A stretch of 64,000 nt of DNA from Perkinsus olseni (taxonomy: Eukaryota): the NCBI GenBank assembly GCA_013115125.1, contig JABANN010000088.1:1-64000 (forward strand), read 5' to 3'. The notes under the pieces are model-generated. The model saw only the letters and a program-made list of their open reading frames with translations. It had not been told where the DNA came from and made no database searches. The position numbers were made by a program, and so were the translations under genes. How positions within the stretch are numbered: position 1 is the stretch's first letter; each line of letters starts with the position of its first letter. Below, piece by piece: positions 1 to 64,000 of the stretch.

Positions 1-21
1 ATCTGTTATCATTCACTCACC

Positions 22-852
22 ATGGCTTCGGGTTCATCAAACAACACAGGGTCTCCATGGAACTACAACATCCCGACGCTCATCGGCTGTGCATCCCGTA
101 AATCTCGTGGTCGTGATGAATCCTTTTCCTCAATGATGATCTGAGCTGCCCGCCATGCAAGGTTGCATTGATTAATTGTTTCGTGTCGTGGGCGTAGGGT
201 TCCCCTTCGACCATTGACCGCTTGCTATATGGTCAGCTCAAAGACAAAGAGGGCTCATAGTGCCAGGCAACGATAAGGCACCAGTTGCATTGGTCTCCTT
301 TGCTCCTAACAAGTAACCTATCACTAACAGCTAATACTCATGCCCTTGTTGTCCACATGGCCCCGCTTTCTATGGACGCTGGTAGTGCTATCACTGCGAG
401 TACCCGTAGAGGGACGCCATCTAGTGCTGAGGATACACGTCAATGATGAACGTCATGGGCCAACAGATCTTCGAGGTCGGCGGATCGATTGAGTATCTGC
501 GATCCGAAGTATACACGAGTATTCAGATCCCTTCGCGACACTGTCGAACTTTGTAGCAACGGCCGAGAAGAAAGTGAACAGAGCGCTTGACACCGTCACG
601 CGCCTAGAAAATAAGTAGTCCGGGATTCGGCGGCGGAGTTAACCGGCCTTCTAGGTCTATGATACTAGCCTCATCGCTTTGACTGCAATCAGGTTAGAAG
701 GGCGTGGTGATGGCGATACGCCTACCACCGGTTTGCAGTTCTGGACGATGGGCTTCCTGTTACTGTTCGGAGCTGGTACAGCCGGTACCATCGTCTGGCT
801 ATATCACCCTGCTAAGAGGGCGAGCGCTGGGGGCGTCATAGCCGACGTGTAA
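22..852 (+). CDS. Small multi-exon putative membrane protein (hypothetical)
   Basis: ATG at 22 (MASGSSNNTGSPWNYNIPTLIG). Short exon-like segments follow (PRFLWTLVVLSL, IFEVGGSIEYLRSE). Last exon FWTMGFLLLFGAGTAGTIVWLYHPAKRASAGGVIADV ends at TAA 850-852 and carries a hydrophobic helix. Confidence 0.35.
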
Positions 853-859
853 TATTGCT

Positions 860-2300
860 GGTATTCACGACGAATTTCGAGGCGCGCGGTCATTAGGTTC
901 GTCTTCACGGGGGAACTAGTATCTTTGACCGCGCGGGATGGTGGTGGTAGCTTGAAGGTTGTTTTGAAGGGCAAAAAACGTGGTGATAAGGTCGAAGAAT
1001 TTGCACAGATATCGTCGGAAGGCGGCCCAGAGCAGTAGGCGTCGTGTGCTGGGTCGGGGCACGCAGTAAACCTCATCAGGCACACATTCGCTAGGAAGGC
1101 AGGGGCCTTCACTTGGGTTATAGGAGAGGTTGAGGTGATACGACTCACGCTTCGCTTCGCCGAAGCAACTTTCAGGATGTTGACGGGCCTGACGGGGAGG
1201 TGTTAGCGGAAGTTTTTGAAGGTGATGAGGTGATTGCGGATGGCCGGATAGACTTGAAAGTGATAGGAGAATCTTTATCATCGTAATCGCCATCCTCGCC
1301 CGATTAGGATCTTTATGAAGAAGGTCGTTTGACTAAAGACATGCAGGATCCGATAGAGGTAGAGCATACCTATCGTAGACGGTCATCGCTGAGAGTTTGG
1401 AAGCAGATAAAGATACCGGTCCAAGGGGGTACCATTGAAGAGGTAGTACTCAATGGTAAGCTGGCCAAAGGATCCAACCTCCATGAGGTAAGATTGCAGG
1501 AACGGTCTTTCTGGGCTCCGTGCAGCTTTCAGGCCCTGCGCTACGGCAAGAGCATTTTTATGGGAGTCAAGCGTGCTGGTATCTTCGGTATTGCAGCGTA
1601 AGCTTGAAGTGTATCTTACCACCTCGACCTAAAGATTTGCTCAGATACGGGGTCTGTGCAGTGTGCGGCGTATTCGGTAACTTCATGGTCGGAGGCATGT
1701 TCTTATTCGGTGGCTGCACTTCACAGAGCATCGTAGCGTTGGTGGGCATGGTCATACTGGCTGCATTAGTCTTACCGGTAATAGGGACCAGCATCTCTCG
1801 GGCATCCACGAGCCACGCTCCTACATCTTTGCCTTTCGAATCGAAAGTTTCGATGCCAAGCGATTGATGGCTTTAGCGGAATTTTATGAAGGGCAGGGCA
1901 GTGTTTTTCGTAGAGCATCACGCATGGTGAACTAGGGTTGTAATTTGAGGACCTTCTCACCTCAGTGCGGTTGAACCTCAGACACTATCGGCGTGGGGGG
2001 CTGCTGACGATGTACAGTACGACTTAGCGAAGAATAAGATGTTCCTTGCTCGAGTGAGCTCACAGCTGAAGGCTTTGGTGCTGATAATACTAGGGACGGT
2101 ACAGATAGTAATGGCAGTCACTGGAGGCACAGGTAGTAGTACTAGGTGTCGATCGGCCGGGGGCTGGTGGATTGGCGGTGCCTCCTCCTCCTCCTCAGAG
2201 ACCTGTTCTCCGCTGTTCACAACCCTGGGCTCGGCCTCACTCATTAATTCTATATTCTTCATTATTGTATTCGTGAAGGATGAAGTAGAAGGAGACATCA
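860..2300 (-). mobile_element. Possible decayed retroelement gag-like relic
   Basis: Interrupted minus-strand frames with IETFDSKGKDVGAWLVDAREML (gag-like) and FTACPDPAHDAYC (degenerate CCHC knuckle). Contains stops and frameshifts. Confidence 0.25.
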
Positions 2301-2587
2301 TGGCCTTGGTGAAGCCAAATTGCCTCTTGAAAGGGGCGAGGCAGGAGCCTGCTCAGGAAAGTGAGCAGCAGCAGGATGATGCCACATGACCCTCGTGAAG
2401 GTGTTCGCCCAATTAATGATCGTCTTGCGTTTGAGTAGTATAGCAGACCGTCTCCCTCGAAGGCGTTGCCATCACGACTCTTCTTAGCGTCCCTCTGCAC
2501 CACCTCACGGACTGAGTATTCAACCCGGGCTATGGACGCTAGGCCGCACTTGCCCGAGAATGAACGTAGAAGTGCCGGAGAGGCCTG

Positions 2588-5500
2588 ATGGTGGATGGTG
2601 GTGTTGATCTTGGTAGCAGCAGAGTTTACATTGATTTGGCCGGCATGCCTCCTCCTCCTCCTGACCAGGGTTCTACTTCCGTTAAACTCTTCGTGAGAGG
2701 TCTCCCCATCCATTACCCAGAGTCGGACTTGAGGGCTGTTTTTGAAGAGTACGTGCAAGGGGCGCCTGGTGTTGTGATCAATGTTATCGGATTGTACGAC
2801 CGTGCGATAGGCAATGTCCACTAGGGTGCACTGGGGCTCTACAACCATCCTGTGCCTGGGAGACTAGCCGCTGGTTTTCTACTCTCAGATCTCTGTAGTT
2901 GCTAGACTAGAATCGTGGCAAACTTCTCCATAGTCTGTCGTTGAACCAGTCATAAATCTCTACGGAGCCTTAAATACGCACTGGAGGGTCGGCAGCATCT
3001 ACGGGGGAGTACATGTTGATGAAACACTGTCGAGTTCATGATTTGGCGGGAGAAGCTTGCTCGGAATCATCGGAGACTAGTAGCGTTTTTGGTCGAAAAC
3101 TCCGTATTTGGGAGCGGCAGGTGGATGAGTTGTTAGCCCATTTTTACTTTCAGGTACGGTGTTGTAGAGGATGTCTTCATCTTGAGGGATAGGTCCACCA
3201 TGCAGAGTAGAGGTAGTTGTAGTAGTACTATAAATAATGGAAGTACTAGTATCGTCGTTGCAGGGATGGCGTTCGTACGGTTTCGAGATATCCCCTGTGG
3301 CATGACCGCCATCAAGGCGTTGAATGGTACTCAGCTACCGAGGAGCGACGTAATACCGGAGAGGCGTGGATCGCCGTTTAATGGTTCTGCTCATACTATT
3401 GCATACGGTACCTGATACCGTCGTTTTGGCAACTTGTGTCCGGTTCACTGACACCACTAATGATACCCCATCTGCTGGCCCCCTTCAGTCCCATATCCCC
3501 TTATCAGTACTCCTAGCCCAGGGTGAGGCGGAAAGGCTAGGGATGCCAGGAGAAGCGGTCCCTACCGGTAGTATGAGTAGCAGCCGTAGATCAATTACTA
3601 TGCTTCTTCTTGGCGGATGGACCGCTGTGTGATCGATAGAGGGAGTAGGCCTCGACACTACTTGACTTGTGATCTCGCGGTATCTCAGCTAGTCTGTTGC
3701 ATGCGAGTGGGTACTCATCGTATGAGCATCCGTGAGTACCCTCCCTGCAATCCCGCCGTCTAAGGCCTGGTGGTGTGGCCTTGGGCTTCCCTCGTGTCAG
3801 AGTTCGATTGGTTGTATGGTAGGTGGTGATACTAAGCTCTTCGTGTCGGGTCTGGGGCCAGCGACACAGGAGCCTGAACTGCGGACTATCTTCGAACCCT
3901 ACGGCCGTATCAATGAAATTCATGTGCCGGGACCACATGCCTTGTAAGAAGGGTCTTGCATACCGGCAGGGTCTCATACCGCACCTTTCCTACTCGCAGC
4001 TTTCGGACACTCCTGGCCAACACAGGTACGCTTTCGTTCGTTTCGCTGATAAAGAAGATGCATTGAAGGCGATTCGAGAAGTTAACGGCCGCGTGACGGT
4101 CGAGGGGTCACAGAGGCCACTGGAAGTGAAGGTGGCTGAGTCAAGGGCCGCCAAGGCAGACAGGAACTCCCATTACCATCAACATCACTATGCAGGAGGT
4201 AATCCCTACTGAAGTCACGGGACAGGTAGCTGCATGACAGGCGGATACGACCCAACTACATCATCCTCGGGTTATGGTGGACCTCCGCCGCCTCTGGCTG
4301 CTCCTGCTGCTGCTGCCTCGAGGGGTACGTCACGACCGATGTTCAAGGCAGGCATGGCGGCCGATCCAGCTAGTAGTAGGGGGTGAGCTTCACGAGTCTA
4401 TGGTCTTCGGGACGATGCTCTCAGCCACCACAATGGGTCGTATTGACGGCGCACTGTTCACGACTTCACCGTGTAGAGAGGTGTCCTGCTAGGTGCTGCT
4501 GGTCTGCGGTTGATGGCTGGCGCAGCTGCATCCTTACCTATCAATGGGACATCATCACCCCCGCCAGGGAGGCAGGACAGCCCAGCATCGAACGGGGTTA
4601 GAGGCCCCTCCACCACTCAGGCGCCGAGGACGGCTGGGGTTTGGACTGAGTAACTAAATCTGGGTATCATATCCCTTCTGGCGTTTGGATATTCTGACAC
4701 CTCTAGCTTAGAAATACTTGGCGATTCCTTCCAGGTACTTCACAATGGACGACACTCCTTACTACCACAACTCGCGCACCAACGAAGTTCAGTGGGAGAT
4801 GCCGGCAGAGTTCAGGAATCCCATCAACGTGCACACAGCGCCTCAGACTAAAGGTAAGGTCTGCTCAATTCAGAGGGGCTTCAGTCCTACTACTTCCCTA
4901 GACTCCTATTAAGCTGTGTTAACTCGGTGATTTTAACGACTATGCTTCCCGTACCCTGTTTAGTGGGATAGATGGTACGGCCGCTGGAAACCTTCAAAAT
5001 TTCCTCCTTGGATGGCCTTGTTTCCGCAGCGCCGGCGATTACCTTACTTGATAACCGTGGTGAATTTAGTTTCGAAATCAACTCGTGTTATTAGTAGTAG
5101 AAAGTTGCTGGTAGAGAGGCCTCGGACCTTGTTATTTTCATTGGTGAGTTTTAGTACCATCCAAACCTCAACTCAGGCAACTCTAGACAGGAGTAGGGGG
5201 TGAGGAGGTATGTCAGTGTTTGTGGTCTTCGTCCGTACACAGGTCCCCCTGGTGCTAACGTCTTTGTCTTCTCTGTACCGGATGCTTGGACCGAGAACGA
5301 CTTGCGAGATCACTTCTCAAGTTTCGGAAATATTGTTTCGGCGAAGGTAGCTGAGAAGGCGCTGTTCTAACATGCTCAGCTAGAGGTGTCAGAAAAGTGC
5401 CGAACCGCTGTCCTTAGGTGGTGGTTGATAAACATACTGGTCTATCGCGTGGCTATGGATTCATCTCCTACGATAATGCACAATCAGCAGGGCGCGCGGT

Positions 5501-5969
5501 AGTACTGCGGAGGGTGGGCTGCATGGGTCGACAAGTTTTCCGATGGTAAAATGAATGTAGTTCTCGAACAGTCAGACTGGACCAGTCGTAGCGCTGGACG
5601 GCCGAGTGGCAGTTGGCGCGTCTGAAAGTGGTAAATGAAAGCGCAATCTACGCGAGTGTTTATGAGAGGTGGGAGGAAGTGTTCAACGTGAGTACTCAGC
5701 GGACGACTAGGGCCACGTCGGATGGAAGTGTTAATGTCCATCACTGGAGCGGTAGTAGCAGGTATTCGCTCTTGAATTGGGGTATGGTATCTTTACCATC
5801 ACTTGCTGGTATACAACATGAAGTGGCGTTATTGGTTGCTCAGGTTGCCGAGATGAATGGCTTCGTAGCTGCCAATGGTCGACGTATCAAAGTGCAGATC
5901 AAGAAGGGAGAGGAGGGTGCTGCCGTTCAGAGGCCCGCCGGGGAGGGGAGACCAACTAGACCATATTGA
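2588..5969 (+). CDS. CELF/Bruno-like RNA-binding protein, RRM1-RRM2-WW-RRM3, multi-exon
   Basis: RRM1 KLFVRGLP...[10 protein letters not shown]2 KLFVSGLG...YAFVRF...[14 protein letters not shown] domain [31 protein letters not shown]3 [13 protein letters not shown]...[19 protein letters not shown]...MNGF...RRIKVQIK...RPY*. GT-AG introns restore the frame. Confidence 0.9.
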
Positions 5970-6026
5970 CAATAATTATTGCAATTCAATTGTTATACTA
6001 TTACTAATAGCTAGAGGTGTCAGAAT
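4691..6026. repeat. 17-18 nt element in three copies: antisense 4691-4708, sense 5378-5394 and 6009-6026
   Basis: attctgacacctctagct (4691-4708) is the exact reverse complement of agctagaggtgtcagaat (6009-6026) and matches agctagaggtgtcagaa (5378-5394) over 17 nt. Confidence 0.9.
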
Positions 6027-6045
6027 GTATCACAGGTGATGTTGT

Positions 6046-6046
<1 letters not shown>

Positions 6047-6088
<42 letters not shown>
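6047..6088. repeat. (GAT)14 microsatellite downstream of the CELF-like stop
   Basis: Read directly from the sequence. Confidence 0.95.
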
Positions 6089-6089
<1 letters not shown>

Positions 6090-6429
6090 GTCGTGATGTT
6101 CATGCCCATGCCTGTTGCTGATGTTACTGCTGTGGTGTCGTTGATGATGCGTCCATCTGGATGGATATCTTAGAATTAGTGTTCGAGCTGCGTTCCGGGT
6201 GTAATACGACGACGATGCATTCTCTCTACTACTACCTGAACGCTTGGTCTTATCAATAACAACAACAACATCGATAGCTGCTGTTAGAGAGCTTAAGCCG
6301 TCCATTAGTCCACTACTGTTGCGCTCTCAGTTCATAGGGCACAGGTGGCCGGGGTTGGGGCTGAGGAGGGAAATATGCTGACGCAGTATGATCTTCGAGT
6401 AGTTGTCGTGGTATCTAATTTGAGCCATT

Positions 6430-8371
6430 ATGGCAGCCCCTGACGGAGTGGGCAGCAGCAGCAGTGGTGGTGGGGCGGCCTCCCCAGTACCACCGCCACC
6501 CTCCTACTTAGTGTGTTCGATCCTGCACGCAGTACCTAAACAGAAGGCTGAGGCGGGGCGGATCTTCCAACTGCCCCCCACTTTACGGCCCCCAGCAGTG
6601 GCAACACCGGGAAAGGTAGCTCACGACTATGCCGGTCGCATCGTCCGTAACGTTCCGCGTTGATGGAAAGACTCGGCCTCGTGCTCCTGGGGTGGGAGTG
6701 TCCGTTTGGTCGAGAAGGTTCACGTCTCTGGTGTTAGCCATGAAACACAGTATTTTGAAAATGTTCTCCTTTGCATTTCTAGCATTCCTCGTGTCTGTGT
6801 TGGGGCCGCTGCCTCTGCATTGCTGCCACTGTTGTTAGGTGGATGGGGACTGTGCGCCCTATGCTAGCTTGGTCGTACCATCCTTCGCCCGACACCCCAA
6901 GGAAGGGTCCAATCTCAATGATAATCTACGGATATACGAGAATGGCACCTTCGACTTCGAGGAGGCGGATAAGGCTGAGGGCGTCTCGGGAACAGCATGC
7001 GTTCCAATATGCTATCCTAGGTGGGCACTTAGACGCTCAGCAAGCAGGTGGTGTCTTGCAGCACCCTTTCGTTGTTGCACCACTAGAGGCATCAACTCCG
7101 TATGGGAATATTTCCTTCTTTGTGTTTATCACCACCGATCGAGCATTCTATCTGTCTGAATGCTCAGCGTTGGTGAGGAGATGATACCGTCTTTGCTGTT
7201 TCAGTGGAGAGCAGCAGAAGACAGTGTGTGCACTTTCGAAGCACCAGCGTGAGGCTCCCTTGTCCCCGCCCCTACGGTGCGGCCCCAGAGTCCACGCCTT
7301 CAAGACCGTAGACGGGCTTGTGGTGCTCTCTGGCACAGTAGAGGCCCCTCCTGAACCCACCCTTGTTGGTACCATCTCCGATCCAGGCATGAGGCCTCGA
7401 GAAACTCTGAACATGCTCATCCACGCGGCCGGTGTGTGTGCTAGGATTCAGCCCGACGGGTCGATAAGGGTTGTTCACGGCAGTGGCGGGAAAGTGTCCC
7501 TGGATGGTGTGAGGTTCGTGTCTGCCGCTTGTGAAGCTGATGAGTATCCGCTGCTCGAGAACAATCGTCAGAAGCTCAGTGCCGTTGTTTTGAGGAGGAC
7601 CAGGATGGTCGTGTTGAGGGGCAAAGCCAAGGTAGGAGGGCACTCACCACTGCGGCAACGGCTACTGCACTCCTTCAGGCCGACGGAGCGACAACACATG
7701 GTGGTGATGAGAGCGGCACCAGCACTCTGGTGGGGGTCCTGCCTCCGGAAGTACCCCCTCCTCAAAGGCTCATACTCTTACCCGTCCTATCCTCCGTCTG
7801 TGTAGCGGTCACTACTGCTGGAGATGTTATCACTACGAAGGTTGGGATTGGTGCGAGGTTCGTGTCGCTGTCGGGGGTAGGTCGGGAGGATGCTGCCCTC
7901 GGGAATCATCCCTCCCTCCAGGTGCTGTGGCCCTACCCGTACGGTGCCGACAACGTGAATACCCAGTCAGTGCCAGTACCGCGCGCCGCTAAATCAGCCC
8001 CTCCGCCTAGGATACCCGGCCTGTGTGGCAACTTCCGCAAGCTGATGGACGACCAAGACCTTTTCCAGTGCATGTGCTCCCTGCCACCAGAACACCGAGA
8101 GTATCTTCTGGAGAAGGTCAAGGAGAACCTTGGCATTCTGGTCTTCACCAACGCTACTGGTCATCAAGCTAAGGACTATGCCCGCTTCCGGAGGAATCAG
8201 GAGCGGATGAAGAGGAACCAGGCTCTCCAACAACAACGGCAACAACAACAACAACAAGTGAAACGGGGTTCGCCGGCTACCACCTCACGCCCCAGTCCAA
8301 GCCCCAGTCCAAGTCCTAGCCCAAGCCCCAGTCCAAGCCCGGCTCCGAGCCTCAGTTCGACGTGGCAGTAG
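6430..8371 (+). CDS. Multi-exon hypothetical protein with poly-Q and Pro-Ser repeat tail
   Basis: Chain of + strand ORF segments separated by GT-AG gaps, ending QQQRQQQQQQ...PSPSPSPSPSPSPAPSLSSTWQ*. No family recognised. Confidence 0.45.
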
Positions 8372-8644
8372 CCTGTCGTCGCCTTGTAGCATCCCTTTTA
8401 CGATTATTTGATTTCCACTCGGGAGGGCTGTAGAGTTGAAGTCACTAGAGGCGGAAGAGGTAACCATTTCTCTTGTGAAGTATTACTTAATGGCACGTAC
8501 ATCGAAACTATTAGTTCGCGTGAAGAATCAGTGGTCTCGAGTGTTGTCGCCTAGGGCCGTCTTAAAGCATCGAGCAACCCTTTGAGAAACACCTAGCTTT
8601 CGTGTCAAGACGAAGAAGGTCTTGGATGCTTGCAGTGGAGACAC

Positions 8645-9473
8645 ATGAGCGACGGAAATGACCACATGTCTTCCTTGACTGCGGCAAAAAGGACTACGAG
8701 ACGCATAATCAAGCAGAGGCTTCGAGACATGGCACAGCCAGTCGTAGCCGAGAAGTCCATCCTAATACAAGATAGAGTATCAAATATGGAGGTTTGGAAA
8801 GAGGCTAGAGCAGTTGGAGTGTTCTTGTCGATGCCTCATGGGGAGGTGGGATACTCACCATCAACGCCGATGAGTTCACCGAAGGTCGTGTGCATGCTCC
8901 TTTTGTCAGGCGCAAACTGACCGTCTGGTTGCTGATGCCTTTACGGGTGGTAAGAGAGTTTTTGTCCCGAAGACTGTGCCCGATAGCAACGACATGGAGC
9001 TTCTGGAGGCAGGGTGGGGATAGTCTTCCGATGCTTTGGGGAAGGGCCTCGTTCCCATCAGGAGCCTGGAAGATATTACCTCCTTTCCACGCACCACTTG
9101 GGGTATACCTGAACCAGATCTTACCAATCCGACTACCGGCGAGCCTCGACCAAACGCCATCGAAGGTTCCCCTCCGCTGGACGCCATCTTAGTCCCTGGA
9201 CTTGGTTTCGACGTCCACTGTGGAAGGTTGGGAAGAGGCAAGGGCTTCTACGATCGCTACTTGTCCCGTCTTTCGGAGAGGACTGGCAAGATGCCCGCGT
9301 TGATTGCCTTAGCGTTCGAATGTCAAGTGAGCGATGAGCTGCGGCGTGGCTCTGTGCTGTGGCCTTGGGCTTCTCAGGTCCTTGACGAGGTACCCACTAC
9401 GAAGGACGATATTCCGGTGAACTACCTGGTCACTGAAGAGCGTATCGTCGAAGGGAGGGGCTACCCAGCATGA
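8645..9473 (+). CDS. MTHFS: 5-formyltetrahydrofolate cyclo-ligase (4 exons)
   Basis: AAKRTTRRIIKQRL...VGVFLSMPHGE|AQT...GKRVFVPK...WGIPEP...LDAILVPGLGFDVHCGRLGRGKGFYDRYL...LAFECQ|VLDEVPTTKDDIPVNYLVTE. Confidence 0.92.
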
Positions 9474-9659
9474 TGGCAGCTGTTATACTGTTTTCTGATG
9501 TCTCATATTAGTGTTGAACCCCTTGGTTAATGCGTGAAGGACTACAATCGGTTAGATTGGAGAAAGCGTTCGTTTTATCGCAACGATTGGGGATAGCAGA
9601 TGCCCTTCCTGGGGTGCCTCTCTGAGCCTCAGTGACAGTACCATCCATTCCCCAACTCA

Positions 9660-12190
9660 ATGTTGATCTATTGTCTCCTTGTGTATGCTGTACTATCCGT
9701 CGTTGCCGGCGCCCCCATACGTGGTAGTCCGGATGCTTGCAGTGACCAACACCCTAGAACCAACTGGGCCGAGGTGCAGCAGCACCTTCATCGGGCCATC
9801 GATGAGTTCGACCCGGCGTCGCCTCTCAACTTTACGCAAGGGATAGCCGCCCTTAGTGACTACATCGCCAGAGAGACCGACATCCTCGAGGTCCAGCCAG
9901 CAGCCCCTCCCCTTGTGGACCTGTCGCCTTTCAGGGGTGGCAACTGGATAACAATGATTGCTGGTTCGGGTACGCTCTACCATGGCTGATGATATCGCCC
10001 CATCTCCCTCGTACTGAGGAGACGGCTCAGCTGGAGGCAGAGGCCCTGTCGGTAGCAGCCAGGCTAGTCACGGTATTGACGGCTTTTCATACTAGACCTC
10101 AGTTTCTCATACTGTGCCCGTGGCAATTTTGGATTCTCACGTCACCCTGGAGGCCACTAGAAGTGCTCCTCGCCGTTTCGAGGATGCTCAACCGCGCTAA
10201 TGGTGATGGCTCTTGTTCGGCCGTTGAGGACTTCGAAGGGCTCCGGTCAGATGTACCCGGGTCATGCCCGGCCCTGCCGGAGACAACCGTCGACGCTGCT
10301 GCGATCCTCCTTGAGCACTCCCTCCCTCCTCAAGCAGGAGATGATGTATGCCAGTGGCTCCATCGTGCAACGCGCTTGGTCAGAGTGTCGTCCGACCACC
10401 ACCGCTATCACGTTGCATTGGGTTATGGTGTATACGAAGCTCATGCCATACTAGAGAGGATACTCAAGGTCAGCTTGGACACTCCGAGCTGCTAGCAGGG
10501 GACTTGATACAGTCAGTCGCACTGGTTGGCAGCTGCTATGCTTGCTTTGAGGTTCACACCCCTGTGGGAGGAGTTGCTCAACCTCAAACCTGTGCATGAA
10601 CGTGAGTCACATAGGGGTAGCTAGCAAGCCCCTGTTCGTCCCTACAGGTGGGCTGTTCGAGAGGAAGAAGGGCGATATAGACGATCAACTCCCCCAGGCT
10701 GGTGGCTCAGTCCAGACAGTACCTCCTGTACCGCAGGCTTTTGCCCCAGCCCACAGTCAGGCGAGCGAACATTGTTATCTCACCAGCTCCACCGCAGATA
10801 CATCCGATCGTTTTGACCTCGTCTACGCTGCTCAAACCGTCCATGAGGCTCTAGAGGAACATGGTCGCCTCCCTCACAGCAGCTTGATGGAGCTAGCGGC
10901 CTTCACCAGGTATACCATACATCATCGTGGCGGGGACAGTTATCGGTGCAGTGCGATACCACGGCCTCAACCCTTGGGAGCACGACTGTGACCTCTGTGA
11001 GTTGCCGGTCGAACTGAATGGACTTGCCTGACGTTGTGGCAGGTATGGATGATCGTCGTCATTATGATCTTCTGAAGATCATTCTGCGGCAGTTCACCGA
11101 ACCCCAGTCCAGTCTACTCCGCCAGCGAGGGGTCAGGTTGATCGCTAGCGTTCGAAAGGGATATTCTCATAAGTGCGAGGGGCTGCTGTCGGCGGCGGTG
11201 CCCTCGAGTTGTCATCACTGTAGATTCTCTCTTGCGGAGCCGCGGGACTTCTTGGAGCTTGAGGAAAGCCCTTCTGTAACGTGGGGTTACCCCTATGGTG
11301 ACGTCCAAGAATGTCGAGGCTTTGCTGAGAGTTCGCCATGGTTTGGTATGCGGGAAAATTGGATGGTCCCCCGTCACTTGGTGAGTACGTATCCTGAAGG
11401 TCTCGCTACCCTCTGACTCTTTGAAATGCATCTTGCAACTTAAGATACCTAATAGCGTTGCTATTGGTGCAACGAGCTGCTCTGCGTACCACACGCTCAG
11501 ACAATTGTATCCGTTGTCGGTGGCGGTGGGCATCGGCTCTGTTCCATCGCGAGTGCGTTACCAAATCCCAGTGGTCCCCCTGGCTGCAGGTCGTCCCCCG
11601 TCGGAAGATGCTCGTCCACGGTGTACCGATGTGGGGGCCTGCTCGCCCAGATGAATATGTCACGGCTTATCTCGCTGCTATGTACGGATATATTGACGAT
11701 TGGAAGAACATCTGCCGAGGCCATCGACACCTCAACGAATCCGTTATGAACTGCTCTGCTCTTGGTTCCTCCTACCACCATGTTAGTCCCTGTCCAGAAG
11801 TGCCGAGGGCATTCCAAGGACCGGTGTTAGCCAGGGTCCTGGCCTTGCACGATGTTAATTTCGGCAGCCCTGATATCATAGCAGTCCAATGCTACCGATT
11901 TGGCCGCTCCGGTGAGGCTGCAGTTTACCACACCATCGATTTCGAGTACGTGTCTGACCATACGGGTAAGCGGTGTGCCGGTGTCATCATGGCTCGCGAC
12001 CTGCGTGGTGCGTACGAGTTCGGGCCATTTCTACGGTTCACTGGACTTCCCCTTCACCTTGGTATGCAGCAGATAGGCATCTTATCGCATGATTGTGAAT
12101 GATACTCTCAAGTACGACTCCTCAGGATATTGCGTTCTCTGGGGAGTCCTGCAGCGCAGTAGCGGGTCAATACCGTCCTCGCTGTCGTAA
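9660..12190 (+). CDS. Signal-peptide LicD/fukutin-family nucleotidyltransferase-fold protein, multi-exon
   Basis: N-terminal signal MLIYCLLVYAVLSVVAG. Spliced exons around 10910-11060 read GIPYIIVAGTVIGAVRYHGLNPWEHDCDLCMD (LicD GT-x-x-GAVR...PW-x-x-D-x-D signature). Downstream VPMWGPARPDEYVTAYLAAMYGYIDDW matches the LicD C-terminal motif. Confidence 0.75.
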
Positions 12191-12597
12191 ACACCGACTG
12201 AAATACACAAGTTACTTGCAAGGGGTTGCACAATAATACAGTATATCGCTCCGCCAAGAATTTATTGCCTCTGAGCTAACGACATACAAGAACGGGAAGG
12301 CCCCACCACTCATAATGGGAATAGTTTCCCCGCACTTTGAACCGATGGCTGAATAAAGGCGACGCGATTCCCTGGGAGGACCTGTTATCCTGGACCACAG
12401 TTATTGGATGAATCGTATCCTCTCAACTCTCCTCCGGTCATGAGCAGTAAAGGGCGACAAGCTCATTTGCTTCACCAACGCAACAGACTGGAGTAATGTG
12501 CGAAAGGGCAGAACAAATCATAACCGAGCAGCAGTGATAGTAAAGTAAAATGAAAGACTCGGATTGTTGGTGATAAGTCTAGTTAGGCCTACTCAGA

Positions 12598-13029
12598 CTA
12601 CTGAGGGGTCTCAACAACAGTGGTAGTTTCAACATCAGAAGTTGACGATGGAGTGGTAGAAGTACCAGAAGACTCGGTAGTGCTAGCAGGAGCAGCAGCA
12701 GTGGTAGTGACAGGCATCTCCGTTGTACTGCCCTCAACAGGAGATGACGATGTACCAGGGCCAGCAGTAGTGGGCTGCTCCCCACAGGCGATAGGCTCTC
12801 CAACACAATCAGCATCGGCGGGCTCGAAGCATATCGAACCGTCGGCCTTCTTAACCAGACCGAAGCAGACAGTCGGGGACTGCCAAGACTTGCAGTAAGA
12901 ATCGTACTTCGACTTGGCGCAGCCATCTACATAAGAGCACATCTGAGCACACGGGTCCTGCTCAGTGGCAGCCACCAGTGACAGGGTGGCGACGGCGATG
13001 GCGGAGAGAGGAACGATGAAGGAACGCAT
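12598..13029 (-). CDS. Intronless secreted protein: signal peptide, 8-Cys domain, Ser/Thr-rich mucin-like tail
   Basis: MRSFIVPLSAIAVATLSLVAA; CAQMCSYVDGCAKSKYDSYCKSWQSPTVCFGLVKKADGSICFEPADADCVGEPIAC; TTTAAAPASTTESSGTSTT tail. Confidence 0.8.
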   Translation of the reverse strand: MRSFIVPLSAIAVATLSLVAATEQDPCAQMCSYVDGCAKSKYDSYCKSWQSPTVCFGLVKKADGSICFEPADADCVGEPIACGEQPTTAGPGTSSSPVEGSTTEMPVTTTAAAPASTTESSGTSTTPSSTSDVETTTVVETPQ

Positions 13030-13279
13030 GGGATTGATAGACCGTAAAAGTGAGAACTGAACTGAAAGAAGAGAGAACAATCACCACATTCCCATTAGTT
13101 TGATGACACTCGTTACTGAACACTGATGAGTCTACCGTTCTAGCATAGCTCCTCGGCGCCGAACACACCCTTCTGTGTGTGGCCTCTCACTATGGCGCAA
13201 CACAGTTTCTTCGACACGATAATGATGGACGACTCAGCTGCAACTTGTAACCATGCTCACAGCCGGTGTATGGTCATCA

Positions 13280-13748
13280 TCATCTGCCTTTGGCACAGTT
13301 CTTAGTGGCGATACAATTCTTAAGTATCCCGTAGGGAGGTGTTTCGCCGTGCATTTTCTGTCCGGCGAAGCATTGGTGATAGTCAACGGCACGAGACTGA
13401 AGAGCAAGACTGACTTCGCCTTACATCAGCAAACCTCCTACCTCAGATAGGTCGAGCGTTTGCTTCCCATACACGCATCGTATCACTTCAGAGCACCGAT
13501 TGCCTTTGCCTCCTGAGGATGCCTCTCATCCGGCGAGTCCGTGCACAGGAAGAGCTACCTTCGGGGCCGTTAGCCTCCGGCCCTTCATGATCGTTCAGGC
13601 ACGCAACTAGCTCAGGATTACAGTGATTTTCTGCGCACTGGAAGTTGACAGCTGCATTGCCGTCCAATGCAGAGGTTCTCTCTCTCGACAGGTGTATCGC
13701 TACCGACACTCCGAGGCCAGTCTGTATTAATAGACGCCGGCCTCGCAT
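13280..13748 (-). CDS. Small 8-Cys protein (3 exons), Cys spacing similar to the VDE/VDE-like Cys-rich domain
   Basis: Spliced reading CAENHCNPELVACLNDH...GNRCSEVIRCV...SE|SRAVDYHQCF...ETPPYGILKNCIATKNCAKGR*. Two canonical introns restore the frame; 5' end uncertain. Confidence 0.55.
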
Positions 13749-13848
13749 GAGTGAGAATGAGTATTAGCTGAGCAGCGGAGCGATGCAACTTCAGTGACCA
13801 ACACGACAACAATAATGATAGACGACACCGAACCCTGGCATGTCCCAT

Positions 13849-14285
13849 TCAATCCCAGCCTAGCTCAGCGTCATCATAGTCTACATTTGGAGTGTCATCG
13901 GCGCTCTCGAAGAAGGCTCCACTGTGATGGTGCTGCTGATGGCGATGCAGGTGGGTGTTATCAAGTGGCATAGTCTCGGGGTCGTACTGGCTTAATATAG
14001 GGTCCCTCTGCTCTATGAGGCGCATCTCATCTGATCATACCCAACTGTGCATCCTATAGGCTCTTCCTCCTTCTCACCTTCCCTGCTCTTCTCAGCACTC
14101 GAGAAGAGGTTGTCAAGCCACGCCTTGAATTGCTTGCCATTCATGAAGGAACTCTCTTCATCTGTCGCCGCTGGATTCACGTGGCGCCCGAGCATTCGTC
14201 TGCGATGACGATGATGACGAGAGCCGAGCTGACTGAAGCTGGCAGGTGGGTGTCTGATGAAAATCGGTCGAACTCGGATGACCAC
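13849..14285 (-). CDS. Small hypothetical protein (probably 2 or more exons)
   Basis: ...SSFMNGKQFKAWLDNLFSSAEKSREGEKEEE followed by a segment ending GAFFESADDTPNVDYDDAELGWD*. Start uncertain. Confidence 0.4.
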
Positions 14286-14817
14286 TGCTCACAGCGCGAT
14301 CGCCACCATCGAAGACCTTGGGCTTTCCCTTACTTATCAGATGTCGATGGCAATGGGCTACCGGTGGCAGAACTACCCTGGGGATGGTCGACCGATGAGA
14401 TGCCGAGCACAAGTGTTGCCCAAAATATGAACAGTCGCCGTCGCGCGATTATCCTCGACATAGAAAAGTATTAGCTGCCATTGGGAAGCGTTTAGTGAGA
14501 CCGCACCTCCGCCTGCATACCAGAATTCCTCAGGGACTCACCGCAAGAGTGAATTGAGTAACTCGACCGAAGCAGCGGAAGCGGAAGAAACAACTTATCT
14601 GCACCTGCTGCGCCGTCGTTCCAGACGAGGGTTGTTGTGATGACAGCAGTAATCGTCTGGTAGTGTACGCAGCGTTGGAGGAGTTATGAGTGGACTAAGC
14701 CAATACCACGGGAATGTTACTTTGATGATGTTGACAACAAACTATAAACAACTACTTTACAACTAGTAGTAAAAACCTAATAGTACTACAGGACAATCAT
14801 TAAAATCATCATCGGTA

Positions 14818-15456
14818 TCACTTAACACCACCCGTGTCACCATCGAATCCAGCGAAATCCAAGTTCGACATCAGCTGATTGTCGAAGGTGACAGTTGCCC
14901 TTTGACTAGATTGATGCTCTATGCTCCCTGAGGTTGACACCATGCTGCTCCGCCGCCTAAGAATGCCCCCTCGCTTGGTGTCACCAGAGTCCATATCATC
15001 CAGTCCCAGGGATGAAACAATTCCACTCGGAATCAACGGTATCACTTCTTTCGACCTCTCGGAACAGGTGACGGCCGGCATAGAATACCTCCTCTTAGCT
15101 AACTTTGTCGCTCTTACGTCGGGCGTATCCTTCAACTCTTTCTCGGCTTGTCGCCAAAGTGCCCTATGGTGGCTACTCAGACTTATCATCGCGTTAGCGA
15201 ATATCCTGTCGGCAATCTTAGGCGTCCTGTCCTCGGCAAACGGTAGAGCTTCACTGCAATCCGGTACGGTATGCCGTCGTCGGCTCATCGATGATCTTTT
15301 TGCCGGAGTACTTCCATCGCCGTGCCCTTGCCAAGCCTGACGGTCCGAAGCCTCTTTGGCAGTTCTTTCGAGTAGCTCCTGAATGGCCGCCAAATCGGCC
15401 TCTGATAAGCCAGCAAGGTCACCTGGAATATCCCTTCTCCGTCCCTCTTCGGACAT
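14818..15456 (-). CDS. Intronless hypothetical protein, 212 aa
   Basis: Uninterrupted ATG-initiated ORF with several RRxS motifs, divergent from the heme oxygenase gene. Confidence 0.6.
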   Translation of the reverse strand: MSEEGRRRDIPGDLAGLSEADLAAIQELLERTAKEASDRQAWQGHGDGSTPAKRSSMSRRRHTVPDCSEALPFAEDRTPKIADRIFANAMISLSSHHRALWRQAEKELKDTPDVRATKLAKRRYSMPAVTCSERSKEVIPLIPSGIVSSLGLDDMDSGDTKRGGILRRRSSMVSTSGSIEHQSSQRATVTFDNQLMSNLDFAGFDGDTGGVK

Positions 15457-15681
15457 TTACTGGTCGAAACGAAAGTGCAACAGCGGAAGCAAACGATGTT
15501 GTGACGCGTGAGAAGCTCCGCAAAATTCCCGTTTTGGCGCGCGTTAAAACGACTTACCAGCAGCCGGATGTCCCTTAAACGTCCAAAGATGTCAAATCGG
15601 AAATCGTCCCATAGTCTCCAGGAGGTTGCTTAGTGCTCCCACACCTCACACTATGTAGTCGAGGCACTATCCCTCCTTCAG

Positions 15682-16869
15682 ATGTATTTTTCTAAGTCAG
15701 CAGCACATGCCAACGGCTATCCCTATTTAAGCTACGAGCCTTTTGATAGTACTATCGTGAGCCCGTTGGTCAGTGTTGAGTTGAAGAAGGTTGCCGCCCA
15801 TTACCCTACCATCGAGAAGGAGGGCTGCCCTTTCAAAGTTGTTACCGGTCTTCGGGGGCAACTGCTGGACCTGCCCGACTCTCCCAAAGCGCATGATGGT
15901 GCTGAGGACGGCTCTCAGGCCCACCCAGTCGTCCACAAGGTCTCCGTCGAACCGGTCACCCGCAGACTGAAGCTCGGGACGTCGAAGCTGCACAGGGCGG
16001 CTGAAAACGTCCTGTACGTGAGACGCTTTCTAAAAGGAGGGGTCTCTCGTGAGGAGTACGTGCAGGTCATCCTTGGCCTCTATCATGTATACTCCGTTAT
16101 GGAGGGTAGACTGGACACCGCAGTCCAGACTGGCATCCGGCTCTGTAAGGCTGTGGACTTCCCAGAGGTGCGCCGGGTCGACTCTCTTAGGCGCGATCTG
16201 AACGAGTTGGTCGGGGTTGAGGAGGCTGAGAAGCTCATCGAGTGTCCCTTGAGACCAGCGGTCAGGGGCTACTGTGATCGACTGAGCAGCATTCCTCCCA
16301 CTCTTCTGCTGGCACATTGCTATACGCGGTACCTTGGTGACTTATCCGGAGGGCAGAGACTGAGAAAGGCAGCTAAGAGGCATCTGGGCCGCGATTGCCC
16401 TACTCACTTTTATGAGTTTGAGGAGATTGGTGGTAATTGTCAAGTTATGAAGGACAGGTACAAGTCAGCGATCGATAGCTGCACGATTGTTGCTGACGTT
16501 GCTGATGCTTTGGTGGAGGAATCTCTCTGCGCGTATGCACTCAACGTGAAACTTTTCGAGGAGATGGATTACATCAACGGCTATGATAGTCGTGTCCGGA
16601 CCCTGCAAGAGATCATGGACTCAGCTCAGTCTGGCACCTCCGGGCTGAACCTTCGCCAAGGTCAGCAGGCTCCTGACAAAAAGGGGAGGTGCCCCTTTCT
16701 CCTCACCAAGATAGAGCCCAGATGCCCTTGGCCGTTCATTCTGTTAAACGATCCCCTCACAGGATTTAGACAGCATCCCATCAAGAGTATAGGGCTGAGC
16801 ACCGGTGCTGCCCTTACTGCTGCTTTCATTGCCTGCTCTGTTGTTTGTCGCCGGTTTTCTTCGCAGTAG
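15682..16869 (+). CDS. Heme oxygenase with CP motifs and C-terminal membrane anchor (intronless)
   Basis: LKLGTSKLHRAAEN (proximal His), LYHVYSVME, FPEVRRVDSLRRDL, LLLAHCYTRYLGDLSGGQ, FYEF; hydrophobic tail IGLSTGAALTAAFIACSVV. Confidence 0.93.
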   Translation: MYFSKSAAHANGYPYLSYEPFDSTIVSPLVSVELKKVAAHYPTIEKEGCPFKVVTGLRGQLLDLPDSPKAHDGAEDGSQAHPVVHKVSVEPVTRRLKLGTSKLHRAAENVLYVRRFLKGGVSREEYVQVILGLYHVYSVMEGRLDTAVQTGIRLCKAVDFPEVRRVDSLRRDLNELVGVEEAEKLIECPLRPAVRGYCDRLSSIPPTLLLAHCYTRYLGDLSGGQRLRKAAKRHLGRDCPTHFYEFEEIGGNCQVMKDRYKSAIDSCTIVADVADALVEESLCAYALNVKLFEEMDYINGYDSRVRTLQEIMDSAQSGTSGLNLRQGQQAPDKKGRCPFLLTKIEPRCPWPFILLNDPLTGFRQHPIKSIGLSTGAALTAAFIACSVVCRRFSSQ

Positions 16870-16949
16870 CCGAGCGGGGTCGTATTTTATATTCACCTTT
16901 CCAACACATTTTGAAGCCCATGTGTTTTAGGAGTTTCTCACTGTAGTTG

Positions 16950-19900
16950 ATGTTCACCATGTGATAACGTCTCGTACAGCAACAGTCCTGTGGAGTTGAC
17001 AGTTTTCTCTCAATTCACTGAAGGACCCGCGGAAGGGTAGGGAGGCCTCTCAATCGTCTATGGAATGTAGTTGGGGTCCCCTCCCTCCTGCCGTGTTAGC
17101 GTGCTTTTTACCTGCACGTCCTCAAGTATCATCACCAGTGGTGGCTCCGCTAATCTGCGACTCTTACCGAAGATCTTCAACTCTTATCGACACTATTGAA
17201 GCGACAGCTTACTACGATATCGGACCTGAACTGTAATAGGAAACAAGGGCGGCTTCTCTGGCCTCAGAGAGGCTAGTAGGCCGCGTATAGAGATCATTGA
17301 TGCTCCTTCAGTGCTCTGAAGGATATAGTCAGTTTATCATCAGTGGTAGGAGGTATGATGCCAAGGGACGCTGGCCCTTCGTTGGTCATCCCTACCACTA
17401 CTGCTGCTGCCCGATCGCCTCAAGCAGAGGTCCTTGATGTAGTGTCTGCAGTACGGGAGAAGGAAGAGGCAGGCCAAGGGTAGTATGGGGCTGGAACTCA
17501 CCGCTCCGTGATGTAGAGGACCCCACGTAACGCTGGGTGAAGTGTGGTCATGCTGAATGCCGTCAAGTAGCTTCGAATGTGTTGTTGCAGAGGGAGAGGA
17601 TGCCACCAGTAGCGTGAAACTTTGCCGATTTTTTGGACACTATATCGGAGCGGTTACATGTTTCAACTCTTTACTTTCTTTCAGTGTGTCGACACATGAT
17701 ACGCGCTCCGCTGATGATGAAGATGTGGAAAAGCCGCAGACGGGGCCATTGCATGGTCTGAAGGCTCCAATTAGTGTTGTTGTCATGGCTGATGAGAAGA
17801 CGTACAGTTGCAAGGGTCTGGTCACAGAAGAACTAATGAGTCGGTCATTTTCACTCATTTTCAAGACGATGGGTCTGTCCATCAGATACGGTGGAGGCGG
17901 AAGCAGGGGCTTGCAAGGCTCAGAGGGCTCTGGATCTGGCTATGTCATACGCTATGAGCACCCAGCTCAGTTCAGATGTACTCACCATCACGGTATTGAG
18001 TACCCGAGTAGCGTGTCGTGTTACAGAGTGCCGCCCAGCTTGTAGCATGGCGAGCAGAGAAGGATAGACTGCATGAGGAGAAGGCGGAGGCAGAGCGCGC
18101 ACGGGCTGAGAAGGAACGGTCATAAGGGGGGAGCGATGCGTGGTGCTATTGGCTTGGACTCTTTGACGCCGTGAATTCTCTGCTGCAGTTTGTCTAGCAC
18201 CCGGTTTGTCGTCTTACGTTGGAGACTGTGATCAGCATTCCTAGCGGATGACAGTGTCTACTACGGTATTAATAAGGGTGTAATTATTATATGAAGATAC
18301 AGCATTTATATTAATATTATTAACTTGTTATAATATTAGCCATATAGACATTATTCCTCTACAATATTATAATATTTCAGTTTAGTATGGTATTTGTCTT
18401 ATCACGCACAATCTGTGGATACTAGGGGTATCTTATGATATTAGTTCTGTATTTATTGATGAAATTGTATACCGAAATATACACAGATTGCTTATGTGAT
18501 TATTGATAGTATTTATGATAAGTTATTTTAATATTAATATGATATTTATGAAAAGCCTGATGGTTCGTGTAGAGACCATTTCCTATAGATCAACCTGTGC
18601 TGTTGAATCTTGCGGACGCTTGTGTCCGTCGCCTCTTTGAGTGGTAAAGCTCACTGCTGGTTCTTCAGATTAGCACGTTCAGTCTACGATGATCGTGTTG
18701 CTCGCTGGGTAACCTTGGATGCTCAAATATCGGAGGCCCTTGCCGGAATAGATGTCGGAGCATTCCACCGGGATGCTATGCGCTTTGCCGAGTGTGATTG
18801 GAGCCATGTACCATTGATAGGAGGGGAGGAGGGAGCGGAGGCTCAACAGATAGTGTAGTACGGGGAGAGAGGGTCGGCGAAGGATGTGTATTCCTGATTC
18901 TCCTGGAGCTCGCCAGAGGCCAACCTCTGGTTCCTCTTCATTGTGGTGTACGGGATATTCACTGTTGAAATAATTCAGGGCACTTTGGTGAAGTGAAGTA
19001 TCGTCAAGTGTCTGATTTTCCCGTCCTGGATTGTGTTCTAACGATAATGAAGCCTCGGCTGTTGAATCATGTCGCATGAGTCATCAGTTACGAACTGGCT
19101 TCCCATCCTTCAACTCCTCGATCTAGCGTGGTTTCATCGTAGTGCATCGAGGACAGGCTGATGGTCGTCAGGTTCCAATCAGAAGCTAATGCAAGGGCCA
19201 AGTTATTAGCAGTGGACTTCGATGAAGTGCTCGAAAGTCATGCTGCGGGACAGCTGGCTGAAGGAGACTCAGTTGCTTTGCATTGGCGGAGGGTGAGTAG
19301 CACGGCCCTCTCGTCGTGGTGGGCTCGCGAAATGAAAATTTTGGTATTGAGATTTCCCAGCGGACTTGCGTCGAAGCCTTGGTATGCATCAGATGATTGA
19401 CGTAGAGGCAGGAGCATCATCATCACCCCTCACACCACAAGGAGATGATGCCAAGGCCTCCTCGGGTCCCGAGAGCGTTGTGAGGACGCACACGGAGGGT
19501 ACGGAGCCCCCTTACAGGAGCCTATCTAGTGAGCTCGTTGAGAGGTAAGTAATAAGACCATGGGCTGTATCATAGAGCCTCTATGGGCCGACACTTCAGT
19601 ACCATACGCTAGTAGTTGATATGTAGTAATAAGGGCGAGTGTGAGATATTTGTCACACCCGGATAGCTGAAGCTACGAGTGTTCGTGTCGTGGATGCATA
19701 AGTCAGAGACACCAGAGCGGCTTCAGTGACCACTTGTTGCGACTTCCACACTGATTTAGAATTTGTTGATGTGTGTGATGCCTTCTGACTCTCTCCTTGG
19801 GCTACTTGTGCTCGCCGGGCTCGCATTACGTCACGGATGATGTTTGACTGCAGTTGTGGGTCGCCACGGATCTGATGTCGTGGTGGTGTGGTAGGTGCAG

Positions 19901-20390
19901 ATGCGGGGCTAACGGGCGAAGGAGGTTGGACGAAGCTGGCCTCCTGTGTGTGAATTGTGATGGCTATGTGGACTCTCGCTACCCTCCTGAAGCGTATCTT
20001 GAGGTTGAGCTCAGTCGGACGATCGACGGACCTAGAACCTTAGTTGACAAGCTTTCACAGTGAGTGGGGGGGGGCGCAGTGGCTCGTCGCATCTGTAGGT
20101 TTGCCTACATCCACTCCTAGTATGAGGAGAGCCTCATCGTTGAATGTTCATCGTATTGTTGTTGTCGTTGATCAGTTCTTCGGTCCCGAGCGCCTCCCCC
20201 TACCGCCACCGGTTCAGCGTCCTCTCCCTCAACAAGATCACCGCTCTTGTTGTATGTTTTGATATCAATAGGATAGACCGATTGCGTCGTGGGTTGAGGG
20301 ACCTCGACCTTCGAGTCGCGGGGATCTTCGACGCTGATGTAAGTCCAAGCTCGAGCGTCATCAACCATCACGGCTGGTGTCCATTCAGGG
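16950..20390 (+). CDS. Multi-exon hypothetical protein(s), with a Cys4 ribbon-like segment near the 3' end
   Basis: Spliceable exons e.g. FLADDSVYY|DQPVLLNLADACVRRLFE|LARSVYDDRVARW..., and CRCG...LLCVNCDG near 19900-19960. Both ends uncertain. Confidence 0.35.
18266..18560. other. AT-rich island within an intron (~18266-18588)
   Basis: Abrupt shift to very high A+T (ttaatattattaacttgttataatatt...) in otherwise roughly balanced DNA. Confidence 0.85.
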
Positions 20391-20397
20391 TCGCCCT

Positions 20398-23300
20398 ATG
20401 GCATCACTACCGATGCTGCCTCCCCGGCGGGTTGGCTCCAGTAGCGGTGGAGGTGAGTACAGTAGTGAGGAGTCCGAGGCTCCACCACGCCATCGGGAGG
20501 GTAGCAGGCAACGATCTCAGAAGGGCGAGGGGCTGTCCCCAGCACCACCCCCGCCGACGACTACTGAACCCCCACCACCACCACCACCACCACAAGCGGA
20601 GATCATGCCGGAGATCACCCAGGCTTCTCAGCCTGCTCCTCCCCCTCCGCCACCTGCTGCCCCTGTTGCAGGCATGTGGCCTATGCAAGCAGGCCCCCCT
20701 CCTATGATGGCCCCTTGGGGCATGCCTCAGGCGACGGCGGTTGGGTACGCCCCTCCAGCGGGTGGTGGATGGGGCGCTCCGGCTGTGGACCCTCAGTGGT
20801 TACAGCACTTTCAAGCCGTGTATCAAGCTAGTGGTGGCCACTTCGACGCCCAGGCCCTGCAACAGCAGCAACAGTTGGCCATGCAGATGATGATGTCAAC
20901 ACAACAGCAGGTGCCCCCGCCAACAGGGGCAGCAGCGGCAGCAGTGTACGGCAGTAGCGCCTACCCCTTCGTCCAGCAGCAGCAGCAGCAGCAGCCCCCT
21001 TCTAAGGGTGGGGGAGGGTCTCTTGGACAGCAACCTAGGCGATGAGCAGCAGCAGCAGGAGGAGGTGCATCTTTGTACTTACCATTTCTACATTTCTGTC
21101 GACCGTGAGTGTAGAGTTCGAGTGGGCTGCTGCTGCTGCTGCTGCTGCTGCTGCCGAGTGTCTTCCCTGGTAGCTGCAGTGGGCGCCGTTGATGATTAAA
21201 GGGGTGCCTCGCTGCTATGTATGCGCACTAGAAGGGGTCGTCGAATCCTACCTGGAGAGTCTTCACGATGATAAAGGTGAACTTGAACCCTACGCGAGGT
21301 GACTTGACTTATCCTAGCAGGCTCGCAAGAGTCCCCGTCCTCCTCCTCTTCGTCACCATTGGCTGCTCCTCGGTGTATTTCCAGAGCGAAGGCCAGCACC
21401 TCTTGCGACCGTTGTTGTGCGAGGAACACCCCAGAGTAAGCATTCCTCCTCAGTTGGTAATGCTTGAGGGAACAGCATAAAAATCGAAGCGTGTTGGTTC
21501 ATCATCGTCATCGTTGTAGTAGCCGAGTCCCGTCCCTCGAATGGACGGTTTCAGGTTGTTATGTTACCGCTTTGCGCGTGTTGGAGTAAAGTACTTCCCG
21601 CAAGGTCTGTCTTGTCATATCTGTGGTGATGCTGTTGAGTCTTATGAAGGAGAAGAAGAAGAAGGCGGAGGAGGAGGCGGAACTGTCTGTCTCAAGTGCT
21701 TCGAAGTGAGTACAGCTCATGGATGTGTCCGACTTGGGATTCGAACCTGCGACCTTTGCCTTCAACTTTCAGACAGCAGTATGTGATAAACCGGAGTGTC
21801 AGTCAAAGGCCGGGTATGTGCCGCAGTTGGTCATCGAGAAGCCTCTCGCCAAGCCCTTTCTCTGCCTCCACTGCCTCGAGCTTACCTTCACGTGCTGCTG
21901 CGACGAGGCTAAGGCGATTCAGAGGCGACTTATGTAGTAGCTTCGCTCCGCTCTCAAGTGTTGCAGGTTTTTATTTTTTCAGACTCGAACAGCCTTTGAA
22001 CCTCGATGCCCCTTTCTATTTTATGATGAACAGCCACGCCTTGACTCCGCAACCTATAGAGCACTTCTACGTCCATTCTCTGCAAGCGCCGAGGCCTCAA
22101 CTGGTGCATCGCCCCTCCCCTTGCTGTCCCTCCTAGTGGAAGTCTATACTCCCTTCAGGTAGCTCTGGGAAGGGATAGTGCAGGAGCCCCCCAGAGGGTC
22201 ATCACTGCCCTCAAGCTGCTGGATGTTGTTGCACATCGGAGTACCGTGAGACGGTGGACGGTGAAGGAGCATCAAACCCTCAGGTAGACTGCCTCCTAGT
22301 ACCCTTCCTCAATTAACTGCTCAGACGTGTTTTATCCAAACTGCAAGAGCCGGCCTACCGGCGAGAGAAGCTGAAGGTACTCAATCTTGAAGGCCTCTAT
22401 CACTGCGATGGTCTTGTCCCTCAGAGTGTGCCTGCTGATGTCTCCCGGACGAAATCGGAGGCTATATGGTTGCTCAAGGAAAGCGAGAAGTGGTGCCTCC
22501 CAGTACCGGCCTGGACAGCTCTGTGAGCTCCTGCTGCTCCCCTATTCACCTATTGACCGTCACAACTCTCTTCAGAATGTATTTGTACGAATGTTCGGTC
22601 CACGAGGAGTACTTGTTATCCCAAGCTGCTAGGAAGGTGCATACGAGAGTGTGCCGGATACTCCATAAGGGCTCTGTCGATAGATGGTCAGTCAATGAGC
22701 TGCTGGACAAGGTAGGGCCAGGGTGGTGGTGGTGTCGGCAGCCACAGGGCACCCTAGGACGGTTCGCAATGCGTCTAAGAGGTTACCAGTCTGGATGGTC
22801 CCAGCACGATACACAAGTGGTGACGAATAGGTGTCGATGTTTTTCTGAGTCTACTTGCTTTAACCGTAATAGCAATAGCTTTTAAGCGAGGCGCCCGCGT
22901 TCGAACCTCCCGTCATGCATTTCGCTCCCCTCAGATATGGCCTTCGATGGAAAAGAAGGTCTTCTTTCGCTCTAGTCAAACTCATAGGGTGAAGCGTAGC
23001 GGAGACGAGCACATATACAAGCACAGTGGGGCGATGCGCCGACAAATGGACGTAGGTCCTCGCGGGTCAGGCTTTGGTCGCCTCTGTCTTGCCCTATTGC
23101 CGCTGCCGTTGGGGCTCCTACACTCGGCTTATGTCTGTCGTCCATCCACTTGCATCTTCTCCCCTCAGCGATTCTGTCGGGGTCTTGTGAGGCGACTAGT
23201 CCGCAATGCTGCTTGGAACATACTCAGTTATCGTCGATGGCATTACATCCGGACGATAGCAGAAGAGGGTGAGGCTCCCGGGAGGGCCCGCGTTCAGTGG

Positions 23301-25715
23301 ATACAGGCTTCCTATCAGCTCGGGATGGACGAGGCGACAGAGTCTACCGGTGCACCATATGCGGCCCCTTCCCCGAGTACCCTTCACTGTCCGAGCTGGA
23401 AGCACACCTCTTCGACACCAATGCTGATGCAGCGCATAAGGAGCGATGGAAGCGATTCGAAAAGGAGATGATCACGGCCGGGAAGCCCCCAGACAGCAGT
23501 GCGTTGGTCGATTGGTGGCCTCCTTGAGGAGCTCCGAGTGATCGATATCTCAGGTACTATCGCACAGTGGAACGCGAGGTTCAACCATGCACGGCCGGGA
23601 TGCAAGATTCCTGTCACTAGTAACTCTAGGCGCTATACATGGGCGGTAAGGCTGGGTGGTGATTTGGGAGAGGGGAGGTATCGTCCTTAGACCCCACCTT
23701 ACCAAGCCACCCTTCGCCCCGTCAGCGTATGGGACCCTCCTTGTGATACGGCCCCTCGGCGGGAAGGGGCGATTCAACGGACTGCCAAGGCCAACGAGAA
23801 TACGCCTTGGCTTGCCCTCGCCCCTTCTGTCACTCGGTGAGTCGAACTCATCGACTGCATCGTCGAACCATTGCTTAGTTTTTAGGGAGAAGGGTCGACA
23901 GGACGTCTGCAATGCCTGGGATTTACGAAAGGACCGCGAATCGGAGAATGAAACTTTCTTGGGGCCTTCTCGTTTTACCTCACAAGTGACGTCTTCCATA
24001 ACGTAAATGCATAACGAATGCAGCGACTTGTGTTCACTGGAGTGGGGGCTCGAACCAGCACCCGAACAGCCATCACGTGCTTAGAAGCTACGCGCCAAGT
24101 TCCCCTCAGTAGTCTTATGGTCTTCGAAGTGTACGGTACCGTAGTTTGCCGCGGTCTATCGGTACTCTTGGGACAGCCGTGGTCCTCCCGTCATACAATG
24201 TGCCTCGAACCTTATCGTTGCCTTGTGATGCGCTCATCAGCCGTTACAAATAGGAGAATCTTAGGAGTGATAGGATTCCTCATCAGCTCTCAGCCGATGC
24301 ACGGAACCCATCACTCGCTGGTTCTTTGACTATGCGCCGCTCCCTGAATGGTCGACATCCCATTTTTCCTGCAGTGTTTTGATAGCCGCCTGCAGGATGT
24401 ATGCACCTCCTGGCTTCGAGCCTGCCCCCCCTCTTCCCCGGCCCCTCGACCCAACCCCTCTACCAGCACGGCCCCTCGACCCAACCCCTCTACCAGCACG
24501 GCCCCTCGACCCGACCCCCTTACCAGCACGGCCGCTACGTAGGAGCTGTGACAGAGCATATGACGAGCATCGCGGTGAGGAGCTGTCGAGGGTATTGTCA
24601 TTCTCACTGCCACTGCCTCAGATCCAGTGGCCCGCCGGCCCTTGCCTGTCGCACCTTATAGTCGGTACGCACCTCCCACCGAGACTAGGAAGGGCATTCC
24701 GTCCTCAGTGGAGAGGCGCAGATCTCAACCAGTGTATCGCCCTTGCAGCCCCCCAAGGGCCCGATCTCGTACTGGCCCAACGGGGGCTCTCATACCTCCT
24801 ATCGGGTATCGTGGTGTGGGGGAATGGCACTGCGGTGTGTGCGATGTGACAGCCTGGGACGAGGGAGCGTTCGAGCAGCACACCAGTGCGTTGATGATGC
24901 TGCTGCTGCTGCTGCTGCTGCTGCTGGCCTTGCTTTCACCCGTGCTGCTCTTGTAAGGTGGCAAGAAACACAAGAATGCGATGTGGTATTATGAAGAGGG
25001 TGCTGTGGCGGACGCGAAGCTTCCAGACTGTATCAAAGTAAGATCGAGTGTAGTGTGGTCGATGATGCCGACTGTTTCTTTCTAGTTATTACAGGATGGC
25101 TGCTACTACTGTGAATTCTGCGAAGCCAAGATGACCAGCCTCGGGTCAGTGCAAATGCATTTATCAGGGAAGAACCATATCAAGGTGAGTCAGTTCTGCT
25201 GCTCTTCTCCCATCAGGCCCGGGTATGTTTCAGGCCGAGAAGTACCTGGCAACCAATGCCCAGGGTATGCTTGTGCATGATACAGATTTCAGAGAACATT
25301 ACGTTCGCCAGTTTTACAAGGATGGTACACCAGCTGAGTTTGGCATCGTCCCGCGAGGTACGTCGCATTGTGGTCTCACCGTATCTTTTAGTCGGCCCAC
25401 TCGACCACAGGCATTGCACCTTCCCACTGGGCGGAGGTACTCCATTGTCCACTATGCGACCAGAAACCAGCGACGTGGGGCAGCTGGTCATCTCATTGTA
25501 GCAGCAAGCGACACATGTCGCGAGTGGAGGAGTTGAGCAGCCAATACTACTGCTATTGGATAAGACTCAACTCGGGCGGGGTGAGATCCACTAGGGTTGC
25601 ATTCATTGCTCACTGGTCAAGTGATCAGGTGGAGTACTTCTTCGATTTGGTTACTGGGTTATGGCAAACTCAGAGGCCTCTAGAGATGGATGTCCCGAGG
25701 GCAGTAGCTAACTAA
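20398..25715 (+). CDS. Pro/Gln-rich multi-zinc-finger protein (U1/matrin-type fingers, C-terminal WW-like motif); may be two genes
   Basis: P/Q-rich N-terminus; CHICG..CLKC..CDKPEC..CLHC; YRCTICGP...EAH; WHCGVCDVTAWDEGAFEQH..GKKH; YYCEFCEAKMTSLGSVQMHLSGKNH; YFFDLVTGLWQTQRP. Confidence 0.6.
24441..24533 (+). repeat. Coding 30-bp tandem repeat x3 (RPLDPTPLPA)
   Basis: gcccctcgacccaacccctctaccagcacg repeated three times with minor changes. Confidence 0.9.
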
Positions 25716-26068
25716 GCACGTTTTTCTAACTTCTCTAAGTTGTTTGTTGTCTTCGAAGTCGAGTGAAGTTGACGCAAAAAAAGCAGCTAGATGAGTGGCT
25801 ATGCCGAACGCACCTCTCACTCGTGCATATCGTCTCGCCGAGAGGTGGATGCAGTCTATTCATCAGCTGCCGCTAGTAGCAACACACGTCGTTGCCCAGG
25901 TTGCGTATGGGTTGGATCTGAGTTTTCTCCCCGCCTTCCTTCAGTCTCACAGTGTTGGTGCTTCCGAGTTCTTCAGTATTTGAAACTCCCACTCCACCCG
26001 CGAACTGAAATGCATCGCTTTCGGCAGTGGAAACGTTGCAGTAAGTTGCTATTGACTGCGACTGTCGA

Positions 26069-28041
26069 TCAATCTTCATCTTCATCAATCCCCATTCCGG
26101 CGAGCTTCACAGCGCCCTCGTAAGTCTTGGCGCCTCCAATGAACCCACTAGCATGGACCTACCGGCTCAAGCATTCTATAGCGAGCGACGACGCCAACGA
26201 GAGCTTACAAAAATAAGTCCATCAATTCCAGCCAGTTTGGATAGGTCTTCGTCACGGACTCCTCGGAAGCGCGATGGCAGGGGTTTTCGAGAGAGGAAAT
26301 TATGCCCTTCAACCTGAGTCAACAGACACTTGGTTTGAACACAACGTTACGGCACGGCATCGAGAAGGCACACCAACATGACCGAGCACATATATTCCGT
26401 CAGCCCCCGCAGATCACGAACATTCAGCAGCACCCGATGACAACTTCCGTACATGGACGGCTGATGCGAAGCCTATGCACCGACCGGCCCTTCATCGTGT
26501 GAGCGTGGCGGTGTGTTGGTTATGAGATAGATGCTCACTGACCTATCTCAGTCACGAAAGCAGCGAAATGCCTAGAATCACGACGTCATTGGGGGAACTC
26601 CAGAATGACTTATACAGTAGCGCATAATCGTCGCTATCCCAGACAGCTTACACCAACCGCTTGCACTCGGTACCCTCCGGTGGCATCAGAATAAATAACA
26701 TACAAAATACCTGTCAAACGACACATCTCGAAGGAACGAAGGCAGGGGCATTTGTTGACATACTCGAACTGTCGGCTTTACGCTTAGTAGCGTCGCCATT
26801 CTTCGAAGCTTCGGTGGCCAACCCCTTCTCGCGCTCGATTTCGAAGATGTGCTCCGCGAAAGGGCACCCATGAGAGAGGTGAATTACTCGTCCTGAGGGA
26901 TGGACCTGACCAAAGGAATAGGAGACGGCACTGCTGGGCTGTGTCTACTTCGAATCTTTTCTCGATAGCTTCCTCCACGATATCCCTTGCCGGTATGAAG
27001 CTGAGCAGGATGGTATCCACTTGCGCCGACAACTCCTCCTCACATACCGCCATCGCTTGCCTACCCAAGACTCAGAAAATTCCCTTCAGAGATTTTGTAC
27101 GCGAGTTTACCTGAAACGCTCAACTTCCATTTCCGGGGTGACATCAGCTTCATTCCATCTCGGATTTCTGCGGCTCACACGAGAAGCCAGATCAGTGAAT
27201 ACGCGGTACCTGGCAGGTATCCTCTTGCAAAAGAAGGACACGCATCGGCATTCCTACCTCGCCGCTTCTTCTGCTATCGGAACGCCATTATCGATCGCGT
27301 CCACGGACTCTGAGGGGATGCACATCATCAGGCTTCGCTACTCATTTCCAGATCACATACCAATGAAGTCGTTGTAGAGCTTCTTGTAGAGTATGTCCAG
27401 CTTCCTGTCATCAGCAACATCATAGGCACTGCGAAGCATCTGACGACCAAAGTACCTAAAGAAACTCGTAGATAGCAACCAAGAGCGTCGCTGTCGATTA
27501 TTACTTGTATACTAAGCCGGCGCTGCTGAGTTTCGATACTCTGTTGTCGTCATCGAATCTCTCAGTAAAGGTCCGCTGATGATGATCGAATCGGCGCCGA
27601 GCTGGGTCTGGTGGGGAGAGCGTTGCTGATGCTCACAAAACGAGAGCCTCCTACCGAACTCAGCCCCAACGTCGATTACAATATCGGCTTTGCTAATGAC
27701 CTCTGGGTTCCGCGTCCTCACCAGATCTGACATAAGAGTGATTCGCCATCGGCGACTTGACTTCTCGGATCGAAGCGGCATAAGCATTCCCTCATCGAAA
27801 CAATTCGGACGCTAGCCGGCGGCTTCGCCTGATGTTCTCGAAAACCACGGTTAGAGCGAACACGCAAGCCACGCTTATTGGAACAAGCCATAAACCAATC
27901 GCGATCCCGAGTACTGTAGTTCTTGGGCCCTCCTAGAATCTTGTCGAGCATGACGGTACCGAGTACCTCATCGCAGTGGAACTTGCCACTATGGGTGGCG
28001 ATGGTAACAGGTCGTATAGACGGTAGTGTAGCGGATGCCAT
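26069..28041 (-). CDS. MYG1: MYG1/UPF0160 family exonuclease, multi-exon
   Basis: TIATHSGKFHCDEV; LVRTRNPEVISKADIVIDVG; RFDHHQRTF; KLSSAGLVYK; VDAIDNGV; SRKPLPSRFRGVRDEDLSKLAGIDGLIF|VHASGFIGGAKTYEGAVKLA. Confidence 0.93.
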
Positions 28042-28559
28042 TATGGGAGAAGAGAGTATCGACTGAGGCGGTGTACCATCCGTCAAATACGTCTGAGAGC
28101 CGTCGAGTTCAACTCGCGCACACAGCCTGCGTCACGCAGGCCCGCCCCTCCGAGAGCCGTTCACGACGTGACAGAGCCGGTTGCATATTAGGCAAGGCCA
28201 GAGGCCTCCAGCTCAACGACAACCTCGGCCCTGGATACTGCAGACTCCGTCGAATGCGCCTCTTAAAGTGAGCCTCCACTCTAAGCGGCGCATTCCGGCG
28301 GAGTCTGTGGAGAATGTGGCAGAACCCCTGAACAGCTTCAAGGTCTTCAGATTTCGCAACGGGTGATCGACCACGGATCCTCCGGTCTTCATCCTGCCGC
28401 GCCAGCCACCGGGTGCTGGAAAGTCGTGACACGTCGATGAGCGTGGATGATGTATACAGTTTCAGTGGTTCACTGCAAATTCCCTCCCCGAAAGCAAGGA
28501 TGATAGGCTTTGCTTGATAAATTTGATGAAAGTTGGCCCACATTTCAGCTTCCCATCGA

Positions 28560-29000
28560 ACCCTCAGTTAATGAGGTAGCGGGTCTGGCCGGCCGACCAG
28601 CTCGGGTGATCTGCCTGCCTGAGGATAAGGCAGTCGTTGATTAGTCTTGGGACTCTAGGCTCAGTTATAGGAGTAAGAGAAGAGGCTGGTCCCACTGGAT
28701 ACTTGGCAGAGCCGAGTAGCCCGTAAAGTCGTTCCTTGAAGGATTGGAGATTCCATGGTACACAGGGTCTACGACGCGACCCGGCCTTCCAGCTCCTGCT
28801 AGCTACAGTCGCCGGTCATTGGTGATGATCAGTCGACTCCCCTCCCGGAATACTCCACCGGGAGAAATCAAGAGATCTTCAAGTTGTTAGTTACACCCTT
28901 TATGAGCATCATACTCTCTCCAGGGGGAAAGTAGACAGGCTACTAGGCTGTCTACTGTCCCCACAGGTCCCCAAAGCTGAGCCTTCCGAGGGGGTGCCAT
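28560..29000 (-). mobile_element. Possible decayed non-LTR retrotransposon (APE endonuclease end) fragment
   Basis: Stop-interrupted frame ...QLEDLLIS...ESTDHH...RRRPCVPWNLQSFKERL, loosely matching the APE 'IDYIL...SDH' motifs and the W..F linker. Confidence 0.22.
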
Positions 29001-29285
29001 GGACAGCGCCGGGACTCCCAACCCCCACGTAGTGCTCATTCGCCCGCAAGGTGCAGTCGTTGCTTGGCAATCACCGAATCGAGGGGCCTGATCCACGTCC
29101 AGGATGTAGCATCCTCACTCAAATCCGTTCCACGGCGGGAAGACGAGCATGCGTGCAAAATCTAAGCTAGCGGGACACGGCTCCCAGTCGCTACGGGGAT
29201 GCAGGGGATCGGAACCAGCAGACTTGAATCATCCGCTGAGCGACAATACCCACCTTATCAATTCAGTTAGTTAGCCGGCCTAGCC

Positions 29286-30710
29286 ATGGCCATGCGTTCG
29301 GCTTTCCTATTGACGATCTTCCTGTATGTTGTGGCTCTTGGTGAAGGTCTGTCCAACCGTACGCTGGTTATGATCTCTCATCGGGGTGTTCCACTCGACA
29401 TCCGTCAAGTACCTCTCATGGTGGCACAGGCCGCCGCTGCCTCTGGTGGAAGGGTGCGCTCCCTCACTCAAGAGGACCGTGACTGTGAACAATGCTTTGC
29501 ACAAGATGGGATGATCCATGACTTGACCGCGGTTGGGGTGCAAATTGTGGACTCTGAATGCTCGGCGAGTTACGGTCAAATAGTAAACTATCTTGAAAAG
29601 GCCAAAGATTTGACGGGCATCGCTTTTGTTTGCGAGCCCGACTTCAAGGTCTCCCGCAATCCGGTCCCCAGGCGAGTTCTGCCAAGCAAGGTCCTAGAAT
29701 TGAATTGTACAGGTGGCAATTCTGTGTTGGGTACCAACGACCCCAAGTCTTCCTGTCAGAGCAACCTCGAGGTTATCCGTATCGGTGCCGCCTGGGCAGT
29801 AGCTCGAGCAGCCAAGCAGAAGTTTAAGGACATCGTATTGGCCATCAGCGACACCGGGGTTGATATGACCCATCCGGATCTTGTCAACCAATTCTGGAAA
29901 GACCCAGCTGACGGCTCCATCGGGCACAACTTCATCACGAAGACTAGCGATGTGACTGACGACAATGGCCATGGTACTCACTGCGCCGGCAACGCGGCGG
30001 CCCAGACTAACAATACTCTTGGTATTGCTGGAGTGGCGAACGTCAACGGTCCAGCGCCCAATGTGAAGCTGATGATACTCAAGTTTCTGAATGCAGAAGG
30101 ATCCGGGTACTCCAGCGACGCATTGAGCGCTCTCAACTACGCGGTGGAACATGGAGCGGCGATATCCTCTCATTCTTACGGCGCATATTACGCGAGTCAG
30201 GTCTTCGAGGATGCGTTCAAGAACGCCGCCGCTGCCAACCATGTTGCGGTTGTTGCTGCTGGTAATGACGCGTCTACTTTGGACCAGGTACCCATGTATC
30301 CGTGCAGCTTTGCCGAGGACATCCCATCTATGCTCTGCGTTGCCGCCAGTACTTCGGCCACAAAAGATATCAAGCTGGCCTACTTCTCTAACGCTGGCAC
30401 CGTTACCAAGATTGCCGCTCCAGGTCTCGATATCAACTCGACATACCCTGGTGGATACGCTTCTTTGAGTGGCACATCGATGTCCACTCCTACAGTTGCT
30501 GGTGCTGCGGCCTTAGTGGCTACACTAGGTCCAAAAGGTCAGGAGATAACGGACGCTATTATCAAGTCTAAGACCGCTGGTATACCCAATGACTTCAACC
30601 TAGCTAATATCGGGGAATTGGACGCTCTGAACGCAGTCCACGTGGCCCTTGGACAACCTACTAGCCCGCCCAGGCCATCGAAGCATCCCGGAAGGGTCCG
30701 TGGCTTCTAG
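29286..30710 (+). CDS. Subtilisin-like serine protease (S8), copy 1, secreted, no hydrophobic C-tail
   Basis: Signal peptide; catalytic triad ISDTG, HGTHCAG, GTSMS; oxyanion-hole AAGN; intronless. Confidence 0.95.
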   Translation: MAMRSAFLLTIFLYVVALGEGLSNRTLVMISHRGVPLDIRQVPLMVAQAAAASGGRVRSLTQEDRDCEQCFAQDGMIHDLTAVGVQIVDSECSASYGQIVNYLEKAKDLTGIAFVCEPDFKVSRNPVPRRVLPSKVLELNCTGGNSVLGTNDPKSSCQSNLEVIRIGAAWAVARAAKQKFKDIVLAISDTGVDMTHPDLVNQFWKDPADGSIGHNFITKTSDVTDDNGHGTHCAGNAAAQTNNTLGIAGVANVNGPAPNVKLMILKFLNAEGSGYSSDALSALNYAVEHGAAISSHSYGAYYASQVFEDAFKNAAAANHVAVVAAGNDASTLDQVPMYPCSFAEDIPSMLCVAASTSATKDIKLAYFSNAGTVTKIAAPGLDINSTYPGGYASLSGTSMSTPTVAGAAALVATLGPKGQEITDAIIKSKTAGIPNDFNLANIGELDALNAVHVALGQPTSPPRPSKHPGRVRGF

Positions 30711-31390
30711 TATTCTTGAACTCTTATTATATTGGACCGACTCAGCGATGAACTCTTGACGGATTGGTCAGACACATTGATCGATGTCGCTCACATCATG
30801 TCGGTATTGAGTCCATTGTATTGAGCCTTGGACAGCCAAACAGCTGCCCAGGGTATATGATTAATCCGAGATCCCAATCTATTCCAAACTATTATACTCC
30901 TCCATTCAGGACGCATCTATTCCATAAGATGTGCTGTAAAAGCTGAAGCATGGCGTTCTTAGGAGGCCAGTTCTGAGTTCACTCTCATCGAATGAAGTAC
31001 ACCTTGCTATGAGTCCATTTAGCATAGTATTCAAAGCCTTCTACCGGGAGTAACGAGGCATTATCTCTACTTCCATGTCGCGTTCACATAAGTGATAGGG
31101 AGCTACGCGACAATCAACTGCCTGGGATCCAGAGGAAGGGAAGTTGAACCCCATTGCATGCACCGTATGCCCACGTGCTCGATCGGATACGCCTCGTGGA
31201 CAAAGGACCGACCGCTGATAGTCAGGGAGTCAATCTCCGAATAGATAACGGATGCTTTGGAAGTGAATGCGCATGTTGAAAAGTATGATGGGGTTCTGGA
31301 GAGTATCGCAGAAGAGGATTCTGATGAGGAAGCCACGCGAGCCATGAGAATTCAGTGGAACAGAGACAAATCCTCTGTTGTCAAGACAAT

Positions 31391-31895
31391 GTTCAGGCGG
31401 CCTGAATCAGGCCTGCACAGGACCTCCTAAGCCTGAATCAGGCTTAAGAGGTTGCCCGTAAGCTCATTACACGGCGTAGAGTGCTGAGCATCCCTAATCG
31501 AGGTATCGTACGATGGTAGCAGTCAACACGCGAAAGCGGTACGTTAGTGTCGCGGCGTGACACGGCGTCCCGGCGAGGAAAGCCGGGCCAGCTGCGGCTA
31601 CCACCCGCAGCGCAAGCAGATTGTGTGAAAGTCTCACACAATCTCAGACGTGAGACGTCACCATGCGGCAGGCTTAACTAGGCGACGAAGGACTCTGCCC
31701 TCCGTTCATATCTCCAGGAGAGAACGCACTGGCGAGGTGACAGAACAGACAGTACACTTGCGAGGTGACACTTTCTCTCCTAACTTGACCGCGAGGCCAA
31801 CAGAAATCCCATGTGTACCGGAGGAAAAAGTGGTTCGTCTACCAGCGTGCGACACGCTAGAGTTTTAGTCAACCTACTCGAGCAGTGCTCGACTA
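31391..31895 (+). other. Hairpin/palindrome-dense intergenic element (structured ncRNA or mobile-element end)
   Basis: More than ten stems, including acctcctaagcctga-a-tcaggcttaagaggt, cgc-gaaa-gcg, cccggc-7nt-gccggg, gctgcgg-7nt-ccgcagc, the 11-bp agattgtgtga/tcacacaatct and aggagagaa/ttctctcct. Confidence 0.6.
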
Positions 31896-32253
31896 GCTCA
31901 ACTGTGCAATATTCTGAAATCCATGCTAACCAACTTACACAAACCGCACTCGATACCCAAAGGTCTCGCAAGAATATATACAAGAAACCTACCTGACAAG
32001 AGGATGCCAGTGACAGCACTTGCGCTAAATCTCCTTGAACAACTTAGAACCCCGTCCCTCCACCTGCCGCTCGCTCAGGCCTCTGCTGTAAGCAATTCTG
32101 ACTCTTGGCGCGGCGTTACCAATGCAGATGGCATTCTGCGGGAAGAAAGAAGCCAATGCACCGCAGCTACCAAAGATGAAAATTGCCCAATAGACTGGCA
32201 ACACCAGACGGTTGAATGATTATCAGAAACAAGCAGTTTTCATGCCTCCCTTA

Positions 32254-33491
32254 TCACCACTTAGCATTCCAGCTAAGAGATTCCCGATGACTTATCTCAG
32301 TTCGACGACCATCCGTTACGAGACGGCGAGGTTCCGGTGGAAGATTGTAGATATGATACGGGCTTTCATCACCACGTTTACGGGCTGAGTAAATTGAAGA
32401 CATACTCTCATTGATACTGGAGGATTGTCGGCTACCCTCTTTCTCAGCAATGACATCTGCCTCTCTTTGATCATGCGGCATACTCACGTACCAAGATACA
32501 TAAATATTCCACAGGAGAGAGCAACAACCATGGAAAAAGTTGCGCATGTGGGGAGCCATTATCAGGTAGTTGAAAGTTTGGCAGAGTGGTATCACAATAA
32601 GGGAGTCTCGGTACCTATCATATTGAAAGCCGAATGAATCGACAACGGCGTGGATCCTTAGTCCAGACATCGTCTACCGTGTGGCGGGTTACGGCGCCAG
32701 AATCCACCCAGGCTCCAAAATCACCTATTTCATAACCGATCAGAAGCGTTGTCCGAAACCTAACTTTCCCCAAGCCAATACTAACATCTCTGGTACTATC
32801 AGAGAGACTCCCGAAAGCGCCCAAAGGTTTCGAGGAGAATATTATGAATGTGTCTCAAGAACCATATCCTAGACTCATGCGTACTAGACGAGCGACACTG
32901 GCCGAATGCACCGTACAGTAGTGGCCAATCCTCCATTATCCGGACCAGCGTATGGTCAGGGTTGGGATATCGTCCCCAGGCGTTGAAGCCGATAAGGGAT
33001 GCAAAGTAACTGGACCGGACATAACAGTGGCACCGCGTCCACCATCTCACATTGGGGTCAGCGTGACCATCTCCGTGGCAAGCTTTGTGAGCCACCACTT
33101 CCTCCCCGGAAGTCGGGGCTCAAGCACGAACGCCCATAGACTGTTCAATGGCAACTGATATGCTCCAATGAATGGTGTAAGGAGTGGTACGGTTTACCAT
33201 ACACACGCTGCCCGCTGCAGCGAATATAAAGGCTCTATCCCAGTCCGGCTCCTCGATCCTCCCTGTGGTCAGCCATTGAGCACATACGTCCGATCCACCC
33301 ATAATGACGAAGGAATAGACTGACCACGACATGGCCACCTTCATGCCCCCTCGCCCAACACTACATGTGCGTCGCCCAATTGCCTTCATCTTATCCACAT
33401 TCTCGGGAGTGCCGAGCCGCTGTCGCAGCAGTACCGACCATCGACCAAATGACCGCAATGTTCGCCGCGTCGTACGAGGCAGAGAAGCCAT
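32254..33491 (-). CDS. Mpv17/PMP22 family membrane protein, multi-exon
   Basis: FVIMGGSDVCAQWL...DWDRAFIFAAAG; TKLATEM; IPLCQTFNYLIMAPHMRNFFHGCCSLLWNIYVSW. Confidence 0.8.
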
Positions 33492-34674
33492 GCTGTTGAA
33501 TAATCGGTGGGCAACGGAAACACACTGAGGAAATGCAAGATTGCGCGAGAGAGCAAGATGGCGAATCGGTGGCCGACAAAGAAACAACAGTGAATTGCAC
33601 AGAATGTGTAAGGAAGTGAATCAAGTCCATGAGATGACGCAGTACGATCAGCTCCTGCGAGTCCATGCCACTAACAGTGGAGCTCAGGTGGAAACAGCGC
33701 GTGGAAGGCGAGATGAAATCAGCACAGGAATGGGAGGACAACTGGTCATTCCTAGTGTGAGTCAGAAAGTAATAGTGTTGGCGTTGAAACTAAAGATTTA
33801 GGAAGAAGGAAACGAGACAGGCCAGCGAAGTGGGCCAACCCACAGGAGCAAGCGGTGGTGAGTCATCACTGAACCCGATAAAGAGCATTGGGGATGCTAC
33901 TGCCAACGACCTCGAGCGATGCAAAGTAAGTATGGTTATGTTAATTATGCCAAATCCTTGTGGTAACCTCAGCACATGCAGCGACTGCCTCCAAAAGCGA
34001 AGTACTTCCGTCCTCTCACGACCCAACAGGAGTTGGGCTGGCGACCACCAATCGAGCTCTTCGGCACGGATCTAGGCCATAACATACAGAGGAACGATGA
34101 GCTGTGGGCCGACTGAGGCCACATTGCCCATGATGGTGCTTGATGTCAACAGAGAGAAGACGTGTTGTGCTCGTCACACAGGAAGGGAAGACTCGCCTCG
34201 CCGAGGCACGGCTGATAACACCCGTGCCCGGTAACTGGTATCTCATCTTCGGCATAGCTCAGCCGGGCGGTTAGAACTGCTGCGCCGCAGCAGCATAAAT
34301 CCTTCTGGGAGACAATTGCCATACGTCACGATATTGCGTGTCTCGAACACAAGGCATGAATGGCAAACTGGAAATGTTATTTTTTCTCCTTCCACGCCCC
34401 GGGCTGTTCCTTGTGACCAGTCCAGACATCACGTAACTGATGACTCCAAGACCTGCCTTTACGCCCGCCGCTTGCAGCATTCGCCTGATCATCAATGACA
34501 AGTTTAACAGAGACTATACGATAAGCAAGTACTTCTTCGTTGCCTACAGGTGGTACATCGGTTACAGGCTTCGTTGGCCCAACAGGGTTGGCATGAGGTA
34601 ACTTAGGAACGACCTTCTTCAAGGCATCGTTATCTGCAGTAAGATAAGAGCATACCATTGATCCCTTTCCCACG

Positions 34675-36291
34675 CTAACCCTCATTCGACCGCCACTGTC
34701 TCATAATCGAATCTGTCGTTCCGGTACCCCTATACGGCAACGGCCATTCCATGACAGGAATCCCTACTACACCTCTCGTCTTCCTGCTCCGTCCTCATCT
34801 GCTTCCTATTGGCCTCTATGTCTTGGTTACCCTGCTCGTCATGATGAGGGCCCAGAAGAGGTGACACGAGAGAGTCGTAGCTCGATGATTGGTCACCATA
34901 ACCCGACTGAATTTGAAGGCGTTCATCCCAGACACGATGGATGTTGGTGACACACCTGATGGCCATCATCATCACCGGCATGGCCAGCAGGTCGACTAGC
35001 TGGCCAAAATACTACGACTATGAGAAGGGACGGTATCCACTCCGTTACGCAGTAAACCTAGGAATACAACTGAGCAGTTGTTGACATCTCTAGGCAACCC
35101 CACCAGCGAATCCCATGCTAGTCGATCGACACTCGCAGGGCCATATGTCCTGAGAACGCCAACTCCGTAGAGCACACTGAGCATCCCTCGGACCAGGAAT
35201 ATGAGAGGACAGGTTAGGGTGAGAACAAGGACCTGAAGACAGTACCTATACTATTGTAGTCGAATTCTTTCAGTACCCGATTGAGAACAGCATGATTCTT
35301 GCTGGCCTCTGTCGTTGACACCCCTCCATATGACCGTTGCCTTCGGGACCTGTCCTTAAGCTGACCCGCTACTTGAATCTGGGAGCAATCAGTTCAGCGA
35401 AGTACATGGCAACTTAGGACCGACCCCATAGTAGAAGAAGAATACAGCACAGATGATGTAGAGGAATCCGACTATGAAGAATATGTACCTACGATTGAGG
35501 GGATGCCTTTGGGAAGTTTGGGACAGCTACTGAACTTACTGGCTATACTGGTGCCAGGCCTTGAGGAGGAAGGTCACCACCGAGATGATTAGAAATACGC
35601 CGTACCTGCATGGGTGATGGATGATTGAGGCCTTGATACGAGAGAAGGTACACTGCGATATTGAAAAAAATGCATACTGGGCGTAGAAGGGGATATGATA
35701 CTAGGATGGCTGCGTAGTAGACCTGAGAGCATGTGCTTTAGGGAGAGAGGCTAGGGAAGGGCTTACCTGAGCCCAAAATAGTATAACTATGCTATAGGTA
35801 GAGAGGAAGAGAAGCGAAGGGAAGACCATGAGGACGTAGTTGGTCCAACCCTGAATGACAAGAACAGTGGCCTGTCATTGATGATGATGAAGACGGACCT
35901 GGACGGAGTGCTCCCAGATGTGCTCTCTGACCTCATTATGCACTATTGCATCGACGACCAGACTCACTGCTCTTGCAAGGTTAGACAGGCATAAGCCGAT
36001 AAGGAAGAGTTTACGAGTGCGGCTGCCAGTGAGCGATACTGCTGGGGCCTGGATCGAGCACAGAAAGGCGAATCCTAGCGAATCCTCGAGACCGATTAGT
36101 ACCGCATCCCCCCTTCTCTCCTCCCGTCTTTGCTTCACGAGCTGCCTTGCTGTTAATATAACTATTATCATGAATAGAACACAGTCACCATAGGCCAGCC
36201 AAGCGGCTTTGGCGGAATGTGGTGTGAAGAGAGGGAGGTCCTCGTAGTTCATAGGGACCTCCCTCTGCTGGTCGACGGGTAGAGTAGCCAT
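34675..36291 (-). CDS. THH1/TOM1/TOM3-like multipass membrane protein, multi-exon
   Basis: TRKLFLIGLCLSNLARAV; FPSLLFLSTYSIVILFWAQ|VYY; FLVRG; VYCVTEWIPSLLIVVVF. 3' end approximate. Confidence 0.75.
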
Positions 36292-36395
36292 TACGCAAGC
36301 TAAACCCAAGGAAAGGGAAGCATCAGTCAACAACCTCTCTTTAGTCAATTTTACACGCAGGAGTCGATAGTTTTATACGATGCTCCATGCTCCAT

Positions 36396-36430
36396 AGGAC
36401 AAGTCCCGGGTTCGATCCCCGGTGAGGGCA
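36396..36430 (+). pseudogene. Isolated tRNA 3' half (variable loop, T-arm, acceptor 3' strand)
   Basis: aggac-aagtc-ccggg-ttcgatc-cccgg-tgagggc-a: T-stem (4 Watson-Crick pairs closing a tRNA-type loop; ccggg/cccgg) with B-box. No D-arm or matching 5' acceptor strand upstream. Confidence 0.6.
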
Positions 36431-36863
36431 TGTACGGCTCTTCAAATCGCTTACGCCCCTCCTCGCTTTTCCTCTGATGCGTTCCATGAGGAGCCTCGCT
36501 AGGCTTTTCGACGCCTGAAGAGCTCACAGCAATGGGTTATTCAATACATCATAGTTATCAAGTGGTTGGATCACTGTAGGGGCCTTGAACAACATCATAC
36601 GCCAAGCAGCTGTCGAAAACGCACTCAGGGGGAAGGGGGCTCGTCTCTCGCGAAGTGCAGGTAGGTAGGAACCCCCCTGCTACTCATTCGGGCCTGGGAC
36701 TTCACTGCCCTTACCTTGCTTAGCCGTTCAACGGACTCCTGCCAGCGCTCCGTGTCGGATGCTCATCGTCCTTCTACCCTCCTCGTCTTCCCGTACCTAC
36801 GAGTCTAGACGCTAGTAACCCGTGTTTTGAGAACACAGCTGGTTTTTCATTCAGTTCCATTTC

Positions 36864-38396
36864 ATGTTTCTGTTTCTCCTTCCTGTATTCTTCATATCCT
36901 TCGAGGTTGGTAAGGCGGTTACTATCAGAGACGATAGGACACTCGTCTCGATCACTCGCCGATCTCCTTCGGCTGGTATAGCCTCATTGTCGTCCACCAA
37001 AGACCCAGTTGTGCACGATGCTGTTGACGTCAGTGCGATCCCTCATATGCTTGCTAGCAACCTCCGTGACTCTCGTCGACTCAGTACCGATCCCCGCTTG
37101 GCCGCTGTAGAAGATTGCCTGCAGAACCCTGACGCAGTCGAGACTCTAGGCATGATAGGCGTTCAAAGCATCAATACCAAGTCCGAAGACTGCCCAGTGA
37201 GCCTAGATGATCTCAAGTCCTACCTAGAAGATGCTGGCGAAGAGCTAGGCTTGGATGTCCTGGTAGAGCCTAACATTGAGGTGAAGATTGGTGATAGTGT
37301 AAGTGAGCCCAGAATTGCCGAGACAACTGCACAGGTGGCAGGCTTGTTCGGCGGCTGGCCCAAGTCCGATGTGGACTCAGATGACCCTCTAGCGCGGTAC
37401 CAGGATAACTTAGAGCTCATCAACATTGATGGTGCGTGGAAGAATGTCGATAGTTCCGGTAAAACACCCAAGGAGATCATCCTCGCCATTGTTGATACTG
37501 GTGTTGACAGTTCGCATCCTGATCTCAAGGACCAGATGTGGACGGCTTCTGATGGCTCTCATGGTTACAACTTCGTCGATAACGATGAGAATACTTCAGA
37601 CTTGAATGGCCATGGTACTCATTGTGCTGGTATTGCCGCGGCTCAGACTGATAATGATGTCGGTATCGCGGGCATTGCTGACGTGAAGATCATGGCCTTG
37701 CGTGCTTTCGGTGCTGATGGTACTGGTGGCATGTTGGCTACCCTACAGGGCCTCAATTGGGCTGTATCCAATGGTGCTACAGTGTCGTCTCATTCATACA
37801 CTTCGGACGGTTCGAGCACTGTCTTCCTACAGGCCATCCAGAGTGCCGCGAAAGTCGGGCATGTTGTGGTAGTAGCATCAGGTAACGATGGTGTTGATGT
37901 CGACGAGGAGCCTAGGTTCCCCTGTTCCTTTGCTACGGCCGTGCCTTCTATGATGTGCGTGGCTTCCACTTCGTCCACCTCCCCACCCAAAGTGTCCTTC
38001 TTCTCCGATACCGGTTCCGCCGTCAACATTGCCGCTCCTGGTGAGAATATAGTATCGACGTGGCCAGGCAATAGGTATGCCGTTCTTGATGGGACCTCTA
38101 TGGCAACCCCTCATGTGGCTGGTGTCACAGCCATCCTCGCTACATTGGGCTTGGAAGGCCAGGATCTAACCAACGCTGTTCTCGGCAGTCAGTCCCAGAA
38201 GCTAGTGGCCAATGGTACCACTATGAATTTCGGCGTACTGGATGCCCAGGATGCAGTGCTCGCCTCCCTGAACAAGTCATCACCTACCAAAGGCACTACA
38301 ACCGTTTCGCCGTCATCAGCTGCGTCCCCTAGGGCTCTATACGGTTCATCATTGACTGCTGTGGCTATTGGACTGGCCGTCGCGTTGATGGCGTGA
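36864..38396 (+). CDS. Subtilisin-like serine protease (S8), copy 2, putative GPI/TM tail
   Basis: Signal peptide; IVDTG, HGTHCAG, GTSMAT; S/T spacer then LTAVAIGLAVALMA*; intronless. Confidence 0.95.
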   Translation: MFLFLLPVFFISFEVGKAVTIRDDRTLVSITRRSPSAGIASLSSTKDPVVHDAVDVSAIPHMLASNLRDSRRLSTDPRLAAVEDCLQNPDAVETLGMIGVQSINTKSEDCPVSLDDLKSYLEDAGEELGLDVLVEPNIEVKIGDSVSEPRIAETTAQVAGLFGGWPKSDVDSDDPLARYQDNLELINIDGAWKNVDSSGKTPKEIILAIVDTGVDSSHPDLKDQMWTASDGSHGYNFVDNDENTSDLNGHGTHCAGIAAAQTDNDVGIAGIADVKIMALRAFGADGTGGMLATLQGLNWAVSNGATVSSHSYTSDGSSTVFLQAIQSAAKVGHVVVVASGNDGVDVDEEPRFPCSFATAVPSMMCVASTSSTSPPKVSFFSDTGSAVNIAAPGENIVSTWPGNRYAVLDGTSMATPHVAGVTAILATLGLEGQDLTNAVLGSQSQKLVANGTTMNFGVLDAQDAVLASLNKSSPTKGTTTVSPSSAASPRALYGSSLTAVAIGLAVALMA

Positions 38397-38662
38397 ACGG
38401 TCGATGATGGTAAGGTTGTTAGCATGAGTGCGGTTCTTTTAGTGATGATTTTGTATGGCTGTTATCTTTAAGGCTGCTTTATTGATCGGTCCAGCGAGAA
38501 CCTCTTCTGAATACCACATAATAGTCTTTGCTGTTGGAGCGGTTCCTTGGCCATCCTGGCAATTGTGAGATAATAATACTTCTGTCTGATGTAGTGCTCA
38601 TGAGCATTGAGTTAAGTAAGGGCTATGGGGCATCGACGACGGCCGGCTCGGATGCAGGAGAG

Positions 38663-39738
38663 ATGTTGGCCACTCGGCTCTTCCGTAATGCGCCACGGCT
38701 TGGCAGTATGGTCCCCGAACTGCACTGTCTAACCCAAGGTCAGACTCAGCGGAGGGCATCTTTGCGGGCCCTGGCGGAGAGCAGTCGAGAGCCCATGACT
38801 ATGAGAGGCCTCAACCGGATAACAGTAGTAGCCTTCGTGTTCGGCCACTTCAGCGTACTCGTCGTCCTCATCACTCAGCCGTCTGTTGCTCCCAACCTCC
38901 ATGTATTGGCCCCGACGTTCATGCCGCGCGTGGAGATCTCAGAGTATCAAAACTATGATGCTCATACGCGAGTAGCCCGCGAGGAGGTTATACTGAGAGA
39001 AGGGATAGGATCGGTGTTCCTAGAAGCTAAGAATGGCTGCCCCGACAGTGCTACCTTCTGGTTCAGTAATAAGGGAAGTGTTCTCTCGTCGGGTCGACTT
39101 TCTCTCTGTCAGCCCTGTACTGCTGCTTCACTGGTATACTAGCTTGTGGATGCCTTATTACCAAAGCGCCAATCGTCTTCGAGAGGACCATGCCGTACCA
39201 GATCAAGTTCAACGCTCTGGCTCTGGTTTTCTGGTCCAGCTCCGACCTCGGTATTTGCCGCCTTGACTACTGCTCATGTTGGATCCTCACCGCTAGCTTT
39301 AGGAGTTCTCGAAGCCAGGCTCGGACCTCAAAGTCGGTTGATCACCACGGGAAGGATTCTCAGCACCTTCGGTTCGGTGGTCTATGCCACAGCATGTTGC
39401 GCGGTGAGTGCTTGCGTCGTGTCATGTCGTCACAGCGGTAGAGTCAGGTCGCGGAGTTTAAGCCCTTCTTGGCGTACAAGATGGTCATCGTCGGGGAGCT
39501 ATTTATGTCAGCCACTACGGTTCTAAGGTTTGCCATCAGGGCCCGCATAGACGATGTACTTCGATGTACTCCCTTCAGATGCGTTAGAGGTAGACAGATC
39601 CCCCTGTGGTCCGCAGTGATGCGCACGAGCTTCCTGTTGTACGGAGCCGTCACCAATACGTTGTGTCATATTAAGGGTAGATGGCTTGAGAGGCATGCAG
39701 AGGATCTCATCGTGGGCTATGTCCCAGAGTATGCTTGA
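38663..39738 (+). CDS. Multi-exon hypothetical membrane protein
   Basis: MLATRLFRNAPRL (presequence-like), hydrophobic segments, last exon ending LIVGYVPEYA*. Confidence 0.4.
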
Positions 39739-40164
39739 GGATCTGTCGGTGTTTCTGATCGCTGCTTCGGTTGAGTTGTTGGCGAACTTTAAGCTTGCCC
39801 TCAATTTTTGTCTTTACTTCGGGAACGTCCTGGTTGCAGGGGGGCTGTGAGCGATGGTGGGATCTGCCGTTTCTGGACATGGCGCTTGCTCTCTGGGTAG
39901 TGAGTCAACAAGTGATACTGTCCGCGACTTGAACAGTCTATCGTGACGCGTTCGTTGTGGGCCGAGTCGTGGCAGTCAGAGGCCTCGCTATTCTACTGAA
40001 GACTACTGTCATCCAAACTCCGGGGTATGACTATCATTGATGGGCTCGGTCACCCTATTGATGCCACGGGCACTGCTGATTGCGAAGATATGGAGCCGTT
40101 CGTGCACTGGGGCTATTCTATCGGAGACACGGGACGGCCTTGCGCCAGAGTCACCTGACAGTCA

Positions 40165-40320
40165 GCTGGTGTCTGCTACTACAGTTTTAAGGCCTTTCAT
40201 CAGAGCCTTCATAGGCCTCGGTGTAGTCGGTTAGAATGCGTGAAGGGTGAACGAATAACTCTATGGTCAGCAGTGATGCGCACGAGCGTCCTGTTACGCG
40301 CAGCCGCTGTTGATAGCGGC
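40165..40320 (+). pseudogene. Degenerate partial duplicate of the 3' exons of the 38663-39738 gene
   Basis: VSATTVLRPFIRA versus MSATTVLRFAIRA; tggtcagcagtgatgcgcacgagcgtcctgtt versus tggtccgcagtgatgcgcacgagcttcctgtt. Confidence 0.6.
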
Positions 40321-40920
40321 TCCGCGTAACAGGAGGCTTCGGTGTGAAACTAAATATTTGTTTACTACCCTGTTTCTCATTGCATTAGGGGACAGAGAAA
40401 TGTGTGGGCGTCACCATTGCAGTTTTGCCTTGTTTTTCGACCTTCGCAAAAGCTTCTTCTAACTAATCTCTCATCGTCTGAGCCCACCCTCAACTTCGGA
40501 GCAGACGCCGTCCGTGCCAATGGCGAGAGTAGAATCTCCGGAGGATCATCAGCGCAGTCGTGTGCATGCGTGTTACTTGTGCGGTTAGCGATGCCCCTCT
40601 CATGGGGCATGTTGTAGTGTGTAGTTAGCGATGCTGATCTCCCCAACCCAGCTATTCTCGGCTCAGACTTGATTTTTTCCCGATATGAGTTTCTGAGCCT
40701 CTCAGACTGCAGAACCCTAAGCTAAGATAGTTCATCCGTGAATTGAGCGCGTTCAGTCGCGGTGTTGTCAAGAACCATGCGTACACTTTTGCACGCATGT
40801 GCAAAGGCCTGCTGGACTCGCCAAGGGCTCCTTCGGCAGGGAGGCTGCGCTCGATGCTCGCTTGAAGATTTTTTAGAGTGAACTAGCGTCCTTGCCCTAG
40901 TTGAGTTGTCCTACAAAGCC

Positions 40921-42375
40921 ATGCTCATACATTCTGCGTTCTTATTGACGGCCTTCATGTCCGTTATGCTTGGTGAAGGTCACTCCAATCATACGCTGGT
41001 TATGATCTCTCATCGTGGTGCCTCACTCAACATCCGTCAAGTACCTCTCATGGTGGCACAGGCCGCCGCTGCCTCTGGTGGAAGGGTGCGCTCCCTCACT
41101 CAAGAGGACCGTGACTGTGAACAATGCTTTGCACAAGATGGGATGATCCATGACTTGACCGCGGTTGGGGTCCAAATCGTGAACTCTAAATGCTCGGCGA
41201 GTTACGATCAAATTGTGAACTATTTAAAGAGGGCTGCCAGCATGCTGGGTATTGAGGCGAAATGTGAACCCGACTCTGAGGTATCTATCACACCGGCTTC
41301 CGGCCGGGTTTCGGCACGGGCGCGGTCACAAGCATCTTGCAGAGGTGCCAATTCTGTACTTGGCACCAATGACCCCGCGTCCTCATGCCAAAGCAACCTC
41401 GAAGTCATTCGGATGGGTGCTGCCTGGCGAGCGGTACGCGCAGCCAACCGGACGTTGAGAAACGTTGTACTGGCAGTCGTTGATAGCGGAGTTGACATGA
41501 CTCATCCGGACCTGGTCAACCAGTTCTGGAGGAATCCAAGAGACGGCTCTATCGGCCACAACTTCCTAGACGATAGTAGCAATGTTAACGATGAGAATGG
41601 TCATGGTACTCACTGTGCTGGTATAGCTGGTGCTCAGACTAACAACGGTATTGGTATCGCTGGGGTGGCGAATGTACAATTGATGATACTGAAGTTCATG
41701 GGTAGTGACGGCAAAGGCCCTCTCAGTGGCGCATTGAGTGCCCTGGACTACGCAGTCAGGAACGGCGCCACAGTGTCCTCGCATTCCTACGGCTCGACTT
41801 TTCGAAGTCCGATCTTCGAGGCAGCGATCGCGAACGCCGATGCTGTAGGTCATGTTGTGGTTGCTGCTGCTGGCAATGATGGCCTCAATCTAGACCAGAC
41901 CCCAACCTACCCTTGTTCCTTCGCACGAACAATACCATCTACGCTCTGTGTTGCTGCCAGTACCTCCGCCACAACTTCAGCTCTGTCTGTTGCGTCATTC
42001 TCGAACGTCGGGTCCGCGGTTAACATCGCCGCTCCCGGCGTGAATATAAACTCAACGTACCTCTCCGGCTCGTACGCCCCTCTCAGTGGTACATCGATGT
42101 CCACTCCTCACGTTGCCGGTGTTGCCGCCTTGCTGGCTACCCTTGGTCTTGATGGCCAGAGAATCACCGACTCAATCACGCGGTCTCGGACGGCCGCTCT
42201 CAGCAACAGGTTGGGTGCTAGTAGCCCAGGAGAACTGGATGCTCTCAACGCCGTCAATATCGGTCTAGGACAGCCCACCAGCCCGCCAAGGCCTATCTCT
42301 AGCGCCCCCGCCAGGGTCCCGGGTATCGTCTCGGTGTGGGGTGTCGCACTCTTACTGGCTCTAGTGTGTTTATAG
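40921..42375 (+). CDS. Subtilisin-like serine protease (S8), copy 3, putative GPI/TM tail
   Basis: Signal peptide; VVDSG, HGTHCAG, GTSMST; tail IVSVWGVALLLALVCL*; closest paralog of copy 1. Confidence 0.95.
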   Translation: MLIHSAFLLTAFMSVMLGEGHSNHTLVMISHRGASLNIRQVPLMVAQAAAASGGRVRSLTQEDRDCEQCFAQDGMIHDLTAVGVQIVNSKCSASYDQIVNYLKRAASMLGIEAKCEPDSEVSITPASGRVSARARSQASCRGANSVLGTNDPASSCQSNLEVIRMGAAWRAVRAANRTLRNVVLAVVDSGVDMTHPDLVNQFWRNPRDGSIGHNFLDDSSNVNDENGHGTHCAGIAGAQTNNGIGIAGVANVQLMILKFMGSDGKGPLSGALSALDYAVRNGATVSSHSYGSTFRSPIFEAAIANADAVGHVVVAAAGNDGLNLDQTPTYPCSFARTIPSTLCVAASTSATTSALSVASFSNVGSAVNIAAPGVNINSTYLSGSYAPLSGTSMSTPHVAGVAALLATLGLDGQRITDSITRSRTAALSNRLGASSPGELDALNAVNIGLGQPTSPPRPISSAPARVPGIVSVWGVALLLALVCL

Positions 42376-42716
42376 TTCGCTTACTCGCGATTGATCCATT
42401 TATTATCTTGCCATGAAATCAGTTTTTATACTCGCATAGTCGCGGACGTAAAAAGTGCCGCGGACTCACCGTACGTGTTTGCGTTTGAATGTCTGTCAAT
42501 TATACACAGCTAGTAACTGCCACGCCCTCTCGGCTTAGTCGTGCCATGCGGGGCGGGATGATGCCGGAAATGCTCTCCGAGAAACATAGTGCAGAGCGGG
42601 AGACAACCGACACAAGTGCATAACACTGAAGTCGTCACCGATGAGCCTTGCTCTGAAGCCACCATTTCCCAACAAGCCACGTTTCACCGTCTGTCTCTCA
42701 GTAGATTCTGTTAACT

Positions 42717-43721
42717 ATGACTGAAGCTTCACGAGGAAGTGTTGGACGTGATAGACCCTTCGAGCGTTCGCCCGTCCATCGGACGCCAATCGTTGTGAGC
42801 ACGTCAGACGGCTGTGAGCTAGCGGGCTCTGTCTGGACTCCCCGCACTTTCGCTTCAGGTGAGGTATAATATCGTTCGTCGTCTGTCGTGAGTACGAAGG
42901 ACTCTCCCCATGACCGTCCTTCTTCTCAGGCGCCGAGAACGTCTTCGTTATACTCGTGCACCCTTGGGGGAAGTTAGGCGGTTCTCATGCCAACATGTCC
43001 TCCCTGGCTGGGATGCTATCGGAGAGGTGTCGGGCTGCTACATCAGCGTCGAGCCACGTCTCTGTAGAGACGACTTCCAATTTTATTTCAGTAAGGGATT
43101 CAACTGCATCACATTCGACACGCGCGGGGTTGGCCGCTCAACTGGGTCGAGCACTTTCACCGGCCATGACGAAGTAAAGGACGTCGTTGCGATGGCCGAC
43201 TACGTCAGAGAAAACCACGTTACCAAAGGCGACCAAGCCCAGGTGAGGTCACCTACAGTATATACCCACACCCCATCGCCTTCCTCTGCTCAGTTCGCCC
43301 TTCTCGGCTCGTCCGCGGGCGCTGCAATTGCCGGTAGTGCAGCGCCGCTCATCGACAACTGCATAGCCCTCATTTGTATCGGCTACACTCTCGGCCATAT
43401 GGCCAGGGTGATGTTCGGTAGTCACATACCTAAGCTTGAGAAGTTCAGCGGCCCGAAGCTCTTCATTATGGGTATCATCATTGCTTTGGAGTCTTCGCTA
43501 TCTGCTCGTCCTCAGGCACGAAGGACTGTTGGACGTCGGTGTCACAGTTGGTATCCTTGGTCGAAAAGTTTGGCTCCTCAGCAGAGTACAGACTCGTCGA
43601 TGGTGCTGGACACTTCGAACTGGAGAACAGCCCGGAGCGCGCAGGGCAGATCGTTGACTGGACCGCTGATTTCATTACCAAGGCTATATATCAACAACGG
43701 AAAGGGGGTGAAGGTCAGTGA
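42717..43721 (+). CDS. Alpha/beta hydrolase (5 exons)
   Basis: VILVHPWGKLGGS; FNCITFDTRGVGRSTG; nucleophile elbow LLGSSAG; PKLFIMG|TKD; VDGAGHF. Confidence 0.88.
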
Positions 43722-43884
43722 GCTTCTTTACTGCACTTATTTGCACTTTTGATCGGCTTGGTCGCGTTGAGGGCTGGTTGAGGCACTTTCAACCCTACTG
43801 GAACCCGTGCGGGAGTCTGTCAATTTCATAAGTACTGGAATGTGGGTTTGGAGGCGTTTCAGAGCATTTACTCATTCCTTATTA

Positions 43885-45438
43885 ATGCATCTCCTCTCCC
43901 CTCTCATCATAATCCTCTCCATCACAGCCAGGCTGGTCGCTGGCGGCGGGCCCTCCGAGGCTGCTATTCTGAGCATTACTAAGCGCCATAGTGCCACTCT
44001 CGCGAGCACCGAGTCATCTGCTGATGTTGAAAGTATCGACGTACGAGACCTACCAGCTATGTTATCCCGTACTGGGCAAAACCGCAGACTGGGGTCGCCA
44101 AGAGTAGAGGACTGTCTGTCTCTGAACTCCGCCGTGGACACCATGAGTCACATCCGCATCCAAGCTGTCCTCGTCGAATTTTGTGGGCTTACCCCCTCGG
44201 AGGTCTGCGAGTATGCAGCGATTGCTGGCGACGCCCTCGACCTTAACATCATCTGTGAGCCTAACTTCTCTGTAACACTCGAGAAGCCCGAGGTGGCGAC
44301 GGTCCATGCAATCACAACGGCTACTCTGGATGGCGTTAATGACACCTACGCGAGTCTTCAGACAGGCCTAGCGGAGATGGAAGTGCCTGAGGCTTGGCAG
44401 CTCGTTAAGGAATCAGGCAAGAGTTCAAGTGACGATGAGATTATAGTGGCAGTATTTGACTCTGGTGTTGATGACCAGCATGAGGACCTCCGCGACTCGA
44501 TGTGGACTGGCCCGGGTGGCTCTCACGGCTACAACTTCGTCGGGGACTCGACTGATGTTTCAGACCGTCTTGGTCATGGTACTCATTGTGCGGGTACTAT
44601 CGCCGCCCACCGTAACAACGGTAGAGGAATCACCGGAATCGCCGAAGCTAAATTGATGTCTCTGAACATTTGCGATGATTCTGGTGCCTGCAACGTACTT
44701 CTAGTATTCCGGGCCTTCGAGTATGCTCTCGAGCACGGTGCTCGGATATCCTCCCATTCTTACCTGGCTGATACTGGTGCCGCTCTGTTAGAAGAGGCTT
44801 ACAAGAATGCAGGAGCGACCGGACATGTTATGATCTTTGCAGCGGGCAATGACAATCAGGAAATCGGCACCTCCAACTACCCCTGCACACTTAGTCGATT
44901 CATACCGACCTCCGTCTGCGTCACCCACGTTAACTTAGACGAGCCCGATAAGTACATGCTTGCGAAGAAGGCCAATTACGGTCCCTACGTGGACATGGCT
45001 GCTCCGGGTATTGGTGTTCTCTCCACCCTCCCCAATAGCGAATATGGCTACATGTCTGGTTCTTCTATGGCGGCTCCTCATGTGGCCGGCGTGGCCGGTG
45101 TCTTGGCTTCCATGAATCTCACTGGCGAAGACATCATCCGAGCTCTGCGGGCTTCCGTTCTGCCGCTTTCGGAAAGTAACACTAAATTCCTGAAGGACGG
45201 CGGTGGGTTCTTGAATGCTCGCCAGGCTGTTGTGAACGCTCTAACGTTGTTGAATGGTGGCCAAGTGACCACTCGAAGGTGGGGCTCCGAGACAACGCAA
45301 GTCCTCCCCAGTGGAGCTCCAGAGTCAGAGTCCAGTACTTCCGTCAGCCCAACCAGGACAGTTCCTAGCAGCGGCCACACTATCACCAACGTGCTCTGGA
45401 CCTCTGTTCTGCTGCTGCTGCTGATCTTCTGGGCATAG
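43885..45438 (+). CDS. Subtilisin-like serine protease (S8), copy 4, putative GPI/TM tail
   Basis: Signal peptide; VFDSG, HGTHCAG, GSSMAAPHV; S/T spacer then VLWTSVLLLLLIFWA*; intronless. Confidence 0.95.
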   Translation: MHLLSPLIIILSITARLVAGGGPSEAAILSITKRHSATLASTESSADVESIDVRDLPAMLSRTGQNRRLGSPRVEDCLSLNSAVDTMSHIRIQAVLVEFCGLTPSEVCEYAAIAGDALDLNIICEPNFSVTLEKPEVATVHAITTATLDGVNDTYASLQTGLAEMEVPEAWQLVKESGKSSSDDEIIVAVFDSGVDDQHEDLRDSMWTGPGGSHGYNFVGDSTDVSDRLGHGTHCAGTIAAHRNNGRGITGIAEAKLMSLNICDDSGACNVLLVFRAFEYALEHGARISSHSYLADTGAALLEEAYKNAGATGHVMIFAAGNDNQEIGTSNYPCTLSRFIPTSVCVTHVNLDEPDKYMLAKKANYGPYVDMAAPGIGVLSTLPNSEYGYMSGSSMAAPHVAGVAGVLASMNLTGEDIIRALRASVLPLSESNTKFLKDGGGFLNARQAVVNALTLLNGGQVTTRRWGSETTQVLPSGAPESESSTSVSPTRTVPSSGHTITNVLWTSVLLLLLIFWA

Positions 45439-46071
45439 CAAGGATCTCATGAACCAGTTTTTGTGAAGTTGCACGAGTGTGCAGAATCTCACCCCTGTCT
45501 TTCTCTTCCCCTCAGCTGGAGTAGCATCGTTGTCTTTTCGTAGTTTAACAATGTATCATATTTCTCATTGTCTCATTGTATATCAGCTGAACCACTATTG
45601 ACCGTTTGAACTCTTAACGGTTGTATCCGAGGAAGTCACCTCTCTACTCACTCTATTTCGTATCAGCACAGAGTATTGATTTTTTGCTCTAGAGTAGACA
45701 GCAGCCCGAGGGAGTATGCGGGGCATTCTCATACAGTGTTTCTAAGGGAAGTCATTAACACCTTTGGTTATCATGGCAGTGGGAGGGTTGTATAGCCATT
45801 AGTCACCGAAATTCGGTGTAGCTATCGCGATTAAAAACCTCAATCGCACTCGCCACTCGAACTCAGAACCACCACGGGCCTTTCATGTATGATAATCGGA
45901 CTGATTCTATCATAATATGGTCACGGCGACTTCAATTTGGAAACTTAGCGTCATGTGGACGGCACTAACGGTACGCAAAAGGCCCAAGCGGGCGTGGGAC
46001 TAGGTGAGGAGGGCGGTTCAAGTTGGTCGAGTACGGAGATACCTGACGCCAGCTGATCATTGAATGCCGCA

Positions 46072-49000
46072 TCAAGAAGCAAGTACGTGGGTGCCCTGCC
46101 GCTGCACCGGCTGGACACTCGAGCTCCGCGTCGGGACCGGCGTCCAAGTGCTCTGCCTCTGCGGCATGGGAGACATTCGGCCGAGATGGAAGTTCATGGG
46201 GCTGAACTCGGCGAAGGAATTGGGAAACGACGACGCCCCTTGCGGTATTGCTTGCAGCGCCTGATGGAGAGGACAGACTGTACGGTGATCCTTCCGTCCC
46301 TTACTGGTTGTGATTGTGCGTGCACGTTGCCGCGGCCGAGCTTCGGCCGAGAAGGCGTTTCTGAGGTGGTCGCTGATGGGACTACTGTAGGAGTCATGTT
46401 GCCACCTGGCAAGGGAGAGACACAATCTGAGCCCAGTGCCTAGCAAACCAGTACTGAAGGCAAAAGATGCGGCGTTGGCCGAAGTGTAGAGCTGCTGCCG
46501 CTTGCCGATTCCCTAATGAGAAGGTCCCTCCAAGGGAGTACGGGGACGGGCTGCTACTGTCGGTGGCGGCACTTTTGGTATCTTTTGACTCTGTGACATG
46601 CAGGGCGAGGTCTTGAAGTCAATCTGTGGGACCTGGCCAACCCGACAGGACGAAGCCTGGTGGCGAGCGAACAAGGATCGCGTTACGCTACGGACCTTCG
46701 GTGGTAGCCTTTGCGTAACTTCCTCGCACTTCAATTGCATTTGGTTCACTGTGCTTTTCAAGGTCTCCAGACTGAGCAAACAGAAGCATGAAAACGCCAA
46801 AGCCACCACAGGGAGGATATCAGCCCAAATCAGGGAGCGCAGCGCCTAGTCACTGCTCCCCTTCAGCTTGCTTACCGGAGGCTGCAGACACCGTTATCGA
46901 CTTCATAAGAACAGAATTGACCAATCCTGTGATGAACGCTGAGGAACTTACTCGCGCGCCATGCGGGCCATGGAGACCGTTTCTAGCGAGTTATCGATGC
47001 TCCTCGAGACACTCGGTGAGCTCTCAAATTCTCGCAATGATCGAGCTGAAGGTAATCTGTGCCGCGCCAGGCCAGAGGACAGTCCAACCTTCCGGCGTGG
47101 TCCTCGGCCAATCCTCGCTCTCCTGGTCCTCCTCCACTGTGAGCAGGTCGAGGTCCGTGTGAAGGCCAGCAGAGTGGACCGATATGGGGAAGACACCTGA
47201 TGCATCTAGCCATTGTCTCCACAATTGGTCGTTCGGTCGTACTCTCTCGCGGACGTCCTCGACTGGTCGGGGTGACCGTCGAAGGTGTTGCCTGAGAGCT
47301 CGCCGCCGCCAGACTCAATGACTTCACATTCAGATAGGCTCCTGTGATGGCATGACGACAATGCAACTGTCGTGATGACCCACCTCGGTCCTCCACCGAC
47401 GCGATGATGTGCCTGAACGCCAATGCTAGGCGGGAACCTGCAGTGCATGCGCTGGGAGACCATCAAGAGAGATCAGCAGCAGCGGCCCACGTCTCAAACC
47501 GGCAAGTAAAGTGTACAGGCGCTCGGCTCGGTGGCGGCGGCCTGAGGCGCGGAGCGATGCAGTGGAACTAGCAAGAGGGCTCCTTACAGACCACCACGGC
47601 TTTCCACCGCAACAGGGCAAGCTTAGTCAACCGATTCGCACTGGCGGCTATCAGCATGAACCACTTCCGACGGACTCTGATGAAGAGAACTCATCTCCAC
47701 TCAGAGAGCACCAATGCAGCCTCACTGCCGTGCTAGACGCTTCCTTAGCACGTAGTTGTACCAGGCCACCAAGGCACTGAAGGGCAGTGAGATTCCGACA
47801 GACGCCTCCTTCCCTTACCTCCTCCTTGTGGCTCGGAGCCTCGTCATTGCCAGTACATGTGCGCACATGCAGGAGTGCTGATAGGAGGCAGAGGTGAACT
47901 CGTCGGCTAGGTCGGTGACCTGTGAGAGGGGTTGGGTTGGCAAGGCCGTAGGAAAGCTGCCCACCTCCCTCTGGTAGCCTGAGGTGATTCGAGCAATCCT
48001 GCCATTGAGAACAGCTGTCCGCCAGGCGAGGAAGCACCTCATGATCCTGATCATGTTCAGCGCTCGCTACAGCAGACAACAGGCTCCGTACGTTGCTGTG
48101 TCGCACTTCTTGACGTAGCTAGAGGAGACAAATCGCCAAGCAGCAGCTCGGCGGGGCGTTTGGAACCCCAGCAGGTGGGGATGGCTGATGGGCATTCAAC
48201 ACTCCTGAGTCCCGCCAGGCGGCATTGAGTCTATGAACCAAAAGCGCTATCAGTTGACAGCAGCAGGAGGCTTGTCATGATGGTGATGCCGTGGGGGTGA
48301 GGAAGTCTGCCGTAGAGTGCTGCCCCGCCTTCTCGCAGTGGGACCCCATCTCCGTGAAGAAGGACCTCTGCAGTCTGAACAGGTTCTCAAGGTAGCCCTC
48401 CGTGCGGGGACGATGGCCTTCGGCGTTCAACGTCACCTGGTAAAGACCCCTCTCAAGCCCTCGTATCGAGCCGGTCACCTGAGCCTCCTGACTGAGGGCG
48501 TCGGTCGCAGCTGCAAAGTTGGCCTCTCCTTCTGCAACTTGGCGGGCCTGTTCGTATACCTCAGATGAGACCCTCCGCGACAAGGGCGCCAGGTCATCGG
48601 CCTCCCTCGAGTGCGCGGTCTGGAGGGACACGTGAGTGGACCTGTGTCAGCTGGTCTGCTGTGGAACGCAGCATGATGGTGACCTCCTCCGAAGCCTCTC
48701 AGCAATGGCGTGACGGCGTCTGTCGAGGCGATCTCTCATCTCCACCAGTGCCAGGTACTGTTGGTCCCTCTGATGCAGTCGGCGGAGGAGGTCGGCCAGC
48801 CCCCTGAGGTCCTCTTCAAGGGTGGCAGTGAAGGTGCGTATGGCTAAGACGACCATCTCCTTGCTCGCTGTGGCAGGTACTAGGCTAGACCTTTGCTGGT
48901 CGACTCCGAGGTGCTATTGGACACATCGCTGACGAACTTGAGCTTCCTCAGGGCATCCTTCCCGACAGTGACCTCGTCCTGCCTCGAGGCCTCTATCGGA

Positions 49001-49790
49001 GCATGGGTGGCGGTGTAGTCGGCAACAGCTTCATCTGAGAATCATCGAGTCCGGGCACTACTAATACCGTAGCCGTAGCCCTTTCACCGAGCCTAGATAT
49101 CTCCGCACGGTTCAGCAGCAGCGCATCTGTATGAGTGGCAAACCCTATTGCTATGCCCTTCAACACCCTCAATAACCTGAGGCGCCATAGAGGGATCAAA
49201 AAAGCTGGGCGTGGTGACCGTCCTTATCAGGATTGAGGGGGCTTGGCGACAGCTCTGTTGACTATCCTAGTCACACCGGCCCCCTCCACACCTTCGCTCG
49301 GCAACAGCAACTGCTCGCAGTGTTGCGAGAGGATCCTCGGGTATTGGGCTCGCTGCTGTCAATTCTCCCTCGTCATCATCATCGCTCGCCCGTCCACCGC
49401 CGGTACAATCTTGAGAGTCGGTGAAGACCTACCACTCCAGCCGATACTCACGACAGTGAGCTCGCGTGGCACATGACCGTCTGAAATCCCCCCTCACACT
49501 GGTTCCACTGTGCCACATGCTGGACAAACCCTCGGTGATGCTCCGCCGATAGCTGGCCCTCCGTCGTACACTCTCGGGGGAGTTGATATAACTGTGATGA
49601 GCGAGTGACGCCACAGTGGCAGCGACAACGTGTACTTGCTGATGGTGTTTGCGGTCTCGCTGACTGTATCAGAGATGTACTCTGTCCAGCCCTCCACAGC
49701 TGAGCCGAGCGGGCTGGGGTATCGGGGATCCGACGGCGAGCCCAGAGTAGTAGAACAGGACGTGGGCCTACCAAATGCCGTGTGATTTCA
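46072..49790 (-). CDS. Multi-exon hypothetical helical protein
   Basis: Series of minus-strand helical segments (EMVVLAIRTFTATLEEDLRGLADLLRRL; VYEQARQVAEGEANF) bounded by GT-AG. Ends uncertain. Confidence 0.4.
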
Positions 49791-49902
49791 TTAACTCAAC
49801 TCAAAGCCCTCAACAGTTGAACATAACATACTGATGGAAGTACTGGAAGACAACACTGAGGACTCGAAGGCAATTATCAAATGCATCACCCGGCGCGGCT
49901 CA

Positions 49903-50586
49903 TCAGTCGTCGAAGAGATCCTTCACCCGCTGTGCTTCCTCCTGCGTGATGCCCTTAGTGTAGGTAGGCTGGACAAATCTCGAGTACATCGGGTCCTCGG
50001 GCGGGACGACGTCACGGTCATCGAGGATGACGTACTTCTCCACCAGCTGTGGATGCTCCTTCATCCACGCTTTTATCTCATCCAGTCGGGAGGTATACAC
50101 CTGAGTCCAACTGACAGCCCAGTGGCTGATGAGACAAGACCTACTCTAGCGTTGCTCGCGCTATGATTCAGATGAGGGGCTCCTTTTGTCCGGCCTACAA
50201 CCACATCAAGCGGAAGCTCTGCTAGCCGACAAAAGGCGTAGGTGATGTAACTGAAGGAAGCTGCTGCCCCGAAGGCGGCGGTGGTGGTAGGGCTCACTCC
50301 TCGAAGCCACGCCAATAGGTCGTCCATACGACCTTGCATCCTGTCTGCTGTACTATCTCCCCGACACGCCGTACAAGGACCTGAGCTCTCCAGAATTGTC
50401 GTTCGAGCCTGGCCTCCAGTCGGAGCTTACCGTGTCGAAAACAACTTGGGGGCCGCCTTTCACTGTATTGAGCACACCATCGATATCCAGGAACAGAATC
50501 TTGTATGGAGGGGTCATGCTACTACTGTCTGCAGCAACAGTTGCACTCTGAGCCGCAACTTCGTGTGGAAAAGACTTCTCTGCCAT
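49903..50586 (-). CDS. HAD-superfamily phosphatase, 'Swiss Army Knife' RNA-repair-like family (4 exons)
   Basis: KILFLDIDGVLN (motif I); CKVVWTTYWR (motif II); VVGRT; SRLDEIKAWM...YVILDD (motif IV); GITQE. Confidence 0.85.
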
Positions 50587-50655
50587 TTAAATAGGGAATA
50601 AAAACTCAGCCTCTTCCCATAAAAGCACAGCAACTCAATACCAACTTTTTCACAA

Positions 50656-53600
50656 CTATTCATGCCCATGATCATCTTCATGGCCTATTTCATCGTGCAG
50701 GTCCAACTTGAACGCTCGAATGGCCGTCACAACAGCAGCGGCATTCCGAAGTGCACGCTCGAGTTTTTCCTTCGCCTCTGCTCGCTGTCGCTTCTCTCTC
50801 GTCAGTTCCTGAGGGAGAACGGGGGCTCTTCCTGCCCAGCCGCAATACACCAGCGGCCCGGTGGTTCCACAGACCTAGGACGGCACCGCAGAATTCGAGT
50901 AGCATCCTACTACCTCCTTCAAGGCTTGGTTGTTGGCAGCCTCGCTATCATGAGCTGTGATGAGGGCGGACAGCTTATCCCGTAAAGAGTGTATCTCAGC
51001 GTCATACACCTCTGGCAGCGCTGCCAGCTGCTCCTCCAGCTTCCGGCAGGCCTTGGATGCCTTCTCCCTGAAGGACACATCAGACGGCCTCCGGAGGGTG
51101 TAGTTACATCTCTGTCTGCAAAAGCTCCTTCAAGTCTTCATTCTCGAACAGCATACGGCGGTGCTTCACCTCCTCAGCCTTGGCCTTACGACGGAGGCCT
51201 TCTTCCTGTGAGGCAGAGGGAAATCATGTGGCGACGGATCATCCGAAGCTCCGCGAGGAGAATTCGATGGTGCGATAATGATAGACGCCCTACTACTTTC
51301 TTCTCGTTCTCTACTTTCTCTGACTCCATCTTCTGCATCAGCTTAGTGGTCTCAGCTGCCGCCGCAGCAATAGCGATGTCACTGTTGACGACCTTAGAAT
51401 GGTGACTATGATGAACGGTAATCGTCTCCACTGAGCTCACCTTCTCTTCCAAAACTTTGAGCTTTTCTCTCAACCTAACAGCCTCCTCGTCGTTATCTAT
51501 GACTGCCTTCAACTCAGCTATCTCGGCCTTCAATGTTGTTGCCGTGGACGAAGCCTCAGCCTCTCGCGACGCCAACAGAACCCTGAAGACTTGTGCTGCC
51601 CCATTGAGACCACTTGCAGGCGATAAACCCCGGGGTGAGGCAGAAACCCGGACTAACTTGAATTTTTGTCTCTCCGCTTTATGGGCGGCCTCGAGCAACT
51701 TTATTTGCTGGTGGATGGTGGCTCGCTCCTCCTCAACGCCGCGCTCCAGGGCCTCCATCTCCTCCGCCATCACTGCGTTCTCGGAGAACTGCGGAAGAGG
51801 AAAACGCCTGGTCCATGGCGATCAACGGCACTGATTCTGCACCATCTTAGCGACTGCAAAGGCCATCTTCCCCTCAGTGTCCGAGCGCTCCATAGAAGAC
51901 CTCTCAAGTTCGACGGTTAGCGAGGCTGTGAGTTTATCGAAGCCTCGCTGCTGTTCCAAGTTGAGCTCATCAGCTTTCTCGAGATCTTCTCGGAGTGCAG
52001 AAACCCTAATAATCGACATCACTATGATGCTCGCCCTCGCAGCAGCTCCCCTGTACTACATCATGTTGCGGTTATGGTCCTGGTGTCTCCACTCCTGCTC
52101 CTTTGCCGTCCATGAGGCCAACACTTCCGCCCTCTCTTCCTCTACCTCATCCTTGAACTTATCGAATCTGATCGTCCACTGTCCACAAGTGACGACGGAG
52201 CGGCGGGCGGTCATCATCACTCATTCGACAAGCTGTTGAACTGCTTCACCAAAGCCTCATAGGCCTGTTCCTTCGCATACAGGATGTCCGCCGTCTCCCT
52301 CTTGATGTCGTCCACGAGGAAGTCCTTATTCCGCAGCTGCATCTTCATAGTCCCTATCACCTTGTTTAGGCGTTGGATCTCAGCCTTCAAGGCCTCGACC
52401 TGACAACAGCGAAGCAATGAGCGAATCGCGGCCCTCTCTATGGCGTCCTCACTGTGATGTTCAGCTGCTCTATCTCCTCCTGCAACATGCGCAGCTTCCC
52501 AGCCGACGCCGCGTCCTTCTCGTATCGGTCCTTCAATGCCTTGTACCTGATGACCACTACAGTAGAGAGCACTACGGCTGCGGGCACTCTACTCTGCCAA
52601 TAGTCGCTGGTACTGTTCCTCCGCCTGCTCCAGTTTGTTCTCCATGTCTCGCTTAACCTGGTTGATTTGCCTCTCCAAACCCTGCCGCTCCTCCTCGAAG
52701 GCCGCCGCTATCTTGTCCATCTCGTCATGCAACGCCCTCAATCTGACGTCATTGCGTCCATCAGCGTGCGGTAGACGTCCACAGCAGTAGCAACAGTTAC
52801 TTGTCCTCAGCCTCTTCAAGAGTGGCAGCGACAGCCTGATGCTTGGACTTCCAATCTGCCATCTCCAACCGAAGGGCCGCTCTCTCCTTCACCCATGCCT
52901 CTCGCTCTGCCGCAGTACGAGAGAATACAACCGGACGACGGCCCTGTATCCTACCCTTATCGCGATCACAGAGAAGGCTTTCCACGCCTGCTCTCCAGCG
53001 CTCCCACTCCTCGGCTGCGTGCATCTTCGCCAACTCCAGACAGCCCATCAGTTCGGCGTAGTCCCGCTGATGCCATGCACTAGAAGGAGGAATGGACACA
53101 GCAGCCGGTAGTGAGGAGAGCATGGACCAACATCTTCTGCCTCCAGCCATGATCTCGACGCTCCATCTCTCGCTCTATTAGAGCCACCTTCCGAGCCTCC
53201 GCTGCCGTCCTAATCACGGCACGACGGAACCCTCATCTCCAGTGATAGCAGTAGGCATACTACCTCTCCTGCTCAGCCCTTATCTCAGAGTCCTTCCCAG
53301 CGAGCAACTCTAGTATTCGGTCGTACCTGTAGTAGCTCTATGATGGGGTGACACGACGAGTGTCACCCTACCCCTTCTCTTTCTCCCGGACTCGGTCATG
53401 CCACTGTCCCTCCAACACACGGTGGGACGCTCTCTCATCATCCACTTTCCTTCGAGCAGCTTCGACCTGAGCTCGCCACCGTCACGCGCCACATAATTCA
53501 ACTAGAGCTACCTCTTCCATCAGCGCTTGCATCCTCTTGTCCTTCTCGCCCACCACCGTCTCGAATTCCCCAACCACAGCCTCGAAGCGTTTCTGGAGGA

Positions 53601-55657
53601 CCAGATGAAGACTCCCCGGCACTCGCCTCCCTCGAACGCCTACAGCCTGCCACTTCAGTTTGTGGTCTAGCTCCTTAACTTCCTCCTTCAACTTCACCTT
53701 CTCGGTATCCTCCTCATTGCTTTTGTCCGCCTGTTGCGTCTGCAGTAGACCAGCTTCGGCACTGTTAGGCTATAGAGACTCCCGTGCTCACCTCCTCAAC
53801 CAGGGCCTTGAAGGCTAGGTCCTTACATACTAGCTTGCCCTCGAGGTCCTCAACAACAGCCGAGATCCTATCCACCACCATCATCAGTAACGCCTATTAT
53901 TATTCTAACACTTGTACCTCTGTATCTCCGCGTCCCTTGCCAGCAGTACCACTTTGTGCTCACCCTCCCTCTCAGCAGCCTTGGCCCGCTCCTGCTCAAC
54001 TTCACGCCGTACCGCACTGCGAAGATTCCAATACCCAATCTTTTCCACCAGCATGGTCGGTTCACCTAATCTCCTGCTCCATCTCAAGAACCCTCAAGCC
54101 ATGGCTTTTCTCCGCCTCCTTCCTCTCACTTTGGTACTTCTCATGCAAGGCACTGAGCTCAGATCGATGCCGTTCGGAATCCGCTAAGGCATCACGAGCT
54201 AGCTCCTCGTAACTGCCAAGATACGCTCCGCACAGAGAAGGATACTCCCACAGGATACCTAGCATCCTTCAACCTCAGCCGCTCCTTGTACTCGGCTAGC
54301 TCGACATGAACAGCATTATGACTGAGCTCTTTCTTCAATCCCTGTGGAGATGCGGTCCCTCGGAGACACCCAGTGTTCGACCACACCTCAATCTGAGCGT
54401 GAAGAGCTTCCGTTCGCTCAGCCTCCTCCTTGCGTAGCGCTGCTATCGTCCTCTCCCGCTCGGCAACTTCCTCTCCCAGCCGATGTATTCTAAGCACACA
54501 TACCGACCCAACTCCCGTCGACTGCAAGTAAGCCGACTCCGATACGTCACCCTACTCAGCGTCTCGAGCCCTGATCTCCATCTTCTTCTCCTCTCCCAAC
54601 TCCGTAGTCTCCTTCTTGGCCGACACAATCTCGTCCCGGCACTGGCCGATAGTGACCTCCAACTACAACGAGGCAAAGAGTGCCCACCACAGCGTTGAGT
54701 GGTGTAGCCGTGGGACGCGTTGGTTCCATGCTAGCGGATACGAAGGAGGCATCCCCACTGCACTGCGTCTGGCTGCACCTTGCTGATGGTTTCTTCCTTA
54801 TCCTCAATGCACTTCATCAATCTTTCCAGCTCTGTACGAGCGGCATCTCCTTCCGTCCGACGATGGTCTTTCTCTATGGACAAGTCTCGCTGACTGCTTT
54901 CCTCCAGGGACTTGTACCTAAACCCGTCTTATCGGATACGACGCTCAAGCGTGATCGAGAGCAGCCCAACTACCGTTCATTCGCTAGCTTGGCCTCTTTC
55001 CTGTGCATCTCATAGGCAACAGCAAGCTCCTTCTCCTGTCATACAATCAATCAACCTCATCACATTCTGCGTACTCTAGCCCGACCTTGGTCTTCAACGC
55101 CTCCCAGGCGCCTTGGCGACCTTGCTGAGCCACCTCGACCTGTTCCCTCAGCCACTTGCCCTCCTCTATCATACGGGATAGCCTGAGCAACGCAGTGGAG
55201 TGACTCCCTTCCGAGTCCTCCTACCCAGTGTTGGCACTGTCTAGCTGGGCCCTCAACTGCCACTGTATGCTCGTTGCCTGACAAGAGCCCCTCCCACAGT
55301 CACGATCCACTACTATAGCCGCGTGCCACGAACCTCCGACAGCTTCTTCTCTGCCTCCTTCCGCACGGCATTGAGCCTGGACACATACGTCTGACGCTGA
55401 TCCTTGAGAGAGCTCCCTATCCGTCCCATAGCGTAGATCATAGCCTAATCAAAGCCACGGGAAATACTCAAAACGATGACAAACAGCGGAAGTAGGCACC
55501 ATACGTTGCAGTGTTTATCCGAGAGGACATCCGTATTGCCGTCAATTGGTGGCAGGCGAGTAGTATGGCCGGAGTCACCGGCAGGAGGGTCCTCCATGCC
55601 CCTACTGCTGCTACTGAGAGAGCTCCTCGCAGAGGGGGTATCAGCAGTAAATGGCAT
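50656..55657 (-). CDS. Large intron-rich coiled-coil protein
   Basis: Many short E/K/R/L-rich heptad exons (VEALKAEIQRLNKVIG, LHDEMDKIAAAFEEERQGLERQINQ), ending ...HEDDHGHE*. Confidence 0.75.
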
Positions 55658-55820
55658 GCATTAATTATACTCAAGGTTCTGCTTTAACTAGCGGAGTCCC
55701 GAAGGGGCCCTTCCGGTGAGTAACTCAAGACGGTAGTCGCTAGAAAATCATGATCGTCATCACCGCCATGCCACATGCTGGCTTCATTCTATAAAGAAAC
55801 ATTCATGCAAGCGAGCATCC

Positions 55821-58800
55821 CTAGGCAGGGGGAGGCCGGTCGACAGCCCGGCTATGCTGCCGTGAAGGCAGCGGCGTCTGCACCACCGGATGCACGTACC
55901 TGGAGACCAAGGAGCTCGAGAGGTGACGACACCAGCAGTTCTACATCTCAGCGTCGAACGGAGTCTTTTGGCTGAGTGTCTCCTCCAGGGCTGCGCAGGT
56001 GTGATCAACGCGTATTGCTGCGGCGATGGACATGTCCTGATTTGGGCTGTGATGCCGCGATATCAGTAGCTGACCATAGGCGTAACTGCAGGCCAGGCTA
56101 CGCTCAGCAGAGGAGAGGGTGGGCGGCTCACGTTCCAATGGCCAGAGGGACGAGTAGGAAGGCCAACTTGGGTGAGCCCTGGGCCACGAACACAGCCGCC
56201 AGGGCGACGTGGGAGGAACAGACCGATACGATACTGCATTGGAAGAGGCGAAGCCAGATGTTACCTCCTGTCTCGTACTTGTGGGCATGCATGTATCTGG
56301 ATGAGGGCCCTTCATTGAGGGGGGAGGCGAGATAGGCGTGGGCCCACGAGGAGGAGGAGAAGCTTACGTGAACTGGTAGGTGTAGATGACCAAAGCTGTG
56401 CCGAAGTAGATGATACCCGGAATGAGGATCAAGGGTGATATGACCTGCAGGGCGGTGGAAGAGGCTGCCTCCGTTGTCCACTCACCATGTAGCTAGCGCA
56501 GATGAGGAAGGCGAAGCACATGTCCACGAGCTCAATAGCGTAGGGAACCTGATGATAATCTCCGGCTTCCGAGTGACGCTGCGAAAAGCAGGACTCTCAC
56601 GTGAGATAGGGGAGGGTCCTCTTCAGGATGACGGTATTTGCGCCAGAGCATAACAATGAGGTCACCCCCGCGTAGGAGTGTCCAGCCTAGGCCAAAGCCT
56701 ATCTGAGTTGGTCTAGCTTGCACGCATGCACATTGCAATAGTGATGATGACCTTAGCGACCAGCATTGTGACTAGGTAGATGCCAACACTAGCGATATCC
56801 TGTCCCATCGACCGGAGAGCATCTGCAGGACAGTGACCCGAGGAAGCGCAGGCCGGCAGCACTACTCTCGAGGGTGGTGCCAGCCATGTGGAAGATGCCC
56901 GGGAAGGACAGCCAGACTTCTCCAATCACAATCACATACCTGCAGAAGGTCGTGTCCAAGGCCCCAGGCAAAGAGCCACTTACACGGTGAGGAGCTGGAA
57001 TAGGAAGATCCGTCGGAGCACGGAGACGGTGACGGCGGAGCGAGTCTTCTGTCGTTCGTAGTTTACACATACCCATCTGCTTCACCACGCGTGAGAGGAT
57101 ACAAGTTGCGGCAACTACTAACCGGAAGATCCGTGGCAGGGCGACGACAAGGAGCAGCTGGAGGATGGTAGGGACATATAAAGCGGCGAGCTTGGTCCAG
57201 ATCTCAAAGCCACCTTCCTCGTCGGAACTGCACGCCCAGGGTAGGGCGAGGCCTACGAGAGACTCCTGCTGCTGTTCACCTCCACGTTGTGGTAAGCGTA
57301 CTCTGAATGGCCACCAGAGGCAGGGCGTATCCCAACGCCCAGATCCAGTATAGGGCCTTCGTTATACGTTGCCTGTGACAAGGCACAAGTATGGACCCTA
57401 GAGGACATGGAGGAAGCAGTACCTCTTGATGGCTTGCTGGGCAGGGAAGGTTATGTTGGGCCATATTATGTCAGTAGGACTCGGGGCACTACTCACAGCC
57501 CACTCGTCGGCAGTATCCGAGAGCCGCAGCTGAAGGGCCTATCACGAGAAAGCAAAGGAGTGGTATGACTATCATCGGTAAGCATGCCCGAGAGGGAACG
57601 CTCCTCCTTCTCCCCGCCTTACCATCTGTTTCAGTCGCATCGTCCTGAATGTGACGAAGGCAGTGCAATCTTTGGTGTGGGGTATATCGGAGTGGGGGGA
57701 GTTATCTCCATGTCCACCTTCCGACGTGGAAGCGCTGAAATCGTGTAGAAGGGTAGTTGGAGGAGGACCTCTATAGTAGTGAGGCTCAGAGAAGGACGAT
57801 GGTGGTAATCTGGGAGAGGCGTATAGAGAGCCCTCGCTCATGCAGAGGGCACGATCTGGGCACCTCGAGTTGGAGTGGCGATGATGCCTCGCCCTCGGAG
57901 ACGATGTGCCAGTCCATAGAGAGTCTGCATCGACACTGTCATCTCCATCGGGGTCAGAGTCCGCGGCGACAGGTATGAACGGCCTCTGAGTAGCTCATGC
58001 CCAGCACGATGATTGCATCACAGGCACCTCATCACACAGGCTCCCATCTGATGCATCTCCTCCCTCCTCGCTATCAGCAGTAGAGTTGTTGACGGTGTCT
58101 GGGAAAGACGGCATCATCATCTTCGTGACTCGAGGTGTCCTCTGCGGTGACTCTAGGCTGGCCGAGTTCCCGTTCCACAGCGCCCTTCTCAGGGTGCATA
58201 TCTTTTCCTAGCGGAGCGAAGCAGCAATTATCCTTTATAAGGCCCAGCGTCTCACGTCAAGGTCCTCCACGTGTCGTTTGAGAGTTTTCCGCGCCGAATT
58301 GGGCATCAGGACCCGGGGGCCCGACTGGCATTTGCTCAACACACTGCGGAGCCTAGTCTTGGCACGGAGGCCCGAGACGTCGTGACAGAAAGCGCATGCC
58401 TGGACCTGATGCGAGCTGGGATACTCCATAGAGACGACCAGGCACCCCACAGCATCCTCTCCCAGGATCTCAGCGAAGAACTGCCGGACTGCCCGCCGCG
58501 ACCTGTAGCGAGGCGGTATTCTCTCAACCATGATGGTGCCTGACGGGCGCTGAATAGAACAGGACCATGGACCTTGGGGCTACGCCTTTGCTGCCAGTCC
58601 TTGCCAGGCATTGATGTGACCCACGCTGAACGAACATGGGCGAAGAGCCGATATTCTCTCGAAAGGAGGAAGAGGAATAGCCTGAGAGATGGCCTCTGCT
58701 GTGGACATTTCTCAGGGATGGCGTACGCTGAGAGGATGTAGGCTGCCGCCACTGGGGACCAGAACCACTGAGAGCTCCGATCTAGGTTACTAAAGGACAG

Positions 58801-59528
58801 CAGGTTTACACCGTATACGAGGGAGTCATTCTCACCAGACCAGTACCTGCAAGTAGGTTCCTAGGTACTGCAGCTGCCTTGGCAAGAGGCACTCACATCG
58901 GGATCAAGGTGGCGAAGGAGAGGACAGCTGCCCAACAACAGAAAAGGAAACATGTTTGGCAGTACCGCAGGACCATGAATCTGAGTTCTCGGAGTAGAAG
59001 GCTTATCTAGGAGGAGGCTCATCTCACGCATCGGGGCCGATCCACGGCAGGAGATCGTACTTTCGCAGAGTAAACCAGCTGTGGAGTATCTTAGGTTGAA
59101 GCTGGCAGCAAGAAAAATAACGTCGGCCCACTACAGTAGGGAAGGGCCATATCTTGGGAGGGTGGTCGCCTGGTTGAAGCATACTATTGCGTTCAATCTC
59201 CTTGGGATGCCAAAGATGCTGACAGTATCTGTTAGACCGTATGAGCTGGTCGAATGCTAACATAGGTGAGTACAGCTGTCTGCAGAACTTGTTCATCTTG
59301 AGTATTTCATAGACGATCCACTGGACCCACATGGCAATGCCACAGACCAGGCAAGTGAAGGCTACCTACTCATGCTGTCTTACCACATCGTGACAGCCCC
59401 GGAAGTACCTCAGACCCGTCCATGTGCTTATACAACCGATTCATGCTGGTTTCCTCGCCAGAGACATCATCCGCGCAGAGCCTCAATTTGTCCCCCAGCC
59501 CTCCCAGTCGTCGCACGAGACGGCCCAT
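55821..59528 (-). CDS. OSCA/TMEM63/CSC1 family mechanosensitive cation channel, multi-exon
   Basis: IGPDA|FMVLRYC; SFSNL...WSPVAAAY; SIMVERIP; TAFVTF; PSPTDIIWPNI; PLILIPGIIYF; YETGGNIW; YVHP near the C-terminus. Confidence 0.87.
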
Positions 59529-59634
59529 GCTGCACTACTCCTGCTGCTGCCAGACGATGAGGCAGCCGTCAACAGCTGCTGCCTCCGCCAACCCAACGAT
59601 CATGACTCTCCGAAAGGGCAAGTATTGCAGCATG

Positions 59635-62080
59635 CTACACGTCCCTCAGCCTTTCCCACACCTTCTCGGCGATCGGCCTCACCGAGGGCTCGCCATGCCA
59701 ACAATCTATCATCAGTTCACGCAATAGAGATGGGCAGTCCTCGGGCACTAATCCAAGGTCAGGTCTCATACCCTGACAGCGGAGCGACGCAAAATCATTA
59801 CTACACGAGTTGGCACACACCGTGGAGACGTTGATGGCGATGGCGATTGGCGAGAGGTTGGGTTGGTCGGAGTAGGGCCGGGAGCGCGTGATGATCTCAT
59901 ACATACAGATGGCAAACGAGTAGATATCAACCTGGAAACAGCGCCGCGCTCGAGCAGTGCTCCTTTTGGAGTGGGACTATAACCTGATGGTCGCATCGGT
60001 CCTCTGATAGGACCTCCGGGGCCATCCATGCCCATGTACCTGACTGAGGCCTCACCCATGAAGGCCAAGGGCGTACCTCCAGCATCCTGCGTCCCGGAGC
60101 TCCCCTGTGCACTGTCCGGGCCGTGCTTCATCAGTGCTATGCCGAAGTCGGCTATCTTCACGATTGGCACCGACCTGGGAGGGCGGTTACACTACACTGC
60201 TGTGACGGGTATCGTACATAGGGCCCTTGAAGGGATGGGCGAGAAGGAGGTTCTGGGACTTGAGATCTCGGTGGATGATCAAGGGGTGATTGGTGTGGAG
60301 GTAGTAGATACCCTTGGCCGTATCGAAGCATATCTTCCGTTTCTGGACAGGGGGGTCATGGCCACCGCAAGGCCAGCAGGTTGGATACTTGTTGCCAAGT
60401 CATTTCGATATCTGGTCCATTGTACAGTATAGAACTCAGAGCACCGCCGTCACAGAGCTCAGTGACCAGGCGCAGGGGCCGGGACTTGGTGAAGGCGCCC
60501 ATGAAAAGCATTAGATTGGGGTGCCTGTAACCGCATGGACGGCAGGATTCTCTGTTCGTGGCCCACCGGAGATTAACCAGTATGTCGAGCTCCCGCTTGA
60601 ACTCGGCCACCTTCTCTTCGGTCTCCCTTGCTTTGGCCCAGGTTATGTTTTTGATGGCAACATCAGCCTCTCTCCAAGTACCCCGAAAGACGTCCGCTGC
60701 GGCACCCGAGCCCAGCATAGGACCGTATTCTGCAAACCGGGAGTTCTCGGGAGCCTGTTGCACAAGCCCACCGAGGTCAGCAAGGTCAACTTCCCACGGT
60801 TCATCGTCATCATCTTCGGTGGGGAGAATCCTGAGGTTAACTAGAAGTTAACCTTAGTTAACCTTAGTCAAGTATCCAATAGCTCTGCAGTACTCTCTTG
60901 GGAGGCGCTTCCGAAAGGCTCTGATCAGGTCCGGACTGGCGTGGGCGAACGCATGGCAGCACATAACATCCTCAATGAGAGGATCTGCGCGGCAGTCAAG
61001 CAGCAGTTGTATCTGCCCTTTGCTGCACATTGGCAAGCACCCCTGGGGTATGACCATGTCGTAGTTCTCCATCTCTACAGCAGAGTGCAAGGGGGTCCCT
61101 CCAAGGTCATTAACTGCATTCACATCAGCCTTCATTTCTATGAGACAGCTCGCCACCTAGCAGCATCCATGCTCGGGGACCAGCACGAGTTGTAGCACCT
61201 CCGTCCAGCCAATGAGGCTAGCATGGTGCAAGGCTGACCATCCCGAAGCATCCCGGGAGTCCACACCGACGCTGAGCTGACTGTCCTCCACCAAGGCCCG
61301 CACCTCCTTTATGTTCCCTGCTGCTACCTAACTGCCCGACGCTTATCCGAATGGCACTGAGTTCCCCCTACAGCCCGTAGTAGGGCTTCTAACGCGTCCT
61401 TGCCCTGCGGTTTAGTAGACTTCACGGTTTCTACGGGACGCTGCCGTGGTGCCGTGGAGATCTTCCGTATTGTTCCCATCGATTTCAGGAACTCTTCCTA
61501 TCAGACAGAACCTCGGCGTCTGCCGGTTGTATGAGGCTTAACCTTCAGCTCGCCTATTTTCGCGTTGATCTCGGCTTTGGCTTCCTCGTCCTCTGTCGTC
61601 GCGAGCAAGGCATACTGGCTGCGCATCTCCTCCTCTATTAGGCCGGCCTATGATGAACGACGGAATGCCTGGGCATTGCTAGTCCTGGCGCTACCGTCCC
61701 CGCGAAGAGTGATTCTCTCCCACGTTTCTCGGGTCCTGTCGTTTGCTGCTGTTCCTTAAGTGCTGTTTCTTGACACTGAGTTTTCAATCTGCACTACTCC
61801 ACTGCCCCTCTCCCCGTTCCTCCCTTAACTCACCGTTTCAGCTGCTTGGAGAGCTCAGTACGCCGCTTGGAATTGCTTGTTTGGGTCAAGGCCTTGGACA
61901 CTGACCGCAGCTCTTGCTCGAGCTCGCCTAGCTCCCCTGACAGAACCTGAGGAGGCCCTCAGGCAGTCGACCCCACAACACTGTCGAGCAGTTGCTCAGA
62001 GAAACGGTTGAGTCCCGCGTTCCCCGATAGCCGACAGAAAACAGACTATTGCCCCTCCCCGTTATAACCTGATCATCCAT
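59635..62080 (-). CDS. Ankyrin-repeat TKL (MAPKKK-like) protein kinase, multi-exon
   Basis: Ankyrin repeats SGWSALHHA and GGTPLHSAV; kinase motifs LGSGAAADV, VAIK, HPNLMLFMG, HRDLKSQN, KIADFG, GTWAWMAPE, DIYSF, CW...RP. 5' end approximate. Confidence 0.9.
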
Positions 62081-62363
62081 ACGCCACGTTGACTGCTCGG
62101 CCGAGTTGCGCCTTTTCAAAGTCTGGGGCGAGCGCTTGATCGATAGCGCATAATCAAGCGCGCTCGCCCAAAATGAGCCGTTTCGAATCGTCTTAACTCG
62201 TTGATGCCGGCTCTTGTGACTCTTCTTAAGAACCTCGACTGGGTTTTTTCCTACTAGCTTACATGTCGGCGCTCGGGAGTCCACTACCGGCAAGTGGGTA
62301 TTATTTCGAGTCTCCTCTGCCCGAGATGAGGTAGGCGTGTCGATTACTCGATGACTACAACTG

Positions 62364-63082
62364 TTGCTGTCACAAGTCGCTCCTCTTAGTGCCACCTGGC
62401 GTACCCCGGCGAGGCCCTGTCGAGCCGTCCGCCAAGCCGCCCATTCTGCCTGCGGAGCTGACCACTCCACACCGACTGCCGGCACTCTACCCAAGACGGT
62501 TACGATGCAGCATCAACGCCCTCCTCTTCGCCAGTCTCCCACTGTGACTGCTCGAGGCTCTGACGAGAATCGGAACAGCAGCAATCTGGTACGCTATGCG
62601 CCTACTGCACTAGCGTGCATTCCGTGACGTCCTCGGCTCTCAGCTCCCAAGTACATTATTTCCGCCGAGACCTCCCGCCCACAGACGCCGATCGTTGGTG
62701 CCACTGTTCGCAGCTAGCAATGTAGCTCCACAATTTCGAATACGTACGTCGATCGCATCATCAATAGAAATGTCCCCTCCTTCGAAGCCCCTAGCTCGCC
62801 GGTGAGTCGTGCCACTTTCTCCCGTCCTTCAGCGTCACTGTGTTTGTCAGGCTCTCTGTGTTTTGCTTTACTCCCAACCCGACTACTCCGTTGCCTCCTA
62901 CTGCAACAGCAGACCACGCAGAAGTTGACTCTGTAACTAGCGGTATTGCGGCTCAGCTGGACAACCTTCGGCTGCACGCTGGCACAGGGCCGCGGTCGCC
63001 GCCGCCGCCTCGGAAGAATGTCATTCCGCGATACGGCAAGAAACCTTTGAGGCGGGAGTCGGCGAATCTTCGACGATTATGA
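62364..63082 (+). CDS. Low-complexity hypothetical protein, multi-exon
   Basis: P/T/R-rich ORF segments ending KKPLRRESANLRRL*. Confidence 0.3.
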
Positions 63083-63129
63083 TACCCTCCCAAGGATCGG
63101 TTGTTTGTTTAAGTTTTCTATAATGAGGA

Positions 63130-64000
63130 TGATCATGATGCCTCTCCTCTCGAGCCATTAAGGCTTGTAGGGAGTGCGTCTGCCTTCCTGGTTACTTACG
63201 GGCTTGTTGCGCTTGACAAATGCAGAAGCAACAGTGCCGTGTAGAGTATTAGACTTGCGTTGACACCCTTGGCTGTACATAGCCTCCTTTCACGTTTATA
63301 CGGATGATATCCTTCACATCATGTGAATGTATCCTCACCACAGTACAGTAATGTTCATTGATGGTACCATTGAACCCCAACCTCATAGTTGCTCCCCCTC
63401 ATCGCGTACTTGAAGCAACAGCAATAGTGAGTGCATGAGCATGTCAGCGTACGAGATGTCCAGCGTTGTTGCGTGAAGTCGGTTGGATATTTGAAGCTGT
63501 TGTTTGGCGTAGATGGTAGCCTGGCTGAAGAGGGTTATACGGGACGGCGGGGAGTCTCCAGAGCATGCCGAGGATGCGGAAACTACATGTGACACCAGCT
63601 GCTGCATCGATTGCTCATTGTTTGGCTTAGGCGTGGGAGGCCTTTGTCAACAGCTAAGCGTGGATTTATTGGTATGTTGATCAGGTCCGGCTCCGTCCAT
63701 GACCGAGTGGTCGAGCAGTAGGACTTCGAGGACTGCTCGATCTGCCACCGGTTATGATGCCATGCCTGGTCTCCTGGATGTTCCGCTGTCGGTCATGCTG
63801 TTAGTAGGCTGCATCGCATGCTTGACTCGCATGGTCATGAAGATACTCTCTCAGGTAGCATCGTGCCTTGATCGCGAGTCCATCAACAGCTTAGTGTCGG
63901 TGGACTCCCGACTACGAGATTGTCTGATTCCTGAAATGCCGCTTGCTGCTCCCCGGAGGAGCGTACGTGTTGACAAGCCCTACGATGGTCGTGAAGGGAA
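63130..64000 (-). CDS. 3' part of a hypothetical multi-exon gene running off the window
   Basis: Minus-strand exon-like segments (SMQQLVSHVVS..., QISNRLHATTLDISYADML). Confidence 0.25.

What the first reader, a model, noticed from the sequence alone, without database searches (positions are those of the whole stretch)
4650..6028. One antisense and two sense copies of a 17-18 nt element inside a CELF-like gene: candidate docker/selector or back-splicing switch
Seen: attctgacacctctagct (4691-4708) sits in the intron that splits the WW domain (4650-4734). It is perfectly complementary to agctagaggtgtcagaa in the intron splitting RRM3 (5378-5394) and to agctagaggtgtcagaat just past the stop (6009-6026; extendable by a G-U and an A-U pair). 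All copies are non-coding and confined to this gene; I saw no other copy in the window. Known: competing intronic RNA pairings control exon choice (Dscam docker/selector), inverted intronic repeats promote circRNA formation, and CELF-family proteins often autoregulate their own splicing. Inference: mutually exclusive pairing could loop out the WW-end plus RRM3-start exons, or the whole 3' end, giving isoforms with or without WW/RRM3, NMD targets or circles.
Basis: partly seen in the sequence, partly recalled or inferred. Interest (0 to 1): 0.78.

Follow-up and report, generated by a model that had tools for sequence, protein, structure and literature searches.

The report
28S rRNA 17-mer copied thrice in gene
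The three short repeats are real, but they are exact copies of a universally conserved piece of the large ribosomal RNA, placed in two introns and the 3' tail of an RNA-binding-protein gene of a Perkinsus parasite, where they may pair to tune splicing, though only the normal transcript was seen.

Summary
Observation confirmed. AGCTAGAGGTGTCAGAA occurs exactly three times in the window: 4692-4708 antisense, 5378-5394 and 6009-6025 sense. None of 100 shuffles gave three matches, and there are no copies with 1-3 mismatches. RNA-type contigs of three runs place the copies in an 85-nt intron, a 71-nt intron and the 3'UTR of a 3xRRM+WW gene. Its best protein match is Perkinsus olseni.

New fact: the 17-mer equals eukaryotic LSU rRNA at Rfam model positions 2795-2811, the helix-88 3' strand plus junction. 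It has rRNA flanks in 87 of 96 metagenome loci. Copy 2 matches the rRNA over 21 nt. So the element is not private to this gene.

The pairing is thermodynamically strong. The two duplexes score -38.6 and -39.9 kcal/mol, against -29.4 for the best of 168 other windows. In the minimum-energy fold the intron-8 copy pairs with the 3'UTR copy, and the intron-10 copy sits in a local hairpin. Only the fully spliced form appears in contigs: no exon skipping, no back-splice.

Best reading (0.35): a cis RNA-pairing module built from a captured rRNA fragment, overlapping branch-site-like motifs. Rivals: neutral repair by-product; snoRNA- or rRNA-factor mimicry. Orthologue conservation and genome-wide copy number could not be tested.

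The parts
2645..5969 (+). Coding part of the host gene: 3 RRMs plus a WW domain between RRM2 and RRM3, 12 exons in the part seen. The start codon at 2645 is tentative.
   Evidence: 11 GT..AG joints in contigs of X7, X8 and X9. The spliced frame is open to the stop at 5967-5969. Pfam RRM_1 and WW hit the exons. Orthologues: P. olseni 100%, P. marinus 86%, P. chesapeaki 76% on the RRM2 exon. The P. marinus orthologue has 3 RRM_1 stretches and WW at 26.3 bits against a cut-off of 26.9.
4650..4734 (+). Intron 8 (85 nt), splitting the WW domain; holds the antisense copy.
   Evidence: Joint 4649>4735 in X7, X8 and X9. It does not fold as a hairpin: z +0.67, 148 of 200 shuffles fold as well.
4691..4708 (-). 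Copy 1 (A'). rRNA-sense lies on the minus strand, so the pre-mRNA carries the antisense. It is an 18-nt unit shared with copy 3. It contains CUGAC 38 nt upstream of the 3' splice site.
   Evidence: Duplex energy with copy 2 is -38.6 and with copy 3 -39.9 kcal/mol.
4735..4853 (+). Exon 9 (119 nt), the rest of the WW domain.
5243..5346 (+). Exon 10 (104 nt), the start of RRM3. Exons 9+10 total 223 nt, so skipping them would shift the frame.
   Evidence: the arithmetic is from those coordinates.
5347..5417 (+). Intron 10 (71 nt), splitting RRM3; holds sense copy 2.
   Evidence: Joint in X7, X8 and X9; GT/AG checked.
5358..5401 (+). Local hairpin in intron 10. The 5' arm is an imperfect antisense stretch with UUCUAAC (48 nt from the 3' splice site), the loop is AGCUA, and the 3' arm is the rest of copy 2 plus AAGUGCC.
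   Evidence: Region 5335-5425 has z -2.73; 1 of 200 shuffles folds as well. The hairpin alone is -19.7 kcal/mol. It is kept in the 1461-nt MFE fold.
5378..5398 (+). Copy 2 (S1): the 17-mer plus AAGT, giving 21 nt identical to LSU rRNA.
   Evidence: The blast match 5378-5398 hits 73 loci. Rfam consensus.
6009..6026 (+). Copy 3 (S2) in the 3'UTR, 40 nt after the stop. It pairs with copy 1 in the MFE fold (20 bp, 4689-4708 with 6009-6028).
   Evidence: It is present in RNA-type contigs covering 5843-6031 with 0 other letters (X8, X9).
6037..6091 (+). (GAT)n microsatellite directly after copy 3.

Best explanation
The three elements are copies of a 17-nt piece of 28S rRNA (helix 88 3' strand plus the following junction) that now sit in non-coding parts of a conserved 3xRRM+WW RNA-binding-protein gene of Perkinsus olseni.

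Most likely they act in cis as an RNA-pairing module. The antisense copy in intron 8 carries that intron's branch-site-like CUGAC. It can form an 18-20 bp duplex with the sense copy in intron 10 or with the one in the 3'UTR. The intron-10 copy is otherwise held in a local hairpin with an imperfect antisense stretch that carries that intron's branch-site-like UUCUAAC. Which helix forms would slow or redirect removal of introns 8 and 10. Retention gives an in-frame stop; skipping of exons 9-10 gives a frameshift. Either would set the yield of productive mRNA, plausibly as feedback on this RNA-binding protein.

The rRNA identity is then the origin of the module: a captured rRNA fragment, later copied locally.

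Shown: the copies, their placement, the rRNA identity and the pairing energies. Inferred: the branch-site roles, any effect on splicing, the feedback and the origin.
For: - Three exact copies in both orientations within 1.4 kb and none elsewhere in 64 kb; 0 of 100 shuffles reach 3.
- All copies are non-coding in the pre-mRNA.
- Duplex energies are -38.6 and -39.9 kcal/mol. The 168 other windows of the gene average -14.9 (sd 4.1), with -29.4 as the best.
- The MFE of 4600-6060 pairs 4689-4708 with 6009-6028 and keeps copy 2 in the hairpin 5358-5401.
- The intron-10 region folds better than 199 of 200 shuffles.
- Both intronic copies end 23-26 nt from the 3' splice site. CTRAC motifs lie at 38 and 48 nt, inside the antisense stretches.
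- Exons 9+10 total 223 nt, so skipping is unproductive. Read in the exon-8 frame (frame, sequence), intron 8 reaches a TGA inside copy 1.
- No other isolated exact repeat of 17 nt or more exists in the window, so such repeats are not routine here.
Against: - Only the canonical joints were listed in contigs of X7, X8 and X9, with no skipping and no back-splice. Contigs drop rare forms.
- Cis pairing needs complementarity only. It does not explain why all three copies still equal the rRNA at 17 of 17 positions, unless they are young.
- An 85-nt intron is probably removed before a partner 690-1300 nt downstream is transcribed (general knowledge).
- Only 4 of 12 introns examined carry a YTRAY motif at all, 3 of them as CTRAC, so the branch-site reading is weak.
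- The hairpin z-score comes from one of three regions tested.
- No conservation data.
Confidence: 0.35

Rival explanations
1. Neutral by-product of DNA repair. A short rRNA/rDNA-derived filler was captured once (copy 2, 21 nt). It was then copied locally, in direct and inverted orientation, by template switching during break repair. The copies persist because they lie in tolerant non-coding sequence and have no function.
For: - The copies are exactly identical to each other and to rRNA, with nothing at 1-3 mismatches. That looks young.
- All copies are in introns or the UTR.
- Copies 1 and 3 share an 18th base (T) that the rRNA lacks, as if one was copied from the other.
- The imperfect palindrome around AGCT in intron 10 resembles snap-back synthesis.
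- Only one isoform was seen.
Against: - It needs three independent fixed events in 1.4 kb of one gene, all with nearly the same 17-nt boundaries.
- No other isolated exact repeat of 17 nt or more was found in the other 62 kb, and no other rRNA fragment of 17 nt or more from conserved rRNA parts.
- The hairpin extends 6 bp beyond the 17-mer and uses G-U pairs, which fits RNA-level selection better than a fresh copy.
Confidence: 0.25
2. Trans-acting rRNA mimicry. The sense copies imitate the 28S segment that is recognised by a box C/D snoRNA of the snR48/SnoR1 type, or by a protein that binds this rRNA stretch (possibly the gene's own product). The antisense copy imitates the guide. Splicing or stability of this mRNA would then be coupled to snoRNP or ribosome-biogenesis status.
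For: - 17 of 17 identity to the Rfam LSU consensus in all copies, and 21 nt in copy 2. Base-pairing with a fixed trans RNA would constrain every position.
- Yeast snR48 methylates G2791 and G2793 in helix 88 of domain V (passages, PMC5389607). The pair is conserved in Arabidopsis as G2792/G2794, guided by SnoR1 (passages, PMC8053127).
- The 17-mer contains helix 88's 3' strand and a G-A-G-G run. By my inference that run holds those sites, and the 17-mer roughly equals a guide footprint.
- snoRNAs that also pair with pre-mRNAs are known (SNORD115, SNORD27; recalled).
Against: - No snoRNA was identified: Rfam finds nothing in the window, and intron 8 lacks C and D boxes.
- The mapping of the yeast sites onto the 17-mer is inferred from numbering, not shown.
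- snoRNA targeting does not explain the antisense copy.
- Nothing shows that this protein binds rRNA.
Confidence: 0.2
3. Mutually exclusive docker/selector looping chooses between isoforms lacking the WW end plus RRM3 start or lacking the 3' end, or the inverted intronic repeats drive back-splicing of exons 9-10 into a circular RNA.
For: One antisense and two sense elements have nearly equal duplex energies. The inverted repeats lie in the introns that flank exons 9-10.
Against: - There is no cluster of alternative exons. Exons 9 and 10 are unrelated and are constitutive in contigs of 3 runs.
- No back-splice joint was listed.
- The arms are 17-20 nt, shorter than repeats usually found to drive circles (recalled).
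- The linear product lacking exons 9-10 would be frameshifted, so these are not domain-swap isoforms.
Confidence: 0.1
4. Substrate for double-strand-specific processing. The 18-20 bp duplex, or the intron-10 hairpin, is cut by an RNase III/Dicer-like enzyme, giving small RNAs or destroying the transcript. Alternatively, the 17-bp sites act at DNA level as orientation-free protein-binding sites.
For: Perfect 18-20 bp helices are possible. Dicer-like proteins are reported for P. marinus by BLAST in a review (passage, PMC6027434). Sites in both orientations suit a DNA-binding factor.
Against: The hairpin stem is only 17 bp with bulges. Intron 8 is not a hairpin. No small-RNA data were seen. Protein sites rarely need 17 of 17 identity.
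Confidence: 0.05

Closest known systems
rRNA-like or rRNA-shared short motifs in pre-mRNAs. Sources: Mauro and Edelman 1997 (recalled); rRNA 'pyknons', Rigoutsos et al. 2025, PMC12515603 (abstract and outline seen).
   Same: Short exact stretches shared between rRNA and introns or UTRs of protein-coding genes, in either orientation. They are proposed as contact points for RNA-RNA duplexes.
   Different: Those motifs are described as organism-specific and spread over thousands of genes. Here a universally conserved core segment of 28S occurs three times in one gene, arranged so that the copies pair with each other. The genome-wide copy number here is unknown.
Competing intronic RNA pairings (Dscam docking/selector; recalled).
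   Same: One element is complementary to two alternatives in the same pre-mRNA, with near-equal stability.
   Different: There is no array of mutually exclusive exons, one partner lies in the 3'UTR, only one isoform was seen, and conservation is untested.
Inverted intronic repeats promoting back-splicing (recalled).
   Same: Reverse-complementary arms lie in the introns that flank exons 9-10.
   Different: The arms are only 17-20 nt, and no back-splice joint appears in the contigs.
Dual-use snoRNA guides that pair with both rRNA and a pre-mRNA (SNORD27/E2F7, SNORD115/5-HT2C; recalled), and the snR48/SnoR1 target in helix 88 (PMC5389607, PMC8053127; passages).
   Same: A pre-mRNA segment identical to a snoRNA's rRNA target would be bound by the same guide. 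The 17-mer covers the helix-88 3' strand.
   Different: No snoRNA was found here. The identity is perfect and longer than in the known cases. There is an extra antisense copy.
Ribosomal-protein autoregulation by rRNA mimicry in the protein's own pre-mRNA (yeast RPL30; recalled).
   Same: An rRNA look-alike in the protein's own transcript controls splicing.
   Different: The known mimics are structural rather than 17-nt sequence copies, and the host protein here is not a ribosomal protein.

Membership tests
Eukaryotic LSU rRNA (segment or pseudogene fragment) | Sequence identity to the LSU consensus | tested here: met
   The 17-mer equals RF02543 consensus positions 2795-2811. In locus L005 it lies inside a full LSU hit of 2868 bits. 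87 of 96 metagenome loci carrying it have the rRNA right flank. Copy 2 matches 21 nt.
Eukaryotic LSU rRNA (segment or pseudogene fragment) | rRNA similarity continuing into the flanks (a real rDNA piece) | tested here: not met
   The whole window has 0 Rfam matches at gathering score. Blast against 96 rDNA-bearing loci extends no copy beyond 19-23 nt.
Docking-site/selector system | One docking element complementary to several selectors in one pre-mRNA | tested here: met
Docking-site/selector system | Selectors each precede one member of a cluster of mutually exclusive exons | tested here: not met
   All exons are joined in one order in contigs of X7, X8 and X9. One 'selector' is in the 3'UTR.
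Docking-site/selector system | Conservation or covariation in related species | not testable with these tools
Inverted-repeat-driven circular RNA | A back-splice junction joining 5346 to 4735 | tested here: inconclusive
   It is not among the joints listed for 3 RNA-type runs. Contigs drop rare forms, and no RNase-R data were used.
Intronic box C/D snoRNA (intron 8) | C box RUGAUGA near the 5' end, D box CUGA near the 3' end, and a guide ending just 5' of D or D' | tested here: not met
   There is no UGAUGA in 4650-4734. The only CUGA lies inside the antisense stretch, at its 5' part. No Rfam hit.
Mirtron / pre-miRNA-like hairpin intron | The intron folds as one long hairpin | tested here: not met
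   Intron 8: z +0.67, 148 of 200 shuffles fold as well. Intron 10 has a 17-bp bulged stem, shorter than usual precursors (recalled).
CELF/Bruno-like RNA-binding proteins (host gene) | Two N-terminal RRMs, a long linker and a C-terminal RRM | tested here: met
   Pfam RRM_1 hits the exons. The P. marinus orthologue has 3 RRM_1 stretches.
CELF/Bruno-like RNA-binding proteins (host gene) | Orthology to CELF proteins proper | not tested
   The only named relatives are Perkinsus proteins, one called 'DAZ-associated protein, putative' by its source. The WW domain in the linker is not a CELF feature (recalled).

The most novel reading that the evidence does not exclude
This parasite RNA-binding-protein gene carries a sense/antisense rRNA-mimic switch. 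The sense copies are bound by the factor that recognises helix 88 of 28S rRNA, either a snR48/SnoR1-type snoRNP or the protein itself. The antisense copy competes for them. Splicing of the gene would then report on ribosome-biogenesis status. That would be a sequence-level rRNA-mimicry feedback in a non-ribosomal gene.
Probability: 0.12. Interest if true: 0.8.

Novelty: new variant of a known kind. Interest (0 to 1): 0.45.

Why it matters
If functional, this would be a compact, testable case of long-range RNA pairing controlling splicing in a perkinsozoan. In that group gene control is thought to be largely post-transcriptional. It would also be an example of a regulatory element recruited from rRNA sequence.

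There are practical points as well. A repeat that looks private to one gene was in fact a universal rRNA segment, so rRNA should be checked before calling short repeats gene-specific. Such segments also attract rRNA reads and contigs onto the gene: loose ends appear at all three copies.

Tried and rejected
- Whole-genome k-mer count: no genome is held.
- Mirtron for intron 8: rejected.
- snoRNA in intron 8: rejected, no boxes and no Rfam hit.
- Other rRNA fragments in the window: the best were 16 nt at 54174-54189 (17 loci) and 17 nt at 31033-31049 (3 loci). Both are isolated matches without C/D boxes nearby, and by my rough estimate such matches are about as frequent as chance would give.
- Degenerate copies: none above chance.
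- Non-rRNA metagenome hits L032, L036 and L070: two lie inside long ORFs, and none resembles the window. I treat them as chance hits in a very large collection. 6 further loci of the 96 have an rRNA flank on one side only (inserts or chimeras).
- Four loose-end strings were sought in the window: 0 of 4 found.
- Loose ends at the repeats. In X7 and X8 the same foreign flank ends ...GATGAGA before the 17-mer, consistent with the organism's own 28S (the consensus has GAAGCUAG), but unproven. X10 shows a contig in which the 17-mer is followed by non-rRNA sequence. That hints at another genomic copy but could not be followed up, because one search used the single read-laying run.
- Variant positions of X10 across the elements were not shown: 144 of 184 rows were cut, so there is no polymorphism test.
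- Literature: the exact 17-mer in four spellings is in 0 papers. The Perkinsus small-RNA and genome searches gave nothing on this. Supplements were not consulted.
- Parts of the gene without contig cover were not used as evidence.
Full report
**1. The observation**

AGCTAGAGGTGTCAGAA occurs exactly three times in the 64-kb window: 4692-4708 on the minus strand, and 5378-5394 and 6009-6025 on the plus strand. The chance expectation is 0.04, and 0 of 100 shuffles gave three matches. One search reports the inverted pairs as 18 nt at 100% (4691-4708 with 6009-6026) and 20 nt at 95% (4692-4711 with 5375-5394). There are no copies with 1-3 mismatches. At 4 mismatches there are 3 hits (1.35 expected) and at 5 mismatches 13 (11.65 expected). 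The flanks of the three copies are unrelated. No other isolated exact repeat of 17 nt or more exists in the window. The remaining long repeats are a tandem array, two paralogous segments 11.6 kb apart, and an 18-mer whose flanks are also similar.

**2. The host gene**

Contigs of three RNA-type runs from three studies (X7, X8, X9) give 11 GT..AG joints. After the stated cut shifts, the relevant introns and exons are:

| Feature | Coordinates | Length |
|---|---|---|
| Intron 8 | 4650-4734 | 85 nt |
| Exon 9 | 4735-4853 | 119 nt |
| Intron 9 | 4854-5242 | 389 nt |
| Exon 10 | 5243-5346 | 104 nt |
| Intron 10 | 5347-5417 | 71 nt |
| Intron 11 | 5499-5843 | 345 nt |

The spliced frame is open to the stop at 5967-5969. 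Pfam finds RRM_1 and WW on the exons. The P. marinus orthologue has three RRM_1 stretches and a WW at 26.3 bits against a cut-off of 26.9.

The RRM2 exon is 100% identical to a Perkinsus olseni protein, 86% to P. marinus and 76% to P. chesapeaki. The C-terminal half is nearly identical in all three.

Transcripts of the next gene begin at 6401 with the extra letters TCTTGGCTCA. With the following AG, this equals the 3' end of the P. marinus spliced leader ACCGTAGCCATCTTGGCTCAAG (passages of PMC3101222 and PMC9399869).

Copy 1 is in the intron that splits the WW domain, copy 2 in the intron that splits RRM3, and copy 3 is 40 nt past the stop.

**3. What the element is**

In 87 of the 96 the element is followed by AAGTTACCACAGGGAT (up to 3 mismatches). 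Most of these also share the left flank ...GGCCTATCGATCCTTTAG plus about 15 variable bases. In locus L005 the match lies inside a full-length hit to the Rfam family LSU_rRNA_eukarya (2868 bits).

A local alignment places the 17-mer at model positions 2795-2811. AGCUAG closes a hairpin helix as its 3' strand. GGUGUCAGAA is an unpaired junction that runs into AAGUUACCACAGGGAUAAC. The consensus equals the window's 17-mer at all 17 positions.

Copy 2 continues the rRNA match by AAGT, giving 21 nt (73 loci). Copies 1 and 3 instead share a T at that place. Copies 2 and 3 are therefore rRNA-sense in the pre-mRNA, and copy 1 is antisense to 28S rRNA.

By my estimate, a repeated 17-mer matching a conserved rRNA stretch by chance has odds of about 10^-6.

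The window has no Rfam hit at all and no other convincing rRNA fragment. These are isolated 17-21 nt pieces, not an rDNA remnant.

Of the 9 loci without the rRNA right flank, 6 have an rRNA flank on one side. The other 3 (L032, L036, L070) are unrelated contexts, two of them inside long ORFs, and I treat them as chance.

**4. Is it elsewhere in this genome?**

It must be in every rDNA unit. Beyond that I could only see loose ends.

- In X7 and X8 the same foreign flank precedes the 17-mer. This is compatible with the organism's own 28S.
- In DNA run X10 one contig has the 17-mer followed by sequence that is not rRNA. This hints at at least one more non-rRNA copy.

Genome-wide counting was impossible.

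**5. Pairing and structure**

- Duplex energies of the intron-8 region with the two sense regions are -38.6 and -39.9 kcal/mol. The 168 other 41-nt windows of the gene average -14.9 (sd 4.1), with -29.4 as the best.
- In the minimum-energy fold of 4600-6060, 4689-4708 pairs with 6009-6028 (20 bp). Copy 2 stays in a local hairpin at 5358-5401.
- That hairpin has 17 bp, two G-U pairs and small bulges, and scores -19.7 kcal/mol. It pairs copy 2 and the next 7 bases with an imperfect antisense stretch just upstream.
- The region 5335-5425 folds better than 199 of 200 shuffles (z -2.73). The regions around copies 1 and 3 do not (z +0.13 and +0.26).
- Intron 8 is not a hairpin.
- The antisense stretches contain CUGAC (38 nt from the 3' splice site of intron 8) and UUCUAAC (48 nt, intron 10). 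These resemble branch-site consensus sequences. However, only 4 of the 12 introns examined have a YTRAY motif at all, 3 of them as CTRAC.
- Both intronic copies end 23-26 nt from the 3' splice site.

**6. Isoforms**

The joints listed for X7, X8 and X9 are only the canonical ones. Nothing skips exons 9-10 and nothing joins 5346 back to 4735. Separate contigs do cover the long introns 4, 9 and 11 at lower depth, which could be retention or pre-mRNA. Contigs drop rare variants, so this is weak negative evidence.

Skipping of exons 9+10 (223 nt) would shift the frame. Read in the exon-8 frame (frame, sequence), a retained intron 8 reaches a TGA inside the element.

**7. Explanations**

(a) Cis pairing module built from a captured rRNA fragment, acting on removal of introns 8 and 10: 0.35. 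It accounts for both orientations, the clustering in one gene, the non-coding positions near branch-site-like motifs, and the extra hairpin. It does not by itself explain the unbroken identity to rRNA.

(b) Neutral repair by-product: 0.25. It explains the identity through youth, and the T shared by copies 1 and 3. It needs three fixed events in 1.4 kb with the same boundaries, while the rest of the window shows none.

(c) Trans mimicry of the 28S segment: 0.20. Yeast snR48 methylates G2791 and G2793 in helix 88 (PMC5389607, passage and section 10). Arabidopsis keeps the pair as G2792/G2794, guided by SnoR1 (PMC8053127, passages). The 17-mer contains helix 88's 3' strand and a GAGG run. By my inference from the numbering that run holds these sites, which would make the 17-mer about one guide footprint. 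No snoRNA was found, and the antisense copy is left unexplained.

(e) RNase III/Dicer-type processing or DNA-level sites: 0.05. Dicer-like proteins in P. marinus are mentioned in a review passage (PMC6027434).

**8. Comparison with known systems**

The nearest described phenomenon is short rRNA-identical or rRNA-complementary motifs in pre-mRNAs. Sources are Mauro and Edelman 1997 (recalled) and the rRNA pyknons of PMC12515603 (abstract and outline only). This case differs in using a universal core segment, in having three copies in one gene, and in an arrangement that lets the copies pair with one another.

It fails the defining tests for a snoRNA, a mirtron, an rDNA remnant and a Dscam-type selector array (see the membership table). 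The exact string is in none of the papers searched.

**9. Verdict**

- The main new fact is the 28S identity.
- Whether the module is functional hinges on orthologous introns and on raw-read RNA data, neither of which I could reach.
- Interest is moderate: 0.45.

Noticed in passing
window 6398-6402 and 6401 onward: The downstream gene's transcripts start at 6401 with non-genomic TCTTGGCTCA in X7 and X8. This matches the 3' end of the Perkinsus spliced leader, so there is a trans-splice acceptor (tag) at about 6400-6402. Contigs of the upstream gene's 3'UTR end at about 6303-6305 in X8 and X9.
   Followed up: partly
window 3567-3822, 4854-5242, 5499-5843: RNA-type runs hold separate contigs lying within or across the long introns 4, 9 and 11. 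Examples are 4826-5270 in X7 and X8, and 5471-5808/5817 in X7 and X9, at roughly a tenth to a fifth of exon depth. This could be intron retention, pre-mRNA or DNA carry-over.
   Followed up: no
P0001 versus window 5499-5843: The public P. olseni protein model of 855 aa fuses an unrelated N-terminal membrane-like part to this gene. It also reads extra residues (VVLRW) at intron 11. The RNA contigs and the P. marinus orthologue support the shorter splice used here.
   Followed up: partly
window 3450-3462 and 4694-4701: CTGACACC occurs 38 nt upstream of the 3' splice site in both intron 3 and intron 8. It may be a preferred branch-site context in this organism.
   Followed up: no
window 29360-29575 and 40992-41207: A 142-nt exact direct repeat, plus further 18-24-nt exact pieces, lies at a constant spacing of 11,632 nt. 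This looks like tandem paralogous genes.
   Followed up: no
window 39613-39630 and 40270-40287: An 18-nt exact direct repeat 657 nt apart sits within flanks that are also similar, so this is a duplicated segment rather than an isolated motif.
   Followed up: partly
window 24439-24517: A tandem array with a 30-nt period (CGGCCCCTCGACCC...), probably a coding repeat.
   Followed up: no
window 5725-5834 and 6339-6379 (X10 contigs): A DNA run of the same organism label differs at 184 places in 5001 bases. It also carries a 108-nt deletion in intron 11 and a 39-nt deletion between the genes, so divergent haplotypes or strains exist that could be used to test conservation of the elements.
   Followed up: no
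loci L003, L012, L013, L029, L034, L045, L050, L059, L061, L067, L075, L080, L081, L093: In many environmental rDNA contigs the LSU sequence breaks off, in most of them within or just after GGGAT downstream of the 17-mer, and continues with unrelated sequence. These may be rDNA introns or insertions near the peptidyl-transferase stretch, or assembly chimeras.
   Followed up: no
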